DNA from: Rubripirellula sp.
GTDB lineage: Bacteria > Planctomycetota > Planctomycetia > Pirellulales > Pirellulaceae
DNA: 64,000 nucleotides
NCBI GenBank assembly: GCA_965216875.1
Contig: OZ244207.1
Location: 7,392,001-7,456,000 of the forward strand
Direction of reading: 5' to 3'
The position numbers were made by a program, and so were the translations under genes. The first letter of the stretch is position 1. Every line of letters begins with the position of its first letter. Under the pieces are notes generated by a model. The model made no database searches and was not told where the DNA came from. It saw only the letters and a list, made by a program, of their open reading frames with translations. This document shows, piece after piece, positions 1 through 64,000 of the stretch.

Positions 1-713
1 AACTTTGGTTCGTCAACACGCTCTTTTCCTGCCTATGCCGGCGCAGTGCGATCCACAATTTCGATCCCGTTTGGCGACCTCCCTTTATTGATCGCTACGT
101 GCCCGGCGACTGCTGTCACCTCAACGGTCTTGGACTCCGCGACGGCAAGCCGCGTTACGTCACAGCACTTGGTGAAACGAACCAACCGCGGCAATGGCGT
201 GACAACAAGAAAGATGGCGGTATCTTGATCGACATCGAATCGGGTGAAACGATCTGTCGAGGTTTGTCGATGCCTCATTCGCCGCGGTGGTACCGCGATC
301 GGCTTTGGCTACTCGAGTCAGGCCATGGCGGTTTTGGGTTCATCGACCCCGCCACAGGACGCTACGAATCGATCGTTCAGTTGCCAGGCTTTACGCGCGG
401 GCTCTCGTTTGCCGGCCCGATCGCGTTCGTAGGGCTTTCTCAAGTGCGCGAGTCGGCTGTGTTTGGCGGCGTGCCGATCGCCGAGAAGAAACTCGAAGAA
501 CGTACCTGTGGTGTTTGGGTGATCAACATCGAAACTGGTGAAGTGATCGGGTTCGTTAAGTTTGAAGACGCCGTTCAGGAAATCTTTGCTGTCGAAGCGA
601 TCTCGGCTCGGTACCCCGAATTGATCAACGAAGACCGCGAACTGATGGCGGGATCGTTTGAATTACCCGACGATGCACTTGCCGATGTGCCACCAGAACT
701 CCGCTCTCAATAG
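1..713 (+). CDS. TIGR03032/DUF4915 family protein, 5'-truncated by the window edge
   Basis: Frame is open from position 3 (LWFVNTLFSCLC...WRPPF...DCCHLNGL). Motifs GLSMPHSPRW and LPGFTRGL are typical of the family. Confidence 0.85.
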   Translation, partial: LWFVNTLFSCLCRRSAIHNFDPVWRPPFIDRYVPGDCCHLNGLGLRDGKPRYVTALGETNQPRQWRDNKKDGGILIDIESGETICRGLSMPHSPRWYRDRLWLLESGHGGFGFIDPATGRYESIVQLPGFTRGLSFAGPIAFVGLSQVRESAVFGGVPIAEKKLEERTCGVWVINIETGEVIGFVKFEDAVQEIFAVEAISARYPELINEDRELMAGSFELPDDALADVPPELRSQ

Positions 714-734
714 AACCTCCACACGCGACCAGCC

Positions 735-1082
735 ATGACACGTCTCTTTGCAGGCACGCCCTTCGACATTCCGCCTCGTTGTGATCGGTGCGGTGACTTG
801 GAGCAGGATTGCAAGTGCCCTGAGTTGCCCGAAACGCCGAGCTACCTGCCACCCGAGAAACAAACGGCCAAGGTGCGCGTTGATCGTCGCAAGCACAAGC
901 GGTTTGCGACCGTTGTTTGGGGCCTGGATCCGAGCGAGTGCGATTTGCCGGATCTGCTTTCAAAACTCAAATCGGCATGTGGTGCCGGTGGTTCGATCCA
1001 GGAAAACCAAATCGAACTGCAAGGCGATCATCTGGATCGCGTCAAAGCACAGCTCAAGAAACTTGGCTATCGGGTGAAGTAG
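735..1082 (+). CDS. SUI1/YciH-family translation initiation factor with N-terminal CxxC...CxC segment
   Basis: LSKLKSACGAGGS...IELQGDHLDRVKAQLKKLGY SUI1 signature. Confidence 0.88.
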   Translation: MTRLFAGTPFDIPPRCDRCGDLEQDCKCPELPETPSYLPPEKQTAKVRVDRRKHKRFATVVWGLDPSECDLPDLLSKLKSACGAGGSIQENQIELQGDHLDRVKAQLKKLGYRVK

Positions 1083-1159
1083 GTTGGGCTGCTGCTCGAG
1101 ATAGGCAGGCTTCGACAATCGCAGTCACGAAGTGGACGACGCCCTGGTCAAGAGAGCGA

Positions 1160-2944
1160 TCACTTTGCGGCGGGCGCCGGTTGGCTTTCGCTATCGTCGT
1201 TGATCGGCTTGGGTGGCGACTTGAGATTGATCTCGAGGATCGTGTTGACCACATCGATCAGTTGGTCCAGGCGGAATGGCTTGTAGAGCACGCATTTGCG
1301 TGGAAGGCCCGCCTGGTGAGCCTTGACGATGGAGTGGCCGGGATCGTAGCCAAATCCGGTCATCAAAACCATTGGCACACGATCCATGATCTTTCCAAGG
1401 CGAAGCATCAGCTGATAGCCACTGTAATCGGGCAAGCTAATGTCACTGATGATCACGTCATAGCCGGTGGCTCCACCGCTGCCGCGAACCATCAGCACGG
1501 CTTCGTCGCCCTTGTGGGCCGTTTCGACGATACAGCCGTAACGTTCCAGCAGCGTGTGAGCGTCCTCTCGGACCTTTTCGTCGGCGTCGACCACGAGGAT
1601 GCGTTTGTCGCGCAACGAGGCTTGTTGGGGAGACTGAACGCCGGCCGGTACGGCTTCGAGTGGGGTCAGCTTTTGACCGACTTGCTGGATCGTTTGCTTG
1701 ATGTCTCTAGCGTTGTGCAAGATGCGGCGGATGCGATCGACCACGTCGGGGCTGTGTCCGATGTAGCCTTCCATGACGTTCACTGCGTCATTAAGGATCT
1801 CGTCAACCGGCATGGCGACCGCGCTGTGAATCGCGTCACAGCTCTGCTGGGCCGTGTTGGCTTTTTGTGCAACCAGTAGTTCGAGCGTGTTGAGCGCGAA
1901 CGCGATATCGCGAGCAAAGATTTCCAAGAACTGTAGGTCGCTGTCGCCAAAGGCTGACGGCTCGGGGCTTTCGACGTTGATCGTTCCGAGCACCTGGTCA
2001 TGCAAAATCAGTGGCACGGTCAGCGAACTCCGCGACGTTGCCACACCCGGGATGAACAAGGGGTCGTTGACGACGTCTTGGCACACGTAGCTCATGCCAC
2101 TGGCGGCCACATAGCCCGTGATGCCGTTGCCTTGTGGGTGAGCAAAGAGTTTGCGATCGCTCGCGTCTTGATCGATCCCAACGCTCAACAGCGGGACAAG
2201 GTTGCCAGTGTCGTGAGCGAGCAAGCGAATCTCGATCACTTCAAAATTGAGGAGATCACTGAGGTAGTGACGAATGTTCTCTTTCAAGAGGTCGATCCGC
2301 TCATCAACCTCCATCATGAAGATCTCGGAGGGACGCAGGTCGGCAAGTTCGCGTCCGGCTTGGTGAATCGCGGCGAGCTTCTGTTGTTGAAGAATCTCTT
2401 CGGTGATGTCGCCGACAGTGACGATGAGTTGGCGGCTGTGATCGGGTTGAACAATCGGTGCCGCGTGAATCTGGTAGTAGCGATTCTCGTGACTGACCAT
2501 GGTGCTGCCGGTCTGTTCCCCCGTCGCAAGTGCGGTGTGGAACGGACAGAAATCGGGACCCATGATTTCAGGGTTTCCGAGCAGCTCATAAAAGCTCATG
2601 CCAATCGGCGAGTCTTCGCCAAGCTGAGCCCACTGCAGCAGCTGGCGGTTTGCCCACAGCACGCGGTTGTCACTGTCCAGCAGTGCAGCTCCCTCGGGCA
2701 TGTCGCGAAGCATGACTCCGCTTTGAGCGACGCCGCGGAGTTCGGCCAGCTGAGGTAGCTGTTCGCGTGAGATCCAGACTCCAGCGATCGAAGGGTCAGA
2801 AAGCTCATCGACCACCGGTACGGAGGTATCGACAACGACCAAGTCGTTGTTTCGCAGCTCCTCAGGCAGAGAATCGGGCGATCCAACGCAAATGATTTTG
2901 CGCGGTTCTGTCGAGGACTGTGTTGCTTGCGGTGATCGATTCAT
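1160..2944 (-). CDS. PAS-GAF-(HisKA-like)-receiver signalling protein
   Basis: PAS (ALLDSDNRVLWAN, CPFH), GAF (GITGYVA...SSLTVPL...VLGTINVES), C-terminal REC (ILVVDAD, DVIISDISLPD, YKPF). Confidence 0.8.
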   Translation of the reverse strand: MNRSPQATQSSTEPRKIICVGSPDSLPEELRNNDLVVVDTSVPVVDELSDPSIAGVWISREQLPQLAELRGVAQSGVMLRDMPEGAALLDSDNRVLWANRQLLQWAQLGEDSPIGMSFYELLGNPEIMGPDFCPFHTALATGEQTGSTMVSHENRYYQIHAAPIVQPDHSRQLIVTVGDITEEILQQQKLAAIHQAGRELADLRPSEIFMMEVDERIDLLKENIRHYLSDLLNFEVIEIRLLAHDTGNLVPLLSVGIDQDASDRKLFAHPQGNGITGYVAASGMSYVCQDVVNDPLFIPGVATSRSSLTVPLILHDQVLGTINVESPEPSAFGDSDLQFLEIFARDIAFALNTLELLVAQKANTAQQSCDAIHSAVAMPVDEILNDAVNVMEGYIGHSPDVVDRIRRILHNARDIKQTIQQVGQKLTPLEAVPAGVQSPQQASLRDKRILVVDADEKVREDAHTLLERYGCIVETAHKGDEAVLMVRGSGGATGYDVIISDISLPDYSGYQLMLRLGKIMDRVPMVLMTGFGYDPGHSIVKAHQAGLPRKCVLYKPFRLDQLIDVVNTILEINLKSPPKPINDDSESQPAPAAK

Positions 2945-4180
2945 CGATCTTCTCCCACCACAACCCGCATGCGGTCAGTGTGTTGCCTTGTCCGGTCAAT
3001 CAAGCCCAATCGGTCTCAGTTGATTGGGGCTCCCAAACATCCCGTTCTAGCAGCCAGTCTTCAAACGGGAAGCCTGGCAAGTTTGATTCGGAATGCGTTT
3101 GACGTTGCAACTCACTTGGTTCTCGATGCCAATCGCCGATCGTCGGCGACGCGAGCTCTTTTCGCGGGTTGCCCACTTCCCACTTGGCATCATACGAACC
3201 AACAACGATTTGTCACACCGTGTTAACGCCTATTTGGTGAACTTCTTCCGTGCCTATCGGCTCCTCTCTGCCTTCATCATTACTACTAGAATGCAATCTG
3301 CGGTGATTTGTTCCTGGAAAACTGCCCTTGTGCGCGCTCTCTGGGCTGCGGTTCTCTGGGTCGCGCTAGTTCTCTGGGCTGCTTCGTTCCCTGCCGTGGG
3401 ACGGTCCTCCAACCAGCGCAACTCTCATCGTGCCTCAATCGCGTTTGCGCCAATGATTGAGTCCTCGCCACCCGCGACCGAATTCGCTTGATCGGTGCGA
3501 CGGTATGCGTCTTTCGGTATCGTTGGGCGTCTTCCGGGAATGCTGGGGTTTCTGTCGACCGATGGGCTGACATGCGCCCGATTGGCTGCCCAGGATGCTC
3601 TGTGCATCGCATCAGCACCGATCGCGGCCCCGTGTACCCGATCTCGGCCAGGCGATTCGTGTGGCTCACACCGAGCGGCTCCGTCTTGTTGCGTCCAGCG
3701 CGTGCTTGTTGCTTCCCACTCTTGCTTCAGGTCGTAGGGGCAACCAGGTGCGAATTCTGGTGGAAGCGTCGATCGCATGCACGACTCACGATGCGATCGT
3801 AGGTAAACTGGATGGCGTTGAGTGCATGGTTGAGTGCTCACTTTTCCAAGCCTCCCAGAGTGACGTCGTTGCGGTGATCCGTCAGGCTCCTCCTCCATGC
3901 TTCCGCTTAGCCGGTCCCCAAAGGTAGGGCAAGCTGCGCCATCTTATTGACCGCGTAGACGAGAGCCCAAAACCGCACGTTTTAACTGAAAAAATCGGCT
4001 ATCTGATTATTTGTTGAAATTGCGACGTTTGGTGAGAGCGAATCGTTGACACCATATCACCAACGTCTACATTTATCCGAACGTGGGGTGAATTCGCCCC
4101 ATCTTACGCAGCCGTTAAAAACTTCCTCGTATGTCTACTTATGTCTCACGGGCTGTGAGCAAATTGGAGGGTTGTCCTTG

Positions 4181-6310
4181 ATGAGAACACATGTATTAAC
4201 CAGCTTCCTCGGCTTGTGCGTTGCAGTGATGTTTGCTGCAAACGTTCAAGCAGGATCAGGATGCGGTGATTGCGGCGGCTGCGCGAGCGGTTCGCCATGC
4301 GAGACCGTTTCCGGCTGCGGCGGTTCAGACTGCGGTGGCTGCGGTACTGCGGACTGCGGTACCACCTACGAAACTCGGACCGTCATGCGTCCGCAGTACG
4401 TGACCGAGACCCGTATGGTCCCAACCACGACCTATCAAAAAGAAACTCGCACACGCACACGTACCGTTTGCAAGCGAGTGGCTCGAGTCGAAACCAAGAC
4501 TCAAACCTACACAGTGAATGTTCCTCAGACCAAGACACGCACCGAGACCTACAACGTCCAAGTTTGCGTGCCTTACACCACCGAGGAAAAGTACACGGTT
4601 CAAGTTCCCGTTAAGAGCGAGCGTGAAGAGACTTACCAAGTCTGCGTTCCTTACACCGAGGACGTCGAGCAAACCTACACCGTTTGCGTGCCAAAGACTT
4701 CGACCGTCACCCAAAACTACAAGGTCAGCGTTCCTTACACCGAAACGCAAACCTACACAGTTGCGGTCCCTTACACCGAGCAAGTCGAACAGCAATACAC
4801 CGTTCGCGTGCCAGTGAAGAAGTCGCGTGAGGAAACCTACAAAGTTCGCGTTCCTTACACCGAGCAAGTTGAACAGCACTACACCGTGCAAGTTCCTGTG
4901 AAGTCGACCAAGACGGTTGAGTACCAAGTCTGTGTTCCTTACACCGAGACGGTCACTCAAAACTACACCGTCAAGGTTCCTTACACCGAGACTCGTACTC
5001 AGAACTACACCGTTTCGGTTCCTTACACCGAAGACGTCGAGCAAAAGTACACCGTTTCGGTTCCTTACACCGAGGAAGTCGAACAGAAGTACACCGTGAA
5101 GGTTCCTTACACTGAAGAAGTGGAAGAGACCTACACCGTTCGCGTTCCTGTCAAGGAAACCAAGACCGGTACCCGTACTGTCACCAAGTGCGTTCCTGTG
5201 ACCACCATGCGTACGGTCACCAAGGACAAGGGCAGCTACGAATGCCAAGCGGTTGAAGTCAGCGGATCGGCATGCGGCGGATGTGCACCTGCTCCAGCTT
5301 GTGGCGGATGCGACACCGGTTGCGGTGGATGCGAAACCGTTGCTGACGCATGCGGTTGTGCTCCTAAGGTTGTTTACAAGCGAGTTTGGGTTCCAAACCT
5401 CGTGACCGAAGAAGTGCCTTGCACCACTTACGAGCGTCAAACGACTGAGGTTCCTTACACCTACACCGTTTGCAGCTACAACACCGAGACTCGTACTCGT
5501 AAGGTTCCTGTCACCAAGTGCCGAACCGAAGAGCGAACTCGTACCGTTAAGTGCACCAAGTACCGCACTGAAGAGCGCACCCGAACCTGCAAGGTTCAAA
5601 AGTGCCGCACCGAAGAGCGTACTCGTGAGTACCAAGTCACCTTGTGCCGCACTGAAGAGCGCACTCGTGAAGTACCTGTGACTCGCTATCGCAATGAAAC
5701 TCGCACCAAGGAAGTGCCTGTTTGCACCATGACCACCGAGCAACGCACTCGAATGGTCAACGTCTGCAAGTACCGCTGCGAAGACCGCACTCGCACCGTC
5801 AACTACTGCGAATGGGAAAACCAAACCCGCACTCGCACGGTTAACGTTTGCAAGACGCGTAACGAAGAGCGTACTCGCGAAGTCACCAAGTACCGCTGCG
5901 AAGATCGCACTCGCGAAGTTCCTGTGACCACCATGGTCCGCGAAACTCGCACTCGCACCGTGCCTGTGACCAAGACCAAGATGGAAACCCGCACTCGCAT
6001 GGTTCCTGTGACGACTTACAACACGGAAGAGCGTACTCGCACCGTGACTCGTCAACGCATGGAAACTCAAGAGCGTAGCCGCGAAGTTTCTTACACCGTT
6101 TGCGTTCCTGAAGAACGCACTCGCACCTACAACGTCACCGTGTACGACACCGTCAAGGAAGAAGTTCCTGAGGAGTACACCGTGTGCGTTCCAGTGCAAA
6201 CGATGAAAGAAGTTCAAGTTCGCGTCTGCAAGCCAGTGGCTGTTGAAGTCCAAGTTCCCGTTTCGGGATGCAACGGCTGTGCAACCGCTGACCCTTGTGC
6301 TTGCAAGTAA
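4181..6310 (+). CDS. Secreted 709-aa Thr/Val/Glu/Arg/Cys-rich mirror-repeat protein; predicted giant beta-hairpin
   Basis: ATG at 4181 with GGAGG at 4166-4170. Sec signal MRTHVLTSFLGLCVAVMFAANVQA. 14-aa VPYTE..YTV repeats, a central Cys-rich loop, then 14-aa RTEERTR repeats. Terminator directly downstream. Confidence 0.9.
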   Translation: MRTHVLTSFLGLCVAVMFAANVQAGSGCGDCGGCASGSPCETVSGCGGSDCGGCGTADCGTTYETRTVMRPQYVTETRMVPTTTYQKETRTRTRTVCKRVARVETKTQTYTVNVPQTKTRTETYNVQVCVPYTTEEKYTVQVPVKSEREETYQVCVPYTEDVEQTYTVCVPKTSTVTQNYKVSVPYTETQTYTVAVPYTEQVEQQYTVRVPVKKSREETYKVRVPYTEQVEQHYTVQVPVKSTKTVEYQVCVPYTETVTQNYTVKVPYTETRTQNYTVSVPYTEDVEQKYTVSVPYTEEVEQKYTVKVPYTEEVEETYTVRVPVKETKTGTRTVTKCVPVTTMRTVTKDKGSYECQAVEVSGSACGGCAPAPACGGCDTGCGGCETVADACGCAPKVVYKRVWVPNLVTEEVPCTTYERQTTEVPYTYTVCSYNTETRTRKVPVTKCRTEERTRTVKCTKYRTEERTRTCKVQKCRTEERTREYQVTLCRTEERTREVPVTRYRNETRTKEVPVCTMTTEQRTRMVNVCKYRCEDRTRTVNYCEWENQTRTRTVNVCKTRNEERTREVTKYRCEDRTREVPVTTMVRETRTRTVPVTKTKMETRTRMVPVTTYNTEERTRTVTRQRMETQERSREVSYTVCVPEERTRTYNVTVYDTVKEEVPEEYTVCVPVQTMKEVQVRVCKPVAVEVQVPVSGCNGCATADPCACK
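4361..5263 (+). repeat. N-arm: degenerate 42-nt (14-aa) tandem repeats, consensus VPYTExVExxYTVx
   Basis: Recurrent gttccttacaccga(g/a), mostly at 42-nt spacing or multiples of it. Confidence 0.9.
5363..6262 (+). repeat. C-arm: degenerate 42-nt (14-aa) tandem repeats, consensus (Y/C)RTEERTRxVPVTx
   Basis: Recurrent gaagagcg(c/t)actcg motifs at a 14-codon period. Confidence 0.9.
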
Positions 6311-6380
6311 TCTTGTGACTGCGATTCGTTTCGCTTGATCAGCCCGACGGGCCCGATAAGCGAAACAACAAAAAACGACG

Positions 6381-6413
6381 AAACCCCGAAGGCAAACGCC
6401 TTCGGGGTTTTTT
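6381..6413 (+). terminator. Intrinsic terminator
   Basis: aaaccccgaaggc-aaac-gccttcggggttt perfect stem followed by a T run, 70 nt after the stop. Confidence 0.9.
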
Positions 6414-6584
6414 ATTGTGTAGGCCGAATCAAGGAGCGACAGCGACACAGATCCGCCATGAGGCAGTGCTTTCAACAAGACGCCCCGCCGTTTACGCCAG
6501 GCACGGCTCACGCGCACCGCGATCAACACGGTAGATTGAAAGGGTCTCCTCTTCGGCTCCTCAAAACGAAAAACGACCATCATC

Positions 6585-7367
6585 ATGTCTGTCGATGTCA
6601 AGGTTCACGATCACGTTGCCACGATCTTGATGGATCGCGCCAACGCCCGGAACGCGCTCAGCCCACAACTGGTCAACGATCTGCAAACTGCGTTTTCAGA
6701 CCTGCATCAAGAGAAAAAGGTTTCGGCCGTCGTCCTGACGGGTGTTGGCGACCACTTTTGTTCGGGAGTCGACTTGAAAGTGCTGCGTGAGATCAGTGAG
6801 ATGCCGCAGCAGGAGGCGCTGGGTGAGTGGTTGACGTTGTGGCGGCACCAGGTTGAGTTGTTTGAGCAGATGTTGAGGTTCCCCAAGCCGATCATCGCTG
6901 CGGTTGATGGCGTGGCTGTAGGTGCAGGGTTTGCGCTCGCGTTGGCTTGTGACCTGATCGTTCCCTCGGAATCGACTTGGTTTTCGGCTGCAGCGATCAA
7001 ACGCGGGCTGGTTGGTGGAGCGACCGCGGCGCTGTTGACGTTTCGAGGTGGTGGTGCGATTGCTGCGCGAATGCTGCTCGGTGGCCAGGATCTTAGTGCG
7101 AGCGCCGCCTACAGCCTGGGCCTGTGTCTTCAGCCCGTGACAAGCGACCAGATCTGGGTCGCTGCGGTCGAACAGGCCAAGCAATCGAGTTGCGGGCCAC
7201 AAGAAGCCGTTCAGGCGACCAAGCGTTTGCTGAACGAGAGCATCGGAGAAATCCTGATCAGCCAACTCGCTTCCGGCGCTGCTGACAGTGCAACGGCATG
7301 CACGACCGAATCAGCCACCGAAGGGATCAAGTCGTTCCTCGAAAAACGCGAACCCAATTGGCCGTAG
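6585..7367 (+). CDS. Crotonase-fold (enoyl-CoA hydratase/isomerase family) protein
   Basis: RNALS, FCSGVDL, PKPIIAAVDG.AVGAGFALALACD, EGIKSFLEKREP. Confidence 0.9.
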   Translation: MSVDVKVHDHVATILMDRANARNALSPQLVNDLQTAFSDLHQEKKVSAVVLTGVGDHFCSGVDLKVLREISEMPQQEALGEWLTLWRHQVELFEQMLRFPKPIIAAVDGVAVGAGFALALACDLIVPSESTWFSAAAIKRGLVGGATAALLTFRGGGAIAARMLLGGQDLSASAAYSLGLCLQPVTSDQIWVAAVEQAKQSSCGPQEAVQATKRLLNESIGEILISQLASGAADSATACTTESATEGIKSFLEKREPNWP

Positions 7368-7379
7368 TGCCCGTCCCAC

Positions 7380-7670
7380 CTCGATACCCCGCTCCGCGTG
7401 GTAACGCACTTTTTGGACGCTCTGCGTCCTCTTCGTAGGTCGTGCTCCGCATGACGGGTACTCACATGCGTGCAATGGAGTGAAAGGCCCGACGCTAGCG
7501 CGTTCGGCTCACGAGCAGTCACAACCACATTGTGCGGCAACATCAACCGCAGAGCGATAGCTCGCGGTTATGCTGATTGACTGACGGCAGGAACCGCACG
7601 CTATCGCGTTGCGGCTGATCGTCGATCACCGCTGAAAACTGAGCGGCACGGCATCAGCCGCCGGTATTTC
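7380..7670. repeat. Mosaic cluster of REP-like palindromes between convergent genes
   Basis: Contains ggcccgacgctagcgcgttcggctcac (also ~24100, 41306, 41491, 45880), the aaccgcagagcgatagc...gctatcgcgttgcggctgat pair (also ~20240-20310) and cagccgccggtatttc (also ~24070). Confidence 0.75.
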
Positions 7671-7719
7671 GAGTACTCGGCCCGCGTGTGTTTGGTTCAC
7701 ATAGGTGACGGGCGAGCTG

Positions 7720-8658
7720 CTAGGCGGCGCGACGGAGCGGCTGGTCGCTTTGAGTTTCCGGCAGGCTCAAGACCGGCTCGTCGTCATCAACGTCTGGCAT
7801 GACCGTCAGGTCGACGCGCTGTTGAAGCTGCTTGAGTTTCAACGGTGCGAGTGCTTGGCCTAGGGATTCAACCAGACGTGTTGGGTTTGTGATCGCTGCC
7901 AAGGCTGCGTTGGTGAGTGACCAGCCGAAGCCGCTCTTACCGTCGAACAAGCCTTGCAAGGCTCGAAGCGTTTGGCCTCGGGAAAACGACGACTTGTCGC
8001 CGATGGCATCCCCTTCCATTTCGACCAGACTCTCCGTTGCAACCACGCTTTGCCAACCGGCATCATCAAGGAGTTGCCCAAACGCATAGCTGGTCGAGAG
8101 CGTGTCGTTGCCACCATCAAACGCTTGCGACATGGCCACCGCGAGTTCGCGACGAAAGAAAGCCGCTTGAATATAGGGAGCGAATGATTTGGCAATCGAC
8201 TTCGTGCTCAGTTTCGACTCGCCCTTTCCAGCCGGCACGCAGAGTTTGGTGCCTGCATCGCACCAACCTGCCGCTGCAACCTCATCAACCGAAACGCCGC
8301 GAATCACTGGAGTCACCGCACCCGTGTCAGGATTCTCAAAACGCTCGACGGCGTCATCTGTCCAACCGGCGGTGGCTCGCAGCCCATCGCTTAGCACATG
8401 GACGATCTGGCCGTTAGCTGCTTCAAACGAAGCTGACAATAAACCTGCGTAGGACGCTGACTTGCCTGTCACAAAGCGAACTTCGTCGCAAAGGTCAAAA
8501 GGGTCTTCGTAGCCGCCGTCGTGAGCAACTAGGACTTCACAGTCACTCGGCCGATTCTCGAGCACGCTCACCAACGTATTTTCAAACGCAGGCAGATCTC
8601 GCCCGATCGGGATGACTACTGACAAACTCGGAATCGGAGGAAACTTAGGCACCGACAT
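7720..8658 (-). CDS. Glycosyltransferase family 2-like protein (start uncertain)
   Basis: LSVVIP...TLVSVL...EVLVAHDG GT-A N-terminal pattern; the DxD region looks degenerate. Confidence 0.65.
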   Translation of the reverse strand: MSVPKFPPIPSLSVVIPIGRDLPAFENTLVSVLENRPSDCEVLVAHDGGYEDPFDLCDEVRFVTGKSASYAGLLSASFEAANGQIVHVLSDGLRATAGWTDDAVERFENPDTGAVTPVIRGVSVDEVAAAGWCDAGTKLCVPAGKGESKLSTKSIAKSFAPYIQAAFFRRELAVAMSQAFDGGNDTLSTSYAFGQLLDDAGWQSVVATESLVEMEGDAIGDKSSFSRGQTLRALQGLFDGKSGFGWSLTNAALAAITNPTRLVESLGQALAPLKLKQLQQRVDLTVMPDVDDDEPVLSLPETQSDQPLRRAA

Positions 8659-8968
8659 CGTCCCAAATCTTTTCGACACAAGCCCGATGGCCTGGCGAGC
8701 CTGGCGGCCCGACAAGCGTGATGGCCCTGTCACTCACGCCAAATCAAGGTGTGGATTCACACAACGAACATTCATGGTGGACGGCAAGAGCCATCCGCTC
8801 TCCCTTTTCGGAAAAGCTGCTACAAAATGTTGAGCCGTTCGACATGCGAGAATTGGAAAGTCAGGAAGTTTGGTTAAGCCCCCTACGAAGGCATTTCCTA
8901 ATCGGCACAATTTAACAGCGGCCAAAGCGATGGCACGCGGAAAAAACACGAGTGAGAGGCGATCAAGG

Positions 8969-9955
8969 ATGCAAACCCGACTTCTTTCAACAGGCGGCCC
9001 CTCCGTCTCGGAAATCGGATTCGGTGCCTGGGCGATAGGCGGCCAATGGGGCCAACAGGATGACCAAGAGTCGCTTGCATCGTTGCACGAGGCGATCGAC
9101 CGCGGCGTCACGCTGATCGATACCGCCGCTGGCTACGGCGACGGACACAGCGAGCGACTGATCGGACAAGTGCTCAAAGAACGCAGCGAAGAGATCTTTG
9201 TTGCCACCAAGTCACCCCCCGATGCCGGGCCTTGGCCCCCCAGTCCCTATTGTCGCTGGCAAGATCGTTACTCGGCTGCCTACCTGCGCGACAACGTGAA
9301 TACGCGGCTTCGCAACCTCGGTACCGAACGGATCGACCTGCTTCAGCTGCACACGTGGACGCGAGCTTGGAACGATGACCCGCAACCGCTGCTCGTGCTT
9401 CGCCAACTTCGCGAAGAGGGCAAGATCAACCTGATCGGCGTCAGCACTCCCGAACAAGACCAGGATTGTGTGGTTCAGTTGATGCGCGACGGTTTGGTCG
9501 ATGTCGTTCAAGTGATCTTCAATTTGTTTCACCAAGAGCCGGCTGCACAGATCTTGCCCGTTGCCGCCGAGACCGGGACAGGCGTCATTGTGCGCGTCGC
9601 ACTCGACGAGGGTGTGTTGGCCGGAAAGTATGCCGCCGACCACGCGTTTGCTGAAGACGATTTTCGAAGCGCCTACTTTGCCGGCGACCGGATGCAACGT
9701 GCCGCCGAACGTGTCGAACAGGTTCGCGAGGATCTGCAACAGTTCGGCATCGACGACCAATACTCGCTTGCGGACGTCGCATTGAAATTTGCGCTTGCTC
9801 GATCGGAAGTCAGTTCCGTCATCGTTGGCATGCGCAACCGCGACCAAGTAACACGCAATACAAGAACGAGCCAACTCAAGGACCTACCTGCCGAACTCCT
9901 GAACCGACTGCAGCGTCACAATTGGCGGCGCGGTGTTTGGTACGGCGGCAAATAG
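8969..9955 (+). CDS. Aldo/keto reductase
   Basis: VSEIGFGAW, IDTAAGYG.GHSE, VATK, IDLLQLH catalytic tetrad motifs. Confidence 0.92.
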   Translation: MQTRLLSTGGPSVSEIGFGAWAIGGQWGQQDDQESLASLHEAIDRGVTLIDTAAGYGDGHSERLIGQVLKERSEEIFVATKSPPDAGPWPPSPYCRWQDRYSAAYLRDNVNTRLRNLGTERIDLLQLHTWTRAWNDDPQPLLVLRQLREEGKINLIGVSTPEQDQDCVVQLMRDGLVDVVQVIFNLFHQEPAAQILPVAAETGTGVIVRVALDEGVLAGKYAADHAFAEDDFRSAYFAGDRMQRAAERVEQVREDLQQFGIDDQYSLADVALKFALARSEVSSVIVGMRNRDQVTRNTRTSQLKDLPAELLNRLQRHNWRRGVWYGGK

Positions 9956-9960
9956 CCAAG

Positions 9961-10011
9961 CCCTGAGCCTGGAACACGCCTACGCCTGAAACAAGCCTAA
10001 GCCCGAAACAA
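9961..10011. repeat. Three degenerate 17-bp tandem units in an intergenic spacer
   Basis: ccctgagcctggaacac / gcctacgcctgaaacaa / gcctaagcccgaaacaa. Confidence 0.6.
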
Positions 10012-10027
10012 GATTGAGCGACTGTGA

Positions 10028-10834
10028 ATGACTGACCTAGCAAACATTCTGGATCACGCGACCAACGCCGCCAAATTGGGTGGCGATATCCTGATGCGAT
10101 ACTTTCGCGAAGGAGTTCAAATGCGTGACAAGTCGGACCAAGGTGGCAAGACTTATGATCTGGTCAGTGACGCGGACATTGAAAGTGAGAAAGCGGTCGC
10201 CGAATACCTACAGAAGCAGTTTCCAGGTCACGAACTGCTGGGCGAAGAGGCGCTCACCGGTTCCACCGACGCCGATCACTTATGGATCATCGATCCTCTT
10301 GATGGCACCAACAACTTTGCACACCAGGTGCCCCACTTTGCCGTTTCGATCGCCTACTACCAACATGGCGTGCCAACGGTCGGTGTTGTGTTGAATCCGG
10401 CACGCGACGAGCTGTTCACGGCAACCCGCGGTGGCGGCGCGATGCGCGACGGACAACCCGTATCGGTGAATGACGCCGAAACGCTCGCCAAGACGCTCAT
10501 CGGGTGTGGCTTCTACTACGACCGCGGTGCGATGATGCGTAGCACGCTTGCCGCGATTGAAGCCTTCTTTGAGTGTGACATTCACGGCATCCGCCGATTC
10601 GGAACAGCGGCGCTCGATTTGTGCCAAGTCGGTTGCGGTCAATTCGGCGGTTTCTTTGAATACCAACTCTCGCCATGGGACTTCGCCGCTGGACGACTGT
10701 TTGTCGAAGAGGCAGGCGGAACGGTTACGGATGCCAGGGGCGACACGATGCCTCTGGAAAAATCGAGTATCGTTGCCAGCAATGGAAAATTGCATGAAGC
10801 GATGATCGAGATCACAGCACGCCACCACCCCTAG
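10028..10834 (+). CDS. suhB: Inositol monophosphatase family (SuhB-like)
   Basis: LGEE, WIIDPLDGTNNF, PWDFAAG..VEEAGG motifs. Confidence 0.85.
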   Translation: MTDLANILDHATNAAKLGGDILMRYFREGVQMRDKSDQGGKTYDLVSDADIESEKAVAEYLQKQFPGHELLGEEALTGSTDADHLWIIDPLDGTNNFAHQVPHFAVSIAYYQHGVPTVGVVLNPARDELFTATRGGGAMRDGQPVSVNDAETLAKTLIGCGFYYDRGAMMRSTLAAIEAFFECDIHGIRRFGTAALDLCQVGCGQFGGFFEYQLSPWDFAAGRLFVEEAGGTVTDARGDTMPLEKSSIVASNGKLHEAMIEITARHHP

Positions 10835-10891
10835 CCGTTTTGTCGGTTACAACCAACGACTTCATCCAGCCGTCCGCTCGCTCAATTCATC

Positions 10892-12049
10892 ATGTCGACT
10901 CTAGATCACGCGATTGAATCGCTGAAACAACTCGTTTCGTTTCCGTCGGTAAGTGCGACAAGCAACGGCGAAGTTTCAACGGACGTCGCCGCGAAGCTTC
11001 GCGAACTCGGTTTTTCGGTCGAGCAAACGGAATACGACGATCCTCGTGGCGTGCGCAAAGTCAATTTGGTCGCGCGCCGAGATCCCACGTCATCGAACTC
11101 CGGCAAAGGTGGTCTTGCCTACTTTTGTCACACCGACGTTGTGCCGGCTGAGGGTTGGACCGGGCCGGGCGGTGATCCGTTTCGTGGGGTGATCGAAGGC
11201 GAACGGATCTTCGCACGCGGCTCTTGCGACATGAAAGGTTCTCTGGTCGCAATGATGTCGGCCGCTTCACTTGTCCCCCAAGAACAACAGACGCGGCCGA
11301 TTTGGATCGTTTGCACGGCCGACGAAGAGGTTGGGTTTGCCGGTGCAAAAGAGCTGGTTGCTGCATCGACCCAGTACAAGCGAATCGTCGAGGCTCAACC
11401 GCTCGCATTGATTGGCGAGCCGACTCGTTTGTCGGTGGTTCACGCACACAAGGGCATCACGGGTGGAAAGATCATCAGCCGTGGACGGGCCGCGCATAGT
11501 AGTACGACCGATGGTGTGAACGCCAATGAAGCGATGGTGCCGATGCTTCAGAAGTTGCTGGGGATTGCCGAGCGGACGCGCAGCGAAAAGAACTTGCAGG
11601 ACGATCGTTTTGATCCGCCCGTTCTGTCATGGAACTTTGGCGTTAGCGATCATTGCACGGCCGTCAACATCACACCCGATCGAAGCGTCGCCTGGTTCAG
11701 TTTGCGGCCCATGCCGAACATCGATGGCAGCGGCTTGATCGATGAAGTCAAAGCGACTGCTGAGTCACTTGGTCTTGAGTTTGAGCTCTTTGAAGGGGGC
11801 GAGCCGTTTTGGCAAGAAGCGGATGCCGATTCGATCCAAGCGTTGTGCGAACTGGCGGGCGGCGACCCGCACACGGTTTGTTATGGCACCGACGGCGGCG
11901 AATTCGCAGAGCTCAAACATCGCGTCGTTTGCGGTCCAGGCGACATCGCTCAAGCACACACGACCGACGAATTCCTCGAGATCGATCAGCTCAACAAAGG
12001 AATCGAACTCTACCGGCGAACGATCGAAAAGTGGTGCACAGGTTCGTAG
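10892..12049 (+). CDS. argE: M20 family acetylornithine deacetylase (ArgE-like)
   Basis: HTDVVP, RGSCDMKG, ADEEVG, IGEPT, GPGDIAQAHTTDE. Confidence 0.8.
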   Translation: MSTLDHAIESLKQLVSFPSVSATSNGEVSTDVAAKLRELGFSVEQTEYDDPRGVRKVNLVARRDPTSSNSGKGGLAYFCHTDVVPAEGWTGPGGDPFRGVIEGERIFARGSCDMKGSLVAMMSAASLVPQEQQTRPIWIVCTADEEVGFAGAKELVAASTQYKRIVEAQPLALIGEPTRLSVVHAHKGITGGKIISRGRAAHSSTTDGVNANEAMVPMLQKLLGIAERTRSEKNLQDDRFDPPVLSWNFGVSDHCTAVNITPDRSVAWFSLRPMPNIDGSGLIDEVKATAESLGLEFELFEGGEPFWQEADADSIQALCELAGGDPHTVCYGTDGGEFAELKHRVVCGPGDIAQAHTTDEFLEIDQLNKGIELYRRTIEKWCTGS

Positions 12050-12079
12050 GTTTCGCGGTCTTCAGTTTGGGCGAGAAGA

Positions 12080-12215
12080 AGAAACCACGGATTGCACGAA
12101 TCACACGGATGGAAATTTGTGTGTGCTGGAACGGAGGGCCCGAGGCCTGACGGCCGGCGGCTCATGTGATTGCGCTAAGAGGCGATCGGGTCGGGTAACG
12201 CGAATTGCACGAACC
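12080..12215. repeat. Intergenic repeat cluster
   Basis: aaccacggattgcacgaatcacacggat (related copies ~34375-34400 and ~39270) and gggcccgaggcctgacggccggcggctca at 12136-12164 (near-identical at 23987-24015). Confidence 0.7.
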
Positions 12216-12218
12216 AGG

Positions 12219-13979
12219 TTAGACCGCGGCGAGCGATTTGGCGACGCGCCAGTCGACGAGGTGGATTTCTACTTTACGCATACCGCGAAACTCGTTGATC
12301 ACCGGTCGGTACGCGATCTCGATTGGCCCATCGGTTTCATTCAGGTCGTCACACCAGTCACCGGCGCTGAAGGCGACCGCGCGAACGACTTTGCTTCCTT
12401 GACGCAAGTTGACGGTCAGGTGTCGGTCGCCGCCGCCCATCCGTCGCGCGGGTGCGTCGAGTTCAACGTCACGGCAGTAGAGAATCGGGCGAGGGTTGCC
12501 AGCACCAAACGGCGCGAGCATTTCCATCTGTTTGACCGTTTCGAGATTCAGTTGCACGAACGGCGCTTCGGCATCAATCGTGATTTCGGGAACGATCTCT
12601 TTGTCGGTCCATTGTTTTGCGACCGCTTCACAGAAGTCCCCGCGAAACGCTTCGAGGTCTTTCTCTTCGACGGTGATGCCGGCTGCTGCTTTGTGGCCGC
12701 CGAATTTCACCAGCCGGTCACTGCATTCATCGAGTGCTGCGTAGAGGTCTACTTCGGTGCCGCCAACGCGACCCGAGCCAACGCCCGCGACTTTTCCTGC
12801 GGTATCGAGCGAGATCACGATCACCGGCTTGGCGTACTTGTCGGCCAAGCGTCCAGCGACGACGCCGATGACGCCTTGGTGCCATCCGACGCCTGCAAGC
12901 ACAAGTGCGGCATCGCCTTCGGGGTCGAACTCGCTCTTGGCTTGCTTTTGTGCGGCCAAGTAAACGCTGCGCTGAAGACTGTCGCGGCTACTGTTGAGTT
13001 GGTCGATGTACTCGGCGAGGGCTTTTGCGCGATCGCCAGCGGATGTCGTTAGCAACTCGACGGCAAGCTGAGCCTGACCGAGTCGACCGGCGGCGTTCAA
13101 CCGCGGTGCCAACGTGAAGGCGATGCTTTCGGTGTTCAGCGTCGAGACTTCGTCGAGCTTGGTGATCGACATTAGGTCGACCAATCCGGGGATCGGTTCC
13201 AGCCGTAGCATCCGAATCCCGTGTTCGACCAGGATTCGGTTTTCGTCAAGCAAAGGAACGACGTCGGCAACCGTACCTATCGCTGCCAGCGAGAGCGATT
13301 GCATCAAGTAACGACGAAGTGGCTCGCTTACTTTTTTCGAGCCGCACATCTCTTGGCAGAGCGCCCAGGCGAGTTTGAAGGCGACGCCTGCGCCGCACAA
13401 TTCGCCGAATGGGTACGCGGTGCCTGGAAGGCGCGGGTGAACCACTGCATCGGCGTCAGGTAATTCACCGCCGATGGTGTGGTGGTCGGTGATGATCAGT
13501 TGGACGCCGAGCTCTTTGCACAGCTTGGCATGCTCGACGCTGGTGATGCCACAGTCGACCGAGATGATCAATCGTTTCCCACGCTCGACCAGCTTTTCGA
13601 TCGCCGCCTGGTTTAAGCCGTAGCCATCTTCGAGTCGGTTGGGAACGTGGTAACTGACATCGGCACCGAGCAGGCGAAGTCCGTTGACCAGAATGGCGCT
13701 GCCTGTCATGCCATCGCAATCGTAGTCGCCATAGACAACGATCGGAGTCTTGTCTTTGACCGCCTGAACCAAGATCGGGACGGCTTTCGCGATACCGGGC
13801 AACTCAAGTGGGTCGCGCAAACCCATGAGTTTGGTGTCGAGGAATTGCGACGCGCTTTCAGCGTCGTAGACACCGCGGCTGACAAGAAGTTGAGCGACGA
13901 AGGGAGGCAGGCGACTTGCGGCAATCAGTTGCTCGACGCGAGCGGCGTCGTGCGGGATGATGCGCCAACGTCGTTGCAT
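12219..13979 (-). CDS. recJ: Single-stranded-DNA-specific exonuclease RecJ
   Basis: YGDYDCDG, PNRLEDGYG, TDHH, GTVADVVPL, APRLNAAGRL, FGGHKAAAG, PFGAGNP. Confidence 0.96.
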   Translation of the reverse strand: MQRRWRIIPHDAARVEQLIAASRLPPFVAQLLVSRGVYDAESASQFLDTKLMGLRDPLELPGIAKAVPILVQAVKDKTPIVVYGDYDCDGMTGSAILVNGLRLLGADVSYHVPNRLEDGYGLNQAAIEKLVERGKRLIISVDCGITSVEHAKLCKELGVQLIITDHHTIGGELPDADAVVHPRLPGTAYPFGELCGAGVAFKLAWALCQEMCGSKKVSEPLRRYLMQSLSLAAIGTVADVVPLLDENRILVEHGIRMLRLEPIPGLVDLMSITKLDEVSTLNTESIAFTLAPRLNAAGRLGQAQLAVELLTTSAGDRAKALAEYIDQLNSSRDSLQRSVYLAAQKQAKSEFDPEGDAALVLAGVGWHQGVIGVVAGRLADKYAKPVIVISLDTAGKVAGVGSGRVGGTEVDLYAALDECSDRLVKFGGHKAAAGITVEEKDLEAFRGDFCEAVAKQWTDKEIVPEITIDAEAPFVQLNLETVKQMEMLAPFGAGNPRPILYCRDVELDAPARRMGGGDRHLTVNLRQGSKVVRAVAFSAGDWCDDLNETDGPIEIAYRPVINEFRGMRKVEIHLVDWRVAKSLAAV

Positions 13980-14174
13980 CCTCTCACTCCTGCGTCCTTG
14001 CGTGGGTGCGCTCGTGGTTTCGCGATCTCTGCGAAACGAGCCACCCAGTGGCGAACCTAAATTAAAGGAGGCGGGTGCATCGACCCGCCTGATCAACATT
14101 GGAGCCGGGGATTCGCGTCAGGCGCTCGGGGCGCTGCGCATCGATCGCCGGCTCATTCGGCACGTTGGAAGTGC

Positions 14175-14342
14175 TTACTTCTTCTTCTCGGTATGCCAAG
14201 TGTGTTTGCGAAGTCGTGTGCTGTATTTCTTCAGACGCAACTTCTCACCGCCAGGCTTTCGCTTGAGGGTGTAGTTGTAGTCGCCGGTTTCTTCGCAGAC
14301 CAAAAAGATCGTTTCAGCCTTTTTCTTTGAGCGGCCAGCCAT
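14175..14342 (-). CDS. rpmG: 50S ribosomal protein L33 (55 aa, absent from the ORF track)
   Basis: Own translation: MAGRSKKKAETIFLVCEETGDYNYTLKRKPGGEKLRLKKYSTRLRKHTWHTEKKK. Confidence 0.95.
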   Translation of the reverse strand: MAGRSKKKAETIFLVCEETGDYNYTLKRKPGGEKLRLKKYSTRLRKHTWHTEKKK

Positions 14343-14389
14343 CTCGGAATCTCTATTCTGTTACGGTTTGTTCGTGATTTGGGGGCCTG

Positions 14390-14419
14390 ATTATGCCAAC
14401 CGGGCCCCATTTTCGGCAA
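14390..14419 (-). promoter_or_regulatory. Candidate sigma70 promoter for rpmG(-recJ)
   Basis: Minus strand TTGCCG-N18-CATAAT with TG extended -10. Confidence 0.5.
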
Positions 14420-14585
14420 CCCTTCCGAGCTGCTTTTTTTCGTCGGGGGTTTGCGTGGCCGCTGCAGTCCGTTTTTTCGTGCGATTTGGTGCGAGCAAGC
14501 AGGGACTCGACGGCTGTTTTCGTGCGATTTGGTGCGTGGGAGTAGGCACCCGAGCGCTGTTTTGCGGCGAAAACCTGTGGTGCAG

Positions 14586-14906
14586 CTACTCCATCAGGGC
14601 CTCTTTGATGGCTCGGACGACCCCCTGTCGGCTGGGGGCGAGCGGGATTATCGAGTCGACATCGACGCCCAAGACCTTCCCGAGCCGGATCGCCAAGTCG
14701 ACGTCGCGGACCCCGTGGTACTGGTTGGTTGGCGCGTTTTCGACGTAGATCGTTTGGCTGTCCGAGCGGTAGCCCGACTCGAATGCGTCGGCCATTTCCT
14801 CGATCCAGGCCTCAGGCACTCCCGCCTGGCGGCAGGTTTCAACGCTCCAAATCTCGTCGCCACTGCACTGCGAAATCAGGGCATACGCTTTGTCTTGCGA
14901 AATCAT
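14586..14906 (-). CDS. Hypothetical protein (106 aa)
   Basis: 4-nt ATGA overlap with the upstream gene; normal composition. Confidence 0.75.
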   Translation of the reverse strand: MISQDKAYALISQCSGDEIWSVETCRQAGVPEAWIEEMADAFESGYRSDSQTIYVENAPTNQYHGVRDVDLAIRLGKVLGVDVDSIIPLAPSRQGVVRAIKEALME

Positions 14907-15259
14907 GAATCGGAAAGAAGCTCGTCGATTTTGGCAGCCACAATGAAGTCGTTTTCGCTCAGGCCGCCAATCGCGTGAGTGGTCAGCTCGATCCGAACCT
15001 TGCGATAGCCCGTCAAATGCAAGTCGGGGTGATGCTGTTCGGTTTCAGCAACGTCCGCGATCGCGTTGAGCAATTTCATCGCGGCAACAAAGTGCTTGCA
15101 GGTGACTTTGCGAAAGATCGCCTTGCCCGATTCGTCCAGCGTCCACTCGGGCGTCGCCTCGACGTACTTGGTGGCGTCCTCTTTTTCGATCGCCGGCACA
15201 CCACCTTCACAAGGAAGGCACTTGGCTTGCCGAAGCGATTCGGTTGTTGGTTGGTTCAT
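14903..15259 (-). CDS. Pterin-4-alpha-carbinolamine dehydratase
   Basis: CLPCEGG, AETEQHHPDL, LTTHAIGGLSENDFIVAAKID. Confidence 0.93.
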   Translation of the reverse strand: MNQPTTESLRQAKCLPCEGGVPAIEKEDATKYVEATPEWTLDESGKAIFRKVTCKHFVAAMKLLNAIADVAETEQHHPDLHLTGYRKVRIELTTHAIGGLSENDFIVAAKIDELLSDS

Positions 15260-15330
15260 GGGTGTTGGCGTGGTTTGGGATTGGTATTGAAGAACCGGCG
15301 GCTGGTGTTGCGGATTGGATTACCGGCAAT

Positions 15331-15439
15331 CACCCTCCCGCTTGCGGGAGGGTCGGACGCAAAGTCCGGGGAGGGAATGATTCTCTTGAAACAAACCCTC
15401 TCCGGGCCTTAGAGGCCGACTCTCCCGAGGGAGAGTGTT
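15331..15439. repeat. ~108-bp dispersed palindromic element, copy 1
   Basis: caccctcccgcttgcgggagggtcggacgcaaagtccggggaggg...ccctctccgggcctt...ccgactctccc.agggagagtg; near-identical copy at 52312-52418. Confidence 0.9.
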
Positions 15440-15514
15440 GCAGTTTGCAGCGTTCGAGGCCCGGCCGCTTACGTGATCACGGCTTACTTATTCACTCAAG
15501 GCGGTACGACAAAC

Positions 15515-17989
15515 TCAACGGGCGATTGTCTTTAGATCAAACCGGATCCCTTTGTGAAACCCGACGCCCTGGGGTGCCGAGCCGTAGCCGGTGATGTCAC
15601 GGGCGATGGTCACAATGTCGGTGATTGTGATCACGCCCAAACTGTCCTCCTTGGTCAAGTAAAGAAAGCTGCTGCCACGCTTCACTTCCGAGTTGCCGGT
15701 GTTCGCGTTTCGAGCCATCAGCATCATGTCGTCGACCGAGTCACCCTTCGGGAGCTGGCCAGCCGCGATTCGTTTGTCGAGGTTACGTGCGTCGAGCGAG
15801 TCGATCTCCCAAAGTTTCAATCCGATGCCGCGCAGCACGTAAGGGCTTTCACCTTCTTGGGCATCGCGTTTGACACAAATCAAATCGCACCCCTCTCTGC
15901 TGGCCCAGCTTTCGACCGATTCAATGTCACCCGCCGCTTGCTTCCACTCGATCGACTTTGGCCATGCCGGTGATCGTCCCGTGTCGAGGTCCAAGAAAAA
16001 GTCTTTGTACTTGCCCGGTTTGTCGCCGATGGGGCAAACGACCATGCCGCTGATGTGCCGATCGATTTGAGGACTCTCGCCGAGATCGAGGCCGGTCGGG
16101 AAGGTGCTCGGGTCGATCTCTGGCAGCGGTTTGAGGTTCACTTTGGCGTAGGCTTTGTCGACATCAAAGTCGGACCAGTTTGCTTCCCACCACTTTGCCC
16201 ACGTTTCGGCATTGCCCTGGTAGCGTTCTTGTTGCATGCGGTGCAATCGCCGGTCTTTGCTGCGGCTGATTGAAAAGAGGTCTTGTTCGTCAAACTTTTT
16301 GCCAGTGATCGACTGCAACGCACCGAAGAGTTCGCGAACGGGGCGGCCAAAATCGAAATAGTTGCCACGCGACTTGCCGAGTTCATGCTGCTGCATGAAG
16401 GCGGCCAGGTCTTGGTTTTCGACGATCAGGCCATAGTCGCTCATTGATGGCTGAAGCCCTTTCGGGATCGCACGGATGAGCGCTGGAACGCTGCGCGGGT
16501 CGTTGATGGCGCGAAGTGCGAACCCGAGTCGTCGCAACATGCGTTGTTTGTTGGTTCGTTCGAGTTCGTCACAGAGTGCTGGTACGGCGGGCGACCCAAT
16601 TTCAACGAGGTCACGCATCATAAGGCACCAAAGTTCGGTCTCGTCGACCGTGTTGTTGAGCGCGCGGAAGTGTTCGATGATCGCTTTGATCCGGGCTTCC
16701 TTGTCGGCCGGCAATCTGGCGAAGACCTTGCGAGCCTCGGCCATCTTTTCGTCGCCGGTCTTTCGAACTTCTTGCGTGATCACACAGTCGATCGTTTCGC
16801 CCTCGGCAACCATGATCGGTTTTGCTTCGCGGGTCCAAAGCATGCGATCGGTGTGCAGGTTCAGGGTGTAGGGGAAGTTTTCGCCCGCCGCGGCCCTCAA
16901 TCGAAACCGCCCGTCGTCGTCGACCATCACGAGCGTTTCTTGTCCCATCGGTCGGCTCGGACCGCGCAGGCCAATGCGAACACGTTCGCCCTGTTCGATC
17001 CGGACGACCGGCTTTCCGGTTGTGGGGTGAACGACTTGGCCTGTGATCCAGCCGCCTTCGCTGACGACAAACGGTTCAAGTTGGACCGGCTTGCCCGCAG
17101 CACATTCAATGTCCTTCAATCCACTGGCAACGAAGTTTGGGTCCTCGACCATGATGTGGTAATTGCACTCGGGCACGACGACGGCAAACGATCCGTCTTT
17201 GTCTGTATTCACGACGCGCGTGGTCGAGTGATCCGTTGCGCGAAGTGAGACGAGGGTGTTTGCCATCGCGTTACCCTCTTGGTCGACGATCGATCCACGA
17301 ACCAAGCATCCCGTTGGCATTCGCAGTTCGGCGAAACCCGGGATGTCGTTGATTTGAAAGTCCTTGCGACCTGCCAAGTCACTGTCGACCGTGATCTGGA
17401 TCGAGTTTGATTTGGGGTCGGGCCCAACAACGATCGGCATGCGTTCGATTTCAAACAGGCCTTCCTCGTCCGTCGTGTCGCACAGCAGTCCAACGGCGCA
17501 TGTTGCACGGTTGTAGGCACGGTAGACCGTCGCGCCGACGACGGGGTTGCCTGCCGAATCGAGGACGCGTCCTCGCAGCGTGGCCTGCTTGGGATCGACG
17601 GCGATCTTCAATGGGCGTCCATTGGGATCGGTGAAAACGTAGCCGGCAAAGACGGGGCGATTCGGGGCGTCGACGACCAATCGGTAGCCGAGCGATTCAA
17701 AGCGAAGCTGATTGGGAGGATCGAGACCTTCAAATGTGAACTCGCCCTCTTCGCCCGAGAGTGTCGCGTCAATCAATTCTGGGGCTTCGGTGGGCCCGCG
17801 GACGGCGATCAGTTGGACGTTCGCGCCGGCGATTCCCTTGCCGGTCGCTTTGTCGAGGATCGATCCTTGGACGCTGTAGGTCGGTTCGAGATCCTGGGCT
17901 TGCACCTCGATGGGGCTCAGCGAGCCGAAAAGGACCGCCCCTAAACCGACGAGGAAGAGAAGTGCCCGTAGCGGGAGTTGAATCGACAT
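15515..17989 (-). CDS. Secreted multidomain protein: carboxypeptidase-regulatory-like beta repeats plus a HEAT-like helical region
   Basis: Signal peptide; repeated G.V.D..G.P..GA.V / T D..G.F motifs; LVEIGSPAVPAL...LRAINDPRSVPALI. Confidence 0.75.
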   Translation of the reverse strand: MSIQLPLRALLFLVGLGAVLFGSLSPIEVQAQDLEPTYSVQGSILDKATGKGIAGANVQLIAVRGPTEAPELIDATLSGEEGEFTFEGLDPPNQLRFESLGYRLVVDAPNRPVFAGYVFTDPNGRPLKIAVDPKQATLRGRVLDSAGNPVVGATVYRAYNRATCAVGLLCDTTDEEGLFEIERMPIVVGPDPKSNSIQITVDSDLAGRKDFQINDIPGFAELRMPTGCLVRGSIVDQEGNAMANTLVSLRATDHSTTRVVNTDKDGSFAVVVPECNYHIMVEDPNFVASGLKDIECAAGKPVQLEPFVVSEGGWITGQVVHPTTGKPVVRIEQGERVRIGLRGPSRPMGQETLVMVDDDGRFRLRAAAGENFPYTLNLHTDRMLWTREAKPIMVAEGETIDCVITQEVRKTGDEKMAEARKVFARLPADKEARIKAIIEHFRALNNTVDETELWCLMMRDLVEIGSPAVPALCDELERTNKQRMLRRLGFALRAINDPRSVPALIRAIPKGLQPSMSDYGLIVENQDLAAFMQQHELGKSRGNYFDFGRPVRELFGALQSITGKKFDEQDLFSISRSKDRRLHRMQQERYQGNAETWAKWWEANWSDFDVDKAYAKVNLKPLPEIDPSTFPTGLDLGESPQIDRHISGMVVCPIGDKPGKYKDFFLDLDTGRSPAWPKSIEWKQAAGDIESVESWASREGCDLICVKRDAQEGESPYVLRGIGLKLWEIDSLDARNLDKRIAAGQLPKGDSVDDMMLMARNANTGNSEVKRGSSFLYLTKEDSLGVITITDIVTIARDITGYGSAPQGVGFHKGIRFDLKTIAR

Positions 17990-18158
17990 AGCTATCCCCT
18001 AACGTCCGTTCGATGCGCCGAATCGGCAGGCCTCTGTCCCAGTGAGTTTCCCAACCTCTCGGGTTTACCACGCTCCCGAGCGGCGAGCAAGAATTTTGCT
18101 AAGCGCCGGGTGGGCTGTGATCCGAGGAAAAAAACTCCGAAAGCGAGGCCGATTGGAG

Positions 18159-18187
18159 TTGACGATTCTGCGTCAGTTCGCCAAATT
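18159..18187 (+). promoter_or_regulatory. Candidate sigma70 promoter for rplA-rplJ-rplL
   Basis: TTGACG-N17-CAAATT. Confidence 0.45.
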
Positions 18188-18222
18188 CTGTCTCTTTGCG
18201 GCGGAAACTGCGCCGCGAACAT

Positions 18223-18276
18223 GTGGGAGAGATTGCCGCCAACCGCCGGTTGGGACGGGTGAACTCGCCAAACCAC
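18223..18276 (+). promoter_or_regulatory. Candidate L1-binding mRNA leader (autogenous control)
   Basis: GTGGGAG...CTCGCCAAACCAC 24 nt upstream of the rplA ATG, resembling the L1 target of 23S rRNA and rplK leaders. Confidence 0.65.
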
Positions 18277-18300
18277 CCGACAATTGAAGGTCGTGACCCT

Positions 18301-18978
18301 ATGGGTAAAAAGTCCAAGCGCTACCGCGCTTCTATCGAAAAACAGCCTGCGAACCCGCTTCCTTTGGCAGACGCGGTCGAGGCTCTCAAGAAATACGATT
18401 CGACCAAGTTTGATCAAACGGTCGAAATCCATATGCGGTTAGGTGTTGACCCTAACCAAGCGGATCAGATCATCCGCGGATCTTTGGTGCTGCCCAACGG
18501 TATCGGCAAGACTCAACGAGTTGTCGTGTTCGCCAAGGGTGACGCAGCGAAAGCAGCCGAAGAAGCGGGTGCTGACGAAGTCGGCCAAGAAGACTTGGCT
18601 AAGAAAATCAAAGATGGCTGGACAGACTTTGATGTTTGTATCGCAGCCCCTGACATGATGGGCCTGGTTGGTCCACTCGGTCGTGTCCTCGGTCCTCGCG
18701 GATTGATGCCTAGCCCACGTGCTGGCACCGTGACTCCCGACGTCGCCAAGGTCGTTGGCGAGTACAAAGCGGGTAAGGTCGAGTTCCGCAACGACAAAGG
18801 TGGCAACGTCCACGCGATGGTTGGCAAGATGAGCTTCGACTCGCCAAAGCTGGTCGAGAACATCACCGCCTTCATGAATTTTATCGACGGCTTGAAGCCA
18901 CAAACGATCAAAGGTGCCTACGTCAAAGGTATCGCGATCTGTGGCACGATGAGCCCAAGTGTTAGAGTTGCCGTCTGA
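18301..18978 (+). CDS. rplA: 50S ribosomal protein L1
   Basis: [40 protein letters not shown]. Confidence 0.98.
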
Positions 18979-19022
18979 TTCCGCTGATGCAGATTTCGCA
19001 ATCTGTAGAGTGAACCAATCCA

Positions 19023-19547
19023 ATGAGTAAATACGTCAAAGAACTGGTGACCCGCGACATTCAGCGGCGACTCGATGGTGTCGAAGATGCCGTCGTTGTG
19101 AGCTACGTCGGAATGGACGCCAACACCACCAACGAATTGCGTGGCGAGCTTGAGGCGAAAGACATCAACTTGATGATCGTCAAGAACTCGCTCGCACGCC
19201 GTGCCACCGAAGGCACTTCGCTCGCTCCGGCGTTCGAAGGTGCAAATGGCCAAGTTGCTGTCTGCTGGGGCTCGACTGATTTCGTCTCCCTTGTCAAAGA
19301 GATCGTAAAGCTCGACAAGGATGGCGAAAAGTACGACAAGTTTTCCGCTGACGGCGGCGTGATGGATGGCGAAGCCCTTGATGCCGACGGCCTGAAGGCG
19401 GTCAGCAAGTGGCCAAGCCGCGAAGAACAAATCTCGATGTTGGTCGGCCAGATTCTTGGCCCAGGATCGCAGTTGTCCGGTGCATTGCTGGGACCGGGTA
19501 GGACGCTTAATAGCCAGCTTAAAAGTAAAGGCGAAGGCGACGAGTAG
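19023..19547 (+). CDS. rplJ: 50S ribosomal protein L10
   Basis: NELRGEL...VKNSLARRA, PSREEQISML; lies between rplA and rplL. Confidence 0.96.
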   Translation: MSKYVKELVTRDIQRRLDGVEDAVVVSYVGMDANTTNELRGELEAKDINLMIVKNSLARRATEGTSLAPAFEGANGQVAVCWGSTDFVSLVKEIVKLDKDGEKYDKFSADGGVMDGEALDADGLKAVSKWPSREEQISMLVGQILGPGSQLSGALLGPGRTLNSQLKSKGEGDE

Positions 19548-19609
19548 TCCGCCGTATCCCACATTCACCCCCTACAAATCACCAAAATTTATTTTTGAGG
19601 AACTAGAAA

Positions 19610-20020
19610 ATGTCTGACGAAGCAGCCGTCGCAGAATTCAGCGCCGAAACCAAAGAACTGGGCGACAAGATCGCCGAAATGACTCTGAAGCAAGCCAAAG
19701 AGCTGAGCGACTACCTGAAAGATGAGCACGGCATCGAGCCTGCTTCGGGTGGTGGTGCAGTCGTCATGCAAGCTGGCGGTGGCGAAGGTGGAGCTGCCGA
19801 AGAAGAGAAGACCGAATTCGACGTCGTCCTGACCGGCTTCGGCGACAAGAAGCTGAACGTCGTCAAAGTCGTCAAGAACTTGACCGGCGCTTCGCTGATG
19901 GAAGCCAAGAAGATGGTCGAAGGCGTTCCTGCGACTTTGAAAGAAGCCGCTTCGAAGGAAGACGCCGACAAGATCAAGGCAGAAATCGAAGAAGCTGGCG
20001 GAAGCGTCGAGCTCAAGTAA
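19610..20020 (+). CDS. rplL: 50S ribosomal protein L7/L12
   Basis: EEKTEFDVVL...KKLNVVKVV...EAKKMVEG...EEAGGSVELK. Confidence 0.98.
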   Translation: MSDEAAVAEFSAETKELGDKIAEMTLKQAKELSDYLKDEHGIEPASGGGAVVMQAGGGEGGAAEEEKTEFDVVLTGFGDKKLNVVKVVKNLTGASLMEAKKMVEGVPATLKEAASKEDADKIKAEIEEAGGSVELK

Positions 20021-20109
20021 GCTCGCCCGCTTACCCTTCAAGCCAAGGCCACTGTCAACCAATGCGCAGTGGCTAATCGATCGGTGCGCTCTGCGCACCC
20101 ACAACGACC

Positions 20110-20144
20110 ACGGCTCGCACAAAACGTGCGAGCCGTTGTTCGTT
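20110..20144 (+). terminator. Probable terminator of rplAJL
   Basis: acggctcgcac-aaaac-gtgcgagccgt stem followed by tgttcgtt. Confidence 0.6.
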
Positions 20145-20154
20145 AGTAGCCTGT

Positions 20155-20344
20155 TCGTAGTACCGAGCTTTAGCCGGAAATCTTCTCAAGGTCCAGCGGC
20201 AGAGTTTGTAGGTCATGCTCTGCATGACAATCGCCGCTCATCAGCCGCAACGCGATAGCGTGCGGTTCTTGCACCCTCAAAAACCGCGAGCTATCGCGTT
20301 GCGGCTCATGGGTGGGCGCTGGTGCGTGCAAGCACACACCCTAC
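20155..20344. repeat. Mosaic REP cluster (three families), ending in a GTAG REP that overlaps the helicase stop
   Basis: gtagtaccgagctttagccggaa; atcagccgcaacgcgatagc...gctatcgcgttgcggct; ggtgcgtgcaagcacacaccctac. Confidence 0.8.
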
Positions 20345-22371
20345 TTTGCGGTGACCGTTTGGATTGGCATCTCGGGGAGCGACTCGAGGAATTGGCGGCC
20401 GTAGGGCTTTGTGTAGACGCGTGGGTCAAGCACGACGACCATCCCTTCGTCGGTCGCGGTTCGGATCAGCCTCCCGAAACCTTGGCGGAACTTGATCACC
20501 GCTTCGGGCAATTGGTACTCGCCAAAGGGATTGCCGCCGCCGCTGCGGATTGCTTCCAGGCGTGCTTCCAGCAGCGGATGGTCGGGAACGGCAAATGGCA
20601 GCTTGGTAATGATCACGTTGGTCAATGCATCGCCCGGCACATCGACTCCCTGCCAAAAACTGTCCGTTCCAAACAGCACGCCGCGCGGGTTACGTCGAAA
20701 CGCATCCAGGAGCTGAGTCCGACTCTGTTGTCCGGCTTGTGAGTAAAGCTGGAGATCGTTCTGTGACAACCAGCCGCTTAGCGACGACGCGCATCGTTTA
20801 AGGAGGTCGTAGCTGGTGAACAACACGAAAGCGTGGCCATCGCTCTGACTGACAAACCGCTTGATCTGCTCAGGCAACGCTTGGTCGAACTTTTGGCGTT
20901 CCCTTGATGGATCGGGCAAGTCTTTCACGACGACCACCTTCGCCTGTTGTTGGTAGTCGAAAGGACTGCCAACTCGAAGTGACATGCCGCCGGTCAACCC
21001 AATGCGCGATCGAAAGAAATCGAAGCGGTCTTCGTTGCCCGTCGCCAGCGTTGCGCTGGTCATCACCACGCTACGAATCATCTCGCTTTGGAAAAGGGTC
21101 TCTCGCAGGGTTTGGCCGACGTCGACCGGCGACGCCGCCAGGGTAACGCGATCGATCCCGCGTCGCGTGCCGGTCTTTTCGAGCCAATAGACCGCCCCAT
21201 CGAGTTTCTGGCCAATCCATTCACGCAGTCCGCCAGCGAGGGCGAGCATGCGATCGTGGGCCGATTCGAACTCTTTGCGATCCGAATCGTTGTCTTGGCC
21301 GTCAGCCTGCTGTCGCAGTCCGTACGCCAATCGCTCCATGATTTCGCTGAGTGGATTGTCGACGATGTCGGCTTTCGACACGCGACCGTTCGGCCGTCCG
21401 TCGTTTTCCCACCAGTCCATCAGATCCGCAAACAAGTTGGCCGAGGCGAACCGGCATTGTTCGACTTGCTTTTGCAGGCCCGGCAGGTTTTGGCTGACCA
21501 GCAGTCCCTTCTGAGTGCGGTCGTTGTAAAGGCGATCGAACAGGTAATCGAACTGGCCACTGGTGATGCGAATTCCAAGGTGGTCGCCGGCCACCGATTC
21601 GACCGTGTGGCATTCATCAAGCACGACGGCGTCGTAGTCGGGAAGCAAGGCAACGCCCTGTCGGCGTAGCGCCAGGTCACTGAAGAACATCGCGTGATTG
21701 ACGACCAGTAGCTGGGCGCCCTGGGCACGGCGACGCGCTTTGAAGTAGAAGCATTCTTTGTGGTGCTTGCACGACCGCCGCAAACAGTTGCTGGTGTCGC
21801 TTGCGATCTCGTCCCATACACCCGGTTCGGGGCGAAACGGCAACGTCGACCTTGATCCATCGGCGGTGTCACGCGACCACTTGCGGATTTTTTGGAGCTG
21901 CGAGATCTGCTCGTCCGTCGACATCAACGAACCCATCTTGCCGACCGTTCGGTGCAAGCGTCGCAGCGACATGTAGTTGCTGCGTCCTTTGACGAGCACC
22001 GCCGAAAACTCACGCGGAATCACGCTGTTGAGTAGCGGGATGTCTTTGCTGATGAGCTGTTCCTGGAGGCTGATCGTGTGCGTCGAGATGAGCACGCGGC
22101 GCTGTCGCTCTTTGTCGTCGTCGCCGTCGTCGTCCTTTTCAAGCAATTTGCCCTGCGTTTCGGTTGCGTGCAGGATCGCGGGGACGAGATAGGCGAAACT
22201 CTTGCCAGTGCCCGTGCCCGCTTCGGCGATCAAGTGCTGCTCACTGGCCAATGCGTCGGCGACACTTCGAGCCATGTCGATTTGCTGACTGCGTGCCTCG
22301 TAGTTCTTGAGACGACGAGCAATGCTGCCCTCGGCGCCCAAGATCGAGTCGACTGTCAAATCATCTGTCAC
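20341..22371 (-). CDS. DinG/YoaA-family ATP-dependent helicase
   Basis: EAGTGTGKS, KGRSNY, DECH, SATL, FWQGVDVPG, FRQGFGRLIR; GTG start inferred. Confidence 0.93.
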   Translation of the reverse strand: MTDDLTVDSILGAEGSIARRLKNYEARSQQIDMARSVADALASEQHLIAEAGTGTGKSFAYLVPAILHATETQGKLLEKDDDGDDDKERQRRVLISTHTISLQEQLISKDIPLLNSVIPREFSAVLVKGRSNYMSLRRLHRTVGKMGSLMSTDEQISQLQKIRKWSRDTADGSRSTLPFRPEPGVWDEIASDTSNCLRRSCKHHKECFYFKARRRAQGAQLLVVNHAMFFSDLALRRQGVALLPDYDAVVLDECHTVESVAGDHLGIRITSGQFDYLFDRLYNDRTQKGLLVSQNLPGLQKQVEQCRFASANLFADLMDWWENDGRPNGRVSKADIVDNPLSEIMERLAYGLRQQADGQDNDSDRKEFESAHDRMLALAGGLREWIGQKLDGAVYWLEKTGTRRGIDRVTLAASPVDVGQTLRETLFQSEMIRSVVMTSATLATGNEDRFDFFRSRIGLTGGMSLRVGSPFDYQQQAKVVVVKDLPDPSRERQKFDQALPEQIKRFVSQSDGHAFVLFTSYDLLKRCASSLSGWLSQNDLQLYSQAGQQSRTQLLDAFRRNPRGVLFGTDSFWQGVDVPGDALTNVIITKLPFAVPDHPLLEARLEAIRSGGGNPFGEYQLPEAVIKFRQGFGRLIRTATDEGMVVVLDPRVYTKPYGRQFLESLPEMPIQTVTAK

Positions 22372-22564
22372 GAAGCACTCGAAGCGTAAGGAAAGCGGAC
22401 GCCAAAACACGCACGATACCACTGGTGCCAAGAAGTGCACATTGCCCTTGGCTTCGGGGGGAAGGACTGAACAGTGGTTTCGGAGCATTTCCGTTTGGCC
22501 GCGGTGTCACGAGCGGACGCCGCTGCGTGTAAATTAAGGAACTCCGACACGATGCATCAGGCTG

Positions 22565-23797
22565 ATGATGAACACCTTGCGACAACGTTGCCCCGCTTGC
22601 GACAGCCAGCTCGAACTACCTGCCGAGTCGGCAGGGAAACTGGGGCAATGCCCGGCGTGCAACGCGACGTTCACGATTGGTGAGTCGGACCCGGTCGAAG
22701 CTCCCGTCGCTGAGTCGCCGCCTGAAAAACACGTTCCCGCTAGCGAACCAGTCGACAAGCCCGCACCAGCTTCGACGCCAAGTCCGACTCCAGCGCCTTC
22801 AGTGGGCGAAGACCCGCAGGTCTTCGCGCCCCCGGTTGCCGACGTCCAATCCAGCGATGACGGCCCAGTGGCTGAAGGTGATTCTGACAACCCATTCGCG
22901 ACACCGCTCAGCTCGGGAGTTGCTGTGCCCGATGCGGCGCTTGTGGCCCCAGGGCAACAGCATCCAGTCCAGCCCAACGGCGCACCGCCAGCGACATCGA
23001 TCACGATGGCCGATTGTGCGATCGATGAAGTCTTACGATCGACTTGGCAGATTTTTGCGGCCCGATGGCCAACCATGGTGGTCACGCTGGTGATCGTGAT
23101 GGCATTGATGTTCGGTGTTGTTTTTGTGCCCGGCATGATCATCAGCGAGGCCGACAATGCGGGAGCCGATACGTTGGTGGCCATCATGCTCTTTGTTTGG
23201 CTTCCGTCGTTGTTGGCAATCTTCAGCCTGCTGGCCGTTGGCATCTCTCGGGTTTATCTGTCGATCGCGCGAGACGATCGCGTGTCGCCACTTTCGGAAC
23301 TGGTGCCGCCGATTTCGCTTGCCGTGCGATTTGCTGTCGCGTTGTTGTTGATCGGAGGAGTGATCGGCGGAGGAAGTTTGGCGATCTTTCTTTCCATCGC
23401 CGCGATCGGAGAGATTTCTGGCAACCCGCAACTCGCGGGAGTTTTTACTGCCCTGGCCGCCATCGTTGTCGCGATCATTGGAATGGTCTGTCAGTGGATC
23501 CTGTGGCCATGGGTGCCACTGATCTGCGATGGTCGCGCGTCGATCTTCAAGTCGACTCAGCTTTCGATTCGCATCGCTCTGCGCAACCGGACCACGTCGG
23601 CGATCATGGTGTTGGTTGCGGTGGGTCTGATGGCGGCCGGATCGATCTTTTGTGGCGTTGGGGTGATCGTCACGTTGCCCATCGTCCTGATGATGTTCAC
23701 CGTTGCCTATTTGCGCATGACGGGCCAACCGATCGGTGAAATCATGGCAGAAGAGGAAGAGTACGAACCGTTGCCCGAACGCAAACCTGAGTTTTAG
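22565..23797 (+). CDS. Membrane protein with N-terminal Zn-ribbon (CPAC...CPAC), Pro-rich linker and multi-TM C-terminal domain
   Basis: Two CxxC pairs, low-complexity linker, about 6 hydrophobic segments. Confidence 0.75.
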   Translation: MMNTLRQRCPACDSQLELPAESAGKLGQCPACNATFTIGESDPVEAPVAESPPEKHVPASEPVDKPAPASTPSPTPAPSVGEDPQVFAPPVADVQSSDDGPVAEGDSDNPFATPLSSGVAVPDAALVAPGQQHPVQPNGAPPATSITMADCAIDEVLRSTWQIFAARWPTMVVTLVIVMALMFGVVFVPGMIISEADNAGADTLVAIMLFVWLPSLLAIFSLLAVGISRVYLSIARDDRVSPLSELVPPISLAVRFAVALLLIGGVIGGGSLAIFLSIAAIGEISGNPQLAGVFTALAAIVVAIIGMVCQWILWPWVPLICDGRASIFKSTQLSIRIALRNRTTSAIMVLVAVGLMAAGSIFCGVGVIVTLPIVLMMFTVAYLRMTGQPIGEIMAEEEEYEPLPERKPEF

Positions 23798-23834
23798 AGG
23801 CCGCGTTTGTCGTTCCGCCATTGGGCGGAGGGCA

Positions 23835-24135
23835 TGAAGATTCCGGCTAAAGCTCGGTACTACAAACGGCAACATCAGCCGCCGAGCTTCCACCAGCAGA
23901 AACCCTTCCCCAAGTTCACTCAACGGAGCCGCGATCGCGTAAGCGGCCGGGCCTTACTCGCCTTCACACTCGCTGCGCGTCGGCAAGGGCCCGAGGCCTG
24001 ACGGCCAGCGGCTCACGGGCACTGCCCAAGAAGTTGCTCTGGTGGCACGAAGATTGCAATCCGCAGCACCAGCCGCCGGTATTTCACCCACCAGCCTTGA
24101 AGGGCCCGACGCTAGCACGTTCGGCTCACAAAAAC
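23835..24135. repeat. Mosaic REP cluster between convergent genes
   Basis: gattccggctaaagctcggtactac; gggcccgaggcctgacggccagcggctca; cagccgccggtatttc; ggcccgacgctagcacgttcggctcac. Confidence 0.8.
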
Positions 24136-24168
24136 TACATCCGCGTTGCGGATGATGGTCGTCGCGAA

Positions 24169-24876
24169 TTACGCGATCGCGTCTTGGGTGACGAACCAAC
24201 GCGTCGGTTGGATCAACTGCGAGGGGTAGAGTGCCGGTTGGCGATCATCCGAAAGCACCTTCGCGAGCGCGCCCTTTTTGCCGGCACCGGCGATCAAAAA
24301 CCAAATCTCACTGGCCGAGTTGATCGCGGGTGCCGTGAGCGTGTAGCGGAAGGCATCGAACTTTTCGACCCAGTTCTCGACAAACCATCGGTCCGAAGCA
24401 TCGATGGCAGTGGTTTCGGGAAACAAGGATGCGGTGTGAGCGTCATCGCCCATTCCGAGCAGGGCCAGATCCCATTGGGGATTCTCCTGACCGGAAAAAT
24501 GATCTCGCATTTCTTGCTCGTATTGCTCGGCCGCCGCTTTGGGATCGTCGACGTTGACCGGCACGCTGTGCACATTGGCAGCGGGGATCTCGATGTGATC
24601 GAGCATGACCGTTTTGACCATCTTGAAATTGCTGTCGTCGTGGTCGTGCGAAACGTTTCGCTCATCGCCCCAGAAAAGATGGATCTTGTTCCATGGCAGG
24701 TCGCGCTGCGTGAGTCGTCCGTAGATCACCTTCGGCGTCGAGCCGCCTGAAAGCGAGATGTTGACTTGGTCTTTTTGCTGGACGCACTCGAGGATTCGAT
24801 TGCAGATCGCGTCGATCGCAGCGTCTTGAAGTGATGTGACGGATTCAAAGGGTTCGATACTTGCCGAAGCGTTCAT
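24169..24876 (-). CDS. pgl: 6-phosphogluconolactonase
   Basis: LSGGSTP, FWGDER.V, SNF, LLGMGDDAHTASLFP. Confidence 0.95.
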   Translation of the reverse strand: MNASASIEPFESVTSLQDAAIDAICNRILECVQQKDQVNISLSGGSTPKVIYGRLTQRDLPWNKIHLFWGDERNVSHDHDDSNFKMVKTVMLDHIEIPAANVHSVPVNVDDPKAAAEQYEQEMRDHFSGQENPQWDLALLGMGDDAHTASLFPETTAIDASDRWFVENWVEKFDAFRYTLTAPAINSASEIWFLIAGAGKKGALAKVLSDDRQPALYPSQLIQPTRWFVTQDAIA

Positions 24877-24948
24877 GCTTTAACGTTGTTGGTTGTGGTG
24901 AATGGTTTGGGATAGACGATTCGAACGTTAGCGTTCAAAGCGAAACGT

Positions 24949-25761
24949 TTAACGAAAGGATTCTTTGTCACCAGGGAATGTGCCGTCATTGAGCGCGTTG
25001 ATGTACGCCGTGGCCGCCTCGGCAATCGTTCCACGTACGTCGCTAAATTGACGGACAAACTTTGGCAGGTAACCGGACGTTAGCCCGATCAAATCGTTGG
25101 TGACCAGGACTTGCCCCGACATCTCGGGACCGGCCCCAATTCCGATGGTCGGTACAGAGACCGCATCGGTAATCGCTTTGCCAATTTCGGTTGGCACGCA
25201 TTCGACCAACACACAAAAGGCACCTGCTTGTTCGGCTGCGACCGCATCGTCGACAAGACGATCCCGATCGCGTTGGACTTTATAACCGCCATCGACATGA
25301 ACGTTTTGGGGACGCAATCCCACATGCGCCATCACGGGCACTCCTGCGGTGACGATGGTTTCGATCCGTTTGGCTTGTTCTGCGCCCCCTTCAAGTTTGA
25401 CCGCATGCCCGCGAGTTTCCTTCAACACTCGCACGCTGCTTTCAACGCTGCGAAGGATATCGAGTTGGCCTTCGGGGAACGGAAGGTCGACGACGACCAA
25501 AGCGCGCTTCGTAGCTCGGCCCACCATTTCGGCGTGATAGATCATTTGATCCATCGTCACCGGCAGGGTGGTCTCGTGTCCCTGGACGACCATTGCCAAC
25601 GAGTCGCCGACCAACAAAACGTCGACCCCCGCCTGGTCCAGCACTTGGGCGGTCGGGAAATCGTAGGCGGTCAGCATGGAGATCCTGCGGCCATCATCAC
25701 GCATTTTCTGTAGCGTGCTGGTCGTGATGCGGCGTTGTTCGGAAGATTGGTTTGCCGGCAT
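24949..25761 (-). CDS. panB: 3-methyl-2-oxobutanoate hydroxymethyltransferase
   Basis: MLTAYD, LVGDSL, VKLEGG, MAHVGL.PQ, PTIGIGAG...GQVLV. Confidence 0.96.
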   Translation of the reverse strand: MPANQSSEQRRITTSTLQKMRDDGRRISMLTAYDFPTAQVLDQAGVDVLLVGDSLAMVVQGHETTLPVTMDQMIYHAEMVGRATKRALVVVDLPFPEGQLDILRSVESSVRVLKETRGHAVKLEGGAEQAKRIETIVTAGVPVMAHVGLRPQNVHVDGGYKVQRDRDRLVDDAVAAEQAGAFCVLVECVPTEIGKAITDAVSVPTIGIGAGPEMSGQVLVTNDLIGLTSGYLPKFVRQFSDVRGTIAEAATAYINALNDGTFPGDKESFR

Positions 25762-25791
25762 TGGGTCTCGAATCGCGATGGGGTTGACGGT

Positions 25792-25870
25792 TGTAGCTGC
25801 CTTCGCCAGAAGGTGGTCAGGTTTTGCAAGCCGCTCATGACCACGCCACGCCCTGGCGAGCAGAGCTACC
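25792..25870. repeat. Inverted GTAG-type REP pair
   Basis: gtagctgccttcgccagaaggtgg ... ccacgccctggcgagcagagctac; same families as in 41340-41610. Confidence 0.75.
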
Positions 25871-26078
25871 TCCTTGAGCGAGTGATTTCACGGCAATTGC
25901 CGCCAGTTTGCTCAAACGACTCATCTCAAGTAGGTACAATCATCCTCGGAACGGATGACTTGGTACAGGTCACCGAATCATCGAATCTGATTCAGCCTGC
26001 GCTTTGATTTTCCTGCCCACCCCTTTCCCCCTGCGATTTCCCAGTTCGACGCTGGGCCCACAACCTCGGGAAGCAAGC

Positions 26079-26912
26079 ATGACAGCCTTTCGTTTGATCA
26101 TTGCGTGGTCGATTGCACTGAGTTTTGCCACATCCAGCGTGATCGCCCAGAGTCCCGGCAGTTCGAATACAGTGACGGAGTTCAAAGGGAAACTGAAGTC
26201 GTTTCAGCGCGGCATCCTGTTGGTCACGCGCGACGACGACAAGGAAGTCATGGTCCAGTTGCCCGACGACATTTCCTCGTTCACCTTTGTTGCGGATGCG
26301 AAACCGGCCTTCTTGGGACGCGGAACTCTCGTTCGTTTCTCAGGGCTTTATGACGCCAACGGAAACCCGCTCGCTCCGATCAAGAAGGTCGAGATCATTC
26401 AGCCGATTGGGCCAGCTAACAAACTCAGTAACCAGCAACGCCAAAACTACGTGCCCGGCGTCTATTCGCAACATCGCGGGGGACGACAACAACTGCCACC
26501 CTCGGCGACCTATCACATCGTTGGCAACCTTGGTGGCCTCTCGCCCGCGGGGGCAATGATGGTCCAGGCTGGCAAGGTTTCGGTTCGAGCCCAACTTGCG
26601 CAGGACGCGAAATTCGAAATCCGCTTCAATAATCTGTCACTCGCCAAGGAAGGTGATCCAGTATCCGTTGCCGGATTCTACGAACCGCCGGACGACACCA
26701 AGGTCAAAGCCGACCGCATCACGGTCAGCACAGATCGCGTGTACGGCGAACCGGTTGCGGTCGAGAAGCCGACGCGGCGACGCGGGCGACGCGACGCCGA
26801 GAATGATGGCGACAAAGAGGGGGACAAAGAGGAGGGTGACGCCGCCAAGAAGGAAGCGGGAGGGGCGGACGCGGATGCTGAAGGAGCCTCCAAGGAGGGG
26901 GCCGACGGCTGA
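26079..26912 (+). CDS. Secreted hypothetical protein with a charged low-complexity tail
   Basis: Signal peptide MTAFRLIIAWSIALSFATSSVIA. Confidence 0.7.
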   Translation: MTAFRLIIAWSIALSFATSSVIAQSPGSSNTVTEFKGKLKSFQRGILLVTRDDDKEVMVQLPDDISSFTFVADAKPAFLGRGTLVRFSGLYDANGNPLAPIKKVEIIQPIGPANKLSNQQRQNYVPGVYSQHRGGRQQLPPSATYHIVGNLGGLSPAGAMMVQAGKVSVRAQLAQDAKFEIRFNNLSLAKEGDPVSVAGFYEPPDDTKVKADRITVSTDRVYGEPVAVEKPTRRRGRRDAENDGDKEGDKEEGDAAKKEAGGADADAEGASKEGADG

Positions 26913-27156
26913 CGAGGTTGGCGGAACAGCCCAACGATCAGCCATCTTTTTGGTGGGCAGTGGCTGCGTTTGACCCACGTTTGGGGGCAAGAAGGCTCAT
27001 TTGGACCCACTCTTTGCTTCGAACGCGGACCGTGCGGAGTTTTCTCGCATTCCGTAATGTCCCCCTTCCGACTAACATCACCCGCTTGATCCGGGGCCCC
27101 GTTTTCAGGCCGGCCTGGACGTTCAAGCCCTTCCTTCCACTTCAAAACTCACGCTG

Positions 27157-28260
27157 ATGAAAACTCGAATTCTACTGACGGTCGCATTTTGCATCATCGC
27201 TGTCTTTACTCTCAAACCAGTTGCAGCGGTGGACCAGCAGTTGGGGATTGGTTCAAAAGCTCCCGCACTGGACATCGAGCATTGGATCCAGGACGGCAAC
27301 GGCTTTTTCAAACCCGTGACCGATTTCTCGGAAGGCAAGGTTTACGTCGTCGAGTTTTGGGCCACGTGGTGTGGGCCATGCGTGGCGAGTATCCCTCACA
27401 TCGCAGAACTTCAAAACAAGTATCGCGGACGTGGCGTCCAAATCGTCAGTGTCTCTGATGAAGATTTGGAAACCGTTTCGGGTTTGCTCGACCGCGAGAA
27501 CGCCGAGGTCGGAAAGACGTTTCGTGAGATCACCTCGGCCTACTCGCTGACGACCGACCCCGACCAATCGGTCTACAAGTCGTACATGGACGCATCGGGC
27601 CAACAAGGGATTCCGACCTCCTTCATCGTCGGCAAGACCGGATTGGTTGAATGGATCGGTCACCCGATGGAACTCGACGAGCCTCTTGAGGCAGTCGTCA
27701 CCGATTCGTGGGACCGCGAAGCGTTCAAGAAAGAACTGAAAGCTAAAGAAGAGTTTGAGCGAACGCTTGAAAAGATCTCGCGATTGGCTGGTTCCGGTCG
27801 TCTCGATGAAGCGATCAAGGTTGCCGAAGACCAACTTGCTCGGACCGAAGTTGAATCGATCAAAGAAGAATGGGTTGCCATTCGCAACTCGCTCAAACTG
27901 TCGGCAGGCCAACTTGATGAAGACGTCTTGGCGTTCTTCCGCAAGCAGCTCAAGTCGCTCAAGGGAAATCCCGAAGCGGTCGGTCGATATGGTTTTTCGA
28001 TGTTCAATGCGATGCAACAAGGCGCCAAAGTCGGTCCACTGCTGGATGAGATCGTGGTCGCCATCGAAGCAGAGGTTGATTCCGCTGAGGGCTCGCTCAA
28101 GCCTCTGCTGAACAACACCGTCGCATTGTTGCAGGATGCCGCTGGGAATACGGAAGCCGCCATCAAGGCTCAGCAAGCCGCGCTTGATTCAGCCACGGCT
28201 AGCCAAAAGCGACACCTTCAGCCCTTCATGGACCAGCTGAAGAAAAAGCTTGAGGAATAG
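27157..28260 (+). CDS. Secreted TlpA/redoxin-family thiol-disulfide oxidoreductase with helical (TPR-like) C-terminus
   Basis: VVEFWATWCGPC, GIPTSFIVGK; signal peptide. Confidence 0.88.
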   Translation: MKTRILLTVAFCIIAVFTLKPVAAVDQQLGIGSKAPALDIEHWIQDGNGFFKPVTDFSEGKVYVVEFWATWCGPCVASIPHIAELQNKYRGRGVQIVSVSDEDLETVSGLLDRENAEVGKTFREITSAYSLTTDPDQSVYKSYMDASGQQGIPTSFIVGKTGLVEWIGHPMELDEPLEAVVTDSWDREAFKKELKAKEEFERTLEKISRLAGSGRLDEAIKVAEDQLARTEVESIKEEWVAIRNSLKLSAGQLDEDVLAFFRKQLKSLKGNPEAVGRYGFSMFNAMQQGAKVGPLLDEIVVAIEAEVDSAEGSLKPLLNNTVALLQDAAGNTEAAIKAQQAALDSATASQKRHLQPFMDQLKKKLEE

Positions 28261-28288
28261 AAGTAGGCGTCTCGAAACGGAGACTGCC

Positions 28289-30004
28289 CTACTTAGGCGG
28301 AATATCAAAGGCGATGTCAAATCGTCGCCAGCAGTGCGTGCAGGCGGCGACGGCCGCCGCGGCGACTCCCCATGTTCCGAGCAACGCGCCGCCGACCAGG
28401 CTCGGGATGACCAAAGGTGTGGGGAGGTTCCGACAAGCCATTGTCCAAAGCATCAGTACACCGAGGGCAGCCGCGATCACCGCGCCTTTGCCCATGAAGG
28501 TGAGCTTGGCCCGGATCATCATCGCGACGCCTTCGTTGTGTTCGTGATGGGGGTAAGCCAAGAACAACGCGTTTTCAATTGCGAAGGTGAAGACGGCCAA
28601 TGCGTTGAGCATGCCGGTCCACATCAACACTTGCCCAATGCCTGGGTTGGTTATCAACGTTGCAATCGCGATCGTCACCCATTGAAAGACCCAGGTGATC
28701 GCGATCGGAAGCGTTAGTTGTCCGAGCACCATCGACAGCGGTGCGATCGGCATCGAACGCAACAGAATCATCCGATTCAGGTCTCGGCGAAAGTCAATGC
28801 GAAGTGCGGGCGGTGCGAGCAACATTGTGCAAAGCGCAATCCCACCGACAACGTAAAACCACTGCTCGAATCGCTGCCCCGTCACGAGCGACGACAAGCA
28901 AAGTAGCGTAGGGATCACAAAACTAAGTGTGATCGTGCCTTTGTACCGCTCGATGCTGACCGCCTGTCGCGAAAGAACCGCGACAGCATCGTCGGTCCAC
29001 CGCGGCAAGCGACTCTCAAGCCAACGGCGGACAGGGTGCGTGTTGAGCCGGCAAGCTGTTTCGGGATCGACGTCGCCAAGGCGTTGAAACTCCCCTGAAG
29101 CGAATCGATTTCGCTGTCGTTTCAATTGGCGAGCTGTCGCCATCGCGTCGACGCGCACCAGCACCATGATCGAGAGTGGCAGCAGGGACGCGGTTGCAAC
29201 CAGTTGGCCAAGTGTCAGCCATTGATACTCCTGCGTCACCGCGATCTGCGCGGGCACGATCCAAGGCAGCGACATCCACTGGACCGCTTCACTTGCCGCC
29301 GTTTCACCAAGACTTTGGAACAGACAAAGGATGTATTGGAGCGTCGGTGCGCCGAAGGGAACGCTCGCAGCAATGCGTGCTCCGACTTGCAAGACGACCG
29401 CAGCGGCGATCATCCCGGTTGCCGCGCGAAACAAATTGCGAGCTCGATCGGTCAACCCGGCCGCAAAACGCCCAATGATCAACCGAGTCGATTCCAGCAG
29501 TACCAAGGACGTGAAAACACCCAGTACCAACAACTCAAGGTGCGCCGCATCTCGAAACAGAACAACACCCAGCAGAAACGTTTTCATCATCGCGGCAATC
29601 AGAATCGTGCCGAGATGGTAGACCGCAAGTGATGAGCGTTTGACGGGCGCGCCACCGAGCCAAAGCTGTTCGGCGGGCGTCAATTCGAGGTCGGCGATCT
29701 TGCTGGCCCAGGCGCAGCGCACCGCGTGGTACATCGCGTAAAGGACCATACCACCGGAAAGCCACAAACGAAGCCGTTCGGGATCTGCCGGTGCACGAGC
29801 CGACAAAATGAAGACACCGTTGAGCAAATAGAGTCCGAAGAAGATCAAGGCGAGCGATGTCGCGATGATGCGTCGAGGATCACGCATGCGTTGCAGTGTG
29901 CGATGCATGCGAAACTTGGCTCGCGTCAACGTCAGTCGTGCTAGTTCGCGATGAATGCTCGGCGCGTCAAAACCGCGTGTGGCCGGTTGATGGTCGATGA
30001 TCAC
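28289..30004 (-). CDS. Putative ABC exporter permease
   Basis: About 12 TM segments; ATGA overlap with the ABC ATPase gene. Confidence 0.8.
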   Translation of the reverse strand: MIIDHQPATRGFDAPSIHRELARLTLTRAKFRMHRTLQRMRDPRRIIATSLALIFFGLYLLNGVFILSARAPADPERLRLWLSGGMVLYAMYHAVRCAWASKIADLELTPAEQLWLGGAPVKRSSLAVYHLGTILIAAMMKTFLLGVVLFRDAAHLELLVLGVFTSLVLLESTRLIIGRFAAGLTDRARNLFRAATGMIAAAVVLQVGARIAASVPFGAPTLQYILCLFQSLGETAASEAVQWMSLPWIVPAQIAVTQEYQWLTLGQLVATASLLPLSIMVLVRVDAMATARQLKRQRNRFASGEFQRLGDVDPETACRLNTHPVRRWLESRLPRWTDDAVAVLSRQAVSIERYKGTITLSFVIPTLLCLSSLVTGQRFEQWFYVVGGIALCTMLLAPPALRIDFRRDLNRMILLRSMPIAPLSMVLGQLTLPIAITWVFQWVTIAIATLITNPGIGQVLMWTGMLNALAVFTFAIENALFLAYPHHEHNEGVAMMIRAKLTFMGKGAVIAAALGVLMLWTMACRNLPTPLVIPSLVGGALLGTWGVAAAAVAACTHCWRRFDIAFDIPPK

Positions 30005-30807
30005 GAAACGGCCTCGCGAAAGGCATCGATCGACAGGATCGGCGGACCGTCTAGCTGGTCTTCACTGCCATCTTCACTTGCCGGCGAAGCCTTTTCGCCC
30101 GAAGTGGCTGCAAAGTAGGCTTCTTCCAAAGTTCGCGTTTCGGGAAAGGATTCGCGAAGTTGATTTGCGTTTCCGAAGTACTGACGCTGCCCGCCCTGCA
30201 TCACCAACAAATGGGTGCATACATCTTCAATCATCGCCAACAAATGGCTGCTGATGATCACCGTCGCTCCTTCCTCGGCGCGTCGACGCACGGTTTCTAA
30301 CAAGATTCGGATCCCGGGCGGATCGAGGCCAGTTAGCGGTTCGTCCAACAAAAGAACCGAGGGTTGATAGAGGTAGGCACAAGCGATCGCAAGTTTCTGA
30401 CGCATCCCGCGCGACAACGTGGTCGCGCCGGCATCGTATTTGTGGATCAGCTCAAACTCTTCGAGCAAGCGAATGGATTTGTCGTGATGGTCTTCGACTC
30501 GATACAGTCGACCGACAAAATCCAAGTGCTGGCCGACGGAAAGATCATCAAAGAGCGGCGGGTCATCCGGCACGTAGGCCAAGCGTTTCTTGAGCGGGAT
30601 CAGGTCACCGCCGAGATCGCAACCAGCGACACTGAGCTTGCCCGCGGTGGAAGGAATCAGACCAGCCAGGCATCGCATGGTGGTTGTCTTGCCGGCGCCA
30701 TTGGGGCCAACCAGGCCGCAGATCTGGCCGGGCGCCAAGGCGAACGACAGGTCGTCGACAGCCAGGTAGTCGTCGTAGAGTTTGCTGAGACCGGAGACTT
30801 CGATCAT
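30001..30807 (-). CDS. ABC transporter ATP-binding protein
   Basis: GPNGAGKTT, LSRGMRQK, LLLDEP, SSH. Confidence 0.95.
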   Translation of the reverse strand: MIEVSGLSKLYDDYLAVDDLSFALAPGQICGLVGPNGAGKTTTMRCLAGLIPSTAGKLSVAGCDLGGDLIPLKKRLAYVPDDPPLFDDLSVGQHLDFVGRLYRVEDHHDKSIRLLEEFELIHKYDAGATTLSRGMRQKLAIACAYLYQPSVLLLDEPLTGLDPPGIRILLETVRRRAEEGATVIISSHLLAMIEDVCTHLLVMQGGQRQYFGNANQLRESFPETRTLEEAYFAATSGEKASPASEDGSEDQLDGPPILSIDAFREAVS

Positions 30808-31033
30808 GGTTTCACGGCCTGGCCGAAAGATATCTTTGGGTGGGTAGCTACGTTTTCAAAGCTAGCTCACCGACGAGTCCTCGCGTTGGCGACCTCCTCG
30901 CAACCCATGTTCGATTGACGCCGTATCTTTCCGGGTGAGGGATGATGACGATTGTGGCGTTTGAATCGATTCCGATGCGACATACACTGGCACGATCAAC
31001 GGACGTCCGAGTACCACCGAGAAAGATTGAACC

Positions 31034-32263
31034 TTGTCCCATCCTGGCAGCGACCCTGACGAATCGGCTGCGAGTCGTTCGCCTTGGGCCCCGCTGCGGA
31101 ATCCGATCTTTCGAGCCTTTTGGATCGCCTCGCTCGTTTCCAACTTCGGGACGTGGATACACGAAGTCGGCGCGGGTTGGTTGATGACCAGCCTAGATCC
31201 GCGCCCCGAGATGGTGGCGGCCGTGCGCACGGCGATGTCGTTGCCGATCGTCTTCCTTGCTATCCCAGCGGGCGTTCTGGCCGATCGTGTTGATCGAAGG
31301 CACTTGTTGATCGCGACCCAGTTCGTGCTGCTGCTGACAACAGCGACGCTCGCCGGACTGACCTTCAGTGGTGCGATCACTTCGTGGATGTTGCTGAGTC
31401 TGACCTTTTTGATCGGACTGGGGCTCGTTGTACATGTTCCGACCTGGCAAGCATCCGTCCCCGAACTTGTGCCGCGCAAACAACTTTCGCGCGCAGTCGC
31501 ACTCGGCAGCGTGAGTTTCAATCTTGCACGCGCCGCGGGTCCGGCTGTCGGCGGAATCTTGATCGCGTTTGCCGGTGTTTGGATTGCATTCGCAATCAAC
31601 GCCGTCTCATTCGCGGGCGTGATTGTTGTATTGCTCTTGTGGCGACGCACGGCCAAAGAGTCTTCGCGGGGGCTTTCGTTTGGATTGTCGCTCTATCAGG
31701 GAGTGCGCTATGTTGTCAGCAACGCGACCATGCGCAACGTCATGATCGGCGTCCTGCTGTTTGTGATTCCCGGTAGTGCCCTTTGGTCGCTGTTGCCGCT
31801 TGTTGCGAAACAGAGTCTGCAATGGGATGCGGACGGCTTCGGACTGCTGGTTGCAACGATTGGCGTCGGTGCCGTCGCGGCAGCCTGGTTTCTGCCGACG
31901 TTTCAAAGACGCTTTGGCCTCAATCGAACACGAGCTGGATCGATGGTGCTGTTCGCTGTCGGATTGATGATGCTCGGTCGCACCAGTCACACCTACGTTG
32001 CTCTGGCAGCGACACTGATGATGGGTAGCGGTTGGATGATGACGCTAACGACACTCAATGCGACCGCGCAGGTCACGTTGCCCAGTCGATTGCGTGCCCG
32101 AGGCATGGGCTGCTACCTAACGGCGATGGCGATCTCGATGGCCATCGGATCACTCGTTTGGGGCGAAGTCGCGGCGTGGACAGGTTTGGTCGAAACTCAA
32201 ATGATTGCGGCAACGAGTCTGGTTGTCGCCGCAGCAATCAGTTTCAAGTTCAGCCTAAGTTGA
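31034..32263 (+). CDS. MFS transporter (MFS_3/DUF894-like)
   Basis: FRAFWIASLVSNFGTW, GVLADRVDRR, NLARAAGPAVGG; TTG start. Confidence 0.88.
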   Translation: MSHPGSDPDESAASRSPWAPLRNPIFRAFWIASLVSNFGTWIHEVGAGWLMTSLDPRPEMVAAVRTAMSLPIVFLAIPAGVLADRVDRRHLLIATQFVLLLTTATLAGLTFSGAITSWMLLSLTFLIGLGLVVHVPTWQASVPELVPRKQLSRAVALGSVSFNLARAAGPAVGGILIAFAGVWIAFAINAVSFAGVIVVLLLWRRTAKESSRGLSFGLSLYQGVRYVVSNATMRNVMIGVLLFVIPGSALWSLLPLVAKQSLQWDADGFGLLVATIGVGAVAAAWFLPTFQRRFGLNRTRAGSMVLFAVGLMMLGRTSHTYVALAATLMMGSGWMMTLTTLNATAQVTLPSRLRARGMGCYLTAMAISMAIGSLVWGEVAAWTGLVETQMIAATSLVVAAAISFKFSLS

Positions 32264-32453
32264 ATTGCCGCCAACATCGTAGGCCAGATCAAGGCGCGAC
32301 AGCGACGCAGATCCGGCATCGTCCTAGTGAGAAGATTCCGGCTAAAGCCGGTACTACGAACGGCTCACAGGAGCGCAAAAAAAGATGTTCCCACGGTGGG
32401 CCGTGGGAACATCGAAGAAGACTCGATTCGTTTCGCCGTGGTTAGACCACGAA

Positions 32454-33971
32454 CTAGGTCATCATGTAACCGTCTTCGCCGTGGTCGGCGATGTCCAAAC
32501 CGCGTTGTTCGATGTCGGCTGGGACGCGCAGTCCGATGATTGCGTCGATTATTTTCAACAGAATCACGCTACCAACACCGGCAAACGCAAAGGTGACCAA
32601 AACGGCAACGATTTGGCCAATCAGAAGCGTTGGGTTGAAACCTGATTCGATCAATCCAATTGGCTCGCCACCGCTCACATCCCAACAGGCTCGCGAGGCA
32701 AAGACGCCGGTCAGCACCGCACCGAGTGTGCCGCCAACACCGTGAACGCCAAAAGCGTCCAACGCGTCGTCGTATTTCAAAGCGTGTTTGAGCTTCGAAC
32801 AGGCGAGGTAGCAGATGATTCCGGCCAAGGCACCCATGATCAGTGCAGGCATCAGTTGGACGAAGCCAGCCGCTGGAGTGATGCAGACCAAACCGGCGAC
32901 AGCACCACTACTTGCACCGAGAATCGAAGGTTTGCCGAGCATGACCCATTCGGTCAAGGCCCATGCGACCGCACCGGCGGCAGCTGCAAAGTGAGTCGTC
33001 GCGAACGCACCGCTGGTCAAACCATCCGAAGCGAGTTCGCTGCCCGCGTTGAAGCCAAACCAACCGACCCAAAGCATGGCCGCACCAAGTGCGGTGTAGG
33101 TCAAGTTGTGTGGTTGGATGGGTTCTTTCATGAAGCCCATACGAGGGCCGATCAAGATCGCAGCAACCAGAGCCGAGACACCACTGCTGATGTGAACCAC
33201 CGTGCCACCGGCAAAGTCGAGTGCACCGCCGGCAATCGCTTTGTCACCAGCAAAGTACGACAGTGGACCTTCGTCCCAAACCCAATGGCAAAGCGGGCAA
33301 TAGATCAAAGTTCCCCATAGGACCGAAAAGACGACCATGGCGCTGAACTTCATACGTTCTGCAAACGCACCGCAAATCAGTGCGGGGGTGATGATGAAGA
33401 ACATGCCTTGGAACAACATATGTGTCATCCGTGTCATGCTCCCTTCCATGGGCGTTACCGGTTCGCCAAGGGCTTCGCTCCATTCACGCTGGACACCATT
33501 CATGAACAGGTAGTCGGCATTGCCAATCCAGCCCCCCGTGCCACCAAAGGCAAGCGAGTAGCCGTAGAGTGCCCAAATGACGGTCATCATTCCCATCAGA
33601 AAGATGCACTGCATCATGACGCTGAGCACGTTCTTGCGGCGAACCAAACCGCCATAGAACATGGCCAAACCGGGCGCGGTCATGAAAAGAACCAACGCAC
33701 AACAGGTCAACATCCAAGCGTTGTGAGCTGCGAGTGTGGAGTCAGCGATCGCACTATCGGTGATAGCGCCTTCGGTGACAGCAGGATCCGCCGCTGGCGC
33801 GGCCTCTTCTTCGCCCTCAGCTTCCGCTTCGGGTGCTGCGGTGTCACCTTCGGTTTCCGCTACGACTGTATCGGTGGCACCCTCCGGGACGTCCTGGGCC
33901 AGTGCAAAATTCCCGGTGGCGGCCACCATCGCAAGCAGAGCGACGAACCACATACGATTGATAAGACTCAC
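32454..33971 (-). CDS. amtB: Ammonium transporter
   Basis: PGLAMFYGG, DFAGGTVVH, WVGWFGFNAGS, DDALDAFGVHGVGG. Confidence 0.95.
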   Translation of the reverse strand: MSLINRMWFVALLAMVAATGNFALAQDVPEGATDTVVAETEGDTAAPEAEAEGEEEAAPAADPAVTEGAITDSAIADSTLAAHNAWMLTCCALVLFMTAPGLAMFYGGLVRRKNVLSVMMQCIFLMGMMTVIWALYGYSLAFGGTGGWIGNADYLFMNGVQREWSEALGEPVTPMEGSMTRMTHMLFQGMFFIITPALICGAFAERMKFSAMVVFSVLWGTLIYCPLCHWVWDEGPLSYFAGDKAIAGGALDFAGGTVVHISSGVSALVAAILIGPRMGFMKEPIQPHNLTYTALGAAMLWVGWFGFNAGSELASDGLTSGAFATTHFAAAAGAVAWALTEWVMLGKPSILGASSGAVAGLVCITPAAGFVQLMPALIMGALAGIICYLACSKLKHALKYDDALDAFGVHGVGGTLGAVLTGVFASRACWDVSGGEPIGLIESGFNPTLLIGQIVAVLVTFAFAGVGSVILLKIIDAIIGLRVPADIEQRGLDIADHGEDGYMMT

Positions 33972-34414
33972 AACACACCTCGTGGGTTAAATAAGCGCAC
34001 ACACACTTGGCATTCAATTTCCGCCTTGCACACCGATGTGGCCGCCTGCCCCGGAGTCTGCGGGGCACCACGAGCGTGCATGTTGAGTGTTTGCTTGGTG
34101 AAACAAACTGAAGTCGACAGAAACGACTTCCCAACTTGGGTAAGAGAATAAGTGGGGCACGCCCGAATTGGTAGGACCACAGCCCCATTGGACCAACGGT
34201 TTTTCCCCGGAAATGGCCCTCAGCCGCCTTTCCGCCCCCACACACCTATCGATTGCGGTGACTTTGCGGGCTCGATCACGACCGAGGCCTCCGTCCCCGT
34301 CCGGGGCGATAATCGTCTGAGGTCAATTGAAAAGACGAGGGGAATGGCGAATCACAGGAATCGAGGCTTGCTCATGCGTCGGATTCGTGCAATTCGTGGT
34401 TCCCCTTCCGATAC

Positions 34415-36217
34415 TCACTCGTGCTCGCTGTCGCTCAGCACGGCCATGAACGCCTTCTGCGAAATCTCGACACTGCCAATCGCCTTCATCCGCTTCTTGC
34501 CTTCCTTTTGCTTTTGCAGCAACTTGCGTTTTCGCGTGATGTCGCCACCGTAGCATTTTGCGGTCACGTTTTTCCGCATCGCCGGAACCGTTTCACGTGC
34601 AATGACTCGGCTGCCGATTGCGGCTTGCACGGCGACTTCGAACATGTGACGTTCGATCTCTTGCTTGAGCTTTTTGGCGACCGCACGTCCCCGCCGGTCG
34701 GCGTCGGCACGGTTGCAGACCACACTCAAGGCATCGACACGCTTGCCGTTGACCAAGATATCCATACGACAAAGATCGGCAGCCTCGTAACCGACCATCT
34801 CATAATCGAGCGTGCCGTAGCCGCGGGTGCAACTCTTGATTCGGTCGTGCAGGTCATACACCACTTCCGCCAGCGGGATGTCGTAGGTCAACATTGCCCG
34901 TTGAGCCCCCAGGTACTCCTGTGACTTTTGCAAACCACGTCGATCCTGGCACAACTTGATCACGGCGCCGATGAAATCGGTCGGCACGATGATGTTGCAC
35001 CGCACGATCGGTTGCCGAAACTCTTCGATGTCACCCGGATCAGGAACATCTTGTGGCTTGTGAATGCTGACCGTTTCGCCACGTTTGTTGACGACTTCGT
35101 ACGTGACGTTGGGCGCAGTTTGCACCAAGTCGATGTCGGCTTCATTTTCTAAGCGTTGCTGTACGATTTCCATGTGCAGCAAGCCGAGGAAGCCGCAACG
35201 AAAACCGAACCCAAGTGCATCGCTGGTTTCAGGTTCAAACTCGAAACTGGGATCATTGACCGCAAGACGTTCGAGCGCGTCGCGCAGTTCGCTGAAATCT
35301 TGACCGTCACTTGGGAACAAGCCGCAGTAAACCATGCGTTTGGGACGAGCATATCCTTCCAGCGGCTCCGCAGCATCGTTGCCAGTGACCGTGACGGTGT
35401 CACCGATGTGCACGTCACCGAGGCTCTTGATGTTGCAAATCAAGTAACCGACTTGGCCGGCACTCAGTTGGTCGCACGGTTCTCGCTGAGGCACGAAGCG
35501 ACCGAGTTCAACCACATCATGTGTGGTGCCGGCGCGAACGAATTGAATCTTCTGTCCTTTGCGAACCGTACCGCGCATAATGCGCACATAAGTGATCGCG
35601 CCGCGGTAGTCGTCGTAGTTGGAATCGAACACCATTGCTTGAAGGGTTTCGTCTTCCTTGCCGGTGGGTGCCGGGATCTGTTCAATGATCGCGGTGGCAA
35701 GGTCCTCAACCCCCTGCCCCGTCTTGGCGCTGACTTTGACGCAGTCGTCGGGATCGGTTCCCAGCGAGTTCATCATCTCTTCGGCAACTTCTTCGGGCCG
35801 CGCGTGCGTCAGGTCGATCTTGTTGATCACTGGGATGATCGTTAGATCGTGTTCCATCGCCGCGTAGGCATTCGCGACCGTTTGCGCTTCGACACCTTGG
35901 AACGCATCGACCAAAAGGAGTGCGCCTTCGCAACATGCGAGCGATCGCGAGACTTCGTATTGGAAGTCGACGTGCCCGGGGGTGTCGATCAAATTCAGCT
36001 GGTACGTTTGGCCGCGGTGTTTGTACTCCATCGCCACGGCACGCGCCTTGATGGTGATTCCGCGTTGCCTTTCCAGCTCCAAGTCGTCCAGCAACTGGTC
36101 CTTCATCTCGCGACTGGTCACCGTTCCGGTGTATTCCAGCAGCCGGTCGGCCAATGTGCTTTTGCCGTGGTCGATGTGGGCGATGATGCAAAAGTTGCGA
36201 ATGTTCTTTTCTGACAT
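34415..36217 (-). CDS. lepA: Translation elongation factor 4 (LepA)
   Basis: IRNFCIIAHIDHGKSTLADR, GFRCGFLGLLH, KCYGGDITRKRKLL. Confidence 0.98.
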   Translation of the reverse strand: MSEKNIRNFCIIAHIDHGKSTLADRLLEYTGTVTSREMKDQLLDDLELERQRGITIKARAVAMEYKHRGQTYQLNLIDTPGHVDFQYEVSRSLACCEGALLLVDAFQGVEAQTVANAYAAMEHDLTIIPVINKIDLTHARPEEVAEEMMNSLGTDPDDCVKVSAKTGQGVEDLATAIIEQIPAPTGKEDETLQAMVFDSNYDDYRGAITYVRIMRGTVRKGQKIQFVRAGTTHDVVELGRFVPQREPCDQLSAGQVGYLICNIKSLGDVHIGDTVTVTGNDAAEPLEGYARPKRMVYCGLFPSDGQDFSELRDALERLAVNDPSFEFEPETSDALGFGFRCGFLGLLHMEIVQQRLENEADIDLVQTAPNVTYEVVNKRGETVSIHKPQDVPDPGDIEEFRQPIVRCNIIVPTDFIGAVIKLCQDRRGLQKSQEYLGAQRAMLTYDIPLAEVVYDLHDRIKSCTRGYGTLDYEMVGYEAADLCRMDILVNGKRVDALSVVCNRADADRRGRAVAKKLKQEIERHMFEVAVQAAIGSRVIARETVPAMRKNVTAKCYGGDITRKRKLLQKQKEGKKRMKAIGSVEISQKAFMAVLSDSEHE

Positions 36218-36485
36218 GAACGCTCGTTGCTTCGAAAGGTCAGGGTGACGCCCGTTGCCGATGGGGAATCGTTAGCGTCGAGTGAAAACGGGGTCTGATC
36301 CCGATGGCGGCCAGCGGCCACCAAAAAAACGCATTTGTGGGCTCTGGCAATTGCGGGCTTTGGGACTACCGGAGTCTGACTCGTTTTCGTGTTTGGCAGG
36401 TTGGTGTTGGGGGACGGTCTTCGCCGGGGTGTTATCGACAATTTGCGTCACTTCGTTCAATTCCAATCTCGAGGCGACATTGGAA

Positions 36486-37517
36486 TCAATCGTTCGATTC
36501 CTTACGAGCGTAACCCGCTACGCCAAGGTAGCCAGCGTCGCCGCCCAAGGTCGCGAACTTGATCGAGGTGCCTTCAAAGACGTTGGGGAAAGTCCGTTGG
36601 CGAAACTCTTCCGAAATGCGTTTGAGAAACCGTTTGCCGATTTCACACTCTTTTCCGCCAAAGTTCATCGCGCCACCAAGGACGACTGAGCCTGGGTCAA
36701 GCGTGTGAACCAAGGTGGTGATTCCAATGCCCAACCAAAATGCGGTGTCGTCCACGATTTCGAGGGCAAGTTCATCACCCGACAAACCGGCCTCGTAAAC
36801 TTTCTTGGCCGTCAATTCGGTGTCACCACCGCCCAACAGTCCTTGCAGTGAGCTTGTCGCTCCTTCGGTCAACCGCTTTCGCGTCCGCTGAACAACGGCA
36901 CTGGCTGAAGCATACGCTTCCAATTGCCCTCGGCCGCCGCCCCACACGCACATTTCCGCAGTCGGCGAGGAGTCGACCAGGATGTGGCCACACTCGCTGC
37001 CGCAACTGTTGACTCCATTGACCAGCTCTCCGTTGACGATGATACCTCCGCCAACGCCGGTGCCCAGAGTCAAAAGGACCATCGACTTGTCTTCGCGCGC
37101 GCTGCCGAGCCAGTATTCGCCGTAGGCAGCTGCGTTGGCATCATTCAAAAAGGAGACATCGCGTTTGAGCAGCTTTTCGACGGTTTGGCAAATCGGGTAG
37201 TCCCACCAACTGGGCAGTTGCGGAGGTGCGACCAAGTAGCCTCGCGGCAGATCCATTGGGCCGGGAGCGCCCAAGCCAACGCGTTTGATTTTGTCGGCGA
37301 CGTCCAGTTCGGCCTCGAACCGGCCAATCACTTCCGCGACACGCGCCATCGCCGCATCGGGACCTTCGGGCTCTCGGGTCGGCATCTTGTGGTAGGCAAG
37401 GGTCTTGCCAGTGTCGTCGACCAGCCCGATCTTGATGCCCGTGCCACCGATGTCGATTCCCCAGAAAAAGGGAGCGGTCGCTTCGGCAACAGGCGTGATT
37501 TGGGGTGTTTGAGACAT
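36486..37517 (-). CDS. ROK-family sugar kinase (glucokinase-like)
   Basis: GIDIGGT, NDANAAAYGE, TLGTGVGGG, ECGH. Confidence 0.9.
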   Translation of the reverse strand: MSQTPQITPVAEATAPFFWGIDIGGTGIKIGLVDDTGKTLAYHKMPTREPEGPDAAMARVAEVIGRFEAELDVADKIKRVGLGAPGPMDLPRGYLVAPPQLPSWWDYPICQTVEKLLKRDVSFLNDANAAAYGEYWLGSAREDKSMVLLTLGTGVGGGIIVNGELVNGVNSCGSECGHILVDSSPTAEMCVWGGGRGQLEAYASASAVVQRTRKRLTEGATSSLQGLLGGGDTELTAKKVYEAGLSGDELALEIVDDTAFWLGIGITTLVHTLDPGSVVLGGAMNFGGKECEIGKRFLKRISEEFRQRTFPNVFEGTSIKFATLGGDAGYLGVAGYARKESND

Positions 37518-37962
37518 AATAAGAGTCGCTGGAGTATTCGCCGCCAATTCTTGATACTCCGAGCCTGGCGTTCAGGCTCGAATCACGGATTGGGATCACC
37601 AGTCACGACTGAATCGTCAAACGACTGCTGCTCGTTTCCATCCAGAATAAAGGACGTCAACGAGGCCCCAACCCTTGTCGACAAAGCGGATGCCCGCGAG
37701 CACGGAGGTAAAAACTCTGCTTTGCGACCTCGACCTCAAAGAAGTGCATCTTGAGTGAGCGTGACCGATGCGGAAAATGAGGTGCGGTGTTTAGTCGCGA
37801 GTATAGGAGCCGGCAAATTTTGCCACAACGAACGATTTTTGACCCGGACCCTTGTCACGCATTCGGCCCCATTACACCCCCACGAAACCGGAAATCGACG
37901 ACCTTGTCCGATTGTGAAGACCTCGGGTTTTTAGCCCCCGTCACCGCCCAATGGGGTGATCG

Positions 37963-39255
37963 ATGAAGGTCGTCTTTCTGACTGCTGGAGCCGCCGGGAT
38001 GTACTGCGGCAGCTGTATGCATGACAACGCCCTGGCCCGTGCACTTCGCGGCCTCGATGTCGATTGCGTCCTGCAGCCGGTCTACACCCCAATCCGAGCC
38101 GATGGAGCGAGTGTCGCCAGCGACCAAGTCTTCTTTGGCGGCATCCACATCTATCTGCTGCAAGTGATGCCGTGGCTGCGGATGGTGCCCAAGCCAATGC
38201 GACGATGGCTCGATTGGCCGCCGCTGATTCGCTTCGCAACTCGACGAGCGGCATCGACAGACGCGGCCAAATTGGGCGCTCTCTCGATTTCAATGCTCAA
38301 GGGCGTGGATGGGTTCCAAGCCGACGAAGTCACTCGTCTAGTTGACTGGCTAGCGGACGAAAAGCCCGAGGCGGTAGTGCTCAGCAATCTTCTCATCGGA
38401 GGTGCACTCCCAGAGATTCGCAAGCGTCTTCCCAACACGCGGTTGATCGTCATCCTTCAAGGTGACGATATCTTTCTTGATCACCTGCCCGAAAAGGATC
38501 GCCACGCCTGCATCGAGTTGTGCACGCGATTGATCGAATCCGTCGACGTCGTCGTGACCAACAGTCAGTTCTACGCGGACAAGATGGGGGCGCTCTTCAA
38601 CATTCCACAAGACAAACGAGTTGTCGAACCGCTTTCGATCGACGTCACGCCTTTTGGCGATGATGTGGACGCCGCTAATTCGAAAGACCGTTCCACGTTT
38701 CGTCTTGGCTACCTTGCCCGCATTGCTCCTGAAAAGGGTTTTCACCAGTTGGTCGATGCCTTCATTCAACTCGCCAGCGACCGAACGCACGATGACCTGA
38801 CGCTTCACGCGGCAGGTTGGCTTGGCGAAGCGAACAAGGCTTACCTGCAAAAGCAAAAAGACAAGATCGAAGCGGCCGGTTTGACGGAGCGTTTTTCGTT
38901 CGTCGAAAGCCCCGAACTCGAGCAGAAGGTTTCGTTCCTGAAGACGCTCGACTTGCTAAGTGTGCCGACGGACTACGAAGAACCTAAGGGGCTGTTTGTC
39001 TTGGAAGCACTCGCAGCCGGAGTGCCGGTGGTGCAGCCTGATCACGGCGCGTTCGGCGAACTGGTCAACCAAACCCAAGGTGGAATTGTGGTCGTTCCCA
39101 AAGACGTCGACGCTCTTTGCGAAGCGATCGACCGTCTCAAACGAGATCACGATCATCGCCAAAGGCTCGGCGAATCAGGTCGCAAGAACGTGCTTGAAAA
39201 CCATACGATCGAAGTGGCGGCTGAACGCATGAAACGTCTGTTTCAGACGACTTGA
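37963..39255 (+). CDS. Glycosyltransferase family 4
   Basis: LARIAPEKG, EPKGLFVLEALAAGVPVV; N-terminal MYCGSC. Confidence 0.9.
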   Translation: MKVVFLTAGAAGMYCGSCMHDNALARALRGLDVDCVLQPVYTPIRADGASVASDQVFFGGIHIYLLQVMPWLRMVPKPMRRWLDWPPLIRFATRRAASTDAAKLGALSISMLKGVDGFQADEVTRLVDWLADEKPEAVVLSNLLIGGALPEIRKRLPNTRLIVILQGDDIFLDHLPEKDRHACIELCTRLIESVDVVVTNSQFYADKMGALFNIPQDKRVVEPLSIDVTPFGDDVDAANSKDRSTFRLGYLARIAPEKGFHQLVDAFIQLASDRTHDDLTLHAAGWLGEANKAYLQKQKDKIEAAGLTERFSFVESPELEQKVSFLKTLDLLSVPTDYEEPKGLFVLEALAAGVPVVQPDHGAFGELVNQTQGGIVVVPKDVDALCEAIDRLKRDHDHRQRLGESGRKNVLENHTIEVAAERMKRLFQTT

Positions 39256-39264
39256 TTGGCGAAG

Positions 39265-39395
39265 AGAGAACCACGAATGGCACGAATCATACGAATGTGG
39301 TGGTTCGATTGGCCACCACAGGCACAAAGCGTCACGAAAAGTGATTGATCCGTGAGTGCTAGTCGTTCTTGTGCCTTTTCGTGCTTCTTGTGGCC
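39265..39395. repeat. Intergenic repeats (aaccacgaatggcacgaa family and a ggccac...gtggcc inverted pair)
   Basis: Related motif at ~12082 and ~34375-34400. Confidence 0.55.
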
Positions 39396-39500
39396 ACTCT
39401 CACCTTCCCGAACTCATCCAGGCATCCGTCACGCTAATAAACTCGGCTCGGGATCGTTGTATAAAGGAGACTTCCTTCCTACGCGTATCGGGCCCGTGCG

Positions 39501-41060
39501 ATGCTGACCTTCTTAGCCCTACTGACGACCTTTGTACTGCAGGACGACAGTGTTCCCGATATCAGTGGTGTTTGGACGGGTGAGGCCCCGTGGGGCCAGG
39601 TCACGTTGACCAAATCGGGGAACAAGCAGCTTGCTGGCGAGTTTGGCGAAGGCGGCTCGATTGAGCTTCGCTGGAATGACCAGCAATCTCGGTACACAGG
39701 CAATTGGACGATTGGTTCCAGGGGTGGTGACCTCTCGGTGCGAGTGATCGACAACGAGTTGCGGGGCGCCTACACCGACACGTCTGGCAGTGATTCGAAC
39801 TTGCCAACGCTTTCGGATTTCCTGTGGCGTGTTTCAAAGCCAGATCCGACAAGACTCTCGATGCAGATCGACGATCTTCCTCAGAGGGTGATCCACTTCG
39901 ATTCCTCAGCTCGCCATCGACTCGCCGTTTCACCTGATGGCAAGCTTGTGGCGATGTCGAATTCGCAGCCGACGCTGATAATGCAAGCCGGCGGTGTTAG
40001 CCGAGTGAAAGACAACTGGAAGCCCATCGCAGAATTGCGTGACGCAAAAAGTGGGGACTTGGTCGCGTCCCTCGAACTATCGACCGCCGAGGAACGCGCC
40101 GCGATCGCAACCACTCCTCGCGTCTCACATTTTCGCGTGACGGCCTTGGCCTTTTCCCCATCGGGGCGGCACGTTGCTGTCGGAACAAGCATTGGGCAGA
40201 TCAAAGTCTACAACACGAAAACGGGTGAATTGCTCCTCGCTTTAGATGATGAACTTGAGCGTTTGAAGGATGCGCAAACACCCGAACAGTGGCAGGTGAT
40301 TCGGCGTGCACTCGGATCCGTAAACAGTATCGCTTTCTCGCCCGACGGAACGAAAATCGCCGCATGTGGAACTTCCTTCGCTGACTTCTCTGAAGTCTTT
40401 CAAGCATTTGATCGCATGGGTATTTCAGCAACGGGACCTGGGCGATTGAAAGTTTGGGAAGCCGCAAATGGAGAGTTGATGCATGACTTGCCGGGACATT
40501 CTGCACATGTTCATTCAGTCGCATTCACCAAAGATGGGTTGCTTGCAAGTGGAGGAAGTTGGTTCGACCGACGTCGCAGCGGGACGGGGATGTTGCTTTG
40601 GGATGCCACAACCGGAAAGATGCAGCGAAGGTTCGACACGCGAGCCAATGGCGGTACTCATGCGTTGGCCGTTTCGCCTGACGGAAAACTTGCGGTGATT
40701 GGATCGGTTTCGTTTGACAAAAACAAAGACCGTGATGCAGCGAGCACGATGCTTCACATCGTTCGCACAGGTTCGGGGTTGCTCGAGTGGAACCGGAAAC
40801 TGCCGGGTTTTTTGCGAAACGTTCAGTTCACGCCTGATGGAAAGAATGTTCTTGTCCTCTCAAGTAAGAAAGGTCTCGAGAGTTATCGGATCGATAGCGG
40901 TGTGATGAACCGCGAGATCTCGAGTGAATCGACACCTTTTGGTGGATCGTGGATCTCGTTCGACGTTTTCGGCGATAGCAAGAATGCAACCGTCGCGATC
41001 AGTGCGAGTAGCGACGATCAAAAAGGTCGGGTCGAGTTCTGGCCGCTTACTTCAAAGTGA
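39501..41060 (+). CDS. Secreted WD40-repeat beta-propeller protein
   Basis: Repeated LAVSPDGK / LAFSPSG / IAFSPDG / FTPDGK and LKVWE / LLWD motifs. Confidence 0.85.
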   Translation: MLTFLALLTTFVLQDDSVPDISGVWTGEAPWGQVTLTKSGNKQLAGEFGEGGSIELRWNDQQSRYTGNWTIGSRGGDLSVRVIDNELRGAYTDTSGSDSNLPTLSDFLWRVSKPDPTRLSMQIDDLPQRVIHFDSSARHRLAVSPDGKLVAMSNSQPTLIMQAGGVSRVKDNWKPIAELRDAKSGDLVASLELSTAEERAAIATTPRVSHFRVTALAFSPSGRHVAVGTSIGQIKVYNTKTGELLLALDDELERLKDAQTPEQWQVIRRALGSVNSIAFSPDGTKIAACGTSFADFSEVFQAFDRMGISATGPGRLKVWEAANGELMHDLPGHSAHVHSVAFTKDGLLASGGSWFDRRRSGTGMLLWDATTGKMQRRFDTRANGGTHALAVSPDGKLAVIGSVSFDKNKDRDAASTMLHIVRTGSGLLEWNRKLPGFLRNVQFTPDGKNVLVLSSKKGLESYRIDSGVMNREISSESTPFGGSWISFDVFGDSKNATVAISASSDDQKGRVEFWPLTSK

Positions 41061-41157
41061 GCTGATAATCGGCTCAGAAGGTTGCGCGCCCGCGAAAGCC
41101 TCGTTGTGTGCCTAGGCAAATGGAAAAGCCTTAGGCGGCAAAAAGGAGGCGTCCGAA

Positions 41158-41262
41158 ATGCTCACCATCCTTATCATTTTGCTCTCAATCGTTGTGGCCA
41201 TCCTACTCGGCTGCTTCGCACTCAAGGCCCTCCTGATGTGGGACCAACGAGACGAATTGTAG
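41158..41262 (+). CDS. Small hydrophobic protein (34 aa), not in the ORF track
   Basis: AAGGAGG 8 nt upstream of the ATG; MLTILIILLSIVVAILLGCFALKALLMWDQRDEL. Confidence 0.6.
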   Translation: MLTILIILLSIVVAILLGCFALKALLMWDQRDEL

Positions 41263-41268
41263 GTCAAT

Positions 41269-41632
41269 GTAGGGTGTGCTTGCACGCACCACACAGCCAG
41301 TTTTCGTGAGCCGAACGCGCTAGCGTCGGGCCTTTCACCCTCGTAGCTACGCTCGCCAGAGCGTGGGGTGATGGGAAGCTGCCCAACATGTGGACCACCT
41401 TCTGGCGAAGGTAGCTACGGCCTGAATAGGGACGCGGAGCGTCCGAGAGTACGTTACCACGCGGAGCGTGGTAACGAGGTTGTTTGCTTTGTGAGCCGAA
41501 CGTGCTAGCGTCGGGCCTCGCACCTTCGTTGCTACGCTCGCCAGGGCGTGGGGTGACGGCGAGCTGCCCAACATTGTGGACCATCTTCTGGCGAAGGTAG
41601 CTACGGCCTGAATAGGGACGCGGAGCGTCCGA
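41269..41632. repeat. BIME-like REP mosaic with a ~141-bp direct duplication (41306-41446 and 41491-41632)
   Basis: Two near-identical composite units separated by the gttaccacgcggagcgtggtaac palindrome; preceded by gtagggtgtgcttgcacgcacc. Confidence 0.9.
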
Positions 41633-41648
41633 AGCGTGCGCGATACCT

Positions 41649-43052
41649 CTAGGCGATGACTTCTTCGACCACTCGCCCGTGCACATCGGTCAGGCGGAAG
41701 TCGCGGCCCGCGTAACGATAGGTTAGTTGCTTGTGATCGAGCCCCATCATATGCAGCACCGTTGCATGCAGGTCGTGTAGATGCACGCGGCCTTCGACCG
41801 CTTTGTAGCCGAGTTCGTCGGTGGCACCATGCTGGAAACCACCTCGCGCTCCACCACCGGCAAGCCACATGGTGTAACCATTGGGATTGTGGTCGCGACC
41901 ATCGAGGTCTTTCTTGGCGGTGTCTGGTGTTCGTCCGAATTCGCCACCCCAAAGGACAAGTGTGCGGTCGAGTAACCCGCGTCGCCGCAGGTCGGTCAGT
42001 AGTGCCGCGACGGGTTTATCGGTCGCTGCCGCACGGGCGTTGTGGCCTTTTACCAAGCCGCTGTGCTGATCCCAAAACTCATCACAAAGCTCAATGTGAC
42101 GCACGCCAGCTTCGACCATGCGACGAGCGAGCAAACATTGCCGACCGAAATTGTCGGACGGCTTTCCATCGCCGATGCCATAAAGTTCGAGTGTTTCTGC
42201 CGTTTCTTTCGACAGGTCCATGACGTCAGGCAATTCCGACTGCATGCGAAAGCCAAGTTCGTAGGAGTCGATCACGGCGTCGACGTCAGCGACATCATCA
42301 CCACTTGCTTCGGCTGCGTAGTCAGCATTGAGTTGCTGCAAGAGGTCAAGTTGTTTTCGCTGTTGCTTGCGCGTGAGGTTGGGGTTAGCGAGGTTTCCGA
42401 CTTTTGCTTTGCGAACCGGTGTTTTGATGTCACCAATGGCCGTCCCTTGATAGACCGCTGGCAAGAAAGCCGATCCGTAGTTCTTGGCACCGCCGTTGAT
42501 CACAGGCGGACTGATGCTGATGAAACCAGGTAGGTTTTGGTTTTCGGTTCCCAATCCATACAGCAGCCACGATCCCATGGAGGGGCGCGTGAAAGTGAAC
42601 GAACCGGTGTGCAGTTGCAACATCGCTGGTGTGTGATTGCCGATGTCGGTGTGCATTCCCGAGAGAACGCAAAGTTCATCGGCAAGTTCGGCGGTGTGCT
42701 TGAATAGGTCCGATACCCACAAACCGCTTTCACCGCGTTGCTTCCACTTCCAGTGGGAAGGCGTTAGCTTTCGACCCTTCTTCGTTCCTGCCTTGGAACC
42801 ATCTTTGTTGGCCTGTATGTCGAGTTCCGGCTTGCGCTCATACGACTCCATTGCCGACGGGCCGCCGCGCATGTGCAAGAAGATCAAGTGGTCGGCCGAG
42901 GCCGGATGGTGTGGCTGTTTCGGCTGCAACAAACCCTCCGACTGGCCAATGCTACTTTCAGCAGCGGTGGCCGATCGATGCAGATCCATGAGCGCCAGTG
43001 AACCGAAACCGCATGTCGCGGAATGCAGCATTTGTCTTCGAGTGAAAAACAT
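41649..43052 (-). CDS. DUF1501 domain protein (Tat-type signal)
   Basis: TRRQML, GGPS, RPSMGSW..YGLGTEN, FGRQCLLARR, GEFGRTP, GRDH, DLHAT, RLTDVHG. Confidence 0.93.
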   Translation of the reverse strand: MFFTRRQMLHSATCGFGSLALMDLHRSATAAESSIGQSEGLLQPKQPHHPASADHLIFLHMRGGPSAMESYERKPELDIQANKDGSKAGTKKGRKLTPSHWKWKQRGESGLWVSDLFKHTAELADELCVLSGMHTDIGNHTPAMLQLHTGSFTFTRPSMGSWLLYGLGTENQNLPGFISISPPVINGGAKNYGSAFLPAVYQGTAIGDIKTPVRKAKVGNLANPNLTRKQQRKQLDLLQQLNADYAAEASGDDVADVDAVIDSYELGFRMQSELPDVMDLSKETAETLELYGIGDGKPSDNFGRQCLLARRMVEAGVRHIELCDEFWDQHSGLVKGHNARAAATDKPVAALLTDLRRRGLLDRTLVLWGGEFGRTPDTAKKDLDGRDHNPNGYTMWLAGGGARGGFQHGATDELGYKAVEGRVHLHDLHATVLHMMGLDHKQLTYRYAGRDFRLTDVHGRVVEEVIA

Positions 43053-43099
43053 CGTGGTGGCTTTCGATGTGTGGAGCTTTCGAGGGGAACGCGTGTTGC

Positions 43100-45601
43100 T
43101 TAGTCGATGAAACGGAACCGAGCGCTGGCAATCAGCGTCTGACAGTAGGTTGCCAATGCAAAGTGACTGGTGTCGGCCTTGTCCGTCGTCGATTGGGCGA
43201 GTTGGTCAATGAACGTCATTGCGCGGTCAACTTCTGCGTCGCTCGGAGCTGATCCAAAGCAACGCTGATAGGCCATCGCGGCTCGATCGCGTTGTGACGC
43301 AAGGGTTGGGTCATCGATCAACCCGCGGGCAAATTGATCCGCCACTCGCAGAGCGAACTTTCCGTTCATCAGATAGAGCGATTGTGTCGGGGTCGTGTTA
43401 CTGTCACGCAGACCCTGGACGTTGGATGGTTCTGGGAAATCAAAGAGCTGGAGCTCTTCGGGGATGATGCCGCGGATGATTGGTAGGTAAACACTGCGGT
43501 GGTTAAAAGGCTTGTCGAGCACACTCGTGTTGATGTTACGCCCGACTTCACCTTCGCCAATCTCCATCACCAGCGAACCGTCGAGTGGTTGGAGGTCGAG
43601 CGAGCCGCTCACCGCGAGCATCGAGTCCCGCATCTGCTCGGCATCAAGCCGTCGACGTGGCATCCGCCAACGCAAACGGTTATCAGGATCGGCCTGATAG
43701 GCGTCGTCGTTCATCGCGCTCGACATGCGATAGGTTCGTGAGAGGACCAGTTCGCGGATCATTGATTTGGTCGACCACTGATGTTCCTTCACGAACCGGC
43801 TGGATAGATGGTCAAGCAATTCGGGGTGCGAGGGTGTGTCGCCGGTCGAGCCAAAGTTATCTACAGTCGCGACGATCCCGCTGCCCATGAGGTGCTGCCA
43901 AATGCGATTGACGGCGACTCGGGGCGTCAGCGGATTCGAAGGGTGAGTGAGCCAGTGCGCCAATTGTCGTCGGCCGCTTTCGCTGTTGTCGATCACGCCA
44001 CACTCGGATGCCACGTCGGCAAACGGTTCCATTTGAGTCAGGAATCCGCGCGGTGAGACCTCTCCGGCTTGTCCCTTTTCACCACGGATCAATACCTTGG
44101 CATCGGTCACCTTTTTGGCATCACGAACGCCCAACGCATAGTCAGGCTCAGGCCCGAGCGATTGCTTGGCTTTCTCTAAGTCGGCCAAACGTTTGTCGAG
44201 GACTTTGCATGCGCCTTGGAATTGGCGAACGAGCTTTGCGTCGGCAGGCTTGAGGTCTTCGGCAAGTTCTTTCTCGGGGTCTTTGCGATAGGCAACGGGG
44301 ACTTTCGATTCGAGTGTCTTGATGCGTTTGCGACTGGAATTGACCTGTTTGCTGAGTTGATCGACTTGCTTTTGCGATTTTTCCAGTGCCTTCGCTTCAT
44401 CGCTCGACAACTCTTGTCCGAGTGTCAAATAGGCAGCCGAGCGTTGCGCAGCCGACTTCGGCCGGTTGATGCTGCCGCCGTAGCGTGTGTCCGTGCTCAG
44501 AAAGAATCCGGCGAGCGAATAGTAGTCTTTGGTCGGAATCGGATCGAACTTGTGGTCATGACAGCGAGCACACGAAACGGTCAAACCTAAAACCGATTTG
44601 CTGACGACATCAATCTGATCGTCGATCACGTCATACACCAAGTTGCCGCCGTTGAGCGACTTGGAACCGATCGCGAGCAATCCGGTTGCGACGGTCAATC
44701 GATCACGTTGCTGGTCGCTGTCCGCCTCAAGCAAATCGCCAGCAATCTGCTCGGTGACAAATCGGTCGAAAGGAACATCGCGGTTGAAGGCGTCGATGAC
44801 GTAGTCGCGATAACGCCAGGCGTACAACATCAACACATCACGGCTGCTTCCTGCCGATTCGCCGTAGCGGGCAACATCGAGCCAATGACGTCCCCAACGC
44901 TCACCGAACTGTGGTGATTGCAGCAGACGATCAACAATCGTTTGCAGCTTCTCGTCGGTAGGATTCGTACGGTACTCGTCAACTTGTTCCGCCGTCGGTG
45001 GCAAGCCAACGAGGTCATAGTAGACCCGTCGAATCAATGTTTTGGCATCGGCGTCGGCGTTCGGAGCCAACTGATGCTCGGCAAGTTTCGAAAAGACAAA
45101 CCGATCGACATCGCTTTTTGACCACGAGTCGTTGTTCGATTGGGGAACTTCTGGTTCGGCAATCGGTTTGAACGACCAAAGGTCAACTGGCGTTTCCGCT
45201 TCGTCCTCGGTCGGCATCGACGTCTTTTTCTTGCGTGGGTCAGGTGCACCCAAGGTAATCCAGCGACGAAACGCTGCGATCACATCATCCGGCATCTTCT
45301 CGTCCGGCGGCATTTCCAAGTCGCGGTATTCGATTGCCCGCATGAGCAGGCTGTCGCGTGGCTTGCCGGGCACAAGGGATGGCCCCGTTTCGCCGCCGGC
45401 CAGAACGGCGGCTCGCGAATCGAGCAACAGTTCGCCACCGATGTCATCGGAATCGACTGCGTGACATTCGTAGCAGTATCGAATCAGTGCGGGGCGAATT
45501 TTCTTTTCAAAGAGATCGAGGCCGGCTCGGTTTTTGGGAGCTTGAGCCAGCGAGGGAGTCGCCAAGAGAAACAGGCAAATCAGGGTTCCAAAACGCTGCA
45601 T
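43100..45601 (-). CDS. Planctomycete cytochrome c / DUF1549 / DUF1553 (PSD1) protein
   Basis: CYECH, FGERWGRHWLDVARY, CARCHDHKFDPI, NRIWQHLMG, PSHPELLD. Confidence 0.93.
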   Translation of the reverse strand: MQRFGTLICLFLLATPSLAQAPKNRAGLDLFEKKIRPALIRYCYECHAVDSDDIGGELLLDSRAAVLAGGETGPSLVPGKPRDSLLMRAIEYRDLEMPPDEKMPDDVIAAFRRWITLGAPDPRKKKTSMPTEDEAETPVDLWSFKPIAEPEVPQSNNDSWSKSDVDRFVFSKLAEHQLAPNADADAKTLIRRVYYDLVGLPPTAEQVDEYRTNPTDEKLQTIVDRLLQSPQFGERWGRHWLDVARYGESAGSSRDVLMLYAWRYRDYVIDAFNRDVPFDRFVTEQIAGDLLEADSDQQRDRLTVATGLLAIGSKSLNGGNLVYDVIDDQIDVVSKSVLGLTVSCARCHDHKFDPIPTKDYYSLAGFFLSTDTRYGGSINRPKSAAQRSAAYLTLGQELSSDEAKALEKSQKQVDQLSKQVNSSRKRIKTLESKVPVAYRKDPEKELAEDLKPADAKLVRQFQGACKVLDKRLADLEKAKQSLGPEPDYALGVRDAKKVTDAKVLIRGEKGQAGEVSPRGFLTQMEPFADVASECGVIDNSESGRRQLAHWLTHPSNPLTPRVAVNRIWQHLMGSGIVATVDNFGSTGDTPSHPELLDHLSSRFVKEHQWSTKSMIRELVLSRTYRMSSAMNDDAYQADPDNRLRWRMPRRRLDAEQMRDSMLAVSGSLDLQPLDGSLVMEIGEGEVGRNINTSVLDKPFNHRSVYLPIIRGIIPEELQLFDFPEPSNVQGLRDSNTTPTQSLYLMNGKFALRVADQFARGLIDDPTLASQRDRAAMAYQRCFGSAPSDAEVDRAMTFIDQLAQSTTDKADTSHFALATYCQTLIASARFRFID

Positions 45602-45760
45602 GATGTGGTGGCTGCGAGCGGGAGGGAGGGCCACGAAATGAATCGCGACGGAAGGTGGGAGGGGACCGCGGACGTTGAAGACCAAAATCACCGCCACCAT
45701 GATACTCCGAATCGCAGAACCACGGCAATTCAGAGAATTCGAATGTCGCCTTTCGCTTTG

Positions 45761-45932
45761 TTCGTAGTCCCGCCTTTAGGCGGAATGCGAGAAGATTCCG
45801 GCTAAAGCTCGGTACTACGAGCAAAGTGACAAGGCTCGGTACTACGAGCAAAGTGACAAAGCTCGGTACATCAAATCTGAAGGCCCGACGCTAGCGCGTT
45901 CGGCGCACACTCGCCGCTCTGGCGAGCGTGGC
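45761..45932. repeat. REP cluster with a 27-bp tandem repeat (45804-45869)
   Basis: aa(a/g)gctcggtactacgagcaaagtgac twice plus a partial copy; flanked by other REP families. Confidence 0.85.
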
Positions 45933-45988
45933 AATGGAAAACGATTGCCGGATCTGCGTCGCTGTCGCTCTTTGATCCGGCCTACTGC

Positions 45989-47593
45989 TCAGCTGTCGAT
46001 TTCGACTCGCTCGCCTTGATCGTCGCGGCAATCCATTTCGAGGTGCTCGGGGAACAGCCCTTCGCTGCCGAGGATTTGGACGGTCATGCCGCCGGCATCT
46101 TCCATTTCCATGACTTCGCGACGTTTCTTGTTGTTCAAGTGAGCGGCGACGGCATCGTTGACGCGAACAGTTACCCGTTTGATGTGCTCGTTCTTGACGG
46201 CAAGCGCGAGCATGCGCACGACCTCGATCGACATGCTCTCGGCTGTCTTGACCAGGCCACGGCCGTCGCAACAGGGGCAATCTCGATAGATGCTGCGTTT
46301 CAGGCTCGGGCGAATCCGTTGACGAGTCATTTCGATCAACCCAAACGGGCTGGTGCGCAAAATCTTGGTGCGGGCGCGATCGTTGGCCATTGCATCGCGC
46401 AGAGCTCGTTCGACTTTGCGGCGATGGCTCTCTTTTCGCATGTCGATAAAGTCGTTGACGATCACACCACCGAGGTCACGCAGGCGTAGTTGCCGCGCGA
46501 TTTCTTTGGCGGCAGCCAGATTCAAACGAAACGCGTTTTCCTCGGCAGAGTCATTGCCACGGAAGTTTCCGCTGTTGACGTCGATCGCAACCAAGGCCTC
46601 GGTCGGGTCGATCACAATCGAACCGCCATCTTTCAAGTGAACTTGGCGTTGGTTGATCTTGATGATCTCATCTTCGAGCTTGTACTTGTGGAACAGCGGT
46701 TCGCGTCCGTCATACAGTTTCAAGCGATCGACGACTCGTGGCATCACCATCTTGAGGAAGTCGCGCGCTTTATCGTACGACTCTTGTTCGTCGATCAAGA
46801 TGTGATCGATGTCGTCACTGAAGATATCGCGAATCGTGCGAATGATCAGATCACTTTCTTCGTAGATCACGCCGGGTTGACTCGAACTCTTGACGCGGCG
46901 CACGATTGCTTTCCAAAGCCGCAACAAGTATTCCATGTCGCGTTGCAGTGCGGCTTCTTTGCGACCCGCACCCGCTGTTCGAACGATAAAGCCGAGGCCC
47001 TTTGGCGGGTTGAGCGAAAGCAGGCACCGCTTGAGTCGCTTGCGATCGTCTTCGTCTTCGATTTTTCGGCTCACGCCCACACGCGCAAGGGCAGGCATGA
47101 GGACCAGGTAGCGACCGGGGATCGAGATGTACGTGCTGAGGGTTGGCCCTTTGGTTCCAATCCCTTCTTTGATCACTTGAACGAGGACTTCGTCGCCACG
47201 TTTGAAGATTTCTTGGATGGGCGGTTTGACGCGAGGACGGCCACCTTTGAAGGCTCGCTTTCCACCACGTCCCGATTCACGTGCGCGCCGAGCGGCTGCT
47301 TCGGCCAGCTCATCGGACTCGCGCATGATCTCTTCGGGATCGTAGCCGCCTTGGCGAAAGTACTGGGGTTCAACGTCGCTGATATGAAGGAAACCGTTGC
47401 GTCCGACGCCAAAATCGACAAACGCTGCTTGAATACTTGGTTCGAGGTTAACAACCTTTCCGCGATAAATGTTTCCTGCGAACGCCTCGACACTTTTGCG
47501 TTCGATGTACAGCTCTTCAAGCTGCCGATCTTCCAATACGGCGATGCGGCTCTCTTCGGGCTGCAGCACGTTGATCAACATTTCTTTCTTCAT
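45989..47593 (-). CDS. Rne/Rng family ribonuclease (RNase E/G)
   Basis: GNIYRGKV, AAFVDFG, AIDVNSG, IARQLRLRDLGGVIVNDFIDM, GLIEMTRQR. Confidence 0.95.
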   Translation of the reverse strand: MKKEMLINVLQPEESRIAVLEDRQLEELYIERKSVEAFAGNIYRGKVVNLEPSIQAAFVDFGVGRNGFLHISDVEPQYFRQGGYDPEEIMRESDELAEAAARRARESGRGGKRAFKGGRPRVKPPIQEIFKRGDEVLVQVIKEGIGTKGPTLSTYISIPGRYLVLMPALARVGVSRKIEDEDDRKRLKRCLLSLNPPKGLGFIVRTAGAGRKEAALQRDMEYLLRLWKAIVRRVKSSSQPGVIYEESDLIIRTIRDIFSDDIDHILIDEQESYDKARDFLKMVMPRVVDRLKLYDGREPLFHKYKLEDEIIKINQRQVHLKDGGSIVIDPTEALVAIDVNSGNFRGNDSAEENAFRLNLAAAKEIARQLRLRDLGGVIVNDFIDMRKESHRRKVERALRDAMANDRARTKILRTSPFGLIEMTRQRIRPSLKRSIYRDCPCCDGRGLVKTAESMSIEVVRMLALAVKNEHIKRVTVRVNDAVAAHLNNKKRREVMEMEDAGGMTVQILGSEGLFPEHLEMDCRDDQGERVEIDS

Positions 47594-47692
47594 GAAAATT
47601 CACCTCTTCCGGGTGTTGGGCCAGCTTAATACGCCCCGATCGAGGCGGTATGGACGCTGGCGTGTCTAATGTTCGGTGTGGCTGAGCGATCA

Positions 47693-48478
47693 TCAGCGAG
47701 CTCCTTCGTTTTCGGAGTTGGCCGTGGACTCAGCGGCAATGGCAAAGCAACTTGAATCGTCGGTTTCGAATTCGCGTTGCAAAATGACTTTTGTGCGAGT
47801 GATGGCGGCGCCTTGTTCGATCCAGTCGCTGAATCCGAGGACGTCCAAGACATCCCCCGGTCGCAGCGAAGCGCCTTCGGTGTTGGCAAGCGTTAGCAGA
47901 AGGTTGTCGCCATCCATTTCGAGTCGCGGGATTTGCTCGGCGACATTGGCAGTGATCGTCTTGCCTTTTCGTTCGACCTCGACGGCCTCTTTGGCGAGCA
48001 GCGTTTCGACTGCGGTTTGAACGAGTTGGTGATCCGATTCGGGGATCGAGATTCGATAGTCACTCTTGGCAAGCTGCGCTTTGCCAAACCGCTCAGGCAA
48101 TTGATGGACGCTCTTGATTGCCAAACCAGGCTGGTCGTCTTGTGCCAGTCGTTCAAAAAGCTCTTGAGCCGAGAGTTCTTCGGCCAGTTCGAGTTCGACC
48201 ACTTCGTCAAAGCTCTCGACGCCCAATGCCAACGCCGAGGGAAAGGCGATGCGAGGCTTCGGGTGAAACCCTTCGGTCATCGACAATTTCAAGGCCGCAC
48301 GACGCACCAAGCGTTCCCACAGTCGCGCCAAATCACGATGGCTGGTCCACTTCAACAAGTCGGTCTTCGCGAATCGAACCCGATAGCGGATGCGAATCGG
48401 TGCCGGTGCCGGCTCTGCTGCGGTTTGTTCCGCGGCAGCCTGTTCGGGCTCAGTTGACGAAGTATCGGGGACGGACAT
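47693..48478 (-). CDS. TIGR03936/DUF2344 radical-SAM-associated protein
   Basis: RYRVRFAK...SHRDL...GFHPKPRIAF..ALALGVES. Confidence 0.88.
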   Translation of the reverse strand: MSVPDTSSTEPEQAAAEQTAAEPAPAPIRIRYRVRFAKTDLLKWTSHRDLARLWERLVRRAALKLSMTEGFHPKPRIAFPSALALGVESFDEVVELELAEELSAQELFERLAQDDQPGLAIKSVHQLPERFGKAQLAKSDYRISIPESDHQLVQTAVETLLAKEAVEVERKGKTITANVAEQIPRLEMDGDNLLLTLANTEGASLRPGDVLDVLGFSDWIEQGAAITRTKVILQREFETDDSSCFAIAAESTANSENEGAR

Positions 48479-48533
48479 GAAATGAATTGCGCGGTGGGTT
48501 TAAGAAGAGAGACAGTGGTTAAAACGCTTGCTC

Positions 48534-50279
48534 CTAATTCACGATTAGTTCTGGGGCGAGGTCGCCAAGGCGGTCAAGCAGATACAGGTCGACATCGCGA
48601 GCCGCTTCGAGCTTCATGACGCGTTCGGCGATCTGCTGACATTGCTCGATCGACACACTGCGAATCGCTTTCTTGACGCGGGGCAGCGCCGAGGGGGGAA
48701 CGCTCAAGTTGCGAACGCCAAGCCCCAGCAGCAGCAGTGCGCGACCGGGGTTGCTGCTCATTTCGCCACAAACGGCGATCGGTGTGTCATGTTTGTCGGC
48801 GACTTTGACACTCTGGCGAATCAATCTCAGGACTGCTGGGTCACTCGATTGATAAAGGTCGGCGACGTATTCGTTGCTGCGGTCGACGGCCAAGGTGTAC
48901 TGAGCCAAATCGTTTGTGCCGATGCTCAAGAAGTCGACTTCGCGAACAAAGTGTTCCAGCATCACGACGGCGGCGGGGACTTCGACCATCATGCCGACCG
49001 GAATGTCGCTGCGATGGTCGATCCCAGCTTCGGCCAGGTCTTCGGCAACCACTTTGAGAAGCATTCGCGCCTGACGCAGTTCGGCAATCGTCGTGATCAG
49101 GGGGAACATGATACGAACATCGCCAAAGACGGCCGCTCGAAGGACAGCGCGCAGTTGCGGTCGGAACAGGTCAAGGTTCCGAAGTGAAAGACGGATGCTG
49201 CGCAGTCCCAAGAAAGGATTGTGTTCGTTTTCGGCCAGCGGCCTGTGTCCCATTTTGTCGGCACCCAGATCAAGGGTGCGAATCACGACTGGGCGGCCGT
49301 TCATTTCCTGGATGACTTGGCTGTAGGCTTGGTAGTGATCTTCTTCACTCGGTTCGACACTGCTTGCCAAGTAAAGAAACTCGGTCCGATACAAACCAAT
49401 CCCATCGGCACCGCGTTGCAGGCAGGAAGCGGTTTCGTGTGGGAATTCGATGTTCGCACTCAAGCGGATTCGAACGCCGTCAGCGGTTTCGGCAGGAAGG
49501 TCGCGAAGTTCGGCAAGGCGTGCGGTGAGTGATCGGCGTTTTTCAAGACGCTGTTCGTAGCTCGCCACGGTTTCTTCATCGGGGTCGATGATGACCTTGC
49601 CGCGGTCACCATCAACAATCACCCGAGCCGATTCGGGTACCGAATCGAGGAAAGCGCCAATCCCAACCACGGCGGGCAGTTCAAGGCCTTTGGCAACGAT
49701 TGCTGTGTGCCCGCCAGGACCGCCCGTTTCGGTGCAAAAACCTCGCACGTACTTCCGATCAAGGTTCGCCGTTTCGCTTGGCGTCAATTCATGCGAAAGG
49801 ACGATGACCGGTTCGTGCAAATCAGAAAGCGGTTGACGCGTGACGGCGCCGAGCTGAAGCAGCAATTGCTTTTCGATGTCCAGGATGTCCTGGGCGCGAT
49901 CGGCAAACAGCGGGTTGTCGAGCCGTTTGAAGGAAGCGGCAAAGTGGTGCAACACTCGACTGACCGCATAGGCGGCCGAGTGATGTTGTTCTTTGATTCG
50001 CCGACCAAGTTCTGCGTGCAGATAGGGGTCGTGCAGCATCTGCATTTGGGCGGCAAAGATGTCACCGGTGTGTTCGCCAGCAACGGCCGAGGTCTCAAGG
50101 CGATGCTGTTCGAGCTTTTCGGAGACGCCATCGACGGCGGTGCGAAGGCGCGCGTATTCCTTCTCCGCCTCTTCGGCGGCGACGATGCAGCGGGGAATAC
50201 GGTAACCATCAGCGTCCAGCACTAGGGCTGGGCCAATCGCGACTCCCGGCGAAACAGGGATACCTTGCAGTTCGACCAT
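48534..50279 (-). CDS. ptsI: PEP-protein phosphotransferase (PTS enzyme I)
   Basis: GHTAIVAK, GIGLYRTEFL, RTLDLGADK, NPFLGLR, SIGTNDL.QY, CGEM. Confidence 0.95.
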   Translation of the reverse strand: MVELQGIPVSPGVAIGPALVLDADGYRIPRCIVAAEEAEKEYARLRTAVDGVSEKLEQHRLETSAVAGEHTGDIFAAQMQMLHDPYLHAELGRRIKEQHHSAAYAVSRVLHHFAASFKRLDNPLFADRAQDILDIEKQLLLQLGAVTRQPLSDLHEPVIVLSHELTPSETANLDRKYVRGFCTETGGPGGHTAIVAKGLELPAVVGIGAFLDSVPESARVIVDGDRGKVIIDPDEETVASYEQRLEKRRSLTARLAELRDLPAETADGVRIRLSANIEFPHETASCLQRGADGIGLYRTEFLYLASSVEPSEEDHYQAYSQVIQEMNGRPVVIRTLDLGADKMGHRPLAENEHNPFLGLRSIRLSLRNLDLFRPQLRAVLRAAVFGDVRIMFPLITTIAELRQARMLLKVVAEDLAEAGIDHRSDIPVGMMVEVPAAVVMLEHFVREVDFLSIGTNDLAQYTLAVDRSNEYVADLYQSSDPAVLRLIRQSVKVADKHDTPIAVCGEMSSNPGRALLLLGLGVRNLSVPPSALPRVKKAIRSVSIEQCQQIAERVMKLEAARDVDLYLLDRLGDLAPELIVN

Positions 50280-50538
50280 CGCGGGAAGGATCGGTCATCG
50301 GTGTCACGGATTGGCTTCCGGCCAGTTGCCGGTGTCGTGCCTGCCCACTGGCGCAAGGCCATGGTCTTGGCAGGAGGTTCAGCCAATCCTTGTGACGATT
50401 TCAAACGATCCATCACTGTGTTCGTGTGTAGTTTGTCTGAGACTGTCTGCGGGAAACGCTGTGTTGGCAGTGGGTGCCGACAGCATTTCCCGATCGTTGT
50501 GCAGCGAGGCGAGACGCTCGTGACGCATTGGTTTTGCG

Positions 50539-50850
50539 TTACTCGGCGTCGGTTGCTCCCTGCATTTCTTCCATCTCATCAAACCCCGCTTCGAACAATT
50601 CGCCGATCAATCGCAACGCTTCCGCGGCATCCGTTCCTGAGGCTGACAGGGTCAGTGTGGTGCCCTTCGCGGCTGCGAGGGTCAACAGGTTCAGGATGCT
50701 TTTGCAATCGACCACCTCACCATTCTTGATCCCGATCGAAATCGTCGACTCGAATTGATTGGCCAAACGGACAAGCAAATCAGCCGGACGCGCATGCAAC
50801 CCTTGCGGGTTGATGACGGTGACGGTTCGGGAAAGCGGGGAGGAGCTCAT
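50539..50850 (-). CDS. ptsH: HPr phosphocarrier protein
   Basis: GLHARPA (His15) and DCKSIL (Ser46 region). Confidence 0.95.
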   Translation of the reverse strand: MSSSPLSRTVTVINPQGLHARPADLLVRLANQFESTISIGIKNGEVVDCKSILNLLTLAAAKGTTLTLSASGTDAAEALRLIGELFEAGFDEMEEMQGATDAE

Positions 50851-51329
50851 TAGCCAGAAACAAATTGGTTATCGTCTGCTTCTTGCAACAATTGATTGAT
50901 GTCTTCGGGAGTTTTGCTTTGCTTGAGGAAGCGGCAAAACGTGTCGTCGCGAAGTTGTCGCGAGATGTTCTCGAGTGCTCGCAAGTGATCGCCGGGGCGT
51001 TCTGGCGGGCTGATCAACAAGAAGAACAGTTGAACGCGTTCGCCGTCGAGCGAATCAAAGTCGACTCCCTCGGTGCTGACACCGACGGTTCCGACGAGTT
51101 TTTGAACGCTGGGATGTTTGGTGTGAGGAACGGCAACGCCTCGGCCAATGCCGGTGCTGCCCAGTTCTTCGCGTTTCATGATCGCGGCGATGATGTCTTC
51201 GCGTTGATCGGCTTCGATTTGGCCAGAATCGAGAAGAGATTGAACCAACTCTTGGATCACCTCTTCCTTTGTGCCGGCTTGCAAATCGGCGCGAATAGCG
51301 TCAGTACTGATAAAGTCTGCGAACTTCAT
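50850..51329 (-). CDS. ptsN: PTS EIIA (Ntr/fructose type)
   Basis: [30 protein letters not shown]. Confidence 0.88.
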
Positions 51330-51578
51330 TTCGGTGCGATTCCTTGTGATGAAATCAAGGTGTAATTCACCCGCCCAACTCGGCAAGAGGGAATCGGAGA
51401 TCCGATGTCTGAGTCAGAGGAGGCTGGCACAAACGAGTGCAACCAGCTCCATCGTTTCACCGCGATCGGTGCCGAAAAGCGTCGACCGAGGTGTCGGCAC
51501 AGAATCGAAAAGGTTCCTCCAACGAGATTGGAGCGGTGGTCACTGAGAGGATCGAAGGTGGGTGACGGGCACTTGCCC

Positions 51579-51938
51579 TTAGTCTTCGTCCGCAGCGACC
51601 TGCGTATCAATGTGTTTGTGTCCGGTGGCGCGGTGGCCAGTTTTCTTTTCCTTGAGGCGACGCAATTGCTGTTCGACCTTCGGGATCGCCGTGTCGAGCG
51701 CGGAGATCACGGTGGTGGATTCAGCGGTTGCGACGCAATCTTCTGCCTCTTCGGCCGAGACAACAATTTCGACCGTTGGCTTGTCCAAATGTTCCAGGTT
51801 GACGGTAACCTCAATGGCGGTGATGCGATCGTAAAGTCGGCGAAGCTTCTCCGATTTTTCGACAATAAGTTGCTGATCGCCCGGCTGCAGATTGCCGTGA
51901 CGCGCCGAGACGCTGACCTGCATGCTGTTATTCTCCAT
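51579..51938 (-). CDS. hpf: Ribosome hibernation factor HPF/RaiA (short form; start may be 51923)
   Basis: MQVSVSARH...ALD.AI.KVEQQLRRLKEK. Confidence 0.88.
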   Translation of the reverse strand: MENNSMQVSVSARHGNLQPGDQQLIVEKSEKLRRLYDRITAIEVTVNLEHLDKPTVEIVVSAEEAEDCVATAESTTVISALDTAIPKVEQQLRRLKEKKTGHRATGHKHIDTQVAADED

Positions 51939-52311
51939 CCGTTGTTTTGGTCATGTACGACCCGAAACCAAACATCCAGCATAGGCGACAAGCCGCCCCG
52001 CGAATAGCGATGCTCTCCAGATCTTCAAATTGCTCGATTTACGCTCGATAGAGCGTCAAACCTGAGCAACCAGGGGAGCGGAAAGCCCCATTAATGGCTC
52101 CTGTGGAGCCCTGAGGCCGCTACCGGAGGTCTGTTTCGAGGTCACGAGTGGCATTGTGCCAAAATCGAGCCAAAAGCAGTAGCTCAAACCTCTTTTTTTC
52201 GCGGGAAGCCGGTCTCGGTCGGGAATTCTCCGCCACCCCTCGTTTCTCGCCCCTCGAATCAGGTCGCCTCGCTACCGGGCAGCAACTCAGGTTGACGCAA
52301 GCCCCAACAAA

Positions 52312-52418
52312 CACCCTCCCGCTTGCGGGAGGGTCGGACGCAAAGTCCGGGGAGGGAATAACCGTTGCAAAAGACCCTCTCCGGGCCTTTGAGCCCGACT
52401 CTCCCAAGGGAGAGTGTT
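52312..52418. repeat. ~108-bp dispersed palindromic element, copy 2
   Basis: Near-identical to 15331-15439, same orientation. Confidence 0.9.
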
Positions 52419-52589
52419 AACGTGCGCAATTTCGAAGCCTGGTGGAGGCACAATTCCAATCTGCAGCACTCGGACAAGAATGCCCGACGACGAGCCGCAC
52501 ACGTCCCCTGCCCGAAACGATGCGGGCGTGGTAATCTCTGCGATTCTGGATCATCAAAATTCTGTCCCTCAAACCCCATTATTCGCTCC

Positions 52590-52886
52590 ATGGCCCGAAA
52601 GGTCGTCAGTCGAAAGGCCAAGGCTGCTGAGGCCGAAGCCGCCGAAAAGCAAACGACAAAGAAGAAAGCCGCTAAGAAGAAAGCCACTAAGCGGAAAACC
52701 AAGAAGAACGCCGAGCCCGCTCGCTTGAAGCTCTACTGGGGTGTCTTCAGCCAGAACCTCAAGCGGGTCGCCGTCTTCGAATTCGACCAAAAGAAGGAAG
52801 CTCAAAAACGCGCTACCGAATTGAGCAAGGGAGGCAAATCGCCTCACTTCATTCAAAAGGTCAAAGAAGAGATCAAGCCCGAGTAA
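52590..52886 (+). CDS. Small Lys/Ala-rich basic protein (98 aa)
   Basis: MARKVVSRKAKAAEAEAAEKQTTKKKAAKKKATKRKTKK followed by a compact domain; TAATG coupling to the next gene. Confidence 0.75.
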   Translation: MARKVVSRKAKAAEAEAAEKQTTKKKAAKKKATKRKTKKNAEPARLKLYWGVFSQNLKRVAVFEFDQKKEAQKRATELSKGGKSPHFIQKVKEEIKPE

Positions 52887-53725
52887 TGTTTGGCTTGCTG
52901 CGTAGACGCTTGCCCAAGGGTTTGGTGCCAGCGATGGCGCTGATCGTTTTCATGACTGCTGGGTCCACCAACGCACAACCTCCCGCGGCCCCGTCCGCCA
53001 GTGAACCCGATTGGCAGTCACTCTATCGACCCCATGTGTTTGCTGGGGCCGATGGCGGTCAGCTGCCCTATCGAATCTTAGAGCCTCCGACGATCGAGCC
53101 GGGCAAGAAGTACCCGCTCGTTTTGTTCCTCCATGGCGCAGGCGAACGCGGGGATGACAACCGCAGCCAGCTCAAGCATGGCGCAGCTGATTTCGCGCGA
53201 AAGGATCGTCGCGAAGCGAACCCAGCATTCGTTGTCTTTCCGCAATGCCCAAACGATTTTCGATGGGTTGAATCGGATTGGGGCCTGCCAACAGGTCAAG
53301 GAGCGATGCCTCGTGAACCGTCGGTGACGATGGCGTTGGTTCGCCAATTGCTCGATGAATTGCTGAAAAACCCGGCTGTTGATCGCGATCGCGTCTATGT
53401 GACGGGACTCTCCATGGGCGGACAAGGGTCTTGGTTTGCGGCGGCCACTTGGCCTGAGACCTTTGCTGCGATGTTGGAGGTTTGTGGTGGTAGCGATCCC
53501 GGTTGGGCGGTCCGATATGACGGAGTTCCCATTTGGGCGTTTCACGGTCAGAAAGACACGGTTGTTCCGATTTCACGTGGGCGTGAAATGATCAAGGCGC
53601 TCGCCGAAGCGGGACATCACCCTGAGCTTCGCTATGTCGAATACCCCGGTGTGGGACACGACAGCTGGTCTCAGACCTATCGCCGCGACGATGTCTACGA
53701 GTGGTTGTTTAAGCAACACAAATGA
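52886..53725 (+). CDS. Secreted alpha/beta hydrolase (predicted esterase/peptidase)
   Basis: YPLVLFLHGAGERG, GLSMGG, FHG.KD.VV, GVGHDSW. Confidence 0.9.
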   Translation: MFGLLRRRLPKGLVPAMALIVFMTAGSTNAQPPAAPSASEPDWQSLYRPHVFAGADGGQLPYRILEPPTIEPGKKYPLVLFLHGAGERGDDNRSQLKHGAADFARKDRREANPAFVVFPQCPNDFRWVESDWGLPTGQGAMPREPSVTMALVRQLLDELLKNPAVDRDRVYVTGLSMGGQGSWFAAATWPETFAAMLEVCGGSDPGWAVRYDGVPIWAFHGQKDTVVPISRGREMIKALAEAGHHPELRYVEYPGVGHDSWSQTYRRDDVYEWLFKQHK

Positions 53726-54819
53726 CGGACCCGGTCAAACCTGCTGGCAATACAAACGATGCGCCATCGCTCGTTGATGGCCATTGCGTTCAAAGTAGCC
53801 GTCGAAGCTCGTTTCGAATGCCAGCAGAGTGGGAAACGCCAGAGTGCCTTTGGCTTGCCTGGCCTCACAACCCGCAAACGTGGCCTGGGCGATTTGATTC
53901 GATCCCCGATTTCTTCGTTCGTTGGATCCATCTCGTCAGCGAATCGACCGAGGTGCGCGTGATTGCCTCCGGCGAAGCACTCTCCGATGCCAAGTCTCGG
54001 TTGACGCAATGTCGGGGCGTCGAACTTGTTGACGTTCCCACCAACGATTGTTGGCTCCGCGACTATGGTCCCACTTTTGTGGTCGCGACCGACGGGTCGG
54101 TTGTTGGGATCGATTGGAAATACAACGCGTGGGGCGGAAAGTACCCGCCTTGGGATCGCGATGCCGCCGCTGCCCAAGCGATCTGCGACGATGCCAAGAT
54201 CGAATGCGTCAAAGGATCGCTTTGTCTCGAAGGAGGCGCTTTGGAGACCGACGGTCTCGGGCGTCTGCTGACGACACCTCAGTGCCTTGTTACCAGCACG
54301 CGAAATCCAGGCCTAACAGCGCAAGAGGTCGCGTTGGAACTCTATCGTTACCTCGGGGTCACTGAGATTGTATGGGTCGATGGCGGCGGGCTTGTTGGTG
54401 ATGACACCGATGGCCATATCGATCAGCTCGCTCGCTTCGTCGACCCTCATAATGTCGTCGTCGCAACCTGTTCCGATCCTACCGACCCGAATCATCTCGC
54501 CCTCGAAACCAATTTCAAACAGTTGCAGCAATGGGGCGAAGCGGCCGATCCTGTCGTCAACGTCCATCGTCTCGCAATACCTCCAGAACGCATCATTGAT
54601 GGGCAACGCGTTCCCGAGAGCTACTGCAACTTCTTGTGGTTGGGCCGACAGCGGCTGTTGGTGCCGACGTTCGGAGCCGAAACCGATGACGCAGCATTAG
54701 GGCTGCTTGCGGATTTGACCGGGGCGGACGTGTCGGGCATTGATTGCCGCGATCTGGCCTGGGGGCTCGGCGCACTTCACTGCGCAAGCCGCGAGCAGGT
54801 CGCCGCCCGCTCTTCGTAG
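53722..54819 (+). CDS. Agmatine/peptidyl-arginine deiminase family
   Basis: RMPAEWE, WLRDYGP, NAWGGKY, LEGG, DTDGHID, SYCNF, GALHC. Confidence 0.92.
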   Translation: MTDPVKPAGNTNDAPSLVDGHCVQSSRRSSFRMPAEWETPECLWLAWPHNPQTWPGRFDSIPDFFVRWIHLVSESTEVRVIASGEALSDAKSRLTQCRGVELVDVPTNDCWLRDYGPTFVVATDGSVVGIDWKYNAWGGKYPPWDRDAAAAQAICDDAKIECVKGSLCLEGGALETDGLGRLLTTPQCLVTSTRNPGLTAQEVALELYRYLGVTEIVWVDGGGLVGDDTDGHIDQLARFVDPHNVVVATCSDPTDPNHLALETNFKQLQQWGEAADPVVNVHRLAIPPERIIDGQRVPESYCNFLWLGRQRLLVPTFGAETDDAALGLLADLTGADVSGIDCRDLAWGLGALHCASREQVAARSS

Positions 54820-54903
54820 GGTGTGTGCTTGCACGCACCAAACCCGCTGGTGCGTGCAAGCAACCTACGTTGCTTTCTGGTGCGTGCAAGCACACACCCT
54901 ACG
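54815..54903. repeat. Three GTAG-type REPs (one forward, two inverted)
   Basis: cgtagggtgtgtgcttgcacgcacca / tggtgcgtgcaagcaacctacg / tggtgcgtgcaagcacacaccctacg. Confidence 0.9.
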
Positions 54904-55010
54904 TTGCTTGGTGGGCAAACTGCTCTTGCCGTGGATCGGCCGGACGCCTACCGTCCGACACAAACCTCGGCGCATCGTGCGCAGCCAAAACTGTCAGACG
55001 AGTCCCTCTG

Positions 55011-55868
55011 ATGCCTTCCTTGTCAACCTTAAAGCTTCGTTGCCAAGCAATTGGATTTGCTTGCATGACGCTGGTCGCGCTGTTCGCGAGCGGTTGCAGT
55101 CGCAATCCGTACTACGCTGCGGCACCGGGTGGCGCGGCATGGCAAGTTCCGCAAACTGCCGCTGTCAATCCGAACGACGCGACGATCGCCGAACTGAACC
55201 GTCGAGTTCAAATGCTCGACGACAACAATCGCCAGCTCACGACGCAATTGGCGCAAAGCGAACAGCAGTCGCAAGTCTACCGAGACGAAAACGAGTTGTA
55301 TCGCCGACAGCTTGCCGAAATGACAAACCAACTCGAATCGGCCAACACGTTAGCCCGGAACGCCCAGGACCAAGTTCGTGGTTTTCAGGCTTCGTCGCGT
55401 ATTCGCGGTGGCGCTTCGATCCAGGCCAACACCAACCTGGGCCAGCTCGCAAGTCAATTGAATCTGGGTGGCCTCGTCGCGGAGCAAGACGGGCAAGTGG
55501 TTCGAATCGTGGTTCCATCCGACCGGTTGTTCCAACCGGGTACCGCTCAATTGCAACCTCAATCGGTTTCCGTACTCGACCCGCTGTCGCAACAGTTGAA
55601 GAATGTCTTTCCGAGACAGCGAATCGGAATCGAGGGGCATACTGACAACGCCCCTGTCTATGGTGGGACCGCAGCGACCAGCCACCAACTTGCTTCGATG
55701 CAAGCCTCGGCAATTTTGGATGTGTTGACGCGGCGATCGGGCATGCCTGCACAACAGCTCTTTACGATTGCTCAAGGCGGCAACAATCCTCGCCAGGACA
55801 ACGCGACTCCGGCAGGCCGCGCCGCGAATCGACGAATCGAAATCGTCGTCTACCCCGAGACCTTTTAG
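55011..55868 (+). CDS. OmpA/MotB-family lipoprotein with coiled coil (start 55011 or 55065)
   Basis: Lipobox FASGC, heptad region, IEGHTDN, NRRIEIVV. Confidence 0.88.
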   Translation: MPSLSTLKLRCQAIGFACMTLVALFASGCSRNPYYAAAPGGAAWQVPQTAAVNPNDATIAELNRRVQMLDDNNRQLTTQLAQSEQQSQVYRDENELYRRQLAEMTNQLESANTLARNAQDQVRGFQASSRIRGGASIQANTNLGQLASQLNLGGLVAEQDGQVVRIVVPSDRLFQPGTAQLQPQSVSVLDPLSQQLKNVFPRQRIGIEGHTDNAPVYGGTAATSHQLASMQASAILDVLTRRSGMPAQQLFTIAQGGNNPRQDNATPAGRAANRRIEIVVYPETF

Positions 55869-55997
55869 GTCGGGCGAGGCACTCAAGCCTGCGGCTTGGA
55901 CTCTCGCGCATGCTCAAATGCGCGTGCCCTTGACACCCCTCCCTGTGGCTAGATGCTATGTTCCGCATCATGAGCCCGCTTCGAGGAGATTGTCAGT

Positions 55998-57341
55998 ATG
56001 TATTTCATTCGTTTGCTGTTGGTCATCACTGCGTTTGCAGTGACGAGCCGCGCGGTGGCCCAAGACGAACCTGCTGAGCCGCCACTTCAAGGCACGCCGG
56101 CTGCGAATGCGTTTGTGCTGCATGATGAGGTGCGTGATGCGCTCGTTCCGCTGTTCTCGAGCATTGCTGGTGCCGACCAGACTCGCGTGGTTGCCGAGCT
56201 GGTAGCTGAGTCAGCGGTCAAAGGTAGAGTCGTTGATCAACAAAAGTCGACGTATCAAGTCGCGTCGCGTGCGCCCAATAAGTTCACGATCTATTTAAAG
56301 GAAAGCCACCAGCAGACTCGGATCTACTGCGATGGCGAAACGACTTCGGTCGCACTCGCGAAAGACGCCTACCTTCAACTTGAACAGCCGCTCGACAATC
56401 AACAGGCTGCGCTCTCTTTGCCAATACCAATGGGAACATATCCCGAAGCGATTCTGTCTCTTTCGATGGCTGGCGTCGATCCATCGCTCACTTTCTTGGG
56501 TGGAATGAAATCGGTCGAGCTCGTTGATCGAAACAAGTATCGCGGGCAAGCGGCGGTGCATCTAAAGGGAATGCAAAAGGACGGCGTGTCGTGGGACTTT
56601 TGGATTGCTGATGCCCAGGAGGCGAAACCGTTGCGTTTGATCATCGACCTCACATCGATGTTGAAAGCCAGCAATCAGGTCAACGTCGACGAAGACTTTT
56701 CATATCGGTTGCGGATTGACTTTCTGACGTGGGACACCAAGACGAAAGTCAACGATTCGCTTTTCACGTTCAATCCGGGAGCAGAGGCTCGGCGATATGG
56801 CTCGCTTGCCGAGTACCAAGCAGAGATCGCTGGAGTGGTCGAGGAGCACCCTTTGCTCGGCGCGTCGGCGCCACAATTCAGCGTTCGTTTGTTGGACGGA
56901 AAAACAATCACTTCGAACGATCTCAAGGGCCGGGTTGTGGTCCTCGATTTCTGGGCCACTTGGTGCCCGGCGTGTGTCGCCGCGATGCCTGCGCTCGAAG
57001 AGGTCGTTGGCTCGCTCACCGATGAGGTTGTCTTTGTTGCTGTAAACGTCGGCGAAGAGTCCACCGAAGTCAAAGAATTTGTTGAATCCAAGGGTTGGAA
57101 GATGGGCGTGGGGCTCGATCAGGATTCGGCGATTGCCAAGGCCTATCGCGCGGACGCGTTGCCTCAAACCGTTTTGATTGGCAAATCGGGGGCGATCGAA
57201 TCGGTTCACGTTGGCATGCGCGAGTCGGAAACTTGGAAATTACAGCTAAAAGACGAGCTCGACGTGCTGATTGCCGGCGGCATGATCGCGACTGCCGAGC
57301 AGGCGGACCAAGCCGGCGATGACGATTCGGCTGGTCGTTAG
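55998..57341 (+). CDS. Secreted DUF2092-like plus redoxin domain protein
   Basis: Signal peptide, LolA-like beta region, VVLDFWATWCPAC. Confidence 0.8.
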   Translation: MYFIRLLLVITAFAVTSRAVAQDEPAEPPLQGTPAANAFVLHDEVRDALVPLFSSIAGADQTRVVAELVAESAVKGRVVDQQKSTYQVASRAPNKFTIYLKESHQQTRIYCDGETTSVALAKDAYLQLEQPLDNQQAALSLPIPMGTYPEAILSLSMAGVDPSLTFLGGMKSVELVDRNKYRGQAAVHLKGMQKDGVSWDFWIADAQEAKPLRLIIDLTSMLKASNQVNVDEDFSYRLRIDFLTWDTKTKVNDSLFTFNPGAEARRYGSLAEYQAEIAGVVEEHPLLGASAPQFSVRLLDGKTITSNDLKGRVVVLDFWATWCPACVAAMPALEEVVGSLTDEVVFVAVNVGEESTEVKEFVESKGWKMGVGLDQDSAIAKAYRADALPQTVLIGKSGAIESVHVGMRESETWKLQLKDELDVLIAGGMIATAEQADQAGDDDSAGR

Positions 57342-57596
57342 AAAAGGCCAGCTTCCACTTTGAGCCACCTCCAATGCGGTGAAACCAGTCGCGGTCTTCG
57401 AGTCGATTTGACCACAGCAACAGGCAGACTCAAGCTCGCTCAACAGTGCAATGCCAGGCCCATTGCCGCGGAAGATCGCTATTGGTGCGGTCCTGCAAAA
57501 CGTTGACAATGACTATGTGGGCGCCTTAAATGAGATTGGTGACACGTCGATCTCTCTCTTAATTCATCTTCTCTTCGAATACGTGAGGCCCTGGGC

Positions 57597-58883
57597 ATGA
57601 GCGGTTCCTCGAATCGGCGATCTGGTTTCACTCTTGTGGAACTCTTGGTCGTGATCGCGATCATTGGTGTGTTGGTTGGTTTGTTGTTGCCTGCCGTTCA
57701 GGCGGCGCGTGAAGCGGCGCGACGCATGAGTTGCAGCAACAACTTCAAGCAGATTGGTTTGGCCATTCACAACTACCATTCGGCGTACAAGCAACTTCCT
57801 CGATACGCCGCAGGGACCGATGGTGTTGGAGCGAACAAGTCACAGGGAACCGAAGATGGTTGGGTGAGAACGCTGCGTCATAATTCGCAAGCGCTCAGTA
57901 TTCGAGTGGCGATCTTGCCGTTCATCGAGCAGCAAGCCTTGTGGGAGTTGATCAACGAGCCGCTCGATTTTGATGAGGACGGCACGGCTGACTTTCCGGC
58001 GATGGGACCCTATCCGGTGATCAGTGCACTGACCGGTGCGATCCCCGGAAGCAACGCGACCACTGGCGACGAGTATCGACCTTGGAAAACCGAGATTCCG
58101 ACCTATCGATGTCCAAGTGATCCTGGCGTTGGAGCACCCGCGGCAGGGCGACATAACTATGCCGAGTGTCTTGGGGATTCCATGCGGCAACTCTTCGTGG
58201 GGCCGGTGAATTGGAACGCCCCCGGCTTTTCGTCCAATGCGTGGAATCGCCGTGTGACAAAAGCTTCGTGTCGCGGCCTGTTTGTGGCTCGTTCGGACCA
58301 GCGCTTTCGTGATGTCTTGGATGGTCAATCCAACACGATCATGATGGGCGAGATCGCAACCGACCTTTCGGACAACGACAAACGCACTCGGTTGAATCGA
58401 GTGCTTGATATTGATGACACGATGCCAAACGCGGTCAACGCATGTGAAGTTGCCGGACACATCGATCCCGAAAGACCACTGTTTTGGTGTAGCGGCGGCA
58501 GTTGCCCGATTCCGAGTGGTCCTGGCGGAACACTCAACGCCGCGGGCGTTGGGTCACTTTGGGCTCGTGGAATGCAATGGGCGTGGGCGATGCCCTACAA
58601 CAGTGCGTTCACAACCACGACACCTCCCAACCGTGAACTTTGCATCGATCGCTGGGAAGAGGGCGGCGGTTCGATGGCTGCCAGCAGTCGGCATCAAGGT
58701 GGTTGCCACGTCCTGATGGCTGACGGCGCAGTGATTTTCATGACCGACTCGGTGGAATCGGGTGACTTGACCGCGATTCCCATTTCGATCGATCACCTTC
58801 CCGGCGAAAAGAGCCCGTTCGGATTGTGGGGTGCCCTTGGGACACGCTCGGCCAAAGAGGTCATCCAGGAAGAGCTCAATTGA
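57597..58883 (+). CDS. DUF1559 prepilin-type N-terminal cleavage/methylation protein
   Basis: GFTLVELLVVIAIIGVLVGLLLPAVQAAREAARRMSCSNN, CPSD, SRHQGGCHVLMADGAV. Confidence 0.95.
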   Translation: MSGSSNRRSGFTLVELLVVIAIIGVLVGLLLPAVQAAREAARRMSCSNNFKQIGLAIHNYHSAYKQLPRYAAGTDGVGANKSQGTEDGWVRTLRHNSQALSIRVAILPFIEQQALWELINEPLDFDEDGTADFPAMGPYPVISALTGAIPGSNATTGDEYRPWKTEIPTYRCPSDPGVGAPAAGRHNYAECLGDSMRQLFVGPVNWNAPGFSSNAWNRRVTKASCRGLFVARSDQRFRDVLDGQSNTIMMGEIATDLSDNDKRTRLNRVLDIDDTMPNAVNACEVAGHIDPERPLFWCSGGSCPIPSGPGGTLNAAGVGSLWARGMQWAWAMPYNSAFTTTTPPNRELCIDRWEEGGGSMAASSRHQGGCHVLMADGAVIFMTDSVESGDLTAIPISIDHLPGEKSPFGLWGALGTRSAKEVIQEELN

Positions 58884-59011
58884 TGGTGCGGTTGCCAAGT
58901 TCAAACCATCATCAATCGCCCCGCTCAAACTCACGAGCGGGGTGTTTTCATTGGCTCACCCCGATATCTTTAAGGGCTCGCACAAGTGGCTCTACAAACA
59001 AAGTTCAAATC

Positions 59012-59200
59012 ATGAATCGCATCGCGGTGTTTCTTCTGATTGCTGCTGGTTCCCTTGCCCATTTGGGTTGCAGCAAGAGCAACCACGTTGTCGAGACGGA
59101 CGTGAGTCAGAACGACGAGCAATCTCAGGCACGCACGATGCAGGAATATGAGTCGGAAGAATACGCCAAGCATATGGCTGCGCAACAGGAAGGAAACTGA
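59012..59200 (+). CDS. Small lipoprotein (62 aa) downstream of DUF1559
   Basis: MNRIAVFLLIAAGSLAHLGC lipobox-like signal. Confidence 0.7.
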   Translation: MNRIAVFLLIAAGSLAHLGCSKSNHVVETDVSQNDEQSQARTMQEYESEEYAKHMAAQQEGN

Positions 59201-59203
59201 TGC

Positions 59204-59932
59204 ATGGGACTTGATCGGGGGGACGCTGCCGTGTCAACGCAGCACGATCAATCGTACAAAAAGTTCATCCGTCGCGCGCTGCACGATCTCGGAGCGCCCG
59301 TTCGGCATGTTCAATTGTTTTCTGAAATGCTGCGTGATGAGATCGAACCGGAGCAAATCAGTGAAGCCGGCGTCGAATACCTCGACGTCATTGACCGCGC
59401 CAGTCAGACGATGAAAGGAATCATCGAATCGCTGGGTGACTATTTGCGTTTGCCAGATCAGGCTGGCGGTTCACGTAGCGTCGATGTTCGAACGTTGCTC
59501 GAGCAAGGGTGGGCGGAGCTGCTGGCCGACCAACCCGAAGGAGTCGGCCAGCTCGAGATCGAGGGCGATTTGACGCTCGAAACCGATCCGGTGCTGCTTG
59601 AGAAGATGCTCCGCGAAGTCCTCAAAAACGCGCTAAGGTTTCGCAAACCCAACATGACCGCGCGTGTGCGTGCACTATTGCATCACGACAACGACCACGG
59701 CTCGATCCAAATCCACGATGACGGCGTGGGGATCGAGCCCGAGTTTCTTCAACGCGTTTTGTTGCCCTTCGAGACGCTACCTCAGGACGGCGTCAAATGT
59801 GGGCCGGGACTCGGCTTGCCGCTCTGCCAAAAAATTGCATCGCTCTTGAGCGGCGAGTTGCAATTACAGAGTGAGGCCGGTTCGGGCGTCGCCGTTGCGA
59901 TCACGTTGCCGCTTCGCACCGCCCAAGTCTAG
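59204..59932 (+). CDS. Histidine kinase with no sensor domain (HisKA plus HATPase_c)
   Basis: ALHDLGAP H-box, KNALRF N-box, DDGVGI and GPGLGL G-boxes. Confidence 0.85.
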   Translation: MGLDRGDAAVSTQHDQSYKKFIRRALHDLGAPVRHVQLFSEMLRDEIEPEQISEAGVEYLDVIDRASQTMKGIIESLGDYLRLPDQAGGSRSVDVRTLLEQGWAELLADQPEGVGQLEIEGDLTLETDPVLLEKMLREVLKNALRFRKPNMTARVRALLHHDNDHGSIQIHDDGVGIEPEFLQRVLLPFETLPQDGVKCGPGLGLPLCQKIASLLSGELQLQSEAGSGVAVAITLPLRTAQV

Positions 59933-59943
59933 GTCGCCCAAGT

Positions 59944-60600
59944 CTAGGCCGCGCAACTGGTCTTGGTGGTCTGCAACGCGTGATTGGGATCGATCGCGAT
60001 CAACAACTTAAGCAACTCGATTTCGTTGCTGATACTCAGCTTTCGAAATAAGTTCCCGCGATGCTTGGAAGCGGTTTGAACGGAGATGCAAAACTCTGCG
60101 GCGATCTCTTTGAGAGTTCGTCCGTCGGCGAGTTGATACATCACCTCCTTTTCACGCGATGACAGGCAACCCAGTTTTTCCAAAAACTCGTCACGCATCT
60201 CGCGGCGCTCGAATTCCTCTTCGTGTTGCAGCAACGCTCGCTGGATCACTTCGAGCAACTCGTGCGGGTTGAAGTTCTTTTCAAGGAAATCGAAGACGCC
60301 GTTGTTGAACGCCAGTCGGCAAGTGCCGGCATCCGCGTGGCCGGTGACGACGATGATCGGCATCGTGATCCCTTTCTGACGCATGGCCGCAAACAATTGC
60401 AGGCCGGTCATCTGTGGCATCAACAGGTCTACCACCACACAGCCGCGACTTTGTGAGTCGGTTTCTTCCAAGAAGGTGGCGGGCGATTGGAACGAGCGAA
60501 CGTTCAGCCCAAGGGATTCACAATGGGTGCGGACAAGAAGAAGTTCGTCCGGACAGTCGTCAACGAGATAGACAGTAGATTTCGGGGCAGTGAATGACAT
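59944..60600 (-). CDS. FixJ/LuxR-family response regulator
   Basis: VYLVDD, VDLLMPQMTG, VTGH, DFLEK, LSSREKEV...KEIA HTH. Confidence 0.9.
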   Translation of the reverse strand: MSFTAPKSTVYLVDDCPDELLLVRTHCESLGLNVRSFQSPATFLEETDSQSRGCVVVDLLMPQMTGLQLFAAMRQKGITMPIIVVTGHADAGTCRLAFNNGVFDFLEKNFNPHELLEVIQRALLQHEEEFERREMRDEFLEKLGCLSSREKEVMYQLADGRTLKEIAAEFCISVQTASKHRGNLFRKLSISNEIELLKLLIAIDPNHALQTTKTSCAA

Positions 60601-60650
60601 GATGGGGCAATGGTGTTATCGGAGATGGAATCATCACAGAATGAAAGCCA

Positions 60651-60741
60651 TATCGCTCATCCATAATGCCAAATCGCTGCCCCAGCGATGTCGTTATGTC
60701 TGCCCCACGACGTACTCAATCGACATCATGGATGAGCGATA
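60651..60741. repeat. 18-bp inverted repeat (17/18 match) upstream of the response regulator
   Basis: tatcgctcatccataatg (60651-60668) and catcatggatgagcgata (60724-60741). Confidence 0.75.
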
Positions 60742-60942
60742 GGCGATTGCCCCAGTGTTGAGCGCTTCAGTTTGAAGCCTTGTTGCTCAACATTAGTGTT
60801 GATCGGTAGGGACACCGCCCCTCAACACCTTTTCCCCCGCATTTTGCTGCATTTTGCGCAGGTGAATCTTGAGCATCCGGTTGGGTGGCAACGACTACAT
60901 AAGAGGTAGCGGTCAGGGGGGGCGCGCCCGGGGGGCGAGCGC

Positions 60943-62904
60943 CTAGTTGGCAGCCGCCAAACTCGCCTCGATCTTTGGCAATTGTCCGGCGAGATAGCGT
61001 GGCAGCAGCATCAACGCCCGGCCACTTTCCTGATCAAACGCGTAACGAAACGCATCCTGGGCTCCGATCACGCTGCGGACACGTTGCTCAAACATCTTTC
61101 CGCCTTCGGCGAGAGGTTTGGTCCAAACAACGATCGGAGCCCGGTCGTACGTCGCCGGAGCCCCGATCCACCATCGGTCTTCGTCGATCTTTCGAACCTG
61201 AAGGTCAAAGGGGCTGAAAACCCGATCGAACATCTTCGCGGCGTCGTCGCCAGCATGGGGGATCAACGTGTGAGCTGGTGAGAGCCGTCGCCGGACGGCG
61301 TCGGTCCATTGAATCACCACGCTGGCTTGGTTTTGCTTTGCAGTGCGACGCACCAGGCCCGCGATCGAAATGGGGGTGATTGGTTGAGCAATCGGGTCGC
61401 CGCCGGAGAGCTGTTCCCAGGTAATCGGTCGGTCTTCCTTGGTCTGGCCCCAATGCGCAAACAACGGGTCGGAAACTTTCGGGGCGACGCCCCGCATCCG
61501 CCGCAGCGACTCGGTTGCCAGAATCAGGAATTGTTTCTCTTCTCGCGTGTCACCAACTTGGAGTGTTCCGCCGTCGTTCGGTTGGTCACTGACAAACTCG
61601 TTCAACAGCAGGACGGCCGAGTCACTTCCGGCGCCAAAGTCGTCAAGTTCAATCACCTCGGCTAGCTTGGCGTCGAACGTTGCATCGCTGGGCGTGAGAA
61701 CCAGCAATTGCTCGCGAATCTGCACTTCGGCACCGATCGCTTGGCCGATCTGCTCGAGCAGTTTCATCGCCGGTGTCAGTTCCGTGCGTTTCGTTTTGAA
61801 GTAGCGGTGGGCGTCAATGCCGGCCAGATCGAACGAAACCAAGTCAATCTGCACCGGGACATCACTCACCTGGCTAAGGATCAATGCCAGCTCAGTGAGA
61901 CGATAGTTGCCATCATCAAACGCGATGGGAATCGAGAAATCTGCCACCGGATTGATCTTTCGCGGCGGATTCAACGCGAGGTCAGGGTCGATTTGTTCGG
62001 TAGCAGCCGCCTCGAGGTTCAATTCATCAAGTGTCGGTGGCGCCTTCTCGGTTGGCCTGAGATCAACCGGGCCAAACGGTGCAAGGACATCCCCGAACTC
62101 GGCCAAGCCATCGGGGATCTTCATCATCATTTCCGGTTCATCGCCGCCCTTCTCTTCGGCCGGTGCGATGGCGACTGGTGCGATTGCGACCGGTTGAACA
62201 AGCGGTGATTCCGTTAGCGAACCACCGGGAGGTGGTGGTGGCGTCGGTTCGTCGACTCGGGGTTGTTGTGCCGGTTTTTCGTTTTCGACAACCGATTCAA
62301 CGTCCTCGGTGTTGGCTTGGTTGGGTTCGGCTCGGTTGGGGTTTGCTTCGGAGGTTTGACGCTCCGTGTTCGCGTCGACTTGTTGTTCAGAGTCGCCAGG
62401 TGGATCGGCATCGACCGTTGCTTGCTGTTGCGCTGGGTCGGTATCCACTTCAGCTGCAGGATCTTGCTGCGCCACGTTGTCGTTGCTGCGCCAGTTGCGA
62501 ACAAACCAGCTGAACAACAAGACGGCAGCCAACAATCCTGAAATGGAAACTGCGGCAACCAAAGCAATTTGCCGGGAACGCTGCGAACGCGAACTCTGCC
62601 ACTGCGGTGGGATCGGTGCGGCACCGGTCGTGTCTTCGCTTGTTGCTTCGCCGCCTACGAAACCGCCGCTTGTTTCAACTTGGTTTGCATCCGAGTCGGT
62701 TTCTGGACTCGAGATCGCATCTTCGGTAATCGCTTGGGTATCAACGCTTGATCCGCCCACCGCAACTTGATGTGCCGGCGGGTCGATTTGCACCATCGAC
62801 TCGCATTTGGGGCAACTCGCAATCGTTCCGACCAACGACGGATCGGTGACGCGCAAGCGGCTACCGCAAGTCAGGCATTCAACAGAATATGGCTCGAACG
62901 ACAC
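60943..62904 (-). CDS. Hypothetical membrane-anchored protein with N-terminal Zn-ribbon and Pro/acidic linker
   Basis: CLTC...CPKC, one TM segment, low-complexity linker, globular C-terminus. Confidence 0.75.
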   Translation of the reverse strand: MSFEPYSVECLTCGSRLRVTDPSLVGTIASCPKCESMVQIDPPAHQVAVGGSSVDTQAITEDAISSPETDSDANQVETSGGFVGGEATSEDTTGAAPIPPQWQSSRSQRSRQIALVAAVSISGLLAAVLLFSWFVRNWRSNDNVAQQDPAAEVDTDPAQQQATVDADPPGDSEQQVDANTERQTSEANPNRAEPNQANTEDVESVVENEKPAQQPRVDEPTPPPPPGGSLTESPLVQPVAIAPVAIAPAEEKGGDEPEMMMKIPDGLAEFGDVLAPFGPVDLRPTEKAPPTLDELNLEAAATEQIDPDLALNPPRKINPVADFSIPIAFDDGNYRLTELALILSQVSDVPVQIDLVSFDLAGIDAHRYFKTKRTELTPAMKLLEQIGQAIGAEVQIREQLLVLTPSDATFDAKLAEVIELDDFGAGSDSAVLLLNEFVSDQPNDGGTLQVGDTREEKQFLILATESLRRMRGVAPKVSDPLFAHWGQTKEDRPITWEQLSGGDPIAQPITPISIAGLVRRTAKQNQASVVIQWTDAVRRRLSPAHTLIPHAGDDAAKMFDRVFSPFDLQVRKIDEDRWWIGAPATYDRAPIVVWTKPLAEGGKMFEQRVRSVIGAQDAFRYAFDQESGRALMLLPRYLAGQLPKIEASLAAAN

Positions 62905-63187
62905 CCGGCCCTCGGATGGTAGGGAAAAGAATGGCGGAATCGGACAATGTGGGAAGTCTCCCGCGCTCTTGATTCAATGTGCAAAAACGCGTGAAAACCG
63001 GCACCGGGCGACCACGGTCCTCAACCACGAGGGGCCAGCAAAAGTGGACGAGGTTGCCAGAAATGTCGCCATCCAGACCCCAGCTTACTAGATCCGTTGC
63101 GTTCACAGACCCGCAAATCGCGACCAATCGAGGCTCACGATGCCGTTTTGCGTCAAAACTGACGGTTAGGCCACCAAAACGGGTGAG

Positions 63188-63221
63188 TTGCCAAGCGGTA
63201 CGGTTCAAGACACAATGTCTT
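63188..63221 (+). promoter_or_regulatory. Candidate promoter with overlapping BlaI-type operator
   Basis: TTGCCA-N17-CACAAT; palindrome aagaca-caa-tgtctt (63207-63221) covers the -10. Confidence 0.6.
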
Positions 63222-63252
63222 CTCGTCATTCATTTATCCAAAGGCGATTGCC

Positions 63253-63651
63253 ATGGCCAGAAAAGCGCAAGATGTGACCGATGCCGAGCTTGCGATCATG
63301 GAACAACTGTGGGGCGAAGGGCCCTCGAGTGTTCGCAACTTGGCGGAGCACCTTTATGGGAACGCATCGACATCGAATACGGCGACCGTTCAAAAACTGC
63401 TCGGCCGTCTTGAGACCAAAGGGTTTGTTGAACGCGACCAATCGGTTTGGCCACGATTGTTTCGGGGTGTGATTGAGCGTGCCGAGTTGATCGGTCGTCG
63501 ACTACAGACAACGGCCGACGAACTTTGCGAAGGATCGATGGGACCCTTGCTGACCCATCTTGTTCGCAGTGGCACGTTGTCTCGCAACGACCGCGACAAA
63601 CTAAAAACACTGCTCGAAGATCTGGACCAGTCAAAATCTTTGGAGGGTTGA
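63253..63651 (+). CDS. BlaI/MecI/CopY family transcriptional repressor
   Basis: TDAELAIMEQLW, TVQKLLGRLETKGFVER, GSMGPLLTHLV. Confidence 0.92.
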   Translation: MARKAQDVTDAELAIMEQLWGEGPSSVRNLAEHLYGNASTSNTATVQKLLGRLETKGFVERDQSVWPRLFRGVIERAELIGRRLQTTADELCEGSMGPLLTHLVRSGTLSRNDRDKLKTLLEDLDQSKSLEG

Positions 63652-63654
63652 TCG

Positions 63655-64000
63655 ATGTTGACGTTCGAGCCTTATTGGATTGTCAGTTGGATCGTAAGCA
63701 ACACGGTGATCGCCGGGCTGATCGCATTGTTTGCCTTAGCGGCGGATCGCTGGTTTCGTCGCCCCGCCCTTTCGCACGTCCTTTGGATGCTGGTGTTGAT
63801 CAAGTTGCTGACGCCACCCATTGTGACGTTGCCGATCGCGATTGATGCGTCGCAGCTCAATTGGATTGCGGGCTATGAATGGTCGTCGGCCGAGCTTGCT
63901 GACAAAGCCGATGCGAATCGATTGTCGCTGGTGGGAAGTGCTGTTGCGCGTCACCCGTTTTCGACAGCATCGGGTACGTTCTTAGCTTTGCTCGGGATTT
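63655..64000 (+). CDS. BlaR1/M56-family membrane protein, 3'-truncated by the window edge
   Basis: Own translation MLTFEPYWIVSWIVSNTVIAG...RRPALSHVLWMLVLIKLLTPP; starts 3 nt after the BlaI-family gene. Confidence 0.85.
   Translation, partial: MLTFEPYWIVSWIVSNTVIAGLIALFALAADRWFRRPALSHVLWMLVLIKLLTPPIVTLPIAIDASQLNWIAGYEWSSAELADKADANRLSLVGSAVARHPFSTASGTFLALLGI

Follow-up and report, generated by a model that had tools for sequence, protein, structure and literature searches.

The closest described relatives of the protein analyzed here are the YTV cell-wall proteins of Planctomycetia (R. baltica, G. obscuriglobus, T. immobilis, and P. limnophila). In the portions of the papers accessible to us, these proteins are described as rich in cysteine, specific to their class, and among the major components of SDS-resistant walls (PMC5287468, PMC8567305, PMC12673574), the SDS-resistant wall fraction contains YTV family members of other species (PMC5287468, PMC8567305), and one YTV protein is essential in Planctopirus limnophila (PMC10632474). 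The same portions present YTV as a repeated wall-protein motif and hold no account of complementary arms, a hairpin, or paired insertions and deletions (PMC8567305, PMC5287468, PMC10632474, PMC12673574). Neither the fold of the YTV proteins nor paired indels in them were found in the literature searched; older papers on the family or the AlphaFold DB may show the hairpin. In the accessible part of a work on contact-based modelling, a table gives PF07639, the Pfam family of the YTV proteins, a quality score of 0.59 and names no template for it (PMC8078820), and two supplements of that paper gave no match. The protein wall of planctomycetes has been an open question for decades, and the YTV proteins are its main known components.

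The window analyzed, a stretch of 64,000 nucleotides from Rubripirellula sp. (contig OZ244207.1, positions 7,392,001 to 7,456,000), encodes a 709-aa member of this family (CDS at 4181..6310, plus strand), recognized by 13 stretches matching PF07639 (E 3.5e-49; 165 bits against a cut-off of 21), by an N terminus that by eye resembles a signal peptide, and by the 44 cysteines in its 709 residues, a richness also seen in the YTV wall proteins. No Pfam family besides PF07639 was detected in this protein at E<=0.1, the alveolin (IMCp) domain included. YTV matches were found in 142 of the 150 other genomes of the host family that were searched and in 52 of the 61 searched from the host class, and all the named homologues belong to Planctomycetota, mostly to Pirellulaceae. 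The coding sequence is preceded by a GGAGG ribosome-binding site 10 nt before the ATG, assigned by reading the sequence (4166..4170, plus strand), and by a putative sigma-70-like promoter (4046..4073, plus strand) with 10 of 12 consensus matches and a 16-nt spacer, the plausibility of which comes from its position and not from its count, as the scan returned one site and shuffled sequence averages 1.0. Downstream, a strong intrinsic terminator formed by a 14-pair stem and a T tail (6380..6411, plus strand) implies that the YTV gene is probably monocistronic. A divergent gene encoding a PAS-GAF-receiver protein (1160-2944, minus strand), located about 1.2 kb upstream, is a conserved neighbor of the YTV gene, and a regulatory link between the two genes is possible. 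Elsewhere in the window, apart from the YTV gene, short tandem repeats are found at 9957-10012 (17 bp, 3.2 copies) and at 14474-14563 (43 bp, 2.1 copies).

The architecture of the protein, with all the features on the plus strand, begins with a putative Sec signal peptide (residues 1-24, 4181..4252), read by eye from a basic start, a hydrophobic core, and a small-residue cleavage motif, followed by a Cys/Gly-rich N-terminal head delimited by sequence and family composition (residues 25-63, 4253..4369). The N arm (residues 64-360, 4370..5260), made of 14-aa units of the Y-T-V-x-V-P type, is predicted as an outgoing beta-strand and the C arm (residues 396-692, 5366..6256), made of 14-aa units of the E-x-R-T-R-x-V-P type, as a returning beta-strand, both from AlphaFold2, a phase model of the repeats, and covariation. 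The central Cys/Gly-rich loop between them (residues 361-395, 5261..5365) is strand-free in the AlphaFold2 model and free in length across the family, and the protein ends in a Cys-rich C-terminal tail seen in the sequence (6257..6307), which the hairpin register would put beside the N-terminal head. Within the family, cysteine makes up 13-14% of loop and tail, 8% of the head, and 2-3% of the arms.

An earlier note on this sequence had claimed that three irregularities in repeat length lie at mirror-image positions in the two arms, and the sequence and coordinates that it gave, including the 12-aa units at mirror positions, proved correct by anchor count. In the N arm, the VP anchors at residues 184 and 196 delimit a 12-aa unit (residues 184-195, 4730..4765; also placed by the phase model), after which nine 14-aa steps lead to 322 and one of 16 aa to 338, and in the C arm nine steps of 14 aa separate the E-x-R-T-R anchors at 436 and 562, and a further 12 aa lead to 574. 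The frame of the earlier note mirrors both unit pairs about a residue sum of 754, which places the C-arm 12-aa unit at 5855-5890, and the covariation register described below is 756, in which the partner of residues 184-195 is 561-572 (5861-5896), the unit thus spanning 5855..5896 overall. Only this 12-aa pair survived as a lineage-level paired indel: its N-arm unit is common to the homologues L002, L003, and L005, and both the unit and its C-arm partner are missing in L004, L007, and L009. The 16-aa units (N side, residues 322-337, 5144..5191, by anchors and the proline spacing of homologues; C side, residues 417-432, 5429..5476, by anchors and the phase model) are rather a fixed, family-wide neck, since, counting back from the inner proline position in 173 homologues, a proline is found at a distance of 16 residues in 96 and of 14 residues in 1, and the +2 step of the C arm near the loop is present in nearly all long members. 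As for the 28-aa block, it corresponds to two ordinary units: the VP anchors divide it into 16+12, whereas the Tyr anchor gives 14+14, as does the C arm (shifted VP), and the phase model sees no length anomaly in it. Phase model and proline spacing therefore rule out the 16-aa unit and the 28-aa block as separate indel events.

Taken alone, the window gene, with one mirrored 12-aa unit and arms of equal length, gives modest support to the mirror claim; it is the homologues that carry mirror evidence far past chance. The further claim that the arms are not inverted repeats of each other at the DNA level held as well, in-register complementarity being 0.229, the chance level. No opposite-strand blastn match between the arms was found at E<=0.1, and both results together rule out a DNA inverted repeat or conversion between the arms.

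Arm balance was scored on 90 loci and 120 of 334 protein matches, which gave 205 records after removal of 5 shortened or duplicate loci, with four conserved landmarks placed by profiles trained without the arm difference. The N arm minus the C arm equalled 11 in 173 of the 176 records in which all four landmarks reached >=10 bits. Across all 205 records, this difference was obtained automatically in 181 and on hand check in 8 more, 5 were not at 11 on scoring (L084, L087, P0108, P0109, and P0113), and the rest were left unscored (7 truncated or frameshifted, 2 without inner landmarks, and 2 of other architecture), so that the arm difference is constant in 189 of 194 scoreable homologues. The N arm itself ranges from 94 to 394 aa, with an even length in 173 of 173 sequences, and the spacing of the inner landmarks, which holds the central loop, ranges from 26 to 174 aa with both parities. 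A tree of the landmark segments requires at least 57 arm-length changes and at least 19 changes in the number of short units among the 173 best-marked homologues, which reduce to about 143 sequences at 80% identity and include kin that are not independent. The shifts in total length proposed in the earlier note as a read-out turned out to be a poor one, because loop and termini vary freely; it is the lengths taken arm by arm that are balanced.

To locate the short units, each arm was parsed on its own with a 14-phase model, and off-period units outside the neck were found in 37 of the 173 sequences. A same-size C-arm event lay <=8 residues from the mirror position for 50 of the 51 N-arm off-period events, against 8.1 for random placement (maximum 17 in 5000) and 9.8 for permutation among sequences (maximum 21), in a test set preselected for balanced total length, which fixes the sum of the shifts and not their places. 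One pair in P0020 lies about one unit off the mirror position, and one C-arm event in L073 has no partner. Short units number four per arm in L049 and three in L031 and L050. With respect to the window gene, both arms of L007 gain a short unit at 75/77 and lack the one at 157/161. Close pairs differ equally in both arms (26+26 in L049/L050, 14+14 in L052/L022), and L001 and L007 differ by +2/-2 at matching places. Equal-sized indel pairs across the center, which the earlier note had expected among homologues, are thus what both counts (189/194 and 50/51) reveal. A larger block of 54 aa, which includes the neck unit, is doubled in both arms at mirror positions in P0020 and related proteins with 148-aa arms. 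In L045, L056, L062, and L080, the arm types swap along the ribbon and the outer C arm carries YTV-type units, a pattern of sequence that suggests one ancestral self-complementary repeat.

Unpaired indels, whose presence in homologues had been named beforehand as grounds for refutation, do occur in a few members, so the rule is strong but not absolute. In L087 the N arm contains an 84-bp duplicate of 99% identity and the C arm looked 28 aa too short; in sequencing run X1, however, a 95-bp C-arm piece has a depth of 36.9 between flanks at 13.7 and 16.9, a loose end matches the tandem junction in runs X1 and X2, and X2, from a strain related to L087, contains two separate C-arm copies. L087 is thereby ruled out as a true unpaired indel: an 84-bp C-arm tandem was collapsed in the assembly and the gene is balanced, an assembly error that the balance rule had correctly predicted. 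The cases that remain unpaired are L084 and P0108 (14 aa), P0109 and P0113 (1 aa, in a degenerate subfamily), L162 (2 aa), and L116 and L119 (16 aa, within near-identical repeats). In addition, the C arm of L164 (G159:C1:4286902-4290483) is 56 aa longer through a tandem expansion of 168 bp, exact and with no counterpart in the N arm; its repeat copies differ by 0-1, the genome is a single contig, and the sister L163 is balanced, which makes L164 a candidate for either a fresh uncompensated expansion or over-assembly. An offset of 1 aa was also seen in the paralogue of the window genome at C1:2947783-2949630 and in its same-genus orthologue.

That paralogue (L091, plus strand) and L092 (7542851-7544626, minus strand), both on C1 of the window genome (G000), are built from 16-aa units around a central segment that is almost constant. 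All 29 complete ORFs among the 30 orthologues in one of these two families are balanced (the remaining one is truncated), as are 26 of 30 in the other. In one paralogue family, 10 of 30 members had at first seemed to be out of balance by 16 aa, but this was a mis-call of the landmarks and disappeared on alignment. In a class-wide search, 25 of 30 loci were scored, as 5 were already in the sample. All 18 loci with every landmark at >=10 bits were balanced, 13 of them outside the family of the window, and among the 7 weaker loci L163 was balanced, L162 and L164 were unbalanced, and 4 were masked or of the other paralogue type. The paralogues L083 and L090 lack the big loop, the midpoint calculated from their outer landmarks coincides with a tight turn, and they differ from each other by 14 aa in each arm. 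The view that selection keeps the arms in pairing register, advanced in the earlier note, is therefore supported by the homologues, by the paralogue families, and by other planctomycete families.

Arm pieces also occur in other contexts. L093 (G000:C1:5348441-5354500, minus strand) is a 2019-codon Ser/Thr kinase-WD40 ORF in which an N-type and a C-type YTV piece, one of each, are separated by about 100 aa, as if a miniature hairpin had been placed within the propeller region. P0028 and P0117 are vWA (YfbK-like) proteins with three tandem short modules in which the arm order is reversed around a tight turn, so that, judged by sequence, each module would be a circularly permuted hairpin. Nine family members (P0014, P0041, P0049, P0067, P0074, P0088, P0092, P0097, and P0102) are labelled 'ferredoxin' by their sources, which is likely a mis-annotation that probably derives from CxxC motifs in the Cys/Gly regions.

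The register of the arms was read from covariation. Pooled mutual information peaked at one antiparallel offset (sum 4.96, against 3.25 and 4.00 at the even neighbors) and showed no peak one repeat unit away (1.19 and 1.21), and column-wise covariation in 73 sequences of one fixed length gave a z of 5.4 at the same offset, with no signal in the parallel register in these 73 sequences (control maximum 1.2). In the window protein this offset equals i+j=756 and places Thr-Thr partners on one face and Tyr-Arg, Val-Glu, Val-Arg, and Gln-Arg on the other, a signal that is the same for pairing within a chain and between chains. AlphaFold2 predicted unbroken strands at 64-360 and 396-692 for the window protein, with breaks mirrored at a sum of 756, and two unbroken strands for a short homologue, with mirrored breaks at the predicted sum of 615. 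These models have low confidence (mean pLDDT 55; pTM 0.21 and 0.35), were judged by secondary structure only, and share their alignments with the covariation analysis, so they are not independent support, and the three-dimensional hairpin that they predict is held with low confidence.

Residue classes follow the same order. Arm prolines outside the neck fall in one parity class in 1885 of 1885 N-arm and 1229 of 1229 C-arm cases (3114/3114), and about 90% of threonines are in one parity class. Cys-Cys pairs are absent at the diagonal site (0 of 1406, 26 expected) and directly across the ribbon (0, 16 expected), and do co-occur one unit away (61, 56). Charge complementarity between the arms is weak (N -0.01 and C +0.07 per residue in long members). 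At 0.33-0.34 nm per residue, strands of about 295 residues would extend to about 100 nm if straight. Searches with the low-confidence models returned no Foldseek match in the PDB at E<=0.001 for either model, the weak rows being proteins with long hairpins, among them the phi29 collar and pore-forming toxins, and a best Z of 2.5 with VIA-align 2 against 48,161 chains; a profile search of PDB sequences gave 0 matches at E<=0.01. Being made with low-confidence models, these negative fold searches do not show that the fold is new. A homodimer prediction for a short member scored 0.00 and carries no weight for or against binding.

The YTV proteins thus combine balanced arm lengths, mirrored short units, position-specific covariation, and strict parity. 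The best reading, to which we assign a probability of roughly 0.8, is a single-chain, two-stranded antiparallel beta-ribbon of about 100 nm with register i+j=756, the balance of which is kept by selection. According to this reading, the secreted protein would fold back so that residue i pairs with 756-i along some 295 residues per strand, with every 14-aa unit of the N arm matched to a single unit of its own in the C arm. Tandem duplication or deletion would strike each arm separately, and an unmatched change, by looping out a segment of strand, would be either purged or offset by a change of the same size in the opposite arm, leaving balanced alleles through selection on the zipped ribbon and stepwise tandem indels. 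By general beta-sheet rules, the proline class would be the outward-facing, non-hydrogen-bonded pairs, where prolines would stop edge stacking. The arm cysteines would avoid each other across the ribbon. With the loop at the tip and both termini at the base, the Cys/Gly-rich ends might cross-link rods by disulfides, each rod acting as a strut in the SDS-resistant wall mesh; that the hairpin puts the Cys-rich loop, tail, and head at the two rod ends suggests that the rods would be struts of the wall, cross-linked to one another through these ends.

Pairing between molecules, N arm to C arm, in domain-swapped dimers or an open polymer with the Gly/Cys loop as a hinge, would produce the same length and covariation results, could accommodate loops of up to 174 aa, and has a counterpart in the alveolin beta-ribbon, which the available text of one paper predicts to form either intramolecularly or from two partner chains (PMC12465100). 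Nevertheless, some members have an inner spacing of just 19-24 aa and, together with the tight-turn paralogues L083 and L090, resemble plain hairpins, and single-chain models fold as hairpins, so we regard inter-chain pairing as distinctly improbable. The hairpins could also be staves that, like those of pore-forming toxins and phage collar tubes, build a larger assembly, either a long beta-barrel or a sheet, with the tube requiring balance; any long hairpin is geometrically suited to this, and the walls contain fibrous SDS-insoluble material according to the accessible part of PMC8567305. However, the proline present in nearly every N-arm unit, always in one pair class, should break edge-to-edge hydrogen bonding if it points outward, which makes staves very improbable. 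A different question, compatible with the single-chain ribbon, is whether arm length itself is selected as a ruler that sets wall mesh size, wall thickness, or periplasm width, much as the length of tape-measure proteins of the FliK/YscP type sets that of a structure. The genetically encoded ruler that the earlier note had added to its inference gained support from none of the results. Near-fixed lengths in paralogue families (191/179 in 20 of 30 and 140/135 in 22 of 29), a subclass of 82 proteins with a 148-aa N arm, and the fact that a stiff rod with reactive ends fixes spacing by construction would agree with a ruler, but at the same syntenic locus beside the PAS-GAF-receiver gene (which adjoins 20 other loci among the 90 with short flanks) N arms of 150 to 330 aa occur, each arm differs by 14-28 aa between close relatives, and paralogues of unequal length coexist within single genomes, leaving this role possible though unlikely.

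Matched indels might instead arise in one mutational step, the center of the gene being replaced through a conversion tract or a template switch, in which case balance would reflect mutation more than selection. When the two arms are compared across genes, their youngest internal duplicates are indeed similar in identity (Spearman 0.71, n=64), and L049 and L050 bear near-exact 54-codon duplicates in both arms; such similarity agrees with quick compensation and equally with gene-wide homogenization. The best duplicate blocks have equal spacing in only 21 of 64 genes and mostly lie off mirror positions, and the correlation (median r 0.79) between mirrored self-similarity profiles of the DNA was left out of the evidence as inflated, because both arms are less repetitive at their ends. 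Against a single step stand the mirror positions without DNA complementarity, the free and independent changes of the loop between the arms, the covariation and parity of residues, which require protein-level selection, and L164, which resembles a fresh expansion of one arm; we consider it extremely unlikely. Chance, or an artefact of anchor choice, would fit the two of the three original irregularities that proved anchor-dependent or family constants, but the arms were parsed separately and still 50 of 51 events were mirrored, and the landmarks were trained without the arm difference. Homologue balance, the mirror test, and replication in paralogues and class-wide refute this explanation, to which we give virtually no credence.

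Beyond the single-chain ribbon, a tentative and, as a whole, rather doubtful picture is that YTV proteins are tunable rods, single-chain beta-ribbons 30-135 nm long whose evolution resembles that of RNA stems, their ends reactive for disulfides and their arm cysteines kept for links between molecules, polymerizing into a covalent protein sacculus that replaces peptidoglycan in planctomycetes, with arm length setting mesh size or thickness. The residue-level register makes the structure and function of YTV proteins directly testable. Nature also offers in this family a remarkably clear example of indels that compensate for one another in a protein, dozens of events and some candidate intermediates included; almost all length changes of one arm are matched in the other, which can be likened to RNA stem evolution. 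A free-standing two-stranded ribbon of about 100 nm, if true, would be a useful design template.

Outside the family of YTV wall proteins, the alveolins, articulins, and epiplastins are alike in having medial repeats rich in Val, Pro, Glu, Lys, and Thr between head and tail and a predicted twisted beta-ribbon with a specific partner strand, intra- or inter-chain, as given in the available text of PMC12465100 and PMC6212826; a beta-ribbon from two matched Val/Pro-rich segments is likewise found for the YTV arms, as a prediction on both sides. Unlike the window protein, which is bacterial, probably secreted from its signal-like N terminus, has a 14- or 16-aa period, and ends in Cys-rich regions, they are eukaryotic, form a cytoplasmic membrane skeleton in protists, and have a heptad-type repeat, so the likeness would be one of analogy, of working alike and not of membership. 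The stems of beta-pore-forming toxins (aerolysin, lysenin) and the collar tubes of podoviruses are also built from long antiparallel two-stranded hairpins, but these are far shorter, non-repetitive, set on globular domains, and stable only in oligomeric barrels, and no sequence relation to the YTV arms was found. Finally, in the coiled-coil arms of SMC and Rad50 one chain folds back and its distant halves pair in fixed register to make a long rod, 49 nm in SMC with tight limits on arm length in the accessible part of the source (PMC5526789); in contrast to the YTV arms, these are alpha-helical, carry an ATPase head and a hinge, and are constrained in length, whereas the YTV proteins have a labile length and are tightly held only in the balance of their arms.

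What the first reader, a model, noticed from the sequence alone, without database searches (positions are those of the whole stretch)
4181..6310. Secreted mirror-symmetric protein predicted to be one giant (~100 nm) beta-hairpin: candidate novel planctomycete fibre subunit
Seen: after a 24-aa signal peptide the chain parses as a 36-aa Cys/Gly cap, a 301-aa arm (4361-5263), a 33-aa Cys-rich loop (5264-5362), a 300-aa arm (5363-6262) and a 15-aa Cys cap. Both arms have a 14-aa period but different consensus: the N-arm is Glu-rich VPYTExVExxYTVx and the C-arm is Arg-rich (Y/C)RTEERTRxVPVTx. The mature chain has no Ile or Phe and only two Leu, so there is no globular hydrophobic core, and it is dominated by beta-formers (T, V, Y). 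Inference: the arms zip antiparallel into a two-stranded ribbon. About 300 residues at ~3.3 A each gives ~100 nm. Established: planctomycetes make stalks, holdfasts and fibres at crateriform structures whose subunits are poorly identified. I know of no characterised family matching this design, but could not search to confirm that.
Basis: partly seen in the sequence, partly recalled or inferred. Interest (0 to 1): 0.92.

Follow-up and report, generated by a model that had tools for sequence, protein, structure and literature searches.

The report
Giant hairpin planctomycete cell-wall protein
This gene belongs to a known family of tough cell-wall proteins of planctomycete bacteria, and its sequence shows that the protein folds back on itself into one two-stranded ribbon about 100 nanometres long, which may be the strut from which these bacteria build a protein wall.

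Summary
The ORF and its symmetric anatomy are real, but the family is known: Pfam YTV (PF07639, E 3.5e-49), reported as major SDS-resistant, Cys-rich wall proteins of Planctomycetia. Of 258 family members with four independently placed anchor motifs (382 examined), 254 have C-arm = N-arm + 2 across 26 lengths, while the loop varies from 20 to 174 aa. Covariation gives one anti-diagonal, i+j = 756, with ±2 flanks and no ±14 echoes. A pair potential trained on short members picks 756 first of 260 registers in all seven 40-residue blocks. AlphaFold2 gives the same register. About 298 pairs give roughly 98 nm. All arm prolines lie on one face, and Cys-Cys pairs are absent across the ribbon (0 of 25,338; 22-109 in controls), so arm thiols are probably kept for bonds between molecules. 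Best reading: a secreted strut of a disulfide-linked wall mesh rather than an appendage fibre. Assembly is inferred, not shown. I found no report of this fold in the papers searched.

The parts
4046..4073 (+). sigma70-type promoter-like site
   Evidence: 10 of 12 consensus matches; both boxes recur at the same place in the 8 orthologous upstream regions aligned. Not tested for function.
4106..4170 (+). conserved 5' leader motif and ribosome-binding site
   Evidence: Conserved blocks in 8 aligned leaders; a 7-bp pairing is predicted with no compensatory change; no Rfam family reaches its threshold.
4181..4252 (+). Sec-type signal peptide (residues 1-24)
   Evidence: Only hydrophobic stretch of the chain; 202 of 210 homologues with enough N-terminal sequence have one; cleavage site by eye.
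4253..4366 (+). N-terminal Cys/Gly cap, predicted disordered
   Evidence: 8 Cys and 13 Gly in residues 25-60; pLDDT below 50.
4367..5260 (+). N strand of the ribbon (residues 63-360), 14-aa repeats; conserved head motif at residues 349-353
   Evidence: Pairs with residue 756 minus i; strand in the AlphaFold2 model.
5261..5365 (+). Cys/Gly loop at the hairpin tip (residues 361-395)
   Evidence: 8 Cys; the distance between the inner anchors varies from 20 to 174 aa in the family; coil with low pLDDT.
5366..6259 (+). C strand of the ribbon (residues 396-693), Arg/Thr-rich 14-aa repeats; conserved Trp403
6260..6310 (+). C-terminal Cys cap and stop codon; lies beside the N cap in the folded hairpin
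   Evidence: 4 Cys; position follows from register 756.
6380..6411 (+). intrinsic terminator-like hairpin followed by a T run
   Evidence: 14-pair stem; similar hairpin plus T run downstream of the 7 orthologues printed.

Best explanation
A Sec-exported YTV-family envelope protein that folds into one continuous two-stranded antiparallel beta-ribbon of about 298 residue pairs (about 95-100 nm), with residue i paired to residue 756 minus i. It has no hydrophobic core and is held by cross-strand pairs: Thr-Thr and Pro-Tyr on one face, Val-Glu, Tyr-Arg and Glu-Lys on the other. Prolines sit only at positions whose NH points outward, which blunts the edges against runaway sheet growth. Both ends carry flexible Cys/Gly knots (12 Cys in the two caps at one end, 8 in the loop at the other), and 23 more Cys lie along the arms, never opposite each other. 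Disulfides between molecules then tie the ribbons into the detergent-proof protein layer of the wall, as struts and nodes. Status of each step. Supported by computation here: fold and register (about 0.9). Taken from the literature on the family: wall location (about 0.75 for this gene). Inferred: intermolecular disulfide mesh and load-bearing role (about 0.55-0.6).
For: Arm lengths: C-arm minus N-arm = 2 in 233 of 237 four-anchor proteins (permuted pairing gives 22%) and in 21 of 21 held-out ones. On a tree of 235 tips arm length changes 56 times and the difference once (two outliers left out). Covariation: mean z 2.4-2.75 at i+j = 756 and 1.4-1.9 at 754 and 758 in both the inner and the outer block, about 0 at 742 and 770. 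Middle of 20 long members: 14 like-charge pairs at 756 against 72-102 at repeat-shifted registers. A potential trained on 213 short members ranks the expected register first in 20 of 20 long members and in 7 of 7 blocks of this protein. Arm prolines: 3969 of 3969 on one face, 456 of 456 in the held-out set (summed from its rows). Cys-Cys: 0 of 25,338 pairs at 756 and at 754, against 22-40 and 61-109 in phase-matched controls. AlphaFold2: strand boundaries sum to 756; a short member gives two unbroken 107-residue strands, mostly at pLDDT above 90. Literature (passages seen): YTV proteins are major constituents of SDS-boiled Gemmata walls (PMC5287468), the top two proteins of the Tuwongella wall preparation (PMC8567305; one is 73.6 kDa with a Sec signal, against 78 kDa here), and one is listed among the essential genes of Planctopirus (PMC10632474).
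Against: AlphaFold2 confidence for this protein is low in the middle (mean pLDDT 57.7, pTM 0.24), and the model uses the same alignment signal as the covariation, so it is not independent. No second contact diagonal that would show how ribbons meet was found. One homologue, P0105, has an extra unpaired 14-mer (register shifts from 442 to 428); two differ by one residue and one is truncated. 124 of 382 sequences lacked one or more anchors (many are fragments or other subfamilies) and are not in the length count. No wall proteome exists for this organism, and I could not fetch the experimentally identified wall proteins to confirm that they belong to this subfamily. A clade of homologues (for example P0016, P0044) has few Cys in its caps and loop, as does L030, so disulfide knots are not universal. 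Peptidoglycan components have also been detected in planctomycete walls (PMC13450696).
Confidence: 0.62

Rival explanations
1. Same ribbon, but it is the subunit of stalks, holdfast fibrils or the fibres of crateriform structures. Ribbons would bundle end to end outside the cell.
For: Shape suits a fibre; secreted. Crateriform structures survive in SDS-boiled walls (PMC5287468, passages), so fibre bases could co-purify. The Planctopirus stalk is made of twisted fibrils (PMC13450696, passage).
Against: Every published location I saw is the wall fraction. One YTV gene is listed as essential, which is unusual for an appendage. The gene stands alone between a PAS-GAF-receiver gene and an enoyl-CoA hydratase gene, with no pilus or secretion genes among the neighbours scanned. 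Present in 55 of 61 genomes of the class.
Confidence: 0.15
2. The pairing is between chains: two extended molecules pair N-arm to C-arm (a domain-swapped dimer of about 200 nm, or an open polymer).
For: Covariation, length coupling and Cys avoidance cannot tell intra- from intermolecular pairs. Some alveolins are predicted to form their ribbon only as heterodimers (PMC12465100, passages).
Against: Members with only 20-24 residues between the inner anchors end in a short Asp/Gly/Pro/Cys turn. vWA proteins carry the same two repeat types in reversed order around a 5-residue turn, three times in tandem, each with a symmetric register. Both point to true hairpins.
Confidence: 0.12
3. Hairpins join side by side into a long beta-barrel tube or an extended sheet, like phage tail tubes or pore stems, for example as a conduit across the wide periplasm.
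For: The only structural neighbours are long hairpins of oligomeric barrels; the best is the phi29 collar/tail axis 6qz9, E 3.4e-4 but TM 0.10 and rmsd 13.7. The C strand has a 67-residue Pro-free stretch.
Against: Pro fills 14% and 11% of the outward-pointing positions of the two strands. No N-N, C-C or second N-C covariation diagonal (best z 0.8 or less). No transmembrane segment.
Confidence: 0.08
4. A metal or Fe-S binding protein, as the database label 'ferredoxin' on some homologues suggests; the Cys clusters would chelate metal.
For: 8 of the 120 hits listed are named ferredoxin; caps and loop hold CxxC-like motifs.
Against: No ferredoxin family in Pfam or NCBIfam. Loop length and Cys number vary freely. 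The protein is Sec-exported into an oxidising compartment. Metal binding as a side role is not excluded.
Confidence: 0.04

Closest known systems
YTV repeat proteins (Pfam PF07639), planctomycete cell-wall proteins
   Same: Sequence family (165 bits against a cut-off of 21), signal peptide, Cys richness, size close to Tuwongella GMBLW1_26360 (73.6 kDa), restriction to one class.
   Different: Nothing at family level; this is one of the longer members. Pfam models a 43-aa repeat. The papers I saw give no fold, no two-arm symmetry and no register; the hairpin architecture is what this analysis adds.
Alveolins, articulins and epiplastins (protist membrane skeleton; Pfam IMCp)
   Same: Val/Pro-rich repeats, long predicted beta-strands (PMC6212826), an AlphaFold-predicted twisted beta-ribbon made of two complementary strands, within one chain or between two (PMC12465100), and a shape-keeping role.
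   Different: They are cytoplasmic, with an Ile-rich heptad consensus; this protein is secreted, has 14-aa Thr/Tyr/Arg repeats, no Ile, and a mirror register fixed over about 300 residues. No IMCp match. Works-like analogy only.
Chlamydial cysteine-rich envelope proteins OmcA/OmcB (recalled, no call)
   Same: PVC bacteria with reduced peptidoglycan that stiffen the envelope with disulfide-linked protein.
   Different: No sequence match; not known to me as two-stranded ribbons.
Long beta-hairpins of oligomeric barrels (phi29 collar/tail axis 6qz9, beta-pore stems)
   Same: Long antiparallel hairpin; top Foldseek rows.
   Different: Alignments cover 196 columns at rmsd 13.7 and TM 0.10; those hairpins are far shorter, hang from globular domains and are stable only inside a barrel. 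No homology implied.

Membership tests
YTV cell-wall protein family (PF07639) | Pfam YTV repeats above the curated cut-off | tested here: met
   E 3.5e-49, 165 bits against 21, 15 stretches; 107 of 107 members of alignment A2 match at E 0.1 or better.
YTV cell-wall protein family (PF07639) | N-terminal Sec signal peptide | tested here: met
   Hydropathy test only; no dedicated predictor run.
YTV cell-wall protein family (PF07639) | Cysteine-rich | tested here: met
   43 Cys, 6.3% of the mature chain.
YTV cell-wall protein family (PF07639) | Confined to class Planctomycetia | tested here: met
   55 of 61 genomes of the window's class. In a phylum sample, 13 of 13 genomes of two families of that class, and single weak hits in 2 of the other 187 (kinship of 165 unlisted genomes not shown); 0 of 14 controls. 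Named relatives are Stieleria and Rubripirellula.
YTV cell-wall protein family (PF07639) | Recovered in SDS-resistant wall preparations | not testable with these tools
   Reported for homologues (PMC5287468, PMC8567305); no proteome for this organism.
Alveolin / articulin / epiplastin | IMCp domain or heptad alveolin repeats | tested here: not met
   No IMCp hit for this protein at E up to 1 or among the 25 of 26 families shown for 107 homologues; period is 14.
Alveolin / articulin / epiplastin | Cytoplasmic, in an organism that builds an epiplast | tested here: not met
   Signal peptide; bacterial host.
Alveolin / articulin / epiplastin | Low-complexity Val/Pro-rich medial domain with long beta-strands forming a two-stranded ribbon | tested here: met
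   supports 'works like', not membership.
Beta-barrel tube or pore-stem proteins | Structural match to a solved barrel subunit | tested here: inconclusive
   Best Foldseek TM 0.10-0.13; VIA-align best Z 2.5 among 48,161 chains.
Ferredoxin | Fer2/Fer4-type domain | tested here: not met
   No such family.

The most novel reading that the evidence does not exclude
YTV ribbons are the load-bearing strands of a protein sacculus that has taken over the job of peptidoglycan in budding planctomycetes. Each is a single-chain beta-ribbon whose length (about 40-130 nm across the family) is set in the gene by paired, mirror-image repeat gains in both arms, with an exposed thiol site on either strand but never both, and with Cys knots at both ends. 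Mesh size and wall stiffness would then be tuned by gene length, and the design would be a prokaryotic counterpart of the alveolin beta-ribbon skeleton.
Probability: 0.4. Interest if true: 0.85.

Novelty: new member of a known kind. Interest (0 to 1): 0.62.

Why it matters
What the planctomycete sacculus is made of is listed as an open question in a 2026 profile (PMC13450696, passage), and YTV proteins have been the main candidates since 2008 without any fold in the papers I could search. A residue-level model turns this into direct tests: rods of a length predicted for each species, a cross-link ladder at i+j = 756, DTT-sensitive intermolecular links, and one-arm against two-arm repeat deletions. 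An unsupported two-stranded ribbon of about 300 pairs also has no match among solved structures and would interest protein design.

Tried and rejected
Beta-solenoid or short hairpins within an arm: rejected; the lag-14 diagonal has z 0.16-0.25, the best intra-arm pair score is 5.2 against 252.9 between arms. Register slip by one repeat: no signal at 742 or 770. Intra-ribbon cross-strand disulfides: rejected. Global arm-against-arm charge attraction: rejected. A first regex anchor scan caught only 49 of 121 proteins with several mis-set anchors and was replaced by profiles. One search checked alignment A1 with a wrong offset; corrected, which shows that A1 keeps the register at the ends (over 90%) but only about 40-75% in the middle. 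No sequence match in PDB or NCBIfam. Fold searches gave only generic long-hairpin rows; a weak or missing match does not show a new fold. ESM Atlas returned YTV clusters and unnamed planctomycete clusters, with low recognition scores. Expression: no RNA holder listed; one run guessed to be RNA gave patchy contigs over this gene and its neighbours: uninformative. Leader RNA: no Rfam family and no compensatory changes. No complex prediction of two copies was obtained, so self-association is untested. Literature: searches found YTV only as a wall-protein motif; one search found nothing; nothing relevant; one search did not retrieve the source for non-hydrogen-bonded pair preferences, which is therefore recalled. 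Mahajan 2020 (PMC7533069) and Hieu 2008 were not seen; either, or supplementary file 5 of PMC10632474 (not searched), or public AlphaFold models, could already show the hairpin.

Full report
Observation. Window 4181-6310 (+) is one ORF of 709 aa. The charge description needs correcting: N-arm 34 Glu and net +2, C-arm 41 Glu and net +19. The gene looks like a stand-alone unit: a promoter-like site at 4046-4073 and a terminator-like hairpin at 6380-6411 (the region has 2 promoter-like and 7 terminator-like sites against 1.3 and 5.4 in shuffles, so the support is their recurrence in orthologues). It lies between a divergent PAS-GAF-receiver gene and an enoyl-CoA hydratase gene; one or both neighbours recur beside close orthologues. 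Named relatives at 58-64% identity are from Stieleria and Rubripirellula.

Family. The protein is a Pfam YTV member (PF07639, E 3.5e-49). From passages read: YTV proteins are major constituents of Gemmata walls isolated by boiling in 10% SDS (PMC5287468); the two top-scoring proteins of the Tuwongella wall preparation (PMC8567305, section 21; supplement rows give 73.6 and 39.3 kDa, both with Sec signal); first reported in Rhodopirellula walls (cited in PMC12673574 and PMC3343278; original not seen); restricted to Planctomycetia, with Plim_0937 among the essential genes (PMC10632474). My searches agree on range: 55 of 61 genomes of the class, only 2 weak single hits among 187 genomes outside two families of that class.

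Arm-length coupling. I collected homologues and placed four conserved anchors (here Pro71, Asp349, Trp403, Cys683), each as the best match of its own profile with no symmetry rule. Of 353 sequences (348 counted by the script plus 5 locus ORFs without anchors), 237 had all four; 233 have C-arm minus N-arm = 2, over 22 arm lengths from 98 to 372, while the loop ranges from 26 to 174. Random pairing of lengths gives 22%. The four exceptions: two differ by one residue, one is truncated, and P0105 carries one real unpaired repeat. Of 29 further ORFs, mostly from a class-wide sample, 21 had four anchors and all 21 obey the rule, adding four lengths and loops down to 20. On a tree of 235 tips arm length changes 56 times by parsimony, the difference once (tree noise may inflate the 56; the two large outliers were left out).

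Register. APC-corrected mutual information on 233 sequences (effective number about 135) peaks at i+j = 756 in both the tip block and the base block, flanked by 754 and 758, the signature of antiparallel strands; repeat-shifted registers are flat. No solenoid diagonal, intra-arm hairpin or parallel pairing exceeds z 0.8. For the middle, where the alignment is shallow, like charges are avoided at 756 and 758 in 20 long members (14 and 20 pairs against 60-102). A pair potential trained only on 213 short members ranks 756 first of 260 registers in each of seven 40-residue blocks, and the expected register first in 20 of 20 long members and 21 of 21 held-out ones. AlphaFold2 gives strands whose boundaries all sum to 756, with pLDDT 72-86 at base and tip and 40-56 in the middle, and two unbroken 107-residue strands at mostly above 90 for a short member. 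These models share the alignment signal and are not independent proof. At 3.2-3.4 A per residue (textbook value) 298 pairs give 95-101 nm; the family spans about 39-129 nm. Coiling would shorten this.

Anatomy of the ribbon. All 3969 arm prolines in 233 proteins fall on one face, together with Thr-Thr and Pro-Tyr pairs; the other face has Val-Glu, Val-Val, Arg-Val and Tyr-Arg pairs. Pro cannot donate a backbone hydrogen bond, so this face is the non-hydrogen-bonded one, and the prolines interrupt the outer edges (established knowledge; the pair preferences are recalled, one search did not find the source). Arm Cys are mostly on the Pro face (1743 of 2233) yet never face each other: 0 of 25,338 pairs at 756 and at 754, against 22-40 and 61-109 at registers shifted by whole repeats. 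Caps and loop hold 10-17% Cys and 12-22% Gly. I infer that thiols are kept free for partners outside the hairpin.

Hairpin or swapped dimer. Covariation cannot decide this. Short-turn members and vWA proteins with three tandem reversed-order hairpins around a 5-residue turn favour a true hairpin. Members without the conserved head motifs (L030, L037) still give one symmetric register, as does the Gln-rich paralogue of this genome; the Lys/Cys-rich paralogue gives 585-586 in 4 of 7 blocks.

How it most likely works. Export by Sec; zipping from the tip into a 100-nm ribbon; oxidation of cap, loop and arm thiols into links with other YTV ribbons, including the two paralogues; the result is an SDS-proof mesh in the wall. 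Fold and register are supported here, wall location comes from homologues, and the mesh is inference. Rivals are an appendage fibre (0.15), a swapped dimer (0.12), a barrel or sheet (0.08) and a metal-binding role (0.04).

Comparison. It is a member of the YTV family on every feature I could test. It resembles alveolins and epiplastins in working principle (long strands, PMC6212826; predicted twisted beta-ribbons from complementary strands, PMC12465100; passages only) but fails their membership tests. Thr-rich hydrophilic sequences are known to favour beta structure (PMC11936462, passages), though that paper's repeats formed solenoids. No solved structure matches by sequence or convincingly by fold.

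Novelty and verdict. The family-wide single-hairpin architecture, with mirror-coupled length and thiol avoidance, did not appear in searches; the two primary proteomic papers were not seen, and public AlphaFold models may already show the hairpin. Because sacculus composition is a stated open question (PMC13450696), the model makes it directly testable. Interest 0.62.

Noticed in passing
G000:C1:2947783-2949630 (+) and G000:C1:7542851-7544626 (-): Two further YTV paralogues in the same genome: one Lys/Cys-rich with 16-aa repeats and the same head motifs (register 585-586 in 4 of 7 blocks), one Gln-rich with a single register (453) in 4 of 6 blocks.
   Followed up: partly
G000:C1:5348441-5354500 (-): A Ser/Thr kinase with WD40-like repeats (read by eye) carries an inserted N-type/C-type YTV hairpin around a small domain, residues about 1147-1318.
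   Followed up: partly
P0027, P0110: vWA-domain proteins with three tandem short YTV hairpins in reversed order (C-type strand, tight turn, N-type strand); each turn in P0027 gives a symmetric register.
   Followed up: partly
window 4106-4170: Conserved 5' leader motif in 8 orthologues, with two alternative short pairings next to the ribosome-binding site; possible regulatory element; no Rfam match, no compensatory changes.
   Followed up: partly
P0105: A natural asymmetric member with one extra 14-mer in the N-arm; possibly an intermediate in length change or an assembly error.
   Followed up: yes
L030, L037: YTV hairpins lacking the conserved head motifs; L030 is nearly Cys-free yet keeps a single mirror register.
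   Followed up: partly
P0014, P0047, P0063, P0070, P0089, P0098: Several homologues are labelled 'ferredoxin' in NCBI, probably a misannotation from Cys motifs.
   Followed up: partly
window 1160-2944 (-): Divergent PAS-GAF-receiver gene whose position beside the YTV gene is kept in 10 of the orthologous loci (one further hit lies on the other flank); could share regulation.
   Followed up: no
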